Part shown: positions 1-64,000 of the stretch, piece after piece
Numbering within the stretch: position 1 is the stretch's first letter
How the letters are laid out: the number at the start of each line of letters is the position of its first letter
Source of the DNA: Podarcis melisellensis
Taxonomy: Eukaryota
NCBI GenBank assembly: GCA_964234715.1
Contig: OZ174277.1
DNA length: 64,000 nt
Strand: one strand, 5' to 3'
Made by a program: the position numbers and the translations under genes
Notes under the pieces: model-generated
What the model was told of the DNA's origin: nothing
Seen by the model: the letters and a program-made list of their open reading frames with translations, nothing else
Database searches by the model: none

Positions 1-1449
1 TAAACATGAGATTGAGGCTGGTGAAGTACAGCTTGCATTATACTTAAATAGTACTATTATTGCAACTTTCGTGTGCTTAAGCAACAGGGCAAAAACACAA
101 TGCAAGCTGTCCCTAATATGAAGCACTATGGGTGCCTCTGGTAATGCCATCCTTGGTCAATGCTCACTCCCCCATCTCTTGTCATTCTGCTGGCACACTG
201 GATAAGCACACTGGATGTCAACTCTTGTTCCAGGAACTGCCAGTCCCTCCCACTGAAAGCTATCAGTACAACAGGAAGAACTGGGCTGACTGGAGATGGT
301 CAGAAATAGATCATATGAACTCTCTGGTGCTCCTTTACTGCCAGTAGTCCTTTTAGTTCTGGAAAGTGGTGACTGATTTCAGGAGCGACTCCAGGCCAAA
401 TAAGCTCTTAGTGTTTGTCCCAAGTTTTATCTTGTAATTTGACTAAACAAGTCATGTTAACAGCTGTAGAAGAGTTGACAGGAGGAAAATGAGAAGAAAC
501 CACTTCCAAATATGGTTGGAATTGGTCAAGAGCATGCTTCTATTTTGGCCTCATATTTCTCCCCCTCTCTTTTAATTTCATTTCTTCTTCATGAGAACTT
601 AATTTGGTTTCCTGCCCCCAAATATACCTCCACCTTCTTCTTATTTGTTTGTGGAGAGGTGAAATTAAGGTGTATCAAAGCAATTGTTATCTCATACTTT
701 CCGGTGCATTTTCCTATCGCTCTCCTTACTGCAAAAAGTATTATATTTTGGGAAGTGGGTTTGTTATGGAAGACTTTAGCATTATTTACCTGAGATACTT
801 GTACACCAGAAGCAAATGTTAAAAACTAACTAACTAACTAACTTCACAACCTGAATATGTGATTGAATTCCACCAGAAAATAGTGACAGTCTAGAAGTGC
901 CATGAATACTACTGTTGAACTAAGTTGAACATGTGTTTCAGTAAACGTACATAGAATTGCAGCAGTGATGCCTAAAAAACTTAAGAGCCTTTTAAGTACA
1001 TGGCTGTGGATTCTGGGAAAGCAACGAACTTAGAAACAAGTGTTTGCAGGTGAGGAGGGGGAAATGACTGCCCAAACATAGTTTTCTGGCCTCTATAAGC
1101 ACTTGGGAAATGGTGTCTTCATTTGCCACTTTTAAACCTGAGAGCCAGCAAATAAGTATTAAGGAAACTTCTTAGCTTGTGGAGTTTAAGTGAAACATCA
1201 TATTGGCACAGTAAGCCCATAAAGCAGAGTGAGTGGGTGTTGCTGTTACAGCAGTATCACTAGACACAACAGAGCACTATTGTGAAAAGCTCTTGCATAA
1301 CATGGGATTATATGGAGAGGGCTAGAGGTGGCAGTGGGTCTGATGCCTCTTCATGGAGTCTTAAAAGGATTTTGGCCATTGGGATTGTGGCTGAATAGAC
1401 AAAAACAGTCCCATTTGACTTCTATAGCTTTTACATTTATGATTCCAAT

Positions 1450-1585
1450 CAGGGTTTTTTTCCAGCTGGAACTCACTGGAACTCAGTTCCAGCACTTCTC
1501 AGGTGGGTGTCATTGGTATTATAAGAGAACAAGGGAGGTGTTCCTGATGAGTTATGGCCCCTCTTTTTCTTGAAAAATAGCACTA
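1450..1585. mobile_element. hAT-type MITE, family A copy 1
   Basis: Ends CAGGGTTTTTTT...AAAAATAGCACTA; core GAACTCACTGGAACTCAGTTCC shared with the copies at 25446 and 35503; degenerate 8-bp TSD (ATTCCAAT/GTTTCAGT). Confidence 0.7.
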
Positions 1586-1799
1586 GTTTCAGTGCAGAAA
1601 GCTTTGTAGTGCTATGTAGCAGTGAGAAAGCAGGCATTCTGATTCACAGCCTAGTTATGGATGCAACTTGTCTTAGTCCTTCTTCAGTTCTAACTCCTCT
1701 CTTTTGTGAATTGGGTTCCGAGTTGTCAGTAAATCAAATTGCTTCTTACACCATATCCCACCGTTAATGTCTTCTTTTCCCTTTTTCTTTGTATTGCAG

Positions 1800-2205
1800 T
1801 ATTCTGGATTTCATACAGAAAGATCTGAATCAGACCATGAAAGCCAGTGGGGTGGTAGCCCACTGACCGACACTGCCTCTCCACAATTGATGGATCCCAT
1901 TGAAAGGCCAAACTCTCAGCATCACGATGTCTCCTGTGCCTATAGACAATACTCAGACCGCAGTGCTCTCTGCTATGGTTTTGCACTTGACCATTCCAGG
2001 TTGGCTGATGACAGACACTTCCACACTCAGGCCTGTGAAGGCAGCAGGTGTGAGGCTGGCCGATACTTCCTTGGCACACCACAGTCTGGGAGGGAAGCGT
2101 GGTGGGGTTCCCGATCTGGCCTTCCCTTAACCAAATCTTCTCCTGAGAGCAGAGAAGCCTATGAAAACAGCATGCCTCATATAACTTCCATACACCGAAT
2201 TCACG
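1800..2205 (+). CDS. SIM1: Single-minded homolog 1, penultimate coding exon (406 nt)
   Basis: Translation [30 protein letters not shown]...[14 protein letters not shown] matches the SIM1 C-terminal region as I recall it. Polypyrimidine tract plus CAG acceptor ending at 1799; donor G|GTAAGT at 2205/2206; phase 0 in, phase 1 out. Confidence 0.96.
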
Positions 2206-2901
2206 GTAAGTGGTAAATGTACTGGAAGGCAGGTTGTGGTAGCAACATTGAGCCAGGAATTGAAAGGCTTGCCTCGAATGGTCTCAAGTTGACCATTTAT
2301 GGACCTAACAATGGAGTTAGGAGATATCTGTGGTCTGTTTGTTGACTATCACCTTACCTGGAAGTAGGGATGGGGGAGAATTTCAATTTGGGTCACATTT
2401 AAAGGTGAATCTATCCAATTCAGACATTCCAAAACTGTGTGAGCACCAAAACACAGCCATCCTTCAAAATTCACACTTATCCAAATTTTGCTATGCAGTT
2501 CTCCAACCAACCAGTGGTTACAAAAATGCATATATTAAGGGAAAGTGTGTGTAATTTTTTTTTTAAGTTAATTTCTGTACCACTTAATATATAAAAATAA
2601 CTCTAAATCGTCTATAGAAAACTAAAGTAGCAGTAACAGGCAACTTAAACAACAATCAAATGTTGCAAAAATACAGTTCCATAAACAAATACCACATTAA
2701 TGCAAATTGTGAATAAATACAGACCAAAATCAACATCTTCTCTAATACACCTCCCTCTCAGCCTCCTGGCTCTCACCCAGAGCCCAAACAAACTCACTGC
2801 TCACCCTCATAATCTCACAAAAAAAAGAGAAGATTCTTGGAAACTAGATATTAGTGAGAATGACAAACAAATACATTATATTTGGAAAAATTGATTTTAC
2901 C

Positions 2902-3033
2902 NNNNNNNNNNNNNNNNNNNNNNNNNNNNNNNNNNNNNNNNNNNNNNNNNNNNNNNNNNNNNNNNNNNNNNNNNNNNNNNNNNNNNNNNNNNNNNNNNNN
3001 NNNNNNNNNNNNNNNNNNNNNNNNNNNNNNNNN
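2902..3033. other. Assembly gap (132 N) in the last SIM1 intron
   Basis: Run of N. Confidence 0.99.
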
Positions 3034-3509
3034 ATTTCAGCCAGTCAATTGTTATTATTCTGCATTATAATTATTGTAATGTATTTATGGCCCACATTTT
3101 CCCCAAGTTGGGATTCAAGGTGGCTTGCAACATTTAAAACAACATTATAAAATACAATTAATAAAAAAAATGCTTGAAATACAACAGAACACATTTAACA
3201 CCAACAAATTATATGGCTACTTGTAAGTTAATTCTGCTTGCATAGTAGGACTTCCAAAAGTGTGACCATGATTGAAGTGTCAAGCATCTTTAAAATTAGG
3301 GAATATTTTTTCTATCAGAAATGAAGTTTTACACTCATTGGCCATATTTGACAAGTGGGGGCATCCCTTGTCAATCATTTAATACCATAATATGGCATCA
3401 GGTGAATCCGATCTTTGCAGAAAGCAATGGGACTTGTATTTGGTGCAAAATTTAAATAGTGCTGAATGCAAGCCAATTATAATAATAAAAAAGCCTTCCA
3501 ATTCCAACC

Positions 3510-3600
3510 CTTCCGATGTCTTCTAAAAGTTGTGTAATTCTTTATCTCCTTGACATCTGAAGGGAGGGTGTTCCACAGGGAGGGCACCACTACCAAGAAG
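3510..3600 (-). mobile_element. L2 LINE ORF2 3' fragment
   Basis: Minus-strand translation VVVPSLWNTLPSDVKEIKNYTTFRRH is homologous to the end of the ORF at 23766-24422. Confidence 0.75.
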
Positions 3601-4198
3601 CCTATAACGAAAGAATGATGAGGAGTCCACTCTAAACTGTGCGTTTTTTGTTGTTCTTTGGCAGCTGTGGCTTTACCTGTTTCACACCTGATGTCAGGTG
3701 TGTGTGATAGGCGGGCATGGCCAGCCAAAAATCACTTTGTGGGACAAATTGGGCAGCTGATTTGGTGCGCCTAGAGTGACCCATTAGCTGCAGGTACCCC
3801 ACCACTGCCCTAGAGTCTAAACCAGAATCCCCCAACTTGTGTGATGTTTTGAACTACAAATTCCATAATCCCTGACCACTGGTCATACTGTCTGGGATTG
3901 AAGGTTGCTAGAGCCTAAGAAGATCTAGGTTGGCAAAGGCTGACTTGGATCATGACAGGGGAGTTCTGTCAGTTGTGCCCTTCTGCTGATACTTCAGTGT
4001 TGTGAACTGGTCGCAAGGTCAAAGAAACAGGTGGTGGGGAGGCTTAATTTCACCATTTCATGGTTGCAGAAGACTTGTAGTTGTTATAAGAGTTATATTC
4101 CCACGGAATGTGCATAAGGTCTGAATGTTCTGCTGTTCTCTGACTGTGTACAGCCCGTTGCTGATTGCATCTCTCCTTTGTTTTACCCCACTTTCTAG

Positions 4199-4938
4199 GA
4201 AGAGGGCACTGGGATGAAGAAAGCGTTGTCAGTTCCCCAGACCCTGGTTCTGCTAGTGAATCAGGTGACCGATACCACTCTGAGCAGTATCAGGGCAGCC
4301 CACATGAGCCCAGCAAAATCGAGACTCTCATAAGAGCGACTCAGCAAATGATTAAAGAAGAAGAAAACAGGCTGCAGTTGCGGAAGTCGACTCCCGATCA
4401 GCTGGTTTCCATTAACGGAGCAGGGAAAAAGCACTCTGTTTGCTTCGCAAGCTACCACCACCACCAGCAACAACAGCTGAGAGGAGATGCCTGCAGGGTC
4501 CCTAGTGTCACCAACACATCTCCCTGCGAACACACACAGCAACAAGATGGGAAGATGATGAGCCCTCACGACAATGACTATGACAACAGCCCCACGGCAC
4601 TGTCTAGAATAAGCAGCCCCAATTCTGACCGAATTTCTAAATCCAGTTTGATACTGGCTAAGGACTGCCTTCAGTCAGAAGTGTCGCCTCATCAAACTCC
4701 AGGGGATAACTCTGCAGAATCCCCAAACTATTACAATTCCCATCGGCAGTACTTTGATAAGCATGCATACACGCTAACAGGATATGCTCTGGAGCACCTT
4801 TACGACAGCGAAACCATCAGGAACTATTCTTTGGGTTGCAATGGGTCACACTTTGATGTGACGTCTCACCTACGGATGCAGCAAGATCCAGCACAGGGAC
4901 ATAAGGGGACATCTGTTATAATAACCAATGGAAGCTGA
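4199..4938 (+). CDS. SIM1: Single-minded homolog 1, last coding exon
   Basis: Acceptor TTTCTAG ends at 4198. G(2205)+GA rebuilds a Gly codon, giving ...[29 protein letters not shown]...[17 protein letters not shown]...[12 protein letters not shown], the SIM1 C-terminus. TGA at 4936-4938. Confidence 0.97.
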
Positions 4939-7900
4939 TGGGTGTTTCCCAACCCCCTTTTCATTTCTCTTCTTTTTTAAAAAAGTTTGTGCTAGGAAAA
5001 TATCTTTGCAGTAGTAACAGCAGGCACACGTGTTTTGATACCCTTCCTGTTACTGGCATTTGATAAAACTACAATGCACTAGAGAGAATACTTGTAAGGT
5101 ACTGGGGAAGTGTTGCTTTATCTAAGTTACTGTTGAAAATGCACTGGTCTCAGTTAAGGTTACAGTAGTCAGTTGAATCACAAAGCTGATGCTATATTGT
5201 GGTGGTGGAGAGCTATGCTGGGAGCTTCTGGGGTACATCAAGTGAGCAGATTTTTCATTGTGTGGTAACGTAGAGAGAGCGACTGAATTTCTAAGCCGCT
5301 GGCTACGTGCCACACCCTCATAAGACAAAAACTGCTATGCACTCTTTCCATGAAAAAGAAAGTGAAATGCAGCCCCCCCCCCATTTTAAAGCAAAGCTAT
5401 CTGCGCAGTTTCATATTTATACTGGTCCTGCTTCTCCAGTGACTGCAAAGAATGGCTAGATAAAAGTTAGAGGGCTGGTGTGGTTCTTTGATAGGGTGTT
5501 GGCTATTATATGGGTATTTGACCTGGAAGATGACTTGCTGGACGACAACAAACAGACAGGGAGAGACAGAAGGGCGGTGAGCCATTCTTATCCTGGTTTG
5601 GAGTAGCAGAAGAGATGTAACTGCCAAGGCCATTGACTCCTGGGGCCTGGGGCACCCGATCATTTTTTTAAAGTGGCAGGGGTCTCTCAATGTTCAGAAG
5701 GGGCCCCAGTGCAATGTCAGGACGTTGAGTGCTGCTGCGCATGGGTCCCTTCAATCTTCTGGAAACTGCATAGTTATACAGGAGAGGAGACTATCAGATT
5801 GTGATCACTTTGTGGGAAATGGTTACATTCTGGGAAGGAGTATAGTAGAAGATAGAGCATAGTGGAAGTTAAGCACGAAAAGGAAGAGCATTCAAACATA
5901 ATTTCCCACAACTTGGCATGCCCTGTCCTCGGTCTAAGAATAACTGAGTTGTGTGTGGAGAGAGAACTTCCTGATTTGCTAAAATAGATGTGGGGAACAT
6001 TTGGCCCTCCAAAAAGATGCTGAAGTGCAATTCACATAATCACTAGCTGTTGGCCAGGCTTCCTGGGGCTGATGGGAGCTGTAGTTCAGCTACATCTGAA
6101 GGGCCAAAGGCTCATCCTACCTGTGCTAAAAAAATAGAAGGGATTGTGGGAAAGTCCAACATAAGTGATGTTAGAGAGGCTGAGGGTCAGAAAACAGGTG
6201 TGTCAGAAAAACAGAAACACAACTCGGAGGTGGGGGAAAAGGAGGGAAAATTCAGCAAAACTGTGGAGAATGGTTGGCTTGCCCAGTTTCAGAAAATTCT
6301 GAAAATGCATCAAAGCTGGCAGGGATGATATGAAACAGGCCAGTGAAGTGCAACTTTCAGTGGTCCCATAAGAGCTCTTTGGGAATGATTGGGGTTTATG
6401 CAGAGGCCCCAATGGTTGCCGTGAAAATGTTTTGCTATCGTACAAGTATCAACACAAAGAGAAATTCATTTTCCGGCAACCATTTTTGGCATGCGGGGAA
6501 GTATAATGCCTCCTCTGTCACATGCAGAGTTGGTCAAGCAAGTGGGCTAATCATGAGACCTGGTATTGATTCAATTATTCCTAATGTTTAAAATTATCAA
6601 CCACAACCTTGCTGTGACATCGGGAAGCTTTGTGAATTACTGCCACCTGGTTTCTGAGGCATCTTCCAGAGAGATTAGTCCATGTTGGCTATTTAATGAG
6701 CATTTATCTTGCTTTGTCTGTGGGGTAGTAGGACGGCACTGCATCAAGGAAGTGTTATCCCTCACTTTCCACTACATGCCCCTATCACTTTCCTTATTGG
6801 AAAATGTCTGATCTTTGGGGGGAGTGTGTTTTGCAAGATGGATTTTCCAGGATGTATTTGAATCCCACTCAAAAATTGTGATAGTCTGGAAGTATGCTGG
6901 GTCTTTAGCATATGATGCCCTGATGTTTGTAAGCCTTTCCTCATAGCCGAAAGTGTGAAATCCACTCACAACGGCACTGCAGTAATGATGCTTTGGATTG
7001 GACTGTGTTTATGATATTCTGCATCATGCAGTATCCTCTATGCTTCTGACTAGCTTTGAAATCCCTGTGACAGGTGCCGAGCCCAGACTCCAGAACCCCT
7101 AAAACGCTCCACATAATGTAGTTGAGATTCCTGCATTGCAAAGAATTGGACTAGATGACTTTCAAGGTCCCTTTCAACTCTACAACTCTACGATTCTATG
7201 TATCCCATGTGGAAGAAGTGATGCCTAATGTGATACAACCATGTTACTGAATACAGCCTTTGATAATCACAGTATGAGTCTGGCAGCCCATTCCCCCCAC
7301 CCACATACTGCTGACATAAATCACTATGAAGAAGTGCCACTGGCAAACATGGTTGTGCTGGGTTAGATCTTACATGATGCATCCATGTGTATGCTCTGGG
7401 TGGAAGGTTTTACAGTGTCTGCACATTCTGTCCAAATGTCTGAAGAGTATGATGCTGCAGTCTAAATCTACCTTCTACCCACTCTCCCCTTTCAGTGTAG
7501 ATTCATTTAGGGTTATGGTAGCAGTGTGCTGTATAAAAAGAAAAAAAGAAAGCTGAGATTCTATGGATCCCAACAAGAGTTGTCAGAGTCCGATAGTGCA
7601 CTCTAGAGTCTGTTTAAGACCTGAAAGGTAATCCATTTGGTGCAGCTGTTTAAGTTAGAAAGTCCATATGCTTGAGCCTCAGCTAGATCTCTTCACAATG
7701 AAGTGCTTATGCAATGCCTCTGCCTGGTTATGACAACGGCCACCTGTTAATTTTAAATGGTTATGTGTTCTATCAAATTTTAAATAAAAATTACATGCTG
7801 TTGTACAGCATATTTTACAAAAAGGATAGGAGAGGATTGAAGGACTAGGCTGTCTTCTGCATAAATGCAATTGGTCTTATTTTCAGAGCTTTAATGCCCC

Positions 7901-10465
7901 CACCCCCAATTAATATTGCGAAATGGTACATTAATACACCCAAAAGGTGGGTATTGGGTTTAAGATTCAATGCTCCAAATCAGTTGAAACGTGTGCTACG
8001 ATTTTGGAGTGCTTAACAAATACTGCAAAATGCATGTTGACGTGATGTTCTTCCTCATCTGGAAGACTTCCTGGGGGTGCTTGATTTTTTTTGTTTTTTG
8101 TTTTAAAACAACAACTAAATGGTTATTTGCTTTCTTTTGCTAATTGGACACTTGCTTTCTTTTCACTGAAACTCAAGTCTTTTTCATCACAGTTTGAACA
8201 TTCTTTCATGTATCTGCCAAAACCTGGAATCTATCCCCAGAGCTAAAATGCACTTAAAATTAAAGCACGAAATCCAAAATCCAGCCTTTCTGTTGATTTT
8301 GAGCTTATATGCAGTCAGTTTCCTCTAACTTTCATGTTTGCTGTATAGTTTTGGTGCAGATGCCTTCTGTAGAATGATCTGCTCCCAGGAAAACCACAGA
8401 CTGGGTTTAGCTCTGGCCTGGGTGATTCTGATAGGAATTATATTACTTTATTTGTTTATGCATTTAAAAGTTTTCTTATTTCGTCACATGGCTTTCCTCT
8501 GATCTTTCCAAGAATCTGGAAACAATGCAAGTAAAACAGCAAGGCTACTCATTCCCATCAAAATAGCATAAACTGCCATCTATCTGAGGCTGTTCTTTTA
8601 TTTCTGGTTGACTGTTACCTCCAGAATGTGCCTCAATAGAAAATTAAATATTTTGATAGAGAAATTCAGAAGCTTTTGTTGTTTTTGCAGAATAGGCACT
8701 GCAATGCATTTTTATTTTGCATAATAAAACAATATCATGTATTTATCATGGAGACTACCGTAGGACAAGCTAAGGACAACTGATGCTCACTTCAAAGACA
8801 GAAAAGTCTTGTGGTTTAATCTTGGCTTCAGATGGGAAGAATATACCTGCTGATAAAAGATGGCTCATTTATGAGTTGTGGCACTCTTCATGGTAGGAAA
8901 CAGTAAAGCTGGCATTAAAGACAAAGACTTGGAATTCAGAAGGTGGCAGAATGAGCATTAGATGCCTTTGCTAACGCAGTTTTGGTAGCCACACTTTCTG
9001 CTGCAGTTGCCTAGCCATGTGCTCTTCTATTCTGAACCAATTTTTTTGTTTGTTTGTTTGTATGTATGTATGTGTGTTGAGGGGGTGAGGGCTTCAGAGG
9101 GAAGGAGAAGGCAGGAGAGTCCTGTTCTGTGAATGGAACATGTTACAGTCCAAGCCAAAGTGTCTTGTCCTAGCCAAGTTAGGTGCACTTAAGCCACTGA
9201 AATCATACCCTTAATTGCACCCAGCTTGGCCACGATTGGGCTGAAAAATCGAAGTGTCCAGTTCTAGTCACTGCTACTAACCTCTCTTTTTAACAGCGAA
9301 AACAAATATGCTCAATTATTATTGTAGTCATTTAAGCTATTTATAAAAACAAACTCTTATTTATTTTTAATGCATGTGGCTTACTTTTCAAATGAAAAAA
9401 GTGTTCTTAAAACCGAGCAATTACATAAGCTTATTATGAAAGAACAGTGTTTTACTTTAAGAAGAAAAGAGAAATTAATATGCACAACTATTTTCTGTTA
9501 AGTATTGATATGGTCTTATTTTTCCTTAAAGGGATTTTTTAAAGGTCAAACATAACTGCATCCAAGAGCACTTCTAAGATAACGATGCATTTTGCTTTGT
9601 TTTTTCACGGATATGCAGACACCCTGTTTCTAAACCAATTGGGTGGTATTCCATTGGCGCAAGGGCATGGGCTTTGAATTCATCAGGGAGGGGTCTGCTA
9701 ATGGTAAACAGATTTCTGTGGGGACTGCAGGGTGGAGGGGACATCAGCAAAAAACCCTACCCTCCTCCTATTCCAGTAGTGGATGCCTTCTGTTGGAGCA
9801 ACAGCAACAGCAGGACCAGCTGGATTCTATCCACTGACTTAAAAGCAGGTCCCATTTATTCTAAAAGAAATCAATTCCAAATAAGCATGCTCAGGTTCAG
9901 TTAATAAGGTGATTACTGTAAGCATATTTACTTGGAGTTCCACCAAAATCAAAAGGTCTTTTATCCCATATCCAGCACTCTAAGACACATACTGAGCTCC
10001 TTTTGCGCTCACAGGCATTTCCGATAGCTCAATGGAATGGGCTGCTCTATGCATGTAAAGGAATGTAGGCATCCTCCATTGAAGTGAATGGGAAAGCTCT
10101 GAGGAGCACTTCAGAGCAAATTGTAAAACTGAAGAAAATGTGTTTAGGATCAGGAAGGCCGAAAGGATTACTCGCTGGTATGGCAAAAGTGCAAAGTTGC
10201 CAACATCACAAACACCACGACTTGCAATGTTCATGTTCTAGTGACATTGTAGCATAACATCTGTAATTTGAAGTTCTCCTTTGGAATGTAACGTAGGAAA
10301 CCCAACTTAGCTATGTCACCAATATCTTGAAAATTGTTTCCATTTATAATTATTTATATTGTAAATAGATTTCTGAAGTAAATTTGAAGTCAATGTGTAT
10401 AAGATGTATTTATTATGTGAAGAAATTTTTCTTTAAAAAATACAGCTACCAATATGTAGTCTCCG
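4939..10465 (+). other. SIM1: Probable long SIM1 3'UTR (distal end inferred)
   Basis: Follows the stop codon. AU-rich blocks at ~9280-9600 and ~10250-10450 with TATTTAT and TGTAAATA motifs; AATACA at 10439-10444 followed by a GT/T-rich tract. Alternative AATAAA at 7783-7788 and 8723-8728. Confidence 0.5.
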
Positions 10466-10490
10466 TCTGGTTTCTTGATTTTTTTTGCAG
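10439..10490 (+). promoter_or_regulatory. Candidate distal polyadenylation signal (AATACA variant) with downstream GU/U-rich element
   Basis: AATACA, then ~20 nt later GTCTCCGTCTGGTTTCTTGATTTTTTTT; sits at the end of an AU-rich block. Confidence 0.4.
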
Positions 10491-13442
10491 TTAAACCCTT
10501 ATCCTTTGCACAAAGGCAAACGATACTTACCTGTGCAGCATCTCACTCACCTTCTGTCATATCTAAACTAGGTAACTGTGTGCCCAGTATTAGTTTACAA
10601 TATGATATCTGCCCAGGCCACAGTTATGATTATGCTTCATGAGAACTTAAGACAACCCAGTTCACACAGATTTTAAATTAGACCTGAGGCTGTTGGGGAA
10701 AATATTTCTGAAGCAATACCATTGTTATCTAACTGAGAGCCCACTCCAAAGAAGTATCTACAGTTAAGAGAGTCTACTTTGAGCTGCCACCACAACTATG
10801 GTGGCAGCCCACACCTGGGAAGCAAGGGTGAGAGTCAGTTTGTTTCCTAACTTGTTTATTACTGATAAAGTTGAAAGGAGGGTTGTTATCTTAGTGGCAA
10901 CTGGGGATGCCTAAGGCTACTAGGACTCCAAATGTATAAATGCATTTAGCACAAAAGAAATATCTCCGTTATCCTGAAGGCGATGATCAGACAGGCTGCT
11001 TGAAGAAAAACAGCTGATTCTGATTTTTTAAAAAGGGGATAGCTTGGCTTCCTGTGATCAATCTTCCAAAGTATGGTAGTAAATATGCTAAACTGCAGGT
11101 GCCAGCAGGCTTTGAGGCAAATAACTTAATATGGTTCTGCTTTGTAGTGTTGTCAAAATAACCAATCACAAGTACAACTCCGTTATTTCATGATTCTCCA
11201 TTATGAATGAATATGAATGATGTTTACTGTTGGAAACTGATAGCATGTGGGAGTAATGCAAACATATCACCGTTGGAGGAATTCCTACAGAATATATATT
11301 TTAAATAATATTTGTTCCTGGGCCAGCTTTGCGGCATGGAATAATTCCATATGGCAGCTTGACTTGAGCTTACTCCAAAGTTAACTTAAAAATGTATCTT
11401 GGCAAAATGCAGTTGCCCCATCAGGAAACCATTCTCAGCTTCTTCTGAGGATTTCCGGTAGCTTTCTTTAGTGTGTTTTCCTGCTTCCAAATCTCCTTTT
11501 TAAAAAAAAAAAAATATAGTGTCTTCAAGGTTCATTTGGAAATAGGCAAATACCACTTACTTTGGAAGCTGTACAAACAGTGTGTGAGAGATCTGATGCA
11601 CTCAGTATCATTTAGGGTCACCATACTGATTACATTTTTAGGCGAGCACCTAAGATATATTGTGCAAGATCCAGTGATGTACATCTAATTGTGCAACATG
11701 TGTCCATTTGCACAATGAGATTTTCAGTTTTTCTTATCCTTCCATTAGCCCCAAATCTGCAAATGCTCCAGAGAGTCCCCAAATCCCACCCCCAGAGCAG
11801 ATTTTGGAATTGCAGGTGGGAGAAGAGGAAGGAGAAGCCCTGTTATGCAAAGGGACATCTGGCTGCATTATGCTGGATGTCTCCCTCTAAAGTATACATT
11901 TTTAAAAGGTAAAGTGTGAATGCACTAAATATGTGTAATGTAGAGTTGTAATTGCCTGTAGCATAGGCATTAATTGACTTTTGTATTTTAAAAGGGTGGT
12001 TCTCTAAGAAAAGGCTTATTTCTTTATTAAAATTTACACAGCGCTTGATGGTTAAAAAACCTCAAAGCTGTTCACAAAATATAAAAAAGTTAAAGTAAAA
12101 CAACAACAACAACCTTCCTTTGAAACATACAAAATGTAATGAGATCACTGAAAAAATATTGGATGTTTCTTCAAAACACAGACAGCAACCAAAAAGACAA
12201 GCAGATGTGGAAACATCCAACAACCATCTAAAGGGGGTGGGAGTTAAAAGAAAATAAATAAGCACTTGTTCAAATCCTTCCTCTGTTATTCAGCTGAACT
12301 GTTTCAAGTAAGAATCAAAAGCCTGTGATATAACTGCAGATAAAGTGCAGTTATTGCATTAAGGTTGCTTCTGAAATGACACTGGGGGTAAATTTTTGAA
12401 TGAAAGGGCAACTGATTCATTGAGGGCTAGAAAATTCAAAATAAACTGTTTTTGGAAAGAGTCCCTGAGCACAACTGCAAGCTGACCATATTCAGACCAT
12501 GCAGCTGGCTTTGCAAAATTAACCAGTGTAACTTATTAAAAACTCTTAGCATTTATATGGCGTTCAGTGTGTACAGATCCTTATAAAACCCCTGTAAGGT
12601 AGTATTGTTATTATCCTTCCAGATTCCAGTTACAGTAGCTAGATGCAAGTGAGTTGCATAAGGCTGAAATTCCATAGCTTCATTAAACTCAATGGGATGT
12701 ACTTCTCCAGAGATATGTACAGGATTGCACAGTAATGCTATTAAGTATCTCATAACTTGAGAGATTCATACACAGGACTTCCTAGTTTACAGCTCATGCT
12801 CTGTCATCCATTAAGCTGCATGACCTCTAGCTGTCGAGGAATGGCATGCATTTATATCATTCCACCCAAGAATTCTCCTTATGGCTGAAAGAAATGTGTC
12901 TGTGGCCCTCATCTAAAAGGAAAGAAGCTGTGTACCAACATAATGGCATCAATATTCTTAAGAAAAGCGTAAAGCACAAGATGAAGGGAAAAGTCTTGTA
13001 CTCATTTGGTCATGGAAGATGTTTTCAAAGGCATCATGATCTATCACAAGATGTTTGGTTGCTGCCAGGCACCAATATCTATTTTTATTGGACACCCCCC
13101 AAAACTTGCATAATGCAGCACTTTGTTTTGGAATTAAATCTTAGACTACCACGTTGGTAATAGTGCTGCAATTGTTGCTAGTTCATTTAATGATAGGCAA
13201 TGTATGAGAGAGGGCTTGTGTTTTAAACAGAACACCCAGTAGCTTTCCTGCAAATGAAGCATTTAGTGAAAAATTACAATTTGTAACATGCCAGAGTCAG
13301 GGAAATGAATGGTGGGTGGGGAAGGAAGGAATTTTGCTTGCTAAAAGCAATTTCCTGAAACTTCCGGACAGACAAATTTCTGTTTTGGTTATTGATGTGG
13401 ATGACTTGCTTATGTTTAAACAAAATAAAAATAAAAATTCCT

Positions 13443-13776
13443 TAAAGGTAAAGGGACCCCTGACCATTAGGTCCAGTCGTGACCGACTCTGGGGTTGCAG
13501 CGCTCATCTCGCTTTACTGGCCGAGGGAGCCAGCGTACAGCTTCCGGATCATGTGGCCAGCATAACTAAGCCGCTTCTGGTGAACCAGAGCAGTGCACAG
13601 AAACGCCATTTACCTTCCCGTCAGAGCGGTACCTATTTATCTACTTGCACTTTGATGTGCTTTCAAACTGCTAGGTTGGCAGGAGCAGGGACCGAACAAC
13701 AGGAGCTCACCCCGTCACGGGGATTCGAACCACCGTCCTTCTGATCGGTAAGTCCTAGGCTCTGTGGTCTAACCCA
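13443..13776 (-). mobile_element. Sauria SINE (near full length)
   Basis: On the minus strand: tRNA-like head with B box GGTTCGAATCCCC, the typical body, and an (ACCTTT)n tail (plus strand TAAAGGTAAAGGGACCCCTGACC). Confidence 0.88.
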
Positions 13777-14357
13777 TTATTTACCATTAAATCTTCAAAG
13801 CACAAGGGCCAGCCAATCAACACTCAGCACAGCCACACAGGGTAGGGAAGGAGAAAAGGAAGTAGCTTCATGGTTGTCATAGAGGTTGGACAACAGCTCT
13901 CTGCGCAGCCAGATTCTCCTACAAATAGAGAAAAAAAGTTGGTTCTGAACATTATTATGCTAGGAATACTGTAACCTTTGCCCTAAAACACTAAAAGTGG
14001 ATGTGTAGTGGGATCACGACCCAAGTTACATTCATCAGTAGTCAACACTGAGTTTGGTGTGACTTGTTTCTCTAGTATGGGTACTTTATATTAAGAATCT
14101 AAAATTGTGCCTATAAGCACTTGTTCCAAGGGGTAGCAGCTCCTCTGAAACATAGGCCCCACATTTAGAGCAGTATCATATCATTTTAAATGGTCATTAG
14201 TCCCCCCCCCCAAGAATCATGAGAACTGTAGCTGGTTAAGGGTGCTGGGAGTTGTAAGGCAATTCCATTTTCTACTCACAAGGCTACAGTTCCCACCATT
14301 CCCTGAGATCAGGGACTGACTCTTGAGCCACTCTGAAAGTTGTAGCTCTGCGAGGGA

Positions 14358-14677
14358 AATACCCTCCAACATTTCTCCAAGGAAAATAGGGATGTCCCAT
14401 TCCGTAATAATAATTTTACTATTTAAACCCCTCCCACCTGACTGGGTTGCCCATATATAAAAACATAATAAAACATTAAACATTAAAAAAACAACCCTTC
14501 CCTATACAGGGATGCCTTCAAATTACTCAGGGGGTCGTATAACTCCATACCCATTTCTCCAATGAAAATAGGGATGTCCTGAGGAAAAGCAGGACATTCT
14601 GGGATCAAATTAGAAACTGGGACGGCTTCTGTAAATCCAGGACTGTCCTTGGAAAACAGAGACACTTGGAGTGTCTG
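14358..14677. mobile_element. Non-autonomous DNA-transposon-like element containing an L2 3'-end fragment, nested in an older MITE (~14150-14772)
   Basis: Ends ATACCCTCCAA...TTGGAGTGTCTG; CATTTCTCCAAnGAAAATAGGGATGTCC occurs twice (14370, 14552); 14405-14520 resembles the L2 3' tail at 23647-23790. Confidence 0.55.
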
Positions 14678-17600
14678 CTAACAACTCTCAGCACCTCAGT
14701 GCTCTTAACAAACTGTAGTTCCCAGGATTCTTTGGGTATCATGTTGTTTTAAATGTACAGTGCAGATGGGACCTATTTAAGACCCAGCATAGAACTCAGC
14801 AACCTGAAGGAGTTTATCTCCTTACATTGTCCTACTAACAATCTGAGATCAGTTGAGACGGTCCCTTGGTTGCACTATCACCACATAAAGTCCAGGTAAC
14901 TGTAGCTCAGTACTAGCTCTAGTTAGTTTTGGTGCCAGCTGGGAACATTTCTCTTTCACCCAGTCTTTTGCAATTATAATGTTGGCTAGCATGATGGGTG
15001 TGACAGCTGGAGGGATCAGTGTGTAGTGTAGTAAAATTTATTGGCATTTATTGCTCAATTGCATTTAGTTTCTCAATGGTGTGACCCACCCTGAGATCAT
15101 TCCACAGTAATATTTAAAGCTATTAAATAAATACTAGTTGCTTGTCCACCCCTCTAGGTTCCAGATACAGATCTGCAAAATTTCCGGCCCCTAAGGCTAA
15201 CTGTATAATTTTAAGTATGTTTACTCAGATGTATCACTGATGTCAAGGGAATAATTGTGCTGTATTGGTTTAACCAGAGTCAAAGCAATGCTTTGTGCAT
15301 TCTCCAACCACAGCTTAAATATTTACAAAGATGGCAGTAAATCAAAAGTGTTGAGCCTAGATTGACAACACAAGCAAATTTGTACCCACTTTGGCATTAC
15401 CTGAGCAGTGCAGTAGCAAGACAACCAACTCTTTATGGTTCTGACAAATGCTTATCTGCTAACATCTGTCTTTATGCGGTTAAGGGTAAACAAGATAATG
15501 GGTTGTAATCCACTAAATACTATGCAGAGTAGCCCAACTGAAATGAATAAACCTAACCTAACCTAACCATGCCCATTAACTCCAATGGGCCTACTCTGAG
15601 TAGGACTAGAGTAGTCTTGGCCTTACAGCTCTCTGGTCTTTTCACAAAACTAAAATCCCCAGGATTTGATGGGGGATGCCCTGGCCATTAAAATGACTAA
15701 ATTATCATCATCATCATCTTTATTATTCATTTCATTTATATACCATTTTGTATTTTTAAGATAAAAATATCAAAGTGGTTTACAACCTACATTAAAACAT
15801 CAGATGAAACAACCCAGAGTAAAACATTACAGAAGAAAGCCAAATACACATTCAAAGCAGCGTAATTAACAGGAAACTAAATATTATCTTAAAGTTTTCA
15901 AAATAAAACATTACTAAGGTGATCAAGTACAGAATGCACATTTAACACAGCAAAGTTAATAAAAAAATTATCTTAACGTTTCAAAAGAAAACATTTCTAA
16001 AGGAAATCAAATATAAAATGCATATTTAAAGCAGTGCAATTAGCATAAAAATAAAATATCCCCAAGCCACACAATCAATAATTTTTAAAATATAATTTAT
16101 GAATATTTTTCAAATAAAATACTGAGACTTTTAAATACAGACACATGGTTTCCATTCAGCTGCAGTTAGGTTTTGCTGCTCAGGAGAATTTTTGAGCAAC
16201 TTGGCACAAATGGCTGCTGTTTAAAGGAAATAAATGCAAAAAGCTCTTCAAATTAAAAGATGGTGTGATCCTATGCATGTTTATTCAGCCATACTGTGTT
16301 CAATGGGTCTTACTTGCTGCTCAGACTGCTGCCCAGCAAGATTGTGTTCTCCACCAACTCAGTATCAGCACAGGACATCGCTGGTGTTAATCTGCAATTT
16401 CATTTTACTATGCTTGCACTTGTGTTTACAACAGTTTTGTTTTTACATGACTTTTTACCTCTATTGTGATTATGACTGTTTAACTTTCTTGTCACCAGTT
16501 TCAGAATGTGCTGCTTGGGAAAGCAGGTGAGAAAGTTTAATGAATGTATTTTGTTGTGATAGCCTTCTTTTTACTCTGAGGCTTGTTTAGCTTTTAGTTT
16601 TTAGGGTTTTTCCCCTCTCATTCACCAGACTTTGCACTTAAGGTATCTATTTTAGTGCCACAATCAAGGGTGCCATAATATTGTCTTCATAAACAGTCCC
16701 AGCTTCAGAATCCAAATGTAATTAGCACAAAGTTATTCATGGCGTACACCAGACATTATTGCAACAGCAATATAAATTCCACAAAATGATGCATAACCTA
16801 GAAAAAGGCTGCAAATTTATCATGCTGTGATGCTTTTGCAATATGGATTGCACTTATCTTTTTATTTTCCACTGACAGCATAAGTTATGTGTAACAGGAT
16901 GGTGATCCATATACTTTAGCATCTGTGCAATACTATAAATTACAGAGTTCTCCGTACACTAGAGGAAATGAGAAGTTACCAGCATCCAGCTCAGTAATTT
17001 TGATGGGAAAAGGAAGGCTGTACAAAGAGCTTTAAAACTGATGATGAATTGAACCTAAGAGGCTGAGATGTTCCTTTCGGGCTTGACAAACCCTGAGATG
17101 AAACTTTATCCATTAAAATAAGTTTTCCCACCCTCTTAATTGGGATCTGAACTACACCACCTCTGTCAAATACTCATAAATCCTTCCCTCATCTTATTAA
17201 CAGAAGTCAAACGAAAAATTTAAACACATCTTAGGGGTCTCTAGCTACAGGCGCTTCCAGGTGACATGTCTATTGAGCATTCATCCTGATTTGTTTGCAG
17301 ATATTAGATGGCATTGGCTAATGAATGAGCTTTGTTTGTGGGAAGGCCAGATGTTTTGTCAAAACAAGTGCTGCCCCACATTTTCTCCATCACTTTTCAT
17401 CTCACAAAAAGTCAGATTTTTAGGAGAGGTGGGCTGGTTGTGCAAGACCTCCCAGTCAACTGCAATTGCACAGCTGCCACACCTAGCCCAAAGCTGATGC
17501 CAGACACTTCATCCTGAGAGGATGAGTCAGATGCTCCACAGGTCAAGGCCCTTAAGGACTCCTCCTTGACTGGACCCACCTTCCTCCTCACTGCTACCAC

Positions 17601-18688
17601 CACTATCCATTTACTTAGAATCTTAGAATTGTAGAGTTGGACGGGACCACGAGGGTAACTTAATCCAAGCCCCTGCAGCACAGGAATCTCAGCTTGCCAT
17701 CTCTCTTTGGGCCTAAATGACATGGATGCCTTGAAGGAGAGGACAAAGTGAAAGGAGGCTGCTGTTTCTCCTCGTTGCTCTTCTTACTGCTCACTTCCTT
17801 AGAGGGGACAGGTGAACTGTCAAGGGGTGGCCCGTGTTTCAGCACCTGAGGCAAAATGCCCTGCTGCCACCGCTATAGTGTGGTGGGAAACTTCGTAAGG
17901 ACTTCACCTGGCCACACTGCTGGGGGGTGGAGGTGGGGAGGTCATTCTGGATCTCCCCTCCAGCCTGGCAGCAAAGCTGGGTGATGGAATGCCTCCCCTC
18001 TCACCAAGTCAGCAGGAGGGAAGGCATTCCACAGATCTTTACTGTTGGTCCTTCTCTGCCCTAGAAGCTGGGGAGATGGGTGGCAAAGTTGGGTGGCCGA
18101 TTAGAGGTGCCACCCCTTGAGGGGTGTTGCCTGAGGAAGCCACCTCACTATGCCTCATAGGCAGGCTGACTCTGGGTGAACCTGTAGAGGCAGCAAGCAG
18201 GACTGTGAGCCCTGGCAGATGTCCAACAATGCTGACGTCTGCTGCCAGCACTTGTAGAGCTTAGTATCCTAAACAGCTGTTGTGCACACACATAGGGAAA
18301 CTCTAGCCTGAATGCACACAGAAAGAGGAGATGCAGCATATATACCCTCAGAGGTCTAGGGCTAGTTTTGCAAGTATTTCTCAGGAATCCTGGGCCTTTT
18401 ATGGCAAGAACTGGTAATCATATTGAGGGTGGTATGCAACTAGGGCGGATCTCCACCACATTTCAAGCACACCCTATGCACCTGACTTTCCCCCAAGAAT
18501 CCTTGGAACTGTAGTTTGTTAAGGGTGATGAGAAATTTAGCTCTCTGGGAAGGGGAAACTACAGTTTCCAGGATTCATTGGGGAAAGTAGTGTGTTTTAA
18601 ATGTGTGTTGGATGTGTCTGAAATGTATGGTCTAGGTACCAAGAGCACAGTCCCCTTTCTTCCCAGTTTGACTGGCTGCTGCTAAATA

Positions 18689-18862
18689 TATGGTTGCCAT
18701 ACATCCAAATTTTGGGGACATACCTGGAATACTGCAGTCGGAAGTGGTGTCTGGGCAGAAATTGTCAAAAACGTCTGGGAAAATCTGGACGTATGGCAAT
18801 CCAATCTTCCTTTAAAAAGCTTTTGTTTTTGGATTTTCACCTTTTGAAATATGGCAACCCTA
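18689..18862. mobile_element. hAT-type MITE
   Basis: TIRs TATGGTTGCCATA / TATGGCAACCCTA; TSD GCTAAATA/GCTAGAAA (6/8). Confidence 0.7.
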
Positions 18863-18874
18863 GCTAGAAATATG

Positions 18875-19184
18875 GAGGGGATGGGGAATCTCAAACCAGG
18901 GGGCCCTCTAGGTCTCTCTCTCTGGCCCACAGGACTCTCCCCACAACATGTCCCCTTCTCAGCCACCCTGGGCCACACTCCTCACTGACTGTGCTTTGCA
19001 TCCTCTTACCTGGCTGGGATGTGTCCTTGAACTCTAATTATGTTGTCTGGATGGTGGGGAGAGGGGTATGTAGATCCATTGCTTCTCCCACTTTGGGCTG
19101 TGGTCCATCCTACCTCTGGCATGTGACCCCTGGGAAGTTGCCTAGAAGGGTAGCCCTCAGGCTGAAAAGGGTTCCCCACCCCTG
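18875..19184. mobile_element. hAT-type non-autonomous element
   Basis: Ends (G)AGGGGATGGGGAA ... GTTCCCCACCCCTG, like CAGGGG-terminated hAT MITEs. Confidence 0.6.
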
Positions 19185-22100
19185 AAATCAAAGTTGGGAG
19201 TTGGGAAGGATCCCCAAGTCTAAGTGCCTGCAATGTAGAGATTGCAAGTAAAGAACCCTTGATTCTTCACTCAGGGGGAAACGAAGCTTTACTCATAAAA
19301 ATGATGGCAAAGATTTCCCCAAGACATGTCTCCGTGCATAGATGGAATGTCTCTTAACTGTTCTAACAGTGATCTTCAGTTGTTGGAACATTATTGTGCA
19401 TTTATGCATTGTGGTTAAAGCATCACTGTTAGAATAAAGTTGAACTTGTTGAACCTGTCAAAGCCCATACAAAAACAAGTAGGCAGGCAGATCGCTCATG
19501 TTTTATCTGTATCTGCTGCATTCCAAAGCCTCTGCGTGCTTTATACAAATAGTTAACATTTTACACTGAAAAAGACAAAAGGAAACAAACAAATGCTATT
19601 TCCCTTGGTGCTCTTCCCTTCCTGCTGAGTGGCAGAAAAATGCCACTTCCCATCAGGGGGGATGTTATCTCCTCTAGGCGGTGATGGGGGTAGACTGACC
19701 TTTCTTGGGCCTCTGCAACCACAGGGCAACCCTGTGTGTGCACGTTGAAGTGAAGGTTCAGTTATCTGCTGGAAAAGTGTGCTGACGTTCACTTCCTCGT
19801 AGTTCCAGCGACCTCAGAACCTGCTCTTTCATGGATCTGTTTTTTGAACTGCTTTGGTGTTGCCTCCAAAGAATCCCACTGATGCAAGTGATGAAGCCTT
19901 TGACAGCAACACCCACAAGGACGCACTAAACCACAGCAATTGTAAATCAAGCCACATATGCTTCTAATGGATCGAATTATCCTTGCTAATTTTAACTTTG
20001 TCATTGCCAGATCTGAGGAAAGCTAGATGGATTGCTCAAAAAGGAGAGAGTGAGAAGGAAGGAATTAGAAAGGTTTGAGGCATCCATCTTTAGATGCTGA
20101 AAATGAAAACATGACTTCCTCCTAGCCTGACCTGACTCTATGCAGCTCTCTGTTTAAAAATGGTTCTTTCCATCACTAAGTGAAGAAAGTGGTTAGTATA
20201 TTATGTTTTTTATAGGCTGCAATTGTGTAGAGATTCCCACAGGCAGAAGGGTGCGTGTTATTCCCCACCCTTTATTCTACCTGTCCCCCAGCACCACCTC
20301 CCACACTCTTTTGGAGGGTATCTGAATCCTTCAGATCAGAATTTGTTAGGGGAGGCAGCTGCAGCAGGAAAGAAATTTCCCTACCCCCTCCACCAGCAGG
20401 AGTCTCTGCAGGATTGGAGCCATTTTAGATGATTTTATTTTCATACGTCTTTTTCAAAAGCATACTTTTTTACAGCCTGGTCCTTTAGAATAGGAAGACA
20501 TAAACACTTCAACAAATGCACTTTGTTCAGCAGTTGTGGAAATCATGCACTAGATCAAGAAGGATTTCTGACTCTCAATTGCTTAACAATGGCAGCAACA
20601 AAATGACTCACTCCTCTCAAATTTATTTGAAGAAAGTTGGCATGGGACATGTGTGTGTAAGGACAGTGACCACAGCTCAGTTCAGGTATTAAAAACAAAT
20701 CTCTGGACTCAAGAGTTCTATAATTCTAAATGGATCTGGCTTGCGGATCTCAGGGTTTTAGTAAAAAAGAAAAAGTAGCTGCCAGCCACTAGTCTGCAGC
20801 TGAAGACAATGAGCAACTATTCAAGTGAGCTTTTAAAACTTCAGATGCTCTGTGCTCTGGGGGAAAGGGGGGAAATGAAGAGGGAAAACATAAGAGGAGA
20901 TGTTTTGTGTAGCTGCCCTGTGAACAAAGTGTGGCTATTCCATAGCAGGAAGCAGTCTTCATTGTATGTTCAGTTCTTTATATGGCAACCTGTTCCAGTT
21001 ACTTAAAAGGGACTTACTCTCAGGTAAGTCGATGTAGGATTGCAGCCTGCATCTGGCATCTTTGATTTGTGCTTCTGAACTGATGAGATATGCTCACTCT
21101 TATGTTACACAACCCAGGAAACTCAGGGTGCTACTGTGGCTTGATGACTGTTCCTCAGAATGATTGTTATTTTGTTACCTGTGTATGCACCATATCCATA
21201 AAGCACTTTAGTTTGTTCAGTGTGCTGGGAATTGTAGCTCTGTGAAGGGTATACTACAGTTCCCATGAATCTTTTTGGGGTAGGTAGGGGTAGAAAGGAG
21301 TATGTGTATTGTGTGGGATGTAAAACACAGGAGCAGTCAATTATAACATTCCTAGAGTGTACATGTTAAGACATGGGGAGAGATGTCTGTCCAGCCAGCA
21401 GGTGAACTTCCTGGACCAGACTTCCTCCGCATGTGACCAGAGGTGGGTGTGGCCTCACCTGTGCAGGTAATGATAAAAACACAGGTGAGAGCAGCCATCT
21501 CTCTCTCTCTCATCTTCATCTTTCGAAGCAGCAACATCTGCTAAGGATGCCCTCTTGGCTCCCAACCAAGAGAGGACAAAGGGACTATCTTCCTATAAGA
21601 TAGATTCTAAATGTATGTTACCTTTTAAGCCTGTCTGCCTTCTGGGATCATATTGTGAACAGAACGTGAGTAAACTCTTTTATACTTTTATAAAGACTGT
21701 GTCGTGTCTTGTATTTTAAGAGGGAATAAAGGGGAAATTACCAGAGTAATTATTATAGAGGTTCTTGCGAACCAGAGCACACTTTACCGTTGCGAACTTA
21801 AAAGGGGAATGTCTATTAACTCTGCAGATATTTTGGGAACTTGTTACCACAAGTTGGATAAGGATATAATCTCACAATATATCCTCTCCTGCATCCCTGA
21901 ACATTCACACATATTGAATGTGCTTTAAAAATATTCTGTGTGTAAGACTTCACAGGATTAAACAATTAGAGAACAAATACTACTTCCATTCTAGCAGATG
22001 CAATACATATATGGAAACAATATTAGATATTTTATTTTTGGGTGGTGGGAAGAAAGGGAATGTAATTAATAACTGCCCCCCCCCCAATTGAGCTGATTTC

Positions 22101-23124
22101 TCTTTTGAGGTATAGAATGGATCAAATTTTTAATTTCCACTTCCTATGATTGGCTAGGAAAACAAATATCAAAATACCACAAGAAAGACTCTCCTTGCAT
22201 CATTTCCAGAAAGCACAGGAAATACCAGCTGGTATAGAACAGCCTCCAATCTCCAGTAGTTAAATTACTGGATATGTATCAGAGGATTTTCATAAGATAA
22301 TTAGGGATACTTCCTGTGTGGAAAGGAAAATAGTCAAGATTTGATTTAAATGTTGGGGGATACTGTATTGAAAAAGCTCAATCCAGAGCCAGCTACGTTG
22401 AAAAGTTTTAAAGACAATTTGTTCTCAATGAAGTCAATTGAGTTATGCTGGCTTATATTCTTCAACGACAGTTTGCATGGTCCTTGATGGATCATGCAGC
22501 TTGGAATAATTGTTCTCTTCCTTAGCCTTCTCAGATTTTAGTGGTGTGTTGTTACATTCCTGAAAAAGCACTGGATAGGCAATTCTGAAAACTGGTACTT
22601 CTGTAAATTTTTCATTCTTACACAACCACCTATATACAATGGCATTGGTTCAATGTGCTTTACAAAACAAGCAAGCAAACAACCAACCAACAAAAGCCGA
22701 CCCTGAAATTAACTTACAATTATTTTTTCTTTATGAATCTATAAATCTTATATAAGTTACGGAGCAAAATCATTGTGTCATTATAACAGGAAGGCCTCTT
22801 TATAGTGCACTGGGCAATGTGAGGATATTGTGTGTACAGTAACAACAACCCCTGCTCCAAGTATCCTATTTTCTTCTATGGGTAGGACAGCAATGAATCC
22901 CTCTCCCCAAACGTAGCTGCTACAACCATCTTAATACCCTGCAACTGCATTTCCCTTTAAAAATCTACAACACACCAAGAAATTTAACACTGCACTGTGC
23001 TGTAGGATAACAATGGCTCTTATTTGAATTTGCATTAGCAGGGTAATTTTTAAATGTTTACATTCGCAGAATGTTTCATGCCCAAAATTAAAAATGAGTT
23101 AGAAAGAGAATTAACTCTAGTTAA

Positions 23125-23400
23125 GCAATGGCATTTGCTCCCTTAAGAGGTAGTGATGGCCACCATCTTGGGTGGCTTTGAAAAGGATACTGTAGATACA
23201 TTCATGAAGGAGGAGGCTATTATGGGCTACTAGCCACAATGTCTATGTTCTGCCTCCACTGTTGGATGCAGAATGCATCTGTATCAGAAATGGGAAGAGG
23301 GCTATTTCACTTAGCTCCTGCTGCAGGCTTCCCATGGTTGGCCACTGTGTGAAAACCGGGTGCTGGATTAGATGGTCCTTTGGCCTGGATGCCTCTGATG
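23125..23400 (+). mobile_element. Decayed CR1-type 3' end
   Basis: GTGATGGCCACC...TGGCTTTGAAAAGG...TTCATGAAGGAGGAGGCTAT; homologous to 56340-56575 and 50215-50430. Confidence 0.6.
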
Positions 23401-23646
23401 TGAGGAGGGGCATGTGAGAGAGGGAGAAGAATAGGCAATCTGGGTGTGACATGGGTTCTCAAACCGGCTTGGTGGGCTTTTGAAAAAAAAACCCTTACCA
23501 GGATGATTTACAACATTGCCTCCTCAAACTCAGAACCGTACAACCCATCAGCAGCTGTGCAGATGCTTTCCTCTTCTTTGGGTTTCATAGATCTCCAACG
23601 GGGCGACATCAATATTACTGATAATTCTTGGTTTTGTAGAACTTGC

Positions 23647-24525
23647 TAATAATAATAATAATAATAATAACAATTTATTATTTATACCCCGCCCATCTGG
23701 CTGGGCCTCCCCAGCCACTCTGGGCGGCTTCCATAGAAACCAAAAATACAGTAAAATATCACACGTTAAAAACTTCCCTGAAGATGTCTTCTGAATGTCA
23801 GGTAGTTGTTTATCGCTTTGACATCTGCTGGAAGGGCGTTCCACAGGGCGGGCGCCACTACCGAGAAGGCCCTCTGCCTGGTTCCCTGTAGCTTTGCTTC
23901 TCGCAATGAGGGAACCGCCAGAAGGCCCTCGGCGCTGGACCTCAGCGTCCGGGCAGAATGATGGGGGTGGAGACGCTCCTTCAGGTATACTGGACCGAGG
24001 CCATTTAGGGCTTTAAAGGTCAGCACCAACACTTTGAATTGTGCTCGGAAACGTACTGGTAGCCAATGTAGGTCTTTCAAGACCAGTGTTATATGGTCTC
24101 GGCGGCCGCCCCCAGTCACCAGTCTAGCTGCCGCATTCTGGATTAGTTGTAGTTTCCGGGTCACCTTCAAAGGTAGCCCCACGTAGAGCGCATTGCAGTA
24201 GTCCAAGCGGGAGATAACCAGAGCATGTACCACTCTGGCGAGACAGTCTGCAGGCAGATAGGGTCTCAGCCTACGTACCAGATGGAGCTGGTACACAGCT
24301 GCCCTGGATACAGATTTGACCTGTGCCTCCATGGACAGCTGTGAGTCCAAAATGACTCCCAGGCTGCGCACCTGGTCCTTCAGGGGCACAGTTACCCCAT
24401 TCAGGACCAGGGAATCCTCCACACCTGCCTGCCTCCTGTCCCCCCAAAACAGTATTCTGTCTTGTCAGGATTCATCCTCAATCTGTTAGCCGCCATCCAT
24501 CCTCCAACCGCCTCCAGACACTCAC
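23647..24525 (-). mobile_element. 5'-truncated L2 LINE (ORF2 C-terminus, 3'UTR and (TTA)n tail)
   Basis: 218-aa ORF with SLGVILDSQL, SRLDYCNALYVGLP, LQLIQNAAARL, LHWLPVRFRAQFK, RAFSVVAPALWNALP (L2-clade post-RT region); (AAT)n at 23647-23670. Confidence 0.92.
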
Positions 24526-25350
24526 TATGGCTATGCATTGTTGAAAGTCAACATGTTTACAACCAAGCTAGTGCTTTGTAGTTTAGTAGCACTGATTTTT
24601 TTTTGAATTGGTCAATAAATGTTCTTCATTCCATAACCACATAATTAGGATAATAAATCTCCCTTCTTCGAAACGAAAACTTGTGAATGTGATAACGACT
24701 TCTGATTCCCTCAGTAAGAACAGAAGGAAGTTTTGGATATCCAAGATCAAAGATTCATGCTTCTGCTGTTAAACTGTTGTCCTCTGGGAAGGAACTTGTA
24801 TTAGGTTTCAGGATGTTCTGTAATATGCACTACGTTTCACATGTAATAAGTCACATGAAAATATGTAAACACAAGGTCCTGAGAAATAGGTTAACTACAC
24901 TGCATCCCAATGAAACAGACATTTTAAAATAATAATAATAAATAATAGACATATTGCTCCGGTTTTTTAAAAATAATAATAATAAAGCAAATAGAGAATA
25001 TATCAACCAATATGAATATCCATATTGCTTCTTTATATATATTCCTAAATTTATAAGACTATACAAGATTACTTTAGCTTATCTCCCAGGATACATTTGA
25101 ATCTTTCATTGATTTATATATAATTATTAAACACTAAGTTATATATCGGGTTCAGTGTAATTATCTGCATAGCAATGGATAGTGGAGCAAAACAGCACCA
25201 CCACATCACTAAGCAAATGTATTTTCTTGTGTGTAAACTGGTAGTGACTAACCAGGAAAGAAATTGCTGGGTCCATGGTGGATAGCTCAATGAAAATAAC
25301 AATTTGGTATGCGGCATCTGTACAAAAGACTAATACCATGCTAAGTATTA

Positions 25351-25397
25351 GTTCACGACTGGACTTAACTGTCAGGGGTCCTTTACCTTTACCTTTT
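25351..25397 (+). mobile_element. 3' tail fragment of a Sauria SINE or its partner RTE/Bov-B-like LINE
   Basis: CACGACTGGACTTAACTGTCAGGGGTCCTTTACCTTTACCTTT resembles the reverse complement of 13443-13482. Confidence 0.7.
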
Positions 25398-25445
25398 TAG
25401 ATGAGTGACACATTGTGCCAGGTATTGTTTCATGAGCAATAAATG

Positions 25446-25582
25446 CGGGGCTTTGTTTTCAGCCAGAACTCACTGGAACTCAGTTCCGGCACCTCTCAGG
25501 TGGGTGCCATTGCTATTATGAGAGAATAAGAGAAGCTTTCATGGTGAGTTCCGCCACCCATTTTTCTAGAAAAATAGTGCTG
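25446..25582. mobile_element. hAT-type MITE, family A copy 2
   Basis: Homologous to 1450-1585; TSD AATAAATG/AAGAGATG (6/8). Confidence 0.72.
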
Positions 25583-27331
25583 AAGAGATGTCATACAATG
25601 CAAAAAAGGTGCTTATTTGCTGCAAACCATATTTGCCAACCTAGAGTCAAACAATCAGATATTGATGGACTCCAACGCCCATCAGCTCCAGCCAACATGG
25701 CCAGTGTTCAAGGACGATGGGAATTGTAGTCCAACAGGATCCAGAGACATCCAAATTGAAAGAAAAGGTTTTAAATATTCAGTTTAAAGAATATACTGAT
25801 TCTTTTTCCATGCCAAAATCATATATGCCAAAGTTAATATGTTTCATGATGTCTGAAAACCTATTTAAAGAACCCAACCAGCAGAATCTATCAGACAAAA
25901 TTAAACTCCAGCTTCCTCGGCAAACGATGATTGGGAAATTTGCTCTTCATTAAATCTGTTCAGGTAGCTTTGGCCCACTTGATACTTTCCCAATTGATAA
26001 TAACTGTCCCAACTAGCTTCAGCTGCAAGTGAGCCAGATTTGGAGAGACCCACCACTGCAGATAGATGATGGCTCAAGCAAGTGAGAGGCCAGTAATACC
26101 AGGTAGACAGGGAAGCAAGGTAGAATCAACATAATGAAGTGTGGTCCTAGGTGTGTGTTTCAGGACCCACAGTTACTTGTCCTGCAGATGGGTAGTTGCA
26201 GAAGTTGTCTCAGCACTGTCCTAGAGAAAGTCCAGACTCCAGTGAGCACAGCTTCACATAGGATGGACCAAAGACTCTCTGTGTTCAATGATTCCTGTTC
26301 TGGGGCCATGGCACTTCATTCCATAGCCAAATATTGGAAGTTTAGGCTCACATGTCCTTTCCCATGGGTAGGGTTCAGAGAAGAGTGATAAGAATTCCAC
26401 TTGTGCAATAGGACGTTCCTGGCTTCTCTCCACTCACTGCACGCCCCCCTGAATCCTCCCCAAAATTGCTTCTGCAGATTGAGGGACAGTCTGGAACTGA
26501 ATGGAAGAGGCATAGGGAGGGGCTGTAGTGAGTAAGAGAAAAGGGGGAAATTTAGCAGGCCTACCTTGCTCAAGGGAAAGTGACTTTCTGGTTGAGCATG
26601 ACACCTTGGGATCCAAGTCCATGTAAAGACAACAAAGAATCCCCCACCCTAAAATAAATAAATGAATCCAGTGATGCAATTAGGTAATTTCAGGCGCTGA
26701 ATTTAATGGCCTGATTGCACTTCCAAATGTGGCAAGCCAGCCCTGCTGCATTTGGGGTACCCTGTTAATTGTGCACATCTTCTCCCCCCAAGTCCTGCCC
26801 ATCGATACTGTGGAATGAATCTTAGGGATTTGCACTGAAAGTTGATCAGTCTGTATTGTCATTCAGAATGATTTCTGTTTGAAGCCAGCTTGTACAGCAT
26901 GGATACCTAACCTGTGGCCCTCTAGTTACTGATGGAGTATAGCTGCTTTCATCCCCGACCACTGGCCACACTGACTGGGATTGGAGTCCAACAATCTCTG
27001 GTCTGATCACAGGGTAAGCCAGCCCTTTCAGTGCAGTTCTAGTACTTTTGTTGAAGCTGATTTCTGGCACTAGCTCTGAACTGTAGTTAGTAAAGCTGAG
27101 TTTTACTCTGCTCAGCTGGGATGTTGGGTGCTATAAAAACAGGGCATTACTTAACATTGCTCACTAGGCAGTTAATATAACAGCACTGTGAAAGGAAGGA
27201 GGGCCTATAGTAGATTGTTATAGGATCTATTCAGCTTGTTTCTGGGAACAGGTAGGTAGCTGTGTTGGTCTGCTGTAGTCAAAACAAAATAAAAAAAAGT
27301 GAAGGCACACTTCTTCACTTCTTCTTCTTCC

Positions 27332-27367
27332 TATCTGAAGAAGTGTTCATGCACACGAAAGCTCATA
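27332..27367 (+). ncRNA. Minimal type I hammerhead ribozyme motif (copy 1)
   Basis: TAT-CTGAAGA-A-GTGT(TCATGC)ACAC-GAAA-GC-TC-ATA: complete core, stem II 4 bp, stem I TAT/ATA, predicted cleavage after C27364. Confidence 0.7.
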
Positions 27368-27419
27368 CCAATAACAAACTTAGTTGGTCTCAAAGGTGCT
27401 ACTGGAAGGAATTTTTTTA

Positions 27420-27893
27420 CAGTGGTACCTCAAGTTACAGACGCTTCAGGTTACAGACTCCGCTAACCCAGAAATAGTACCTCGGGTTAAGAATTTTGCT
27501 TCAGGATGAGAACAGAAATCACACAACAGCGGCGCAGCAGCAGCAGGAGGCCCCATTAGCTAAAGTGGTGCTTCAGGTTAAGAACAGTTTCAGGTTAATA
27601 GTACCTCGGGTTAAGAACTTTGCTTCAGGATGAGAACAGAAATCACACAACAGCGACGCAGCAGCAGGAGGAGGCCCCATTAGCTAAAGTGGTGCTTCAG
27701 GTTAAGAACAGTTTCAGGTTAATAGTACCTCGGGTTAAGAACTTTGCTTCAGGATGAGAACAGAAATCACACAACAGCGACGCAGCAGCAGGAGGAGGCC
27801 CCATTAGCTAAAGTGGTGCTTCAGGTTAAGAACAGTTTCAGGTTAAGAATGGACCTCTGGAACGAATTAAGTTCTTAACCTGAGGTACCACTG
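27420..27893. mobile_element. Tc1/mariner (Tigger/pogo-like) MITE with internal 3x124-bp tandem repeat
   Basis: TIR CAGTGGTACCTCA...TGAGGTACCACTG, TA on both sides (27418-27419, 27894-27895); repeat units start at 27473, 27597 and 27721. Confidence 0.9.
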
Positions 27894-29727
27894 TATATTG
27901 TTTCTGGGAAGTTACCCAATAACTCTATGGGCACGGGGTGGATGTATTTAAATGATTATACAGTTTTTTTCTTTGTCATCATTTGTAGTTATAAGTGGCA
28001 CTTATTGATTAGACAACGAAAGGCACATTTACAAATGCCTCCCATTTGTGTTTTTATCTTGGCATCAGTTTCCCAGTCATCTCCCTCCAAGTGATACTTG
28101 CTCTTTCCATTAGTTTACTGGTACAGGTGGCTACCATTTGTAGGGTGATCAATTTCTCTGCCTGTTTAAAAGCACCTATTATTTAAGCCAGTCCCTGCTT
28201 ATCCTCTTTTTTATTCATTTGGACAAGAGGTGCTGCAAAACATTTTAAATAGCTTGAGATAAAGGTTAAGCTTCAGGATCCCGTGTTATCATGCACAGCC
28301 TCAAAATAAATGGGTTAAGTCTGTTCCAACACAATGTTCAGAAATTGTGTCTTTAATGTGCATTTAATTTGTGCCCTTCTTTCAGATGTGAAAACATAAG
28401 CCAAGCTAAGAAAGCTATGGCCCATAAAGAAAATCATCTGCAACAGGTTAAAAAGTGCACGATGTGCTTTTTGCCCTGGCCTTTTACAGAGGATCATACA
28501 GATCTTTAAAACCTTTTAAAGATGTTTATGGCTACATAAGTGTGTGTGTGTTTTCCCCCTTACTGGATATGTTTCTCAGTGGAGAAGTGTGATTATTCAG
28601 AGTTGTATATTTATTTCAGGTATAATTTTTTTAGAAGGCTTCATATTAGAATTAATGGCTGGTTCACAGCCCTGGTTACAAACTATAAATTATCACTTCA
28701 CGTCTTGCCGTAGAAAGAGATTACTTAGCCATTCACCATTTGCCATCGGATGCTCTCCAGATGTGGTGTATGCAGCTTTCTGAATTTTTACCGGCATATG
28801 ACCAAGTTAATATGTTGCTTAGGCACCAAAGAAATGGTAAACTATCACAGAACTTTGCAGGAACCCACATATTTCTGTTTACATTTGTGGGGGTGGGGAA
28901 ATGATCTTTCTGTGCTCTAATCCTGGAATAGCTCTTTAACAATGCTCCACTGTTGCATTGCAGTTGTTTTTGTCCTCCACAGCATAATTTTATGCTAATC
29001 CTTGAGCTGTTGAGGAGGCATTCGCTTTCTTGGCTGCCTTTTACTTGGAATTCAAGTAGTCACCCATGTCTTACTATGTCTAACCGTTCCTTCTGACTAC
29101 TGGAATTGTGATGGTGTAAGAATGACTGTTTCTTCTATCTACTGTAAATATAGCACACATATGATCCAGTTGATGAAAGAACTGGGCTTTCATCTCTGTG
29201 TTGGAATAAGGCCCAGATAACGCATTTCAAAGCAGCTAAAAGGGAAGGCAATCGTGTTACCTTAAATCCCAGTTCAAATAATCCCAGACTCTATGCCAAA
29301 ACGCAAATGTTGACCTTGCTGGAGCACCCTGTCAACCTCCAGAATAACCCATAAAGCTTTGAAAGATGTCCCAACATATTTCTGAAAAGATTTTTTTCCA
29401 GGGCGGGGGGCTGATGTTAGCAAAACATCTTTGGGTTGCCCTTAGTTTTGCTTAAATCCCGTGGAAATATTCCAAGCTCCATGGTGTCTTCAGCACTTTG
29501 GAGAAATGGCTCATCTTAGCTCCGAGTGCATGATTGCTTGTGTACTTTAACCCACCCCCCTTATTTTTCCTGGTTCACTATCAGGCTAGGCAGCTCTGTC
29601 AACTCAAAAAGACATTCTTTTTACAAACTATTGATCTCTGTTGCTCTTCCAAATCCGTTAGTATTGGCCCTTAGGATTACTATAATGCTATAATCATTTT
29701 GTTAAGGATTCAGATTCATGGTGGACT

Positions 29728-29859
29728 NNNNNNNNNNNNNNNNNNNNNNNNNNNNNNNNNNNNNNNNNNNNNNNNNNNNNNNNNNNNNNNNNNNNNNNNN
29801 NNNNNNNNNNNNNNNNNNNNNNNNNNNNNNNNNNNNNNNNNNNNNNNNNNNNNNNNNNN
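29728..29859. other. Assembly gap (132 N)
   Basis: Run of N. Confidence 0.99.
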
Positions 29860-30001
29860 AATGGGCTTTCTCTCTTTTTTCCTCTCTCCTCTCTCCTTCC
29901 CCTCCCCATCTCTTTGGGAACCTTTTGCGCTATGATCTGATTTTATATTCTGTGAATGAAAATCAGAATTTAACAAGACTCATGGCCTGTGATATGAAAT
30001 G

Positions 30002-30005
<4 letters not shown>

Positions 30006-30038
<33 letters not shown>
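30006..30038. repeat. (TG)n microsatellite
   Basis: Direct observation. Confidence 0.95.
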
Positions 30039-30039
<1 letters not shown>

Positions 30040-33000
30040 TTCCTTCCTGATTCACTATGGTATATATATATTCCATTTACTTTGGAAAATGGAATTCTTA
30101 AACATATTTTAATTAATACCACTGATGTCCTCTGGTGTTTATGCCTATGAGATCGCCTTTATTTTCATTGAGATTTATACAGAAGCAACTTCTCTAATTC
30201 ATTACCCTTTTTTTATATCCTTCTTTTGTTAACTTGTTCCTGAGAACCAATACTGATAGACACATCACTTTTCCTTCTTTCAAAGACCAATTAAATGTTA
30301 GTACAGCATAAAACAGGCAGCAAGGCTTTTTCTGATGTCAAAAAGAAGAAGAAGAAGAAAAAGGCTCTAGATGAAAACAAGAATAATCCTGCTGCATATT
30401 GTTATTACTTGCCATCAAAAGAAATGCTTTTGAACTAGAGATATTATCACAATTCATGATTAGTTGCTTCACAATATGAATTAGTTCAGATCAATATTCG
30501 GCTATATTACAAATTGAATGTTGTTTCCCCCAGTTCTTCTCTGCCAGCCAACCCAAAGCTAGCACTATAAATCTATGCACCATACTATAAATGTGCGCCA
30601 ACACTTGATCATGTTAAACTCCTTACATTTTCGTAGTGTTGGATACAACCCCAAATGTTTATTTCAAAATATTAGATGTTAATGTTGAGGTAAAATGTTG
30701 ACTTCAAAATATTTCAAATTTTGGAATTCTGTCAAATTATGAACTATTATAAAAGCTTTGGCTTGGGCTTCACACTGGTAAACTTTTTGGACCTTATAAC
30801 ATTTTAATTTGAAATGTAATTTCCCTTCTCTCCACATTGATGCTTGGTCATCAAATATGCTTGTGCTGCTAAGGAGGCGTATTGTAGTTTCCTTGTGTTT
30901 AATTAGGGATTGTCTGAGTAGCTTATTTTCATCCTGTTTCAGTTTCTCTGGTGCTCAATCACCCCATTTAGCGTAGATAATTTGGGAAACACAATGCATT
31001 TGAATTGTATGCATTTTGTACACACATTTTATGTAAATTAAACATTTTGTAGGATTTTGTTGTTGCTGTTGTAGAAAATGCCTATTTTTGTGTGCACTTT
31101 TAGTTCACCCAAACTTCACCACAAAATATGGAGAAGTGCACAACCCAGCTGGGAGTTGCATTTTGATCCAGAAGCAAGTTTGGAAGCATTGGGTCAGTGG
31201 TCACAAGGGAGGCCCAGGGCCTGCCTGCAAAGCCGCCTAACCAAGAAGGGCTGAACGGACATCTCAAAGAGATTTTCTGTATCAGTATGGAGAGCTGATT
31301 TACACTTGCACATCCATAACCTGTCACAGTTTGATATTTGTTTACTCACAGCTGACCATGTGAACTGTTTCCACTGAAAATCATAATGTTTAAGATGATG
31401 TGACATGGGCATGAAAGCTCTGTCTGTTATACTTTCTCCTTCATTTGGGGCTTGTCAGAGGATTAGGATTTCCTTTGAGTCTAAACCTTCCTTGAGCTGC
31501 CCATGGCACACCCCAATCTGCAAGGCATTGGAGCTTCCATATTAGTAGGGCAGGAACTGTGGAAGCTTCTTTTGTGGCAGGAAGTGGCATCGGAAAGAGT
31601 ATCTTTTTCTCAGTCTCTGCCTTCAGAATGGGAAATCTAGTGCTTTCTATGCCCCCTGCGACACCCACCTAGGAAAAGAATTGGCTTCTGCTACAAGATG
31701 GCAGAAGGTCTGTGTTAGATTGTGGCTTCAATGTACATCTGTGTGAAAAGTCCCCCTGGAGCTTGCTGATGTGACACCATTATAAGAAGTGCTGGATTGG
31801 CCTACTTACAACTAAATAAAGAATACTCTCCAGGAAGATCAAAGCTCAAATTAGACTTCAGGGGGGAAAATCATTCTATTATCATATACATTGAAGATAT
31901 AGAACTCTGACTCAAAATCAATAGACCAAATTTTTCTAAGTGCTAAGAGGCCTTGTGTTTCTTTCAAGTCATATTTTTAAGATTAAAAAAGTTATAAATA
32001 GTAAAACAAACTTAAACTCTAGTCCCTGTAAAAACTCCATACACCCCATTTTGACTGCCTAAAAAGAACATAGAGTATTTTTAAAAAATTATCTAATGCA
32101 TTTAAAGTTTTTCCAAATAGAAGTTACAAAATAGCTAAACAATTATAATAAAAATGGGCCATTAAAAAAGCTTTTAAACTAATTGAAAACATCATAACAT
32201 TAACCTCTATGACAACCATGTTTTTTTGTAAAAGAAGAAGAAGAAGCCAAATATGTAGTGTTTGGCAAGCAACTTATTTTAAAATCTCTCCCACCCAATT
32301 GTTTAATACTTTCCAAATGTCTTTCTTCTGTCTCTTTGGTCTTATCCCATTCAGGGGCTTCCCTCCCACAACTAGATGTAGGCACCATATCACCTCCAGT
32401 AGCCCGTATTGTTCCTGTGAGGTACTCACAGTCTTTTACTGATACAGTCATTTGCTAAGCTCTTTCTACTTCAGAAATATTTATGAGATTAATGACTCCA
32501 ATGCTTCAAGTACTGCAGATGTTTAAGGTAGGGGAGGGGAAGCTGTGGTGGTCCTCCAGATTTTGTTGGACTCCAACTCCCATCACCTCCAGGCAGTATG
32601 GCCAATGATCAGGGATGACGAGAGTTGTATTCTAGAAACCTCTGTAGAGTCACATGTTACCCATCTCTGACTTAGGGTCTGATCCAGGGGCAGCCAATAT
32701 GGTGCTCTCCAGATGTTGCTGGAGAATGCAACTCCCATCATTCTTAAGCAAGTCACTTACTATTCCAATTTATTTCTGAAATTGCTGTTAACCTCATTTC
32801 ACTGCATGCCGGTAGCATGGGGCATGTGATTCTGAGTGCTGCAGTAGTGGCCAAAGGCTGCAGCACAAATGATGATCAGATAGCAGCACAGACCTCATGG
32901 CAGCTTCTTGTTTAGCTCTAGGGACTGTCATCATGCAAACATGTGTGAGGAACACTTGTTTGGGTCTGATTGCAGCTGATGTCTCAAAGGCCCTGAAGCC

Positions 33001-34354
33001 CTGACAAGCAGAGTTCTTGTACTTTTCTCATCTATCATTCAAATGAGGAACATTTTTGGAAGCTTCTCACCACTGGAAGTTCTTTTTGCAACAAACTCAA
33101 GGTTATTAAAAAAAACTGCTTCCCCCTCCTGTGCTTCTGATTCTGACTAGCAAAACAGTTCTGGAAGAGAACATGGGCAGGCAGACCTGCAAGTGTGGGG
33201 CTATTATTTTAGTTAACCCAAACTCATCCAATGAGCACTCACATAGCAAAGAATGTGCTTGCTTCTCATAAGGAGGCATAAGGCCAACAGCTGTGCTGAG
33301 TGTAGCAGCTACAAGGCTGTAAAAACCCAGTTGATGAGCCTCACAATCTGTGGTATGAGCTCAGCGAGGCAGTTTTACTAACTGTAGTATATCAGTGATG
33401 ACTGAAGAAAGGTATGAGAGTGATTTATTTTACTTACAACCCCCTTCCTGTTACTTAACCCCCCAAATAGCACTTCCATCCTATTTGTCTCCATTAAGGT
33501 ATGCCAATAAGGTTTTAAGGCAAAATCTGCTGAATGCATTCTTGGGAGTAAGTCCCACTGCAGTCAGTTGTACTTTACTTCCGAACAAAGAGGCATAAAA
33601 TCATGCTAGAAGGCTGAAACCATATGCACATTTTATTGGGAGAATGTCAGACTGAACTTTGCATTGTTTACCTCTGAGTAAACTTTCATAGAGGCACACT
33701 ATGCAGGTCAAGTTGTAAGCTCACATATTACAGAGTGTGCCCTATTGAACTTTCAGTAAGACATATTTCCAAGTAAACATCTACGGAGCTGTTAGACCAG
33801 GGCTGGCTAATCAGCATCCCTCTAGGTGCTGTTTTGACTCCAAGTCCCATCAGTTAGCATGGCCAATAGTTGGGGACAATGGGAGTTGTAGTCTGGCAAC
33901 ATCTGGAGGGAAACATGTGAGCCTGTAAACCTAAACTCAAGGTTAAATTTTCACTACCCTGCATATATATTGCCAAGTTATAGGTGCTTGGGGGGGGGGG
34001 ATGGTGACAATGACTGAAATACAACAAAATATTGAAACAGATTCACATCCTTAATTTATGCAATTATTTTAACTCTGCCCACTTTGTGTTCATTTTCTTT
34101 TTTAAAAAAACCAACACAACTCAACTAGTCACACAGGGTTTTGTACTTTATTTCTGAAGGTGTGGGTCCAGAGAGTGTGCTGCTGCTTTGTGATTACACA
34201 TTTGCTCTGACAAGACCCTGCATTGCTGCTGGTTGTCACCTGTGTACACATTACACACCCTCGCCACATATCTTTCATAGCATTGTAAAATGTTCTCTGA
34301 GCAGAAACATATGGGGTCACAACTTTGACTTCTTCCAATAGATACTAGAGTCCC

Positions 34355-34389
34355 AGAACGAATTAAGTTCGTAACTGGAGGTACCACTG
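34355..34389. mobile_element. Single terminal fragment of the 27420/58794 MITE family
   Basis: GAACGAATTAAGTTCGTAACTGGAGGTACCACTG followed by TA. Confidence 0.7.
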
Positions 34390-35502
34390 TAGTTTAGCAA
34401 ATGGAATGCCACCAGAGAAGAGACCCTATTCTAAGCAAACTTCCCCTAATCATGAGAAGCAGATAAGAGCTTTCTCCACAGATCACAGGGCAAAGGTCAA
34501 CTTCACAGCGCCCACAGGTGCCAGTGTGCCAGCCAATGCATCAGTTGGTGCCCCCATAATGTCTCAGTTGGTGCCCACATAATATCCCCTGTATCTCAGG
34601 GAGAATCCTGAAACCTGAATAGGTCTTTCTGTCCTATCCTTATTTTTCATTCATTATGAATTAAAATTAATGAATTTACAGGTGAAAGCTGTTGGTTGCT
34701 TTTGCGTTTAATGTTTTGTACATGCATTGTTTAAATTTGTACAGAGGTCATCATTCCTAAATCAGAAGTACCAGCTTAGTGACCCTTTAAAAAAACCTGG
34801 CCAAAATTCTTCCCAAGCTTTTTTTTTTTTAATCCCCCTGAACACCAAACTGCTTTCCCCCTCCCCACTTTTGTTTTTAAGCTTTCAATTGATTTCCCCA
34901 GTGGATGTGAAGTAGCAGCATCTTTTAAACTTTGGGTAACTGGTTTTTCCTCATGTTTTCTTCCCTTAGTCTTTGTAAATGGATATCATTCTGAGCTTGT
35001 AGCCTTGAGTTTCTCATGTGATATTTATCTATCTGAGATAGTGATACTGCTGACATTTCTGAAACAATCTGAGATCTCTATGCTACATTTCTGCAGGTGC
35101 CAGATTACTTATCTTGGAGGAGTTTAGAATTGTCTGATAACGTCAATATTTGGCTACTACAGAAGCTTTACAGTAGTTAACAAAAGAGAGAGAAAGTAGA
35201 AGATCTGTCTTCTCCCTTATCTCAAGGTATTGACTAACAGCCCAGTACATAGCTTTGTTAAGTGAAAACACTAGAATCAAAAGTAATGGGCTCAGAAACA
35301 AACACAAAAACACAAACCACACAGATGCAAACTTTCCCTGCTAATCTGTCTGAGACTTATTTTTCCATCTGTGGTCTGACGAAAATGCCAATGTGATCTG
35401 TTTCATGCATGGATATTAAGACTTTTCAAATTCTAACTTATTTATTTCATTTATATTCCACTTTTCCTCCAGTGTGCTGAAGGTAGCATACTTAGTTCCT
35501 CC

Positions 35503-35628
35503 TAGGACTTTTATTCAGCCAGAACTCAGTTCTGGTACCTCTTAGGTGGGCGCCGTTGCCATTATAAGAGAAGAAGGGAGGTGTTCGTGGTGAGTTTCAG
35601 AACCTCTTTTTCCAGAAAAATAGCACTG
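35503..35628. mobile_element. hAT-type MITE, family A copy 3
   Basis: Homologous to 1450-1585; ends AAAAATAGCACTG. Confidence 0.72.
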
Positions 35629-35674
35629 GTTCTCCTCTTCCTCATTTTATCTTCACAATAACACTGTGAGGTAG

Positions 35675-35768
35675 TCAAAACAAAAAAAATTCCTTCCAGT
35701 AGCACCTTAAAGACCAACTAAGTTAGTTCTTGGTATGAGCTTTCGTGTGCATGCACACTTCTTCAGAT
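35675..35768 (-). mobile_element. Penelope-like terminal-repeat fragment
   Basis: 12-bp TSD ACTGTGAGGTAG (35663-35674, 35769-35780); near-identical to 54478-54560. Confidence 0.75.
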
Positions 35769-35770
35769 AC
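35733..35770 (-). ncRNA. Minimal type I hammerhead ribozyme motif (copy 2, best preserved)
   Basis: Minus strand GTAT-CTGAAGA-A-GTGTGCATGCACAC-GAAA-GC-TC-ATAC: stem I GUAU/AUAC, palindromic stem II, self-complementary AGCU at stem III. Confidence 0.75.
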
Positions 35771-36021
35771 TGTGAGGTAGGTTGGGCTAAGAGACAGTGA
35801 CTGGCCCAAGGTCACACAGTGAGCTTTGTGGCTGAGCAAGGATTTGAAGTCTGGTCTCCTAAAGTCATAGACCAACACTCTAACCATTATATAGCAATGG
35901 ATGAATGACTTGTGAGAAGCATTTAGTTGACTTGTAAAATGTCTCAAATAGAAGAATGCACATAGCTTCTTCCCTTAGCTGTTGTTCACAGAAGCAGCCA
36001 AAATGATTAGGCCACAGTGAC

Positions 36022-36023
<2 letters not shown>

Positions 36024-36070
<47 letters not shown>

Positions 36071-36372
36071 TCTTTATTGTCATTACACAAGTGCAACATT
36101 GCACAAGTGCAACGAAATTGGATGCCATCCCTTAAAAACAACAAAAGCAAAACAACAACAACAACCAAACAAACCACATTCCAGCCACACCCACACCCAC
36201 ACCCATCAAACTCCCAGGTCACACTATCGAGTTACAGCATTCAAAAAGGCCACAGCTCTTGGATAGAAACTATTTTTCAGTCTATTTGTCCTTGACTTGA
36301 TGTTTCTATATCTCCTGCCAGAAGGCAGTAGTGCAAACAGACTGTATCCCGGGTGAGATGAATCCTGCAGGA
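36024..36372 (-). mobile_element. Rex1/Babar-type LINE 3' end with (CTAT)n tail
   Basis: Minus-strand frame LQDSSHPGYSLFALLPSGRRYRNIKSRTNRLKNSFYPRAVAFLNAVTR* (stop at 36224-36226), then a short 3'UTR with a GTGCAA/TTGCAC stem-loop, AATAAA and a tetranucleotide tail (36024-36070). Confidence 0.82.
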
Positions 36373-37115
36373 GTGCTTCCCACCGCCCCACTTTGGCTGG
36401 TTTACTAGGAATAATGTAGTCTTAAGGAAGTACTTCTGTTCTACAGATAATCCATTTCCCCATCAGTCCAATTGTATTCCCCCGCTTCCACTGGGAACAT
36501 GATTTTTTTGATGCTGGAGAAATGCACTTTCTCCTCAACTCATTCCTCTACCTTGGCATTGAGTGTTGCGTTGAATGTAGGCACCCAAGTAATAGGCACC
36601 TATTTTATAGCACGTTTAACATTGCTTATGAGGAGTGATACAATGCCCCTTGCCGCCATCATTTAAAGTTGTGTTTTTTACGTGAGTGGCTCAACTATGT
36701 CTGCCATTAAGGCCATCTTTTGCAGCTTTGAAAATAATTTAGATAAGCAATGGAATGTACATATCTCTTTTTTAAGCAGCAACACATCAACTTTCTTCAT
36801 GCATTTGTAAGAATGCATGTGAATGTAAAATGTGTGGGGTGGCAATGGTAAGTAAGCATGCCCCACCTTGCCTCAATATTCCCATATGATCCTGGTTGAA
36901 CCCGCACCATCCTCAGCCTACCTGCATGTGTGGCAAGATCTGAAGGGGCTTCTAACTGTCTTCAGCTAATAATGCCAGACTCCAGATCCATGGGGACGCT
37001 TTGCACCCATTCACCTTCTTTTGAATGCATGGATAGGGCTAATACTTCCTTGTTGACCCTTGCTGACCCTTCCATTATGAAGCAACAGGTCACCACATTA
37101 ACCAAATTCACTGTA

Positions 37116-37326
37116 CAGTCATAGCTTGGATCCCGAATGCCTTGGTAGTCAGATGTTTTGGCTCCTGAACACCACAAACCCGGAAGTGAGTATTGGAACC
37201 TGAACATCCGATGGGGCTTCTGCGGCTTCCGATTGGCCAATCAGAAGCCGTGCTTTGGTTTCCAAATGGTTTGGAAGTTGAACGGACTTCCGGAATGGAT
37301 TCCCTTCAACTTCCAAGGTACGACTG
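37116..37326. mobile_element. Tc1/mariner-type MITE
   Basis: TIRs CAGTCATAGCTTGGA / TCCAAGGTACGACTG with TA on each side. Confidence 0.8.
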
Positions 37327-38513
37327 TATTTATATCAACACAAAGTTATATATGAATAACATATATAAGTTTACTCACATGGAGAGGTTTACTCACTGCT
37401 GGTTAAAGCCAAATATTCTTGCCTTGGAAATGCTTTGGTCTCATTAAATCAGTAGGACCAAACTGGCTCTGTGCCAAGTGTTTCAGCTTCACTGGGTGGT
37501 GGACAGGGTTGCTGTTTTGTGAAATATTGCTGTGCGGAGCAGTTGAAGAAAAACCTTTCAATGGTAAAGATATTTAAAAGGCCACACTCATTTCAACTTG
37601 GCACAGGAAGAAAGTTTTTAAATGGAATTTTCTTCCTTTGAAAATCTTCTCCTAAATTTCTAAATGCCTTGTGCGAGGATTGTAATGGATTCATCCCTTA
37701 AGTAGAATAATCATAGATGGTCCTATTTACCTGAACTGGAAGCTGGATGACAACCCCCACCCCAAAAACGGAAACCTGAAAAGCATCATTGGCAGAATTC
37801 TGTCATGGGAAAACAAAGAAAAAAAATAAAATAAAGGTCAGTTTCCTATGCTGGGAGAGTGGAGAGGGGGAAGATATATTAAATTATGGCAACTGGCCAT
37901 TTTGGCAAAGCTTTAAAAAACCCAAAGTACTTCCACTCTTTAAAAGCAGCACACACATCCATATATTATCTATTTTTTTTTCTTTAATGTGAAAGTCAGA
38001 AATATGTTTGTACATTGTCTCCGGGCAAATTCTCAAGAACCTCTTTAAAAATAGTAAGCAATTAAGAGCCTCAGTGGAGCAGTATAAGGTGATACTGTGA
38101 CAAACAGATTGGAAAAATTCAAGCATGACAAGTACTGAGGGAATTACTGTTATGGAATTCTTGGGAATTGTGATGGAATTTCTTATGAAGCCAAAATCAG
38201 AGCAACTTAAATGGGGATATGAGATAGTGTGAGTTACATATTAGTAGGAGAATGTAAATGGCAGTAACTTTACCCAAGAAAGATAGCCAACAGGACTACA
38301 TGCAAAACCAATATTTATATATTTGTTTAAATTTCTATCCTGCCATCCCCAAAGGCAAAATATAAAATGAGCAGCCTGCCTCTTCTCCTGTTTTATCATG
38401 TTGTTATCATCAACTTCTTGCATGCAGTTTTCCCATCTATTGTTCTAGATTTCATCATTTCCAGGCCCACTGCTTCTTTGTGATTTGACAGAGATGATGG
38501 GCATGGCCTAGCC

Positions 38514-38646
38514 CAGGGATGGGCAACCTGTAGCCCTCCAGATGCAGATGGACTGCAACTCTCCTCTTGCCTGGTTGTTGGTCAGGTAGGGCTGTGGGGA
38601 GTTTGACTCCAGCTACATCTGGAGGACCACAGGTTTCACACCCCTG
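38514..38646. mobile_element. hAT-type palindromic MITE (ACTACAACTCCC family)
   Basis: CAGGG...CCCTG ends, TSD GCCTAGCC/GCTTAGCT. Decayed relatives near 3840, 5990, 25665, 32530, 33797, 38900 and 46465. Confidence 0.75.
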
Positions 38647-41451
38647 GCTTAGCTAAAGTTAAAGCTCTCTGACTGATTTCAGTGTGGTGGCATTGACCAG
38701 ATGATTAAAATTTGACGCAATTGCAATGAAATCATTGCAATTATAGGTGCTTAATTTTGGTTGGCTTCTCCCCCAAAGCCACAGCCCAACACAGAGTTCA
38801 GCATCAGAGTTGTGGCAGATGATTGCTGCTGAGAAAGCAAATGCTTTCTCCTATAGTAACCTGTCTAAAATATAAAGCACCAAATCCTTAGGAGAGAAAA
38901 TGGGGAACCTGTAGTCCTCTGGGAAGTGTTGAACTTCAACTCCCATCAGCCCCAACTAGTCTGCCAATGGTTGGAGAGGATGAGAAGTGCAGTCCAACCT
39001 CTGTGGAAGGCTGCAGGTTCCCCATCCCCACTCTAGCACATCAGGGAGACATATCCTAACCTAGCCTGTTCCATCTTTAGCTAGTTTCTTCTTGCATGGT
39101 GGTGGTATCTCCAGCTTCAAGGCATTGTGAACACATTTGCTTCTGCTGTCACTTGCAGTCTTACAGTGGCAACAACTGAAAACACCTTAGGACAACATTT
39201 AGGAGCCCTTGAGGGGAAAAACAATGGGTGAAATTTCTCTGGCCAAAATAGGGTGGAGAATTTTGCAAGACTGTGCACAGCTCACCAATCATTTTAAAAG
39301 GCTTCGAGATCTAGTTTATGTGTATTCTGAATTTATTTTACATATTCTGTTTATGGAAACTTGTTTATACAAAACTACATGACTTGATGCTTTTGTTAAT
39401 CATAAAAATTAGCTGAAAGTTGATTCGCGCACTCTTCAGCAGCATGGGCATATGGACTTATACATGCACATACAATAGAGAGCCCACAGCCTATCCTAGA
39501 AGAGTAGCCCTGTAAGTCCGCTGCACCAAAATTCCATGAGGATGTGGCATCTTAAAAACGAATAGATTTATTGTGGCACCAGTTTTTCTGAACCACTCCA
39601 TCAGATCCCAGTTCTTTGTGTGCATGAGTTACATTCTTATGAGAACATGTAAAATATTTTCTTTGTACCCATAAAGTGTAGTGTGTGAAATGACCCTTAA
39701 CTCTCATTTAAATATTCTTGTTCATTCTTTTAAAGAACACTCAGTTTTACCATGTTAACACTGTATTGGGTTCCAGTATTTGGAACACAAGCTGGTTGAA
39801 TACCAAATCTCATTGGCCATGGTTCATCTGCTGCTTTCCAGTATTCTGAAGATTTGCAAGGACCAGGCCAGCAGACTTATTCTCACAGGGATGTTGGTTT
39901 GCTGCCATGGGAAGTAAACGAGTGTCATGAGCATAATGGCTCATATCCAACTAAGAATGGATTGCACTGAAGAAATCAATAGAAACGTTAAGAGCCACAA
40001 ACTTTAGCCTGATGGATTTCAGTGAACCTCCTAAATACAACAAACTTTAGTTGGATGTGTGTGATGTGGGGAAAACCACATTGCAGGCCAGCTTGGACCC
40101 TCTAGCAGGCCAAGATTGACCCATGGGGTGGAGATTTCCCACCCCTGGTATGGAGTATACACCAAGTATAGAGTATTGTGGTATAGAGCATCCTCCACAT
40201 CTTTGTATGTGCTTCTCCCATTCCCAATGCCCCCCATGCTTAGGACTCTCAATCTTGGGGATGATTCTAATCACATTCACCACATTCTTTTAAGCACATG
40301 GGTAGGGTAGGGTTTATGTATGTACAAGCTACAAGTGCTAGGCTGTGTATGAAAGATCAGATGGAAGATCAGTGCAATCCACTTCTATACGTTGTATATA
40401 CTTATTCACTGGTAATCTAATAAGGGAAACTGTTACACACAGAGATGACTGAAAACAAACCAAAATACCAAGTGGCTGTGTAGTGCCAAATCCTTTGTTT
40501 ATTTACTATATATGTCTCCTATTTTAATGATCATATTTTCCTAGAAAATGCATCCTACTCAAATATGCATTAATAATTAGAAAGTAAAACAAAAACATCT
40601 GGAACTGATTGAAATGTTGTATAACAGTGAATATGTATTATATAGAATCAGTTGTAGCACACCAGTACATAGATATTCATATGAAACCTTAAATCAGCAT
40701 GCCAGTCTCTTATATAAAACCTTCCATTGAAATTCTACATGAGCACTGTCTGGCTATATATTGTGCAATGTTCCAACACTATCACCAATCTAAACTTAAA
40801 TTGTCACAGCCCAAAATGTATGAAATGGAAAATGCATATATAAGCTGCATAAGGTCCCCCGCCCCCTGCCTTTTGAACTAGGTGATTTAAAGAGCTGGAC
40901 AATCATTTCAGGCCAGCTTCAAAGTGGGTGTTTTGTTTTTATTTATTTGTGTACAGAGACTTTTCATTCTGCAATATAGGAAGAACAGAAACGCTGAACA
41001 GATCTGTAAAGAACAGCCGAGCAAAGGGGGAGACAGCTCTGGTGGACATTAATGAATCTCAAAGGAGGTGGAAAGGTGAAAAAGACAGAAAACTCTGTTC
41101 TGGGGAAGGAACAGTGCTTTGTTTTTAATTATCACTAACTGAAAATAATATTTCAATGAAAGCATTTCAGTCCCAGTTGGCCAGAATGATTTGTGCCATT
41201 CCCTAACTAGTTGTGCAGAGCTTACATAGTTAGAATAGAGAAGCAGAAGAATCTGAGACTGAACACAGTGACAAATTAGAAACACACACAAGCCTATGTG
41301 CTAGAAGCACTGTGGTCAAGGGAGCCATGGCCTCCCACCTTTGAAAGCTTCCTGTACAATTAACATATGAAAGAGAGTGCAGGGAAGTGGCTCTAGCAAT
41401 GCCTGTAATTTTGTCTGCCTTTGCAGGGCCAGTTCAATACATTTTGGCACA

Positions 41452-42315
41452 TTTGAACCACAGAATGACCGCTCCCCACATTAAATGGGGAGCACTCTTT
41501 GTGTGGTCACGCGCAGCCCCCTGGACCTTATGCGGCACCATTAGCACAGGCTTGGCTTCGCCATCCCCAGGTGGGATAACTGGAGGTCTCCACCTACCTC
41601 AGCCTGTTGCCCAATCCCACCTGGGGAGGCGTTGTCAAGGTGATCAGGCCAGATAGGGGAGGGGACCACCTGCCCACACAATAGGGGGAGGATCTTACCT
41701 GGGAATCGTCAGTTGGCTCCAGAGCTTCTCCCACCCTACCCACCCTCAGTTAAGACTTCTTTTGCAGGTTAACCTTTTCTCCACAGGTACGCGGGCGCTG
41801 CTACGTCAAGGTCACTGTTGAAGGGCCAGAAAGGAATTCTCCTGCATTGGCAGGTTTGCCTTTCCTGTAGCAAAACGTCACAACTTTGGAGGTATCGGGC
41901 CTTGGGCATAATCCTTTAGTCTATCTTCCCTAAATGGGGGTGGGCATGTGGCGGTGACCCACACCCCCTCCTCTTTACGGCGGCGATACCAGGGTTCCCC
42001 GTTAAAAGGGTTTTGAGGGGAGGCTTTGGACATATGACTAGAGGTTGTCATTACTCTCCCCTGCAATGGCAGCGTAATGGGGGTGGGCTCTCTCTGCTAG
42101 AACGTATGTTCTCCAGAGCCAGCCCATCCCCCACAAACACTGGATAACCCTGATGTTCCCCAGATCCCCGGCGGGGGACTGGGAGGGATAAATGCCTGAG
42201 CCAAGGTCTACCCACATCTGAAACATAATAAAGTTGAGGCCAATTTTAATCCCATAGCACATTGTCTTGAGTTGTTATTCCACACGGGTTTGGGGGACTT
42301 CACCTGTCCACGCAA
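41452..42315 (+). mobile_element. Unclassified GC-rich terminal-repeat-like element (solo LTR or DIRS/Ngaro-type repeat)
   Basis: Abrupt GC/CpG-rich block; GATAAA at 42187 and AATAAA at 42227 followed by a GT-rich tract; no TSD found; boundaries approximate. Confidence 0.4.
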
Positions 42316-42651
42316 TGGCAGCTCTCTCCCTGCCAGGGAAGAAGAGGTTAGTGAAAATCTGCATCAGGGCCAAGAGGGGAATAAAATCTATGTCGGGATC
42401 CACTATCCCTCTGGATCCTGCTGCCTGAGGCAGTCAGTTCACCTTACCTCATAGGTGGGCCAGCCCCACTTTCACACCACTCCTGAAACTTCATTGCAAA
42501 CTGTGTTCACAATGCTGCCATTGGTTTCTGGGGAATGTTGATTGGGGATGGTAGAGTCAGATTGTGATGGGGTTCGAGATGTATGTTCACAGTTGTGTAT
42601 GTATTAATTTAAGGATTTGTCTGCCACCTTTAAGAAACAAAATCTTTTCTT

Positions 42652-43551
42652 AAAGTTGCTTAAGCAGTTGGTCCCTTACCTTTCCTGCCCCAACCTGGCC
42701 ACAGTGATCCATGCGACAGTCACCTCCAGGCTTGACTACTGTAATTCGCTCTACGCGGGGCTGCCCTCGAAACTGTCCCACAAACTCCAGCGGGTGCAGA
42801 ATGCTGCAGCGAGGCTCCTCATGGGGTCCCTGCCATGGAAGCATATTCAGCCAGTGCTTTACCAGTTGCACTGGCTCCGGTGGAGTATAGGGTCAGGTTC
42901 AAGGTGCTGGTTTTGACCTTTAAAGCCCTTTGTGGCTTAGGGCCCTCATATTTACTGGACTGCCTCTCTTGGTATGCGCTGCAGAGGACCTTAAGGTCCA
43001 TGAATAACCATAGTTTAGAGGTCCTGGGCCCTAAGGAAGTCAGAATATCATCCACCAGGGCCAGGGCCTTTTCAGTGATGGCTCCAATCTGGTGGAATGC
43101 TCTGTCCCATTAGACTAGGGCCCTACAGAATTTAACCTCCTTTCACTGGGCCTGTAGGACAGGGCTATTCCGCCTGGCCTTTAATTTGAATTTGAAAAGC
43201 CTGATCTTTTATTTCCCTTCTCTTCCCTCCCCCTCCCCTTTTATGAAGATTACCCACTCTGAGACCCCACAGCTAATTCTCCCCTGGCCTCCTCACTGGC
43301 CCAAGTAGGATGAATTCAGCCAGCTAGCCCTGGTGACTATCTAATCTTTATTGGATGGATTTCTCCCAAATTGATTTTTGAACTTTGAATTTTATTGTCA
43401 TTCATCCTTTTATACTGTATTTTGTGCTGCTTCTATGTTGTATTACAATTAAGTGTTTTAAATTTGTTGTTAGACACCCTGAGCCCGGTTTTCTGAACCA
43501 GGAAAGGCGGGGTATAAATAAAAATGTATTATTATTTATTATTTATTATTA
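42652..43551 (+). mobile_element. 5'-truncated, frameshifted L2 LINE (second family, longer 3'UTR)
   Basis: SRLDYCNSLYAGLP..LQRVQNAAARLL, frameshift near 42877, then YRVRFKVLVLTFKAL..RAFSVMAPIWWNAL; ends GGCGGGGTATAAATAAA plus a (TAT)-rich tail. Confidence 0.9.
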
Positions 43552-44970
43552 TGAACAATACCATAAAAACCATTTGGAATATATATGTATATATGAAAAC
43601 TAAAACTGAAGAAGAGCTGCATAAATAAATCCCGTGCAGACCAACAAAACTGAGAATTGATACAGGCTTCTAAAAATTATTTCATTGGTAGCATAATCCT
43701 AAATATACAATAGACTTTGCAACAGCCTTGACAGAGTAGACATGATGGGAACAGGGGAGTTGTGTCTGTATCTCTGCTCTGTGGCTTATTGTTGATGCTG
43801 AGTAGATGTTTTAAGTTGGGAGGAGGGATGTCTGTAAGCAAGTACAAGTGCTTTCAGAGGGAAGTGGATCAATCTGTGCACTGGGGAGTTCCTATTGTTG
43901 GCTGCAGAACGAGTCTTTTATCTTCAATAGCCAATAATGAAACTTTTGGATTGTGAATAATGTGTTTAGGACTGGAAAATATTTGCATTAGTGCCCAATC
44001 CAGAAGCCACTTAGATTTAAACCAATTAAGTCTAACGGTAGTCAATAATGCTAATAGCCTCATCCTCAGTGCAGAATGTGAGCATGTGATTGGTTTCAAC
44101 TTCCAGGCAATGACTCAGGGTGCCAAAACATTTAAATCCACGTACTTAAATTTAAGCAGCTTGTAGACTTTTAGGAAATAAAAGTTTTGCTTGCTGGCTC
44201 ACAGTTGTATTTTGAAAAATGATGTGCAAAAGATAAGTACTCTTACAATATGAATTTTGTCCACTATCCCACAGCATTGTTTTTTATGTGTGGGGGAGGT
44301 GGAGAAGCAGACACAGGAATTTGCTTTACAGCATTGGTCCATCTAGTCAGGCCAGCCCTAGTATTGGGCAGTCTCTGGCGGTTGATTTTGAGTGCCACGA
44401 AGGGACAGCAGATTGTTACTATTGCATTTTTATTTCCAGGGTGAGGAGTAGAATTTTTTGTGGGACTGTTTCAGGTATCTAAATAACTTGGCCAGCATTG
44501 AGTACTCTGCACTATAACTATGGCCGAGGGGTGGGGATGGGAGCACCATTTGCTGCCTTGCCTCAGGCAATGAAATGACTTGGGTTGACCCAGCATCAAG
44601 CTCAACATTGTCTACAGTGACTCACAGCAGCCTTTAAGAATTTTGATGCTTCTCAGCCCTTTTCAAATATCCCAAGGATTGATCCCGTAACTTTCTCATG
44701 CAAAGCATGTACTCTTATTGCAGAAGTCCAGTCCCTCTCCTGAGGGGCCTGAGGTAGAAGCAGAATCCATATATGGATCCCTCCTTCCCAGTGTAGACTG
44801 CCCATGTTTCAGCAGGGTGCAAGTTTAATTGGTAATTACAAATGACAGGCTGTGTACAATGTATACCTTTAAAGCACACTCAGATTCTGGGCACTGTAGT
44901 TTATCTCTTACAAATGTGCTTCGAAAGGTAAAGTGTGTCTGCAGTCCCAGTAGAATACTTCTGTCTAGAA

Positions 44971-45263
44971 CAGGGGTAGGGAACCCAAGGCCCATGGGCC
45001 ACAAGGCGCCCACGAGGGTCGTTTAACTGGCCCACAAGCTGCCCCTGAACCGAGCTTCCCGCTCAGCGAGTCCCCATACCGTGCGCTAAATCGGCGCAGC
45101 CCGGAGACTCGCTTCCGTGGCACCAGAAATTGCGTCTGTGCAGACGCAGACAACAGAAATCACAGGTGTGCATGCTCACACACATGCACAATCCAGCCCA
45201 CGGAGGGATTTCCGCTGGAGTGAAACTGGCCCACCCAGGCAGGGCAAACCTTGCTGACCCCTG
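44971..45263. mobile_element. hAT-type MITE
   Basis: CAGGGGT...ACCCCTG ends with a perfect 8-bp TSD GTCTAGAA (44963-44970, 45264-45271); CpG-rich interior. Confidence 0.88.
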
Positions 45264-45416
45264 GTCTAGAAGGACTGGCACCTTCCTGTCATAGCAGGCA
45301 AAATTCAGCTGGTAAAGCTTTCCCCCTCACAGCATCTTACAAATGCTTTAAGCTGTTATGGGCACATGAATCCTGCCTGTTTGAATAAAGGTGAATGATG
45401 TCACCACATATATGTG

Positions 45417-45418
<2 letters not shown>

Positions 45419-45472
<54 letters not shown>
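45419..45472. repeat. (CT)n microsatellite
   Basis: Direct observation. Confidence 0.95.
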
Positions 45473-45477
<5 letters not shown>

Positions 45478-46194
45478 CCATCTCGGTGTCATTAATGGCA
45501 GTCGTCTGAGCAGAAAAGTGCCCCAGAGTGTGACACTACAGGAAAACAGTGTGGAAAAAAGGAGAAAAACAAACATCTTAGGAAAGAATGTGTTCAGACT
45601 TTCAAATGCATTCTTTGTCAAACATTGAAAGAATTTTGATTTAGTGGGACTCTCAAGTATGCCATTGGCAGCCTTTCTTTCTGAATGGGTTAGTTAAAAT
45701 ACACACCATGCCTGCCACCTTAATATTATTTTGAAATGCAAATGTTCACTGTTTAGTTTGCTTTTTTGATTAGGCAGTTTCAGTTCCAACAACCCCAACT
45801 AACCTATAGTTTTGTTTGCTCTGGATTCATTCGGCCCTCCCGGTAAAGAATAGCTATCATCCATTCAATTGTCCTTTCTCTTTGCTTTGCTTGCTCACTG
45901 CTATGACACTTTCTCCTCAAACAGCTCTCTCTCTTTACCAATCCATATCCTTTGTCATTCTGAAAACAATAAGCATGAGGAATGAAGTTTTCTTTTCCAG
46001 AACCTAATGGGATTCTAGCCCCCAGCCCAACTGTGGGTTTTTTTACTGCAGATTGCAAACCTTATTTTTACTCAAGATAGCAGGCATTTCTTGGCTCTGT
46101 GTTTTGTAATCTTCTCTAGATAAAACGAACAGGACCAGTGTTTGCACTTATACTAGAAAAAGCTAAAGTAAGGACAAAGAAACCCCCATGTTTA

Positions 46195-46378
46195 GGAACG
46201 TAGGAAGCTGTTTTTCACAGAGCCTGTTCCATCAAACTCCATATAGTTTTCGCTGACTTGCCGTCGTATTTCTGAGTTTCAGATCAGACAGTTTGCCAGC
46301 CTTACTCGGAGATGCCAGTGATTGAACCTTGGCTCTTTGGCCTGCAAAGTGGATGCTCTACTGCTGAGCTACAGCCCT
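46195..46378 (-). mobile_element. Decayed tRNA-derived SINE (same family as 59705-59850)
   Basis: GGAGATGCCAGTGATTGAACCT...CTCTACTGCTGAGCTACAGCCC is an antisense tRNA-like head; the tail GGAACGTAGGAAG is the reverse of TTCCTATGTT. Confidence 0.6.
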
Positions 46379-49111
46379 GTCTCAAAGCTATGGCCTTTCC
46401 CATAATCTTTGGAGCAAGATAGAGAAAGACAGCAGAAACAAGGGTGGCGTGTAGTGGCTCTTTCCCATCCTGATGTCCTTCAGGTATTTTACACTACAAC
46501 TCCCATCCTCAGTGACCATCAGCAGTGCTGACTTGGGCTGATGGGAGCTGTATTCTAAAAAATCTAGAAAGCACCAGTTTCAGGAAGTGTGGTGTTCAGG
46601 AAGGGGGAAAAAGGTGAAATTGCATGCAAGGTAAGAGCTTCTTTTCTTCCCAAGGCCAGAGCAGTCCTATGTAAAATAGAATAACCCACAACTATTATTG
46701 CTATCTCAGACCTTCTGAGATTACACACAGTATGATTGTAACTTCAGGTTGCCTTATTTTACAGCTGTGCCTTTGTGTCTATCTGTCTGGTGCCTCATTT
46801 GTGCATCAGTGTATGAATATACACCACTGTTTTTAGGGTGCTTTCTTATACATCACCATGCTAAAATTATCATGGTCCTGATGTGGCCAATATAAACACT
46901 AAGAAATGCCACTGATTTCAGTAGGAGAAATATGTGCTCAAGCCAAAATCAGTGGGACTAACTGTACTTAACATTTAGACTGACCCCGTATATTTCAAGC
47001 TTAAATATTCTGTACAAACATCGAAGGGTCAATATATATATATTTTCTCTCACCCCTTTTTAAAAGAAGTGCATGATTTGTTTCTGCTGTTCAAGTTCAA
47101 AGAATGTTCAATGCAAAATGAAAATGAAAGTACAGAAGAAGTACTGAGGAAGTGAAGCTGCCTGGAGGCTCACTGGTGAACACAGGGGACATTGAAGGGA
47201 GTGGGGAGAGCTAAAGAAGAGATTGCATGCGTGGAGCACTGTGCGCACATAGGATCCCCATGGAGCTTTGAATCTCTGCCAATGTGTGTGTATATTTCTA
47301 AGCCAGGCAGCAGCAGGCGCAGCAGGCAGCAAAAAGGTGCAGTTCTGCCGCATTAATCATTGGCTTATTCTGGGATTAATTTGAATCAAGGCTCACCAGG
47401 GCTTAGCTGTGGTAATTGTTTCAATTGCAAGGCTCAGCTCTGGGACGTTAGATGTAATAATAATAAAAGTAGAAACAATGCTGGTGAGCATGTACAGGCT
47501 GCTTTGGCAGTGTACAATCACAGCGTGTGGAGAAAACAAGGCTTTTCAAAAACTATGCAATAAAGTTCAATTTTTCCAGCCTCGTCTCCCTCCCTCCCTC
47601 CCTCTTTCACATATAGGCATCCTAGAGCAAAGGGAGGCAGACTTCAGGCTTGTGGGATCAACTTTGTGTGTTAGGAGAGCCCTGGGATCCACCAACTGGA
47701 GCCTGGTGCAAAAGGCACACACTTAGAGTGCCACTCACTGGGAAGCAGCTGTAAGTATAAACAGGGCTTGTCAATCTATCTGCGTTAATTAAAATGATGC
47801 AATACAGCTGAGTAATGTTTTATTCTACAATACAGTAACACACCAGAACCTATTATCTGCCACACAATACAGGCTTCTAATTATTCAGTTTTAAAAGTTT
47901 AACATTGTGCGCATACAATGGAGAATTCAGTTGGAAAGAATACAGTGGCTTACATGGAGTTATTCGGTGTTTGTTTAAAAAGCAAAATGTGGCCCCCTAG
48001 GGATTGCTTTGTCATTTTGTTTTGGTTTTTCTAGGACTTGAGATTTCTGCTATTGATATCAGGTTGTTCCCATATTTCAAGACTGAATTGAAATTCAAGC
48101 TGGGGAGTGCCAAGAGTAGCAGTAGCCTTTAACTGTTCCCCAGAGCTACCATTTGTCTAGTTTGGAATCAGGAAGAGGGCAATGGCAGGCTGCAATTGAT
48201 TTCCTTTTCGTTATAGCTTCTTATATGCTGCTAAAACCCATCCACTGGTACAGGGTACATATATATCATACATAACATTCCATGTACACAATCACATCTA
48301 TATTTGCCTGCCTGCCTTCTTTTTTCCTTTCTCTTCGTGGTTATGGATAGCATCAAAAACAGGTAAGTTCAACACATACTGCAACTATCTCTGGAAAATG
48401 TGCCTTGCTGATTACAGTAGCAATTCAAGAACCTGCAAAACTCCCCAGAAGTGACAGTGGATATCTGGTGAGTGTGTGCAGCACAGGTCATGATACCTCT
48501 GTCATACCAGTTCCAACTTTCTTAAAAACTGTTTTTTGTCTCCAGTCATGTAGTGTGTTGATTATGTCAGCTCCGTCTGCACTCATTCATAACTCCCCTG
48601 TTCCTCCTTAAACCACTTTTATTTAGGAAGTTTGATTTATTGATCTGAAATTTATAGACAACAAGCCTTGTATGCTATCCAACAAGCCTGGTTCCCAGGC
48701 AGCATACAATATGATAATTTCAATGGGACTTCTGTGGGAGCCTTATTTGGCTCCAAGCCGCCGTTTCAGCAGAAAGAAAAGCTAATTGATCTCCTGGAAG
48801 GAATCAACTATGCACCACAGTGGCATATCATCAATATCACTACCTATTTGGTTCTTGTTGTTCTTGTTTGGAAGGAGCTGTTTCCACACAACATATCTAG
48901 TTACATGGGAACGCGTCAAAAGTCCTGATATTTTCCCAGCAAATCCAAATATATGTTTGTAAAAATATCCTGAGATGGGGGCAGAGAGTCTTTTGAAGCA
49001 CCTTCCTCAAGTTTTATGACTCCCTGGGAGCTTTTTTGGCCGAACTCATCTGTTCAACGGACTTCTTTATTTATTGTTCCAGAGTGGTGTAGATATCACT
49101 TTAAACCACTG

Positions 49112-49114
<3 letters not shown>

Positions 49115-49192
<78 letters not shown>
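49115..49192. repeat. Compound (CT)n(GT)n microsatellite
   Basis: Direct observation. Confidence 0.95.
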
Positions 49193-49198
<6 letters not shown>

Positions 49199-50835
49199 CC
49201 ATATGGAACTCATTTTTTTCAACAGGAGAAAGTAGCCCTTCATTCAGCTTGTGAGGGAGATATATCAAGGTAACTTGGCCTCATCATGCAGTGTGCTTAC
49301 TCAGAACACACAACACACAGCCCTTAATGATACCAGCAGCTCCAGTGTTTCCCATGACTGATGGGACTGTGTCGTTTGCTCCCCCCCGCCCCTCTTTGGT
49401 CAGTGGCCTGATTTTGTCCTGAGTGTGGCTTGGCAGACAAGGGCCAAGGAAACACAAATGTAAAAGGACAGGCTCATCAAAGTTGCCTTTAATTCACTGC
49501 AAATTATTGCAGTTCTGTTTATTCCTGTTTCACGTCCCCCCCCCCCCTCCGGCTTCTCTTTCCCATTCCAAAGCAATTGTGTCATTTGCAGCCTTTGCCT
49601 TCGCTCAGCTCAGTGACAGCTGTGCGAACAAAGGCAAACCAACAGAAAGTGTTCCAGTCTTGCCATTGTTTGCCTTGCTCAGCTGATGGTTAAACAGCGA
49701 TTTTGAAACCAAACTGCTTATCTACAAGAGAAGAGAACTGGGCCATTTCCACCTTGATTATCATCTCCATTGTATTTGCCAGCTACATGGGCAAAAAGAG
49801 TTCCTCCTGATAACTGGGTGTATTTTTGCAGGATCTAAATTTTTATCTGCCAGTGCTCATATGGTTGTTTATTAATATTTACCTTCTGAAGGACAATTCT
49901 CCCATTGTTGCTGCAACCTGATCAATGTTATTTTCCCTTGGGTGTGTGTGGGTTGGGGAACAGTGCTTTTGATTGCGTGGAGAATTTCTTTCTGCAACAT
50001 GCCATATCAGATCTTTTACTGGTTTTTTGGTCAAAGGTTGGAGAGGTGGAATCCAAAAATGACTTCAGCCTAAATACTTTGACCACAAGCCAGTGCAGAG
50101 CAAAAACAGTTTATTAGCTTTAAATGCAAGGGTTCCCCAGTATCTCTTAATCTAAGGGTGCATCTAAACATGCATCCTTTGAGCAAGGGAGCTATAGTAG
50201 CAACACATCTTTCATTCTTATTAAAAGAGGATTAGACAAATTCACAGAGAAGGTTATCAAAGGCTACTAGCCATGACAGCTATGTACCAACTCCACAGAG
50301 ACAATGTGCCTCTGTATACCAGTTGTCACTGTTGAACTTATGCCCTGCTTGTGGGTTTCCCATAGGCACGTGGTTGACCACTTGTGCTGGACTTGATGGG
50401 CCTCCGGCCTGATCCAGCAGGGCTTTCCTTATGTACTTGCTCACCCTGTTTAGTTCATATGTATACTTTTCTCCCTAGAATGGAGTTCAGGGAAACCTTA
50501 GCTCTGTGTGTTTGGGGCAGAAGCTGGTGCTACACTGCATTGGATAGCCAAGGACTAGTGATGCTCTTGAACTTTTTGAAATTTGAGCGCTTAAGAAAAT
50601 GCTGAACAATATATCCAATAAGCAGGGAAGAGGTACTTTCAAAAATTAAAAAGGTGGCTACCCACCCAGAAACACATGGAAAGGTGCAAAGTAGATTACT
50701 TGATCAGCATAACATTTTCTGAGAGGCATATCTACTGAAACATTAGGACAGCAAGGAGAAGCTGGGCTTGATCCTACATCGAGGGAGGCATTTGAATAGA
50801 AGACTTACAAGACCCCAGCCAACTCTATGATTCTA

Positions 50836-51005
50836 AGGCTGTGTGCACACCATACATTTAAAGCACATTACATCCCTACCCCACTCCAGAATTCTGGGAA
50901 CTGTAGTTAACAAGAGGTTGTTGGGAATCTCTGAGGAGTAAACTACAATTCCCAAGATTCTTTGGGGAAGTCATGTGCTTTAAATGTATGGTGTGCACAC
51001 AGCCT
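50836..51005. mobile_element. Palindromic MITE (possibly PIF/Harbinger type)
   Basis: 33-bp TIR AGGCTGTGTGCACACCATACATTTAAAGCACAT with a perfect inverted copy at the right end; relatives near 14150-14772, 18445-18635 and 21195-21320. Confidence 0.78.
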
Positions 51006-54000
51006 GTGGTTCAATAATGCTCAGGAGAGGGGGAAAACCTTCAGAAAATCTTTCTATTGAGGTACGACATACCTTAGAGGCTACCTCAGAGGACGCTCTA
51101 GTCACTTTGTTGCCATGGCAAAAAAGGCAACAAATAAATTTAATTAATTAATAATCTAGTTTGTGAGCATGCAGGCAGGATCTTGTATAAGTTTTATTTT
51201 ATAAACTGCATGGCATGTGGATAAGTGATAATGATTTAAGAAAACAAAATCAACCCAGAATAAAACAAAAGCTAACAGTATTATTATTTTTTTAAAGAAA
51301 GCCAAGTTAATCCTTCACCACTCATACAGCTGTTGGCTCTTTTGATATCTTCTGCTTGTTCAGTCCAGGCTAGGGAAGCCCACACCTTGTAGACAGATGT
51401 GGGTATATAAGAATCTGAATGAGTCACATATGCAAACACAACTGTTTACACAGGGCCACCTTGTATGACTTTTTAACTTTGCCCTCTTAGGACTAGAGTA
51501 TGAGTTACAAGCACCGTACATGAAAGAATAATTTTAACAGACAAGTGATCTTGTGAACTGTGTCAAGCAATCTCTGCTGGGAACAGCCTTCCAACCATCA
51601 ATAATGCAATGCCTGGTATTTCCATTGGAAATGGCAAATTCTTTTCACCCAGCAATTGCATGACAGGTCAAGATTTTAAAAACACACACACACACAAAAC
51701 CACCATAATAAGTGGGAGCAATTTGTAAAATCGTCTGAAGAGCTGACCTAGCCTTTCTGAAGAGTTTAATATGTAAAATTGGTAGTACCAGGTTTCCTAT
51801 CTGCAAAAGGTGAGCTTGTTCTTCCATTCTAGATCATGTTATCTTATTTTACAGTCTTGAGGTCAGGAAGAGCAATCCCAACCCCTATACACTAGATCTG
51901 CTGGCTGAATGGTGTTAGAAAGACACAGCAATGTTTCAGTGGTTTGAGAAAAGCCTGGGCAGGTCCATAACTATGCCCACAGACAGCTTTTAATAGGTTA
52001 GGTATGTTTTTATGAGGGTGCCATGCTGTAAGTGGCATGTACCCCAACTTAGGAAGAAGTGTGACATTTGTTTGACAGGCTGTCAAATGATTCTGGAGTC
52101 TCTGGTACTGTGACAAAGACATAATGTCCTCAAATCTGTGGTGGGAATTAAGAAGTATATATCAACAGCAATTGCTGGTTTCATTATTTCTATAAGTTTT
52201 CATTTCAGATTTCATTTCTGAACATACTTTAACCAAGTGGGAGTGTCCCCTACCATGATCTCAATAGTTCCTCAAAAGAGCATTCATTCATTGTTTTAAC
52301 CACATGCTTTGTCTGTGTGTCTTTCACTATTTTTGCCAGGAGACACGTTGCCCATGCTGACTTTTACTTTAAAGCACACATTGCTGTTGTAATAAACAGT
52401 CCTGGCCAACTTAATGTCAGAAAAATAAACACAGCTAATATTCAAGGATTTAATCAATGTTTGAATCACATGTGTGAAAACAGATTTTCACAGTTCTTTT
52501 GCATGGTGCATTTTACTGACATTAGAACCTGTTTTGTTTTGTATTACAAAAACTGAAATGTTACATTTCTGTTGGCAGCAGAAAAGTCAGCCAGTAAAGG
52601 AGAACCATTAGAGGTGAAACGAACAGATGTACACTCTAATCCATGACCCATCAAGTCAAAATATTTAAGCTAATTTATTCTCTGACATACTTGGAAGCAA
52701 GTCCCACTAATTCAGATTCAACGTATTTTCGAGTAAGTGTGCTTAGGAATGAAACCAGGCGGCTCAATCCTTTTAAGCCATGACAGCTGAAGTAGCACAA
52801 ATACTGACCATGGCATCTGATCCCTGGCATGGGAAGTCAAAATCATCTGCCAGGCAACCCTCCCATAAAACGGTTAATGAAGAACAACACATTGAGTAAA
52901 TGGACCATCTGTGGTTCTAGCTCATCCCTGTTCACAACAGAATACAGTACTAGGTCTCCTTACGTGGATCATGTCAAAAAGAAAGGGAAAGGCAGCAGCA
53001 TGAATGGAAGTTGTGCCAAGACCACAGGATGGGTCAAATATCAGTGATGATGGCACAATGAGCTGTGTTCTAGCATTACATTGACATGAGAACATTAGTC
53101 TCACATCCAGTTCTGGATTCTGACAGGCTAGGACACTTCCACACCGATCAGGCTGTATAGCCAGAATTTGAAACCCTCATGTTTGAAAGGAAGTTCCATT
53201 TAAATAAATGTCCTGTTGACACTTCATAGACTATGCCATTTCCTACTCACTTGGCTTTGAGACACACACACATCTTGCTGGGATGATATGGGATGAAGCC
53301 CTCACACTGGTGAGCCAAAGTGTGTTGGGCCTGATTTTGCAAATGAAGCGCCTAGGTGGCCTTGCATTCTTCAGCTTAGCTGTGAACCCGGCACCTAAAA
53401 AGCACCACTGCAAGCCATTATACAATTCCATCTTCATGCTGGTATAAGTCTGTTGATTCCGGGTGCTGCGGTAACAAAGAGATGGTTTTGGAGCTTGCAG
53501 CACTGCAGCCTAAGAAATGAGGCCAGTCAGTATAGAAAGCTGGGAGAGGTGGCACACTTTAATGAATATCTTTGGGCCCTTTTTGCTTTATGCACTTTGC
53601 TTCATTCTACCTCAGTAATTTGGATCCCCAGCCTTGTAATAGTGTGCACTTTGGCAGCAAAAATGCTGGCAAGGTTTAGGGTGGAAAAGCTCTACAAATT
53701 GTCAGCTCACCTCTGAGCTCTAGCATGGATTATAGGATCAAAAGTCATTAAAATGGAATGGTTTGTTTGCCGTTACATGAATTGGAACTATGTTTACTGT
53801 GTAGAACATTTGGTGGCTGGATTTCATGATGGGAATCAAATAGGACTTTTCCTGTTGGAGTGTGACATTTCTGGAGAGTTTGAATTGCTTTGGAAATGCT
53901 ATACTCTGAGTTTTTATTTAGGATGAAGCTTTGTGTGTGCTTGTATCTCTTAGGGGGATGCATCAGCTCTGCGTACATCCCCAATTATTAGACATATAGG

Positions 54001-54444
54001 ACAATTCAGGTGAGATTTCTTTTAGGGAAATGTCCTGAGCTTGAGTGGGAAAGGGGTGTGGTGGAGCTTTTTCATTTTGCTGGACAGATCTAGGTTTTAG
54101 GATTTGGGGAAAATATTAAATATTATATTGGGGGAAATATTAAAATAAAGTGTTTGCTTTTTTACTGTACATGGATCTATACCGGTTTTCTCACCGCCCC
54201 CTTCCCTTGTGGAAGCCAATAGAAATATATATTATCAAGGGAGAAGAGGCTGTACCCCAAAAAATATGTGGTGGGGGACAGAAGTCCACCCCACCACCAA
54301 TGGCCCTTGTGGTAGCTGGGTCCTTTCTATGAGGGTGACACAGAGTGGTTCCAAAACAGACAAAGCTGCTTTCCAAAGCCACAGATATATATTGTTATGA
54401 GTTTGTGGGAATTAGACTCCCCTGAATTACTGGGTCTAGTAGGT

Positions 54445-54610
54445 TACAGATAGGTAGCCGTGTTGGTCTGCCATAGTCAAAACAAAACAAAATTCCTTCC
54501 AGTAGCACCTTAAAGACCAACTAAGTCAGTTCTTGGTATGAGCTTTCGTGTGCATGCACATGAAAGCTCATACCAAGAACTGACTTAGTTGGTCTTTAAG
54601 GTGCTACTGG
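54445..54610. mobile_element. Penelope-like terminal-repeat insertion with fold-back inversion
   Basis: 17-bp TSD TACTGGGTCTAGTAGGT (54428-54444, 54605-54621); palindrome at 54499-54610. Confidence 0.78.
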
Positions 54611-56204
54611 GTCTAGTAGGTGTTAGAATTTAATCAAGGCAAATGTTATAAGATAAGCCTGGCCAGTTTCTTGATAAGGTAATCACTTGGGAGATGGGCC
54701 ATTTTGAGAACAAAGGGAAGGTAATGAACCATTAGGAAAGCCAAAGAGAGGGGTTTTAAAGTTGAATTTGCTGTGCTGCGACCTAGAGAAAAAAGCTGCA
54801 GGTTGCTAAGTCAGCAAGCTGGAGAGAGGGTCAGAGCATGATGTCTGATGTGTGTTTTGAATCCAGAGCTGCACCTGTGGGAGAAACAAGACCTTCTCAG
54901 AGTGAAACGTGTCCCCCTCCATTGTAAGTTCAGGTTGTATATATGTAAATATACCATTATATCATCCGGACACCACAGTGTGCACTGTTCCTCATTTCTA
55001 AAAGGATGCTCAGAGATTGGTGTGACATGCAACAACATGCAAGTCTGATCTTGTCCCCAGTGCATACTGCTAATATATATGAACCGAGGCTTTTGAAGTA
55101 AATTGAGTTATGTGTGTATGACAAGATGGGTTGTGATAGAAAAACAGTGTCCTTGAGTTTAAATGGTTTTGTGTTAAATTAGGAAACATAATGTAGACAA
55201 ACAGTTAAGGTCCTTATATACACAATGGAGACTATATCATGGTCCTCACGTGGCCCTTAGCTTTCCCAAGCTTCCTTTTCCCTTTTATGTACTTTTATAC
55301 ATTATGTTCCTCAGCTTCTCAGAACTGATATACTTAGATTTTGATGCTCCTGCTGGCTTAAGTAGGGAAACACTGTGCTAATAAATTCTAATGCATAGTC
55401 AAGTCTCCACAGGCCTATGACCTTCCAGCAGTCGGGGGCTCAATGTAACACTTCATTCCCCTCCCCTTTTCTGGCTCTCGCTGTTTCTCTTGCCATTAGC
55501 CAGCGTCCTTGATTTATGGGTGGGCTGCCAGCAGGGCAACTCACCTGCAAAAATAGTTCACACAGTGTTGTTTATTGTACTAAGTAGACTTCACGCTGAC
55601 TGAGGGATTTTTCCAAGGGAAAAGGAGCTGCTGTCAGATCTTCCAGTATCACACCAAAATTGGCACCAATGATCTCTCAAATTTCGAGAGGAAATCCAGG
55701 AATAAGACGCCAACATGAGTTGCAGGCTTTTCTCATCGCTTGGGAGTTTGGGGGCAGAAGAGGACTACCCCCTACCAACCCAATTACACCCTGGCTTATA
55801 CTGAGAAATGTTCCAAGGGTGAACATGTGGCGCTTCTTTCCCTATTATGTTTGGGTCACTGTTCTTTCTTCATTTGCCCTCGAAAGCACACCTGAACTTT
55901 CTTCCAGTGTTTAGGTTTGAAATATTGCTGGGGTAGTTTATCCCACCCCAGAAATGAAGACGCAATATGTTAAAAGAGTAAATGAGCACCAGTGTTAATA
56001 CTAAACAGAATAGTTTATACAAAAAGGTGAATAAGAGGCAGCATGATAGAAGTGTATGAAATTATTCATGGTATGGGCAGTGGCAGATTCTGAGCTCTCA
56101 AATGTCAGCAGCGCCTTGTGTGGTGCTACAATTCAGCACCATTCTACAGCATTGTTTGGGTGTCCCTTGTGACCAAACTGCCTGCGCCACCCTAAAACCG
56201 CTTC

Positions 56205-56575
56205 TAGTATATAGAAAGAGGTTAGAGAAAGTTTTTTTGTCCCTCTCTCATATCACTGGAAGTCATGGACACCCAGTGAAATGGAAAGTTGGAAGGTTCG
56301 GGACAGACAAAGGAAAGTACTTCACACAGCTATGGAATTCATTCCCATAAGAAGCAATGGTGGCCACCAACTTGAATGGCTATAAAAGAGGAACCAATAA
56401 ATTCATGGAGCATGAGGGTATCAGTTGTTACTAACTATGATGGCTGTGTTCTGCCTCCACAGTCAGAAGCACTATGCTCCTGAATACCAGTTGTGGGGAA
56501 AACACAGGAGGGAAGAGTGCTGTTACCTTCAGGTCATGCCTGAGAGTTTCTGATAGGCCACTGGTTAGCAACTGG
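56205..56575 (+). mobile_element. CR1 LINE 3' fragment
   Basis: Translation GHPVKWKVGRFGTDKGKYFTQLWNSFP resembles the CR1 ORF2 C-terminal motif (RGH..K...FR...RK.FF..R...WN.LP). Confidence 0.75.
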
Positions 56576-58793
56576 GTCTAGATCCTATACAGCTATAAAA
56601 AAAAAATACTCTGCAAAAAAAACTGTTGTAAGGCTAACAATTGAAAATATCATTGAGTTGCGATTTCAGCTCTACAGCGCCATCTGGTTTCAGAGTGCGA
56701 TAACATATTTATAACACTGTATTTTGACTAATGTAACTGAGTTTTGGGAGAACAGGATGCTGCTACAAAGTGGGGCAGGGTGACTGGGTAAGTATCTATG
56801 AATCAGGATATTAGTACAGAATTTATAGTACACAATGGGCCGGATTCAGCTAACTGATCCACTCAGGGAGTTACACTAGCATAATGGAGCTACCCCCCTC
56901 ATAGGAGCCAATTCCTAGGGACCACAGTCCCTTCAGCCCCTCATTTAAATGTTTGAAGTGTCTCCCCCCCCCCCCGCCGCCGCCCAGTTGATGGATATTG
57001 CCATTCAAATGGTGTGCATGGCAGCATCTTGTGATTGATTTTGCGGGACAGAGCTTACCTGCTCCCCTCATCATCTTATTCAAGTTGGCACCCCTGCCTC
57101 CCTCCTTCCTTGCACACATCATGTGCAAATTGGGGTGGGGGTGGGAAAGCTCCCAGAACATCAAGGGGGAAGGAAGGGAAATATTGTTCCATCGGGCAAG
57201 CAGAACTGCATGCACTTAATGCAGTAATCTTCTTAATGCTATGTTGAATTCCTCCCAGTTAATTTACTCAATTTGCATTATGCTTGTCTATTACAGAAAT
57301 AATATTTTAAACTTTATACACATATAAACATCCACTCACATATGGTGAGAGAGGAAAAAGCGCTAAATACATAATGAGCTGGGCCACTGAAATGTCTCTT
57401 TGTTAAGATGTTATCAGAGTTTCACATTGCACAGTTATGGCTATGCAGCAAGTCCTGCTTGCTGATCGGGCACCTGTGTGCATAAATCAACAGAATGGCT
57501 AAATTTCCAAAGGGCATCATTAAGTGCATATACTAAATTTATCATGACTTAGCAGTGTTCGCTCAGTTTGGTAATTACTCTTTTTTCCCCTTGGACAGAA
57601 AGGATTGGGTGCTTTTTCCCTGCTAATCCCAATTTACCTCTTTGTTTCATTGTGGAAAATTGAAATAGAAAAATTGTTTCAATGTGTCTAAGAAGAAAAG
57701 CGACTTTTGTATACTTAGGTGTCACTTGGCAATTTAATCAACAGCTCTTTTTCTGTTTTATCTGTGTAATGAAGAAAATATGAGAGAGCCCTAGTGGAAG
57801 TTCCAGTGCTAGAAACCTATCGGCCTGGCAATCCGCATATCATTCACTATAATTGCTAAGAGATCACAGCTTTCTCCAAGTGTGGAGCCTGACTGGCAGA
57901 CAGCAACATTGTGGAAATTGTTTCATTGATATTTGTCAGTCATTGCTTATAATTTATGGCTATGGTGAATAGCTGTTCTCTCCTTCCCCCAGTGCTCAGT
58001 ACTCTAGGAATTTCTGGTCTGCATAATGGAATGCCCTATAGTTTGCGTATTAGTTAATAGAATACGGGTTTTGACACGTTGGATTGGACTGAAAAATGTT
58101 GTAACGCACTGGATTGGATCCAGATTTAGGCAGTAATCCTATACATACTTGTGCAGGAGGAAATGCCATTGAACTTAATGGGACTTATTTCCGAGTATAA
58201 ATGCATAGGATTGTACTGTAAGTTTCTTGGAATTTCATTCCCATTAAAATTAGTGGGACTTAAAAATTGTGCATGATTAGCTTTTAATATTGATTTCAGT
58301 GAATCTAAGTGCAACAAACTCTGATCCATTGAATCTAAATAGCCTCGTATTGAGTACTGCACAGTTCTGAGCTTTTATAAGCAACCAAGTTATGCTGTGT
58401 TCTATGGAACCTATAGCATTTGAGCCTTCCTTGAATATTGTCATAAAGAAATAAGGGGAGGAATTCAATGCTGTGCAAAGCCAAGGCAAGCATTTGGACT
58501 TGCCAGAAAGAATGACTCTCCCTTTCCTTCCCCCTTGAATTATTCTAGGGATTCTCCCATTTCAGGGGCTTGCAGGGGAAGGAGGGAAGCCCTGTTCAGT
58601 AAGCAGAAATCCTTGCACAGGGCTTTTGCTGGTGGGACTCATTAGCTGAATCACATCCAGTGAATTATATCTTCCACTATGGAATCTCCTGTTGCAGCTT
58701 GGTGTGCTTGTATGTGTATTAGGGTTTCACATCCCACAACTCATTCAACTGATTGGGTCAATTAAATACATGATCTGGACCCCATTGCATGTA

Positions 58794-59035
58794 CAGTGGT
58801 ACCTCAGGTTAAGTACTTAATTCGTTCTGGAGGTCTGTACTTAACCTGAAACTGTTCTTGACCTGAAGCACCACTTTAGCTAATGGTGCCTCCCACTGCT
58901 GCCGCGCCACCGGAACACGATTTCTGTTCTCATCCTGAAGCAAAGTTCTTAACCCGAGGTAATATTTCTGGATTAGCGGAGTCTGTAACCTGAAGCGTAT
59001 GTAACCTGAAGTGTATGTAACCTGAGGTACCACTA
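58794..59035. mobile_element. Tc1/mariner (Tigger/pogo-like) MITE, non-amplified copy in opposite orientation to 27420-27893
   Basis: TIR CAGTGGTACCTCAGGTTA / TAACCTGAGGTACCACTA, TA flanks; reverse-complement homology to 27420-27893. Confidence 0.9.
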
Positions 59036-59704
59036 TACACGATTGCTGGCCAGTGATGCTGTGAACTGGTCTGGCTCAGAACAGTAAATTTAAAGGGAAA
59101 GAAGAGTAATAATACTACTAATAATACTAATAATAATACTAGTATACCTGTTATTTTAATATATATTTAGCAGCAGAGTGCCCCTCTACCTGTTTAACAT
59201 AAGAATATTTCTACACTGCTACAGTAATTGTTTTCATCTATGAGCTGTAAAGGAAAGTGAATCCACTATGAAAGCAATTTCATTTTTCTTGGGCTTTTCT
59301 GCCTCCGCATTGCCAATTATTCTTTTCTGGTGGCGAGTATTCCTAAGTGCATGCTACTTCAGATTTCAGCTATTCCATCTCTTCTATGTTTCCAAATACA
59401 TCAGGGCACTTTATATCACCCATTGCAGCTTGCAGAAAGATGAGAATAAATATTCAGCTGGAAGCTGACCAAGAACTCTGAATATCCTTGAGTGTAATAG
59501 AAATGAGCTAGAAATATATAATCTAGGTGTTTCTATTAGCTCTGTTAGTATTTCTCTTGAGACAGAAGTTGAACATGTTCCCAGGATGCCTTAGAGTGCT
59601 AAAAATACTACTGAGGTGCTTTATGCCTCCAACATTATTGTAATTAATAAACAATCTGGAAAACATAGTGTTAGTGAAATCAGTAAAGCCTGCAGCTAAA
59701 TGAT

Positions 59705-59850
59705 AATTCACCTGCTTCGTGTGCAAAAGATTCAAAGTTCAATCCCAGGCACCTCCAGGAAGGGCTAGAGATACCTCTGTCTATAACTCTGGAAAGCTTC
59801 TGCCAGTCAGTGTAAAACAACACTGAGCAAGCTGGACCAAAGATATGACT
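59705..59850 (+). mobile_element. Decayed tRNA-derived SINE
   Basis: B-box-like GTTCAATCCCAGGCACCTCCAGG; body CTGCCAGTCAGTGTA...ACTGAGC...GGACCAA; tail TTCCTATGTT. Confidence 0.62.
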
Positions 59851-60269
59851 CAGTATAAGTTTCCTATGTTAGCGTTCAATATGATTACATTTATGTACAG
59901 TCTACAAAAATAGACCTTTGTGAATTTAGTACACGGGCTGCTACAATGGTAAACAAGGTTAGGACTGAGTGGTTAGGGATGCTAACAACAGAAATTATTG
60001 TTAATATAATTAATGTCTGCCATTAATGCCATTAGTGAAACAAAGAGGAAAAAGAGACAGGCACAAGCATGGCAGTTTTAAAAGCTACAGCTTTAGTGAT
60101 GAAACTTGAAAGGGTACTAACTGCGCAAGTGTCACGGAAACAATGTGGAGGAGATTTCACACTCTTCATTTCAGGCTCAGGACTGACCTACTTTAGCAGG
60201 AGCTGCCATGGATATAGGTGAACTGTATTGTGCCATCTTGGATATGGTGCACCTTAGAAGGTAGTTTGG

Positions 60270-61165
60270 CAGGGCCGTCTTAAGCATATCCGGCGCTGTG
60301 GTGCAAAGTTCCCTCCCCCCCCCCAATTTCCCAGAGATGTTGACCTTTTTAAGGGGGGGACCCTAAAGTTGTTGACCTTTTTTAGGAAAGGTTCCCCAGA
60401 GTTGTTGACCTTTTCTTAGGGAGCTGACACATTATCTCTGCTTGGGAAAAGAAAACAGGAAACGTAAACTTTTTTTAGCTCATTTATTAACAATGCACAC
60501 TTATATAGTCTCAGATGCATGTGGGCCAGCCAAAATCTGACAAATCACTCCTGGTCTTAAATTGTCCAAGCAAAATGGCATAGCTTAACCTGGCACCAAA
60601 ATGAGAAAAAAATGCTGAACTTAGATATACCGCAGTCAGTAAAGCACGAGACTCAATCTCAGGGTTGCGGTTTCAAGCTCCATGTTGGGCAAAAGATTCC
60701 TGCATTGCAGGGGGTTGGAGCTGTGTGCCTAGTGGGAAGCGCCCAGCCTCTAGGCAGGTTGAGGTGTGCGCAGGCCGGCCTACTGCTCAGCACTCCTAAG
60801 GAGCAGCCAGAGCCCGAGTCCCGAGACGGCGGCGGGCAGCGGAGGCTGCAAGGCTGGGCATGCAAAAAACCAAGCATCACTGCAAGCCAAGGCAAATGTT
60901 GAAGCCGGCCAATGGAGCCTCATGAGTAGCATGCTGCTGGGCTGGCCCTACACCAATGGCACACAGGGGGCGGAGCCGGGCAGCCGCCTCAGGGCCTGCT
61001 CCGCTGAATAAGCAGAGAGGGAGCCGTCTGCAAAAGAGCTATGCTAGGCTCTCTCGGCTCTTCCCAGACGACTCCGCTCAACTCTGGACTCCCTGCGGCA
61101 CCCTTGGCAGCGGGGAGCACCCTGATTCAGCACGCCAGCTGCACCACTGGTCAGAGACAGGCCTG
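60270..61165. mobile_element. 896-bp non-autonomous hAT-type element with composite interior
   Basis: Imperfect TIRs CAGGGCCGTCT / AGACAGGCCTG; perfect 8-bp TSD TAGTTTGG (60262-60269, 61166-61173). Confidence 0.82.
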
Positions 61166-61417
61166 TAGTTTGGGGCTAAAATAATTATTAAGAGCAAAGT
61201 TGGACAACCCTTGTGCTCTAGCTGTAGGGATCCATCAATGTGGTAGATGTGGGCATTATTCTGCCATAGATTCTCTTCTCTCCTTACATTAGCATTACTC
61301 TGTGAATCGGTAATATATATAAAGGATGGTATATACCCTCCCATAGGTGTTTGGTGGAACAGTGTGAATGACCATGTAATGTCACTGAACCTAATGGAAT
61401 GTATGTGTGACACATGC

Positions 61418-61695
61418 ACAGGCCTTTTCTGTGGTGGCCCCCTGCTTGTGTAATGCTCTCCCTTGGGAGGCTTGCCTGGTGCCTTCACTACATATCTTTA
61501 GGTACCAGGCAATAACATTCTTTCTTTCCCAGGCCTTTGGCTAGTTAAACAATCTATGACTTTTTAAACTGTGTTGGGATGGGAGTTACTGCTTTTGTTT
61601 GATACTGCGGGTATCTATTTTTGTGTTTTTATATTGTAAACTACCCTGTGATCCTCAGATGGAGGGCAGTATAGAAATTTAATAAAAAATGATAA
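61418..61695 (+). mobile_element. Decayed L2 3' end
   Basis: GGCCTTTTCTGTGGTGGCCCC...AATGCTCTCC (AFSVVAP motif) through GGGCAGTATAGAAATTTAATAAA. Confidence 0.7.
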
Positions 61696-62453
61696 TACTC
61701 GGATAATTTACATATTTTTCTTTTCCCCTTATCTTCTGATAAAGTATCTGAGATGACAGCTGCGTCTTCACATATTTGGCTGTTAGATGAACGATTGTTG
61801 GTTGCAACTGGCTTTTGCTGGTTTTAATAAGCATTCATCCTAAAACTGGATTATTATTTTTCTTTAACTTGTTTGTGCCTCTGCTGTTTAAAAGGCATGT
61901 TCTACATGTCTTCTTTCATTAAATCAAATGCCTACATGGAGGGTTTGAAGAACAGTATTCATAACAGAAAATAAACATCACAAGCATTTTATAGGATAAG
62001 TATTCTAATGAATTAATTGTTTATGACACTTTAATAGCACATATAAAAATCCGCTTGTCATGTGGAGTCCCTCTTGTGCCAATGTTATATATTAGACAAC
62101 TAACAGCTCAGCATGCATGTGCATCCTGCCTTTTGTACAGCTTCCCAATTCTATTAGTTGCCAGAGATTCATAAGCAATGATTTGGCTGGCTGCTTCACA
62201 GCAATATAGTATGTGAAATTACAAACCCTCTTCCCTGCTACTTTCCCCATTGTTTTGGTGCTGTTGGAACATTAAGGAGGGAATTTATTATTATTATTAC
62301 ATTTGTATACTGCCCTTCACTCAAAGATCTCAGGGCTGGTCACAGCATAAAATACAGGATACAGCCACAAAGGCTTATCACATTATGAAGAAAGTGAAGG
62401 GGTGGCGGCAGAGGGAGAGACCCCTGTTAGCTTATTTGGCTCACAGTCCAAAA

Positions 62454-62589
62454 TAGGCACCCCAAAACTCGGCCCTCCAGATGTTTTGGGACTACAACTC
62501 CCATCATCCCTAGCTAACAGGACCAGTTGTCAGGGATGATGGGAATTGTAGTCTCAAAACATCTGGAGGTCCGAGTTTGGGGGTGCCTG
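62454..62589. mobile_element. hAT-type palindromic MITE (ACTACAACTCCC family, well preserved)
   Basis: ~55-bp near-perfect inverted arms; TSD GTCCAAAA/GTCTAAAA. Confidence 0.88.
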
Positions 62590-63373
62590 GTCTAAAATGA
62601 CTGAGTGCACTACTGACCAGAATCCTTAAACCTCCAGATTCCCCCAGCTTTTCTTATCCACTCTCTTCTCACCACACAGACCTTTCTCATTGAGATTTCT
62701 CCTGAAACATTCATTGACCTCTCTTCCTCATTCTATTATCCCCTTATATAACTTTGTTCTTTTTTTCTCTGATGTTTTCATGCTTCTTTCTTCCAGGATA
62801 TGCATCTAATCTTCTGCTTGCTTGCTTGCTGGCTTGCTCATTCATTCATTTCTTTATGGAATTTATCCCCTCTCAACATGACTTAAAAAATAAATACGTC
62901 ATGGTGGGTTGGGTCTTAGGTGCTCCCTACCTCTTGCATCCTATCTCAACTTTCAGGACTTTGTTCTTCTTCCTGCCCATGCTGTACCCCAGCCTACATT
63001 CCTGCTGCCTGCTACCAATGCCACTTGTCAACACAAATATAGACTTGAGTTATGAGTTGTCCTCAAGGCCAAACATTCACATGACTACTTTGTTAGGGGC
63101 AAACAATTCAGCCCTGAATTCAATGTTGAATATGTTTAATGCACCTTTTCACCCTCCCCACAAAGTTGCATCAAACTACGACATTGATTAGGTTGGTTTT
63201 TCTATACCTTACTAAAGGCCCAGAACATGAGGCATTAGATTTTTCTGATAAGGAAAGGAGGAAGGAAAGAGTACTAGATTTAAAAGAAAAATCTGGACTC
63301 AAGCTTAGTTTATCCAAATTCCTAGCAAATCTCAATTTCAGTAAAAAGCTGCACTTTTTGGTAACAAGGAAAG

Positions 63374-63378
<5 letters not shown>

Positions 63379-63445
<67 letters not shown>
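63379..63445. repeat. (TA)n microsatellite
   Basis: Direct observation. Confidence 0.95.
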
Positions 63446-63448
<3 letters not shown>

Positions 63449-64000
63449 TTTAAAAAATCAGTTACTTAAAATTAGATTTAAGCCTTGATAAGGTTTGTTT
63501 CCTGAACGTCTTTACTACAGCTAAATTATAAAGTTCTCTAGCTTGTGGTCTCCAGGACTGCAGCTGAAAATTCTCATGGCAGTGCAGAGATATAACCAAG
63601 GAACCATGTTTAAGATTTTGAATCAATAGTCAAATAGTGGATCTTTTTCTGATTGCCAACATGGGGGAGTTTGAAAAACAGATTTGCTATTACAAAAAAA
63701 TCAAAGAGGAAAAATAGCAACTGACTGGGGTAGCACAAGTTTGGGTTTTTCCTATAGCAGCCCATTGAATTGTAGCCTGGGATTCAACAGCAACAGCACC
63801 ATCTGTGCTGTGCATACAAAATATATGGAAGAGACCTTCACTTTTGTTGAATTGCACATTTTACTCAATCCAGTGTGCATATAGCTGCAGGTACATTGGC
63901 ACGTGAGCACCTGACCTAATGCATATTCAAGTGGAATGAAAGGCATCCAATGAACATTTCTTCCTCTTAGTGATTCACTGTCTCAACAAAAGGATGGCTG

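Follow-up and report, generated by a model that had tools for sequence, protein, structure and literature searches.

How did a complete hammerhead ribozyme motif come to lie inside an interspersed repeat of a lizard genome, does the short unit that carries it propagate in its own right, and does the motif act as a ribozyme at all? These questions are raised by a minimal type-I hammerhead at positions 35733-35770, on the minus strand of a 64-kb window of Podarcis melisellensis contig OZ174277.1 (the window being the whole stretch of 64,000 nucleotides that was analysed). Our results make it quite likely that the unit, hereafter copy 1, is a short, recent and probably dead-on-arrival insertion made by the machinery of Penelope-like elements (PLEs).

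The segment behaves as a discrete insertion. Its length is 96 bp (95 bp when G35770 is counted with the target-site duplication), and it is flanked by an 11-bp duplication within a SINE (Table 1). Contigs of this SINE from elsewhere, which have loose ends before 35770, run straight into the window sequence at 35663 and below; SINE copies thus read across the empty site, which identifies 35675-35770 as a true insertion. The first-pass annotation, made from the sequence alone, had proposed an insertion of about 95 bp between target-site duplications, and the length of the segment, the duplication and the empty SINE sites all agree with it. The first four bases of the downstream duplication, CTAC (35671-35674), are also the start of an optional tail found in other members of the family, so that the real duplication may be 7-11 bp long; CTAC is a 4-nt junction microhomology at the proximal reverse-transcription start. 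In the data that carry a second species label, contigs break at the repeat at the locus orthologous to the insertion. The host SINE (35510-35663 and 35771-35890) has a word depth of 10^4 to 3x10^5 in both DNA runs, with thousands of copies at a likeness of at least 85% and many consensus-type differences from the copy at 35510-35890.

Two other identities for the unit were considered and ruled out. An open reading frame starting in helix II, as in the Anolis carolinensis element Poseidon_Ac (PAc), is incompatible with the stops found in all frames of the unit, which holds no reading frame, all three frames closing within 20 codons after helix II. A tRNA-derived pol III SINE was discarded as well, ARAGORN finding nothing in 35400-36000; the 3' T-run of the unit would suit a pol III terminator, yet tail-bearing copies read through it. 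A scan for sigma-70 promoters and intrinsic terminators, irrelevant for a eukaryote, found nothing.

The hammerhead motif is complete as read from the sequence. All the core positions, C3-U4-G5-A6-N7-G8-A9, G12-A13-A14, A15.1/U16.1 and H17, are present at 35733-35770, and in place of a helix III hairpin, absent from the motif, there is a self-complementary tetranucleotide only. A strict descriptor (CUGANGA, GAAA, U and H, with helices I and II of 4 bp or more each, no more than one extra nt after CUGANGA and a palindrome at 15.2/16.2) has its sole match in the window at this segment and matches none of 300 dinucleotide-shuffled windows on either strand; the motif is therefore not a chance match. 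These results bear out the complete core and the palindromic stem II on the minus strand that had been described before, together with the motif-descriptor check then suggested, and the core layout puts the predicted cleavage at the same place, between 35737 and 35736. The 4-bp stem I of that description stands in part: GUAU and AUAC do pair in copy 1, but G35770 may belong either to helix I or to the target-site duplication, and since copy 2 has a C at the equivalent position, the element itself may supply only 3 bp.

The hammerhead families of Rfam are described from the three-helix hammerhead with a helix III hairpin. As expected for a motif that lacks this hairpin, the Rfam search was blank for copy 1: there was no hammerhead match in the whole window at the gathering score (Hammerhead_1/3/II/HH9/HH10) and none in 301 bases at E up to 10, where only chance-level matches to unrelated families appeared. 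The scan with Hammerhead_1 that had been recommended as a check consequently fails to recover the motif.

Table 1. Coordinates of the insertion, of its hammerhead and of the related copies in the 64-kb window.
Feature	Position	Strand	Remarks
Host SINE split by the insertion	35510-35890	minus	boundaries approximate, from depth and loose ends
Copy 1, whole inserted unit	35675-35770	minus	hammerhead, body and T-rich end; solitary, no tail, 11-bp duplication
Upstream target-site duplication copy	35770-35780	minus	CTACCTCACA(G); G35770 common to helix I
Downstream target-site duplication copy	35664-35674	minus	CTACCTCACAG
Body	35690-35732	minus	about 45 nt
T-rich end	35675-35689	minus	copy 1 ends in T-rich run plus GA
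Minimal type-I hammerhead	35733-35770	minus	
Helix I	35767-35770 and 35733-35736	minus	GUAU pairs with AUAC
Core CUGAAGA	35766-35760	minus	
Extra (bulged) A after A9	35759	minus	
Helix II and loop	35745-35758		GUGUGCAUGCACAC; 14-nt palindrome, 5 bp and CAUG loop
Pair closing helix II	35758 and 35745		G35758 with C35745, the G10.1-C11.1 pair
GAAA	35744-35741	minus	
Self-complementary AGCU	35741-35738		palindromic 15.2/16.2; helix III only as dimer
GC-U	35740-35738		U35738 and C17 at 35737 are U and H of the core
Predicted cut	between 35737 and 35736		between C17 and A1.1
Copy 2	27248-27418	plus	inverted fragment, hammerhead scrap and sense arm
Copy 2, inverted fragment with tail	27248-27299		
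Copy 2, inverted scrap of hammerhead 5' half	about 27300-27317		reverse complement of 13 nt
Copy 2, hammerhead of sense arm	27332-27368		G-to-U in helix II; 3-bp helix I
Copy 3	54445-54611	minus	main copy and inverted partial copy
Copy 3, tail	54445-54478		34 nt
Copy 3, target-site duplication	54430-54444 and 54608-54622		CTGGGTCTAGTAGGT; 15 bp

Hammerheads of this kind point toward PLEs. The minimal hammerhead (min-HHR) was defined in the pseudo-LTRs (pLTRs) of these elements by Cervera and de la Pena in 2014 (PMC4209133). As in copy 1, it is a type-I motif in which CUGANGA...GAAA is followed by U and H, with no helix III hairpin. Its recurrent traits are a nucleotide between A9 and 10.1, the G10.1-C11.1 pair, a palindromic 15.2/16.2, a long helix II and a short helix I, all of which were outside the descriptor used in that search (PMC4209133). 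Every published feature of the PLE min-HHR is present at 35733-35770, including the extra A after A9, which the first-pass annotation had noted and which is a hallmark of the class, not a flaw. The min-HHR is expected to be active only as a dimer, and the class is known from reptiles (turtle, snakes) (PMC4209133; PMC6765202, citing Lunse, Weinberg and Breaker 2016/17). In contrast to the PLE pseudo-LTRs, where the motif lies inside a longer pLTR, in the family described here it stands at the very 5' end of most copies.

The arrangement of the copies in the window points in the same direction. PLE insertions are recognised by a tail of 30-40 bp that may be present at one end, a partial copy (inverted or in tandem) on the 5' side, frequent 5' truncation and variable target-site duplications (PMC8557442). 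Pattern and BLAST searches found three young loci of the family in the window, 89-98% identical, with copy 1 94-98% identical to the two others. They show the expected signatures, which match the account of PAc (PMC11167929) as well: a tail in copies 2 and 3 and not in copy 1, inverted partial copies in both tailed loci, and duplications measuring 11 bp in copy 1 and 15 bp in copy 3. The tail, of about 34 nt and AC-rich, is present in the main arm of copy 3 and in the inverted fragment of copy 2. The upstream part of copy 2 (27248-27331) is an internally deleted inverted partial copy. Copy 3 breaks off in helix II, the point at which an inverted partial copy is attached; the two make a spacerless fold-back (54499-54610), and both arms lack the CUGANGA half. 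Together, the hammerhead traits and the insertion signatures sustain the link to Penelope-like elements that had been suggested at the outset, as well as the statement that the class is known, the PLE min-HHR dating from 2014 (PMC4209133) and the mechanism in Anolis from 2024 (PMC11167929).

Further details of these copies deserve mention. The fold-back of copy 3 is centred exactly on the helix II palindrome, with the tail on one side only, and its 15-bp duplication and the arm end overlap in four nucleotides of microhomology (CTGG); the copy looks as if the palindrome had served for snap-back priming while the cDNA was being made. The end of the tail, read on the sense strand (…CCTATCTGTA, 54445-54455), has the hexamer TATCTG in common with the unit start TATCTGAAG (35764-35769), which may be chance or a trace of how the 5' end of the family arises.

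Logan contigs from two DNA runs, together with the raw reads from two RNA runs, were compared with 35450-36000. In the run from the window's species (X1), whose flank contigs show 0 differences, word depth is 2.9-4.8 million over the element as opposed to 42.5 in the unique flank; in the run under the second species label (X6, about 97% flank identity) the corresponding depths are 0.7-1.44 million and 8.7. A summed word depth is not a copy number; the values amount to some 10^5 copy-equivalents, under two species labels at least, and three loci per 64 kb agree with this. Exact-pattern scans of metagenome contigs and viral contigs found no further copies.

An element of this class that has been tested by experiment is PAc (Frangieh et al. 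2024, PMC11167929). According to the Repbase entry given in the supplement of PMC11167929, its hammerhead consists of CCU, CUGAGGA, one additional U, a long helix II, GAAA, an ACGU palindrome, C17 and AGG, a layout identical to that of the copy 1 hammerhead; the PAc motif spans the unit junction and has a 3-bp helix I. Beyond the core there is no sequence similarity between the two, and the helix II described here is a perfect 14-nt palindrome, unlike that of PAc. PAc is reverse-transcribed from two neighbouring internal sites of its RNA, and the 30-40 nt between them are the tail; the hammerhead cut lies at +26 of the ORF and the distal start at +111-118 (PMC11167929). In the present family, the distance from the cut to the 3' end is 62 nt without the tail and about 96 nt with it, so the spacing between the cut and the two 3' ends is similar, and the tail is AC-rich in both. 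The preference of PAc for AT-rich targets also fits the AT-rich flanks met beyond 35770, though copy 1 itself landed in a SINE. The differences concern coding and arrangement: the PAc ORF starts in helix II, whereas the unit described here is closed in all frames, and PAc copies are mostly tandem and full-length, whereas those of our family are mostly mini-copies and fold-backs.

These comparisons outline how copy 1 may have been made. The inserted DNA copies PLE-family RNA from the 5' edge of helix I to the T-rich site 62 nt past the cut, and sister copies end about 34 nt beyond that site, at the end of the optional tail. By reference to PAc, a GIY-YIG/RT protein would nick the DNA, and reverse transcription would begin internally on the element RNA, at one of two adjacent sites some 30-40 nt apart downstream of the hammerhead. 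The PAc RNA that the protein requires for binding continues past the point where reverse transcription begins (PMC11167929). An internal start would thus leave out the downstream RNA that recruits the protein and, if the PAc rule holds, a solitary copy such as copy 1 could not itself be remobilised; copies that stop at the internal start, as in PAc, would be by-products and not propagating units. As the motif has no helix III hairpin, one RNA molecule alone is not expected to cut, while two copies pairing through AGCU, probably with assistance from the PLE protein, would do so after C35737. The PAc rules are carried over by analogy, as the frames of the unit are closed and the window contains no partner RT gene. 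The absence of an RT/GIY-YIG gene from the window, where neither of two ORFs of at least 150 aa is an RT, counts against our reading, and so do the closed frames of the unit and the blank Rfam search. One of these ORFs (4165-4938, plus strand, 257 aa) encodes a Single-minded C-terminal domain (Pfam SIM_C, E = 1e-47), presumably as the final coding exon of a SIM gene; for the other there is no significant family.

Another observation that counts against the preferred explanation is the 5' end of the family. DNA contigs that reach 35770 (85-104 contigs) run on into unrelated AT-rich sequence, with an agreement of 0.34-0.38, and copies 1 and 2 both start at TATCTGAAG; the family 5' end is thus sharp at helix I, where most genomic copies end exactly, as judged from contig ends. 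Random 5' truncation would give ragged ends and does not predict this boundary, which is distinct from the ribozyme cut site, located 34 nt deeper in the unit. The boundary might stem from the site where transcription of the master copy starts, from processing of the RNA or from a template jump that is favoured there.

The sharp boundary leads to a different view of the family, essentially the one taken in the first-pass annotation: a dedicated non-autonomous family, SINE-like or made of retrozyme monomers, whose RNA of about 95-130 nt with a fixed 5' end at helix I would parasitise the RT of a PLE and propagate. The discrete 5' end speaks for it, as do a depth that stays roughly flat over 35697-35753 with no decay towards the 5' end, the missing reading frame and the very high copy number. 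PLE-derived non-autonomous hammerhead elements with a consensus down to 51 bp have moreover been reported in reptiles (bioRxiv 10.64898/2026.07.22.740005). The binding rule of PAc argues to the contrary, since copies that end at the reverse-transcription start would by that rule not be templates, and the RNA data weigh on the same side. Reads that cross 35770 (298-385 in both RNA runs) mostly share one upstream sequence, with an agreement of 0.68-0.78, indicating that at least one longer copy is expressed or that one host transcript dominates; under the first of these, the expressed copies are longer than the proposed unit. A sequence search shows that this dominant upstream context is absent from the window. 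The unit also lacks a tRNA-like part and is nowhere in the window arranged as a direct tandem, inverted arrangements being the only ones present; the few contig joints that lead from 35770 back into the unit have single-copy depth. We consider such a dedicated family possible but doubtful. Of the earlier proposal of a tiny non-coding unit mobilised by a PLE RT, the non-coding nature, the PLE link and the discrete 5' end hold, but a self-contained family is doubtful.

The shared upstream RNA sequence has a feature of its own. Its last bases, in sense orientation, are a pyrimidine tract followed by CAG, one base before helix I, an arrangement that resembles a splice acceptor. In the Penelope element of D. 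virilis, an intron ends at helix I (PMC4209133).

Other ribozyme-bearing retroposons help to delimit the family. Schistosome Sm-alpha and Sj-alpha are SINE-like retroposons, short, abundant and hammerhead-bearing like the present family; their promoter is a pol III promoter and their hammerhead is canonical. They are built as a promoter followed by the hammerhead (PMC6765202), whereas the unit described here has no tRNA-like part and its insertion signatures are of the PLE type. Animal non-LTR retrozymes are short, non-coding, PLE-related units with a type-I hammerhead (PMC7229834; bioRxiv 10.64898/2026.07.22.740005), and their dispersed monomers are common, also in reptiles, as are those of our family. 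They are, however, defined by direct tandem repeats that give circular RNAs, while copy 1 is solitary and the window holds inverted arrangements only; copy 1 thus falls outside this definition. A full-text literature search with four 19-20-nt strings of the family, covering papers and not Repbase or Dfam, retrieved no paper. Within that scope, the family is a member of the described PLE min-HHR class whose sequence is not found in the searchable literature.

Whether the hammerhead acts is a separate matter, on which fold predictions and RNA reads say little. The minimum free energy structure of the 38-mer forms helices I and II, and neither the 38-mer (z = -0.44) nor the 96-mer (z = +0.80) has a better fold energy than shuffled sequences, so that thermodynamic stability is no argument either way. 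The AGCU duplex alone is worth -2.5 kcal/mol, and two 38-mers favour an intermolecular helix II duplex. Over the full 96 nt, a fold with a competent hammerhead comes out 2.9 kcal/mol worse than one in which the CUGAAGA core pairs with nt 58-69, a further point counted against our explanation. The two RNA runs are stranded, and depth over the unit is about equal on both strands (about 400-500 each); nearly all the reads continue into unlike flanks and are thus read-through of many copies. Neither run has an excess of molecule 5' or 3' ends at any place, 35737/35736 included; this too counts against our explanation but is a weak negative, given that 5'-OH and cyclic-phosphate ends are poorly assayed by standard RNA-seq. 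As modelled and sampled here, fold energies and RNA ends neither show nor exclude activity of the copy 1 hammerhead.

In this regard, the hammerhead consensus could be kept for a purpose other than catalysis, with no ribozyme action in vivo. The segment might serve the retroelement as a protein-binding or RNA-folding element beside the reverse-transcription start, and its palindromic helix II might be a snap-back point that creates fold-back copies. The missing read ends at the cut site fit such a role, and PAc likewise shows no RNA-seq ends at its cut site (PMC11167929). Even dimers of PLE minimal hammerheads show poor cleavage in vitro (PMC4209133), PAc cleaves only together with the PLE protein, and PAc hammerhead mutants leave insertion in vitro unaffected (PMC11167929). 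The exact fold-back of copy 3 in the helix II palindrome and the alternative fold that sequesters the core are also in line with this notion. The sensitivity of standard RNA-seq to the relevant ends limits the first of these points, however, and the full core is kept in PLE families of unrelated sequence (PAc and the present one), which is hard to understand without selection on catalysis in master copies. Furthermore, C3G and G8C each lose activity in PAc and the compensatory C3G/G8C partly rescues cleavage (PMC11167929). On balance, we regard a purely non-catalytic role as rather unlikely.

Among the family variants listed, those with a high share lie at 35710, 35725 and 35729, all outside the motif; the contrast (0 of 38 motif positions against 3 of 58 elsewhere) is not significant (hypergeometric p about 0.22). 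No compensatory covariation is seen among the three near-identical window copies, which is also counted against our explanation: the G-to-U of copy 2 breaks one pair of helix II, and the change in copy 3 gives a G-U pair. The motif of copy 1 is intact simply because the copy is young, and nothing suggests function at 35733-35770. The idea that the host has taken over this motif as a working self-cleaving RNA in a local transcript is highly improbable; nothing specific favours it beyond the intact motif and the presence of the family in RNA on both strands, whereas copy 1 is one of about 10^5 near-identical young copies, lies inside a SINE about 31 kb from the sole recognisable exon of the window (the SIM C-terminal exon), and the RNA reads are not assignable to its locus and have no ends at the cut.

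An RNA-DNA difference was observed at 35719, T>C on the plus strand, that is A>G on the hammerhead-sense strand in a UAG context. Its share is 36-48% among the RNA reads whose first mate is on the plus strand, about 3% among reads oriented the other way and 0.1-0.2% of the DNA depth. The cause is either one dominant expressed copy that has the change or A-to-I editing, acting on double-stranded RNA formed by a family prone to fold-backs.

The findings presented here place copy 1 as an ordinary, if tidy, example: the locus alone is a routine repeat copy. The wider interest lies in the family. We hold it tentatively conceivable that the 95-130-nt unit is a discrete, self-standing PLE-derived mini-element present in about 10^5 copies in at least two related lizards, with a 5' end fixed at helix I, for instance by transcription start or RNA processing in a master copy. 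If true, it would be among the smallest ribozyme-bearing retroposon families known in amniotes, and its palindromic helix II would double as the snap-back point for the many spacerless palindromes of the genome. With about 10^5 insertion events, the family also amounts to a natural data set on a class whose mechanism has been reconstituted only once in vitro, with the Anolis element PAc. Genome-wide counts could be made of the two alternative 3' ends, of microhomologies at the junctions, of the sharp boundary at helix I and of the fold-backs centred on helix II; they would test the internal-initiation model in vivo and address the role of the hammerhead in Penelope-like elements.
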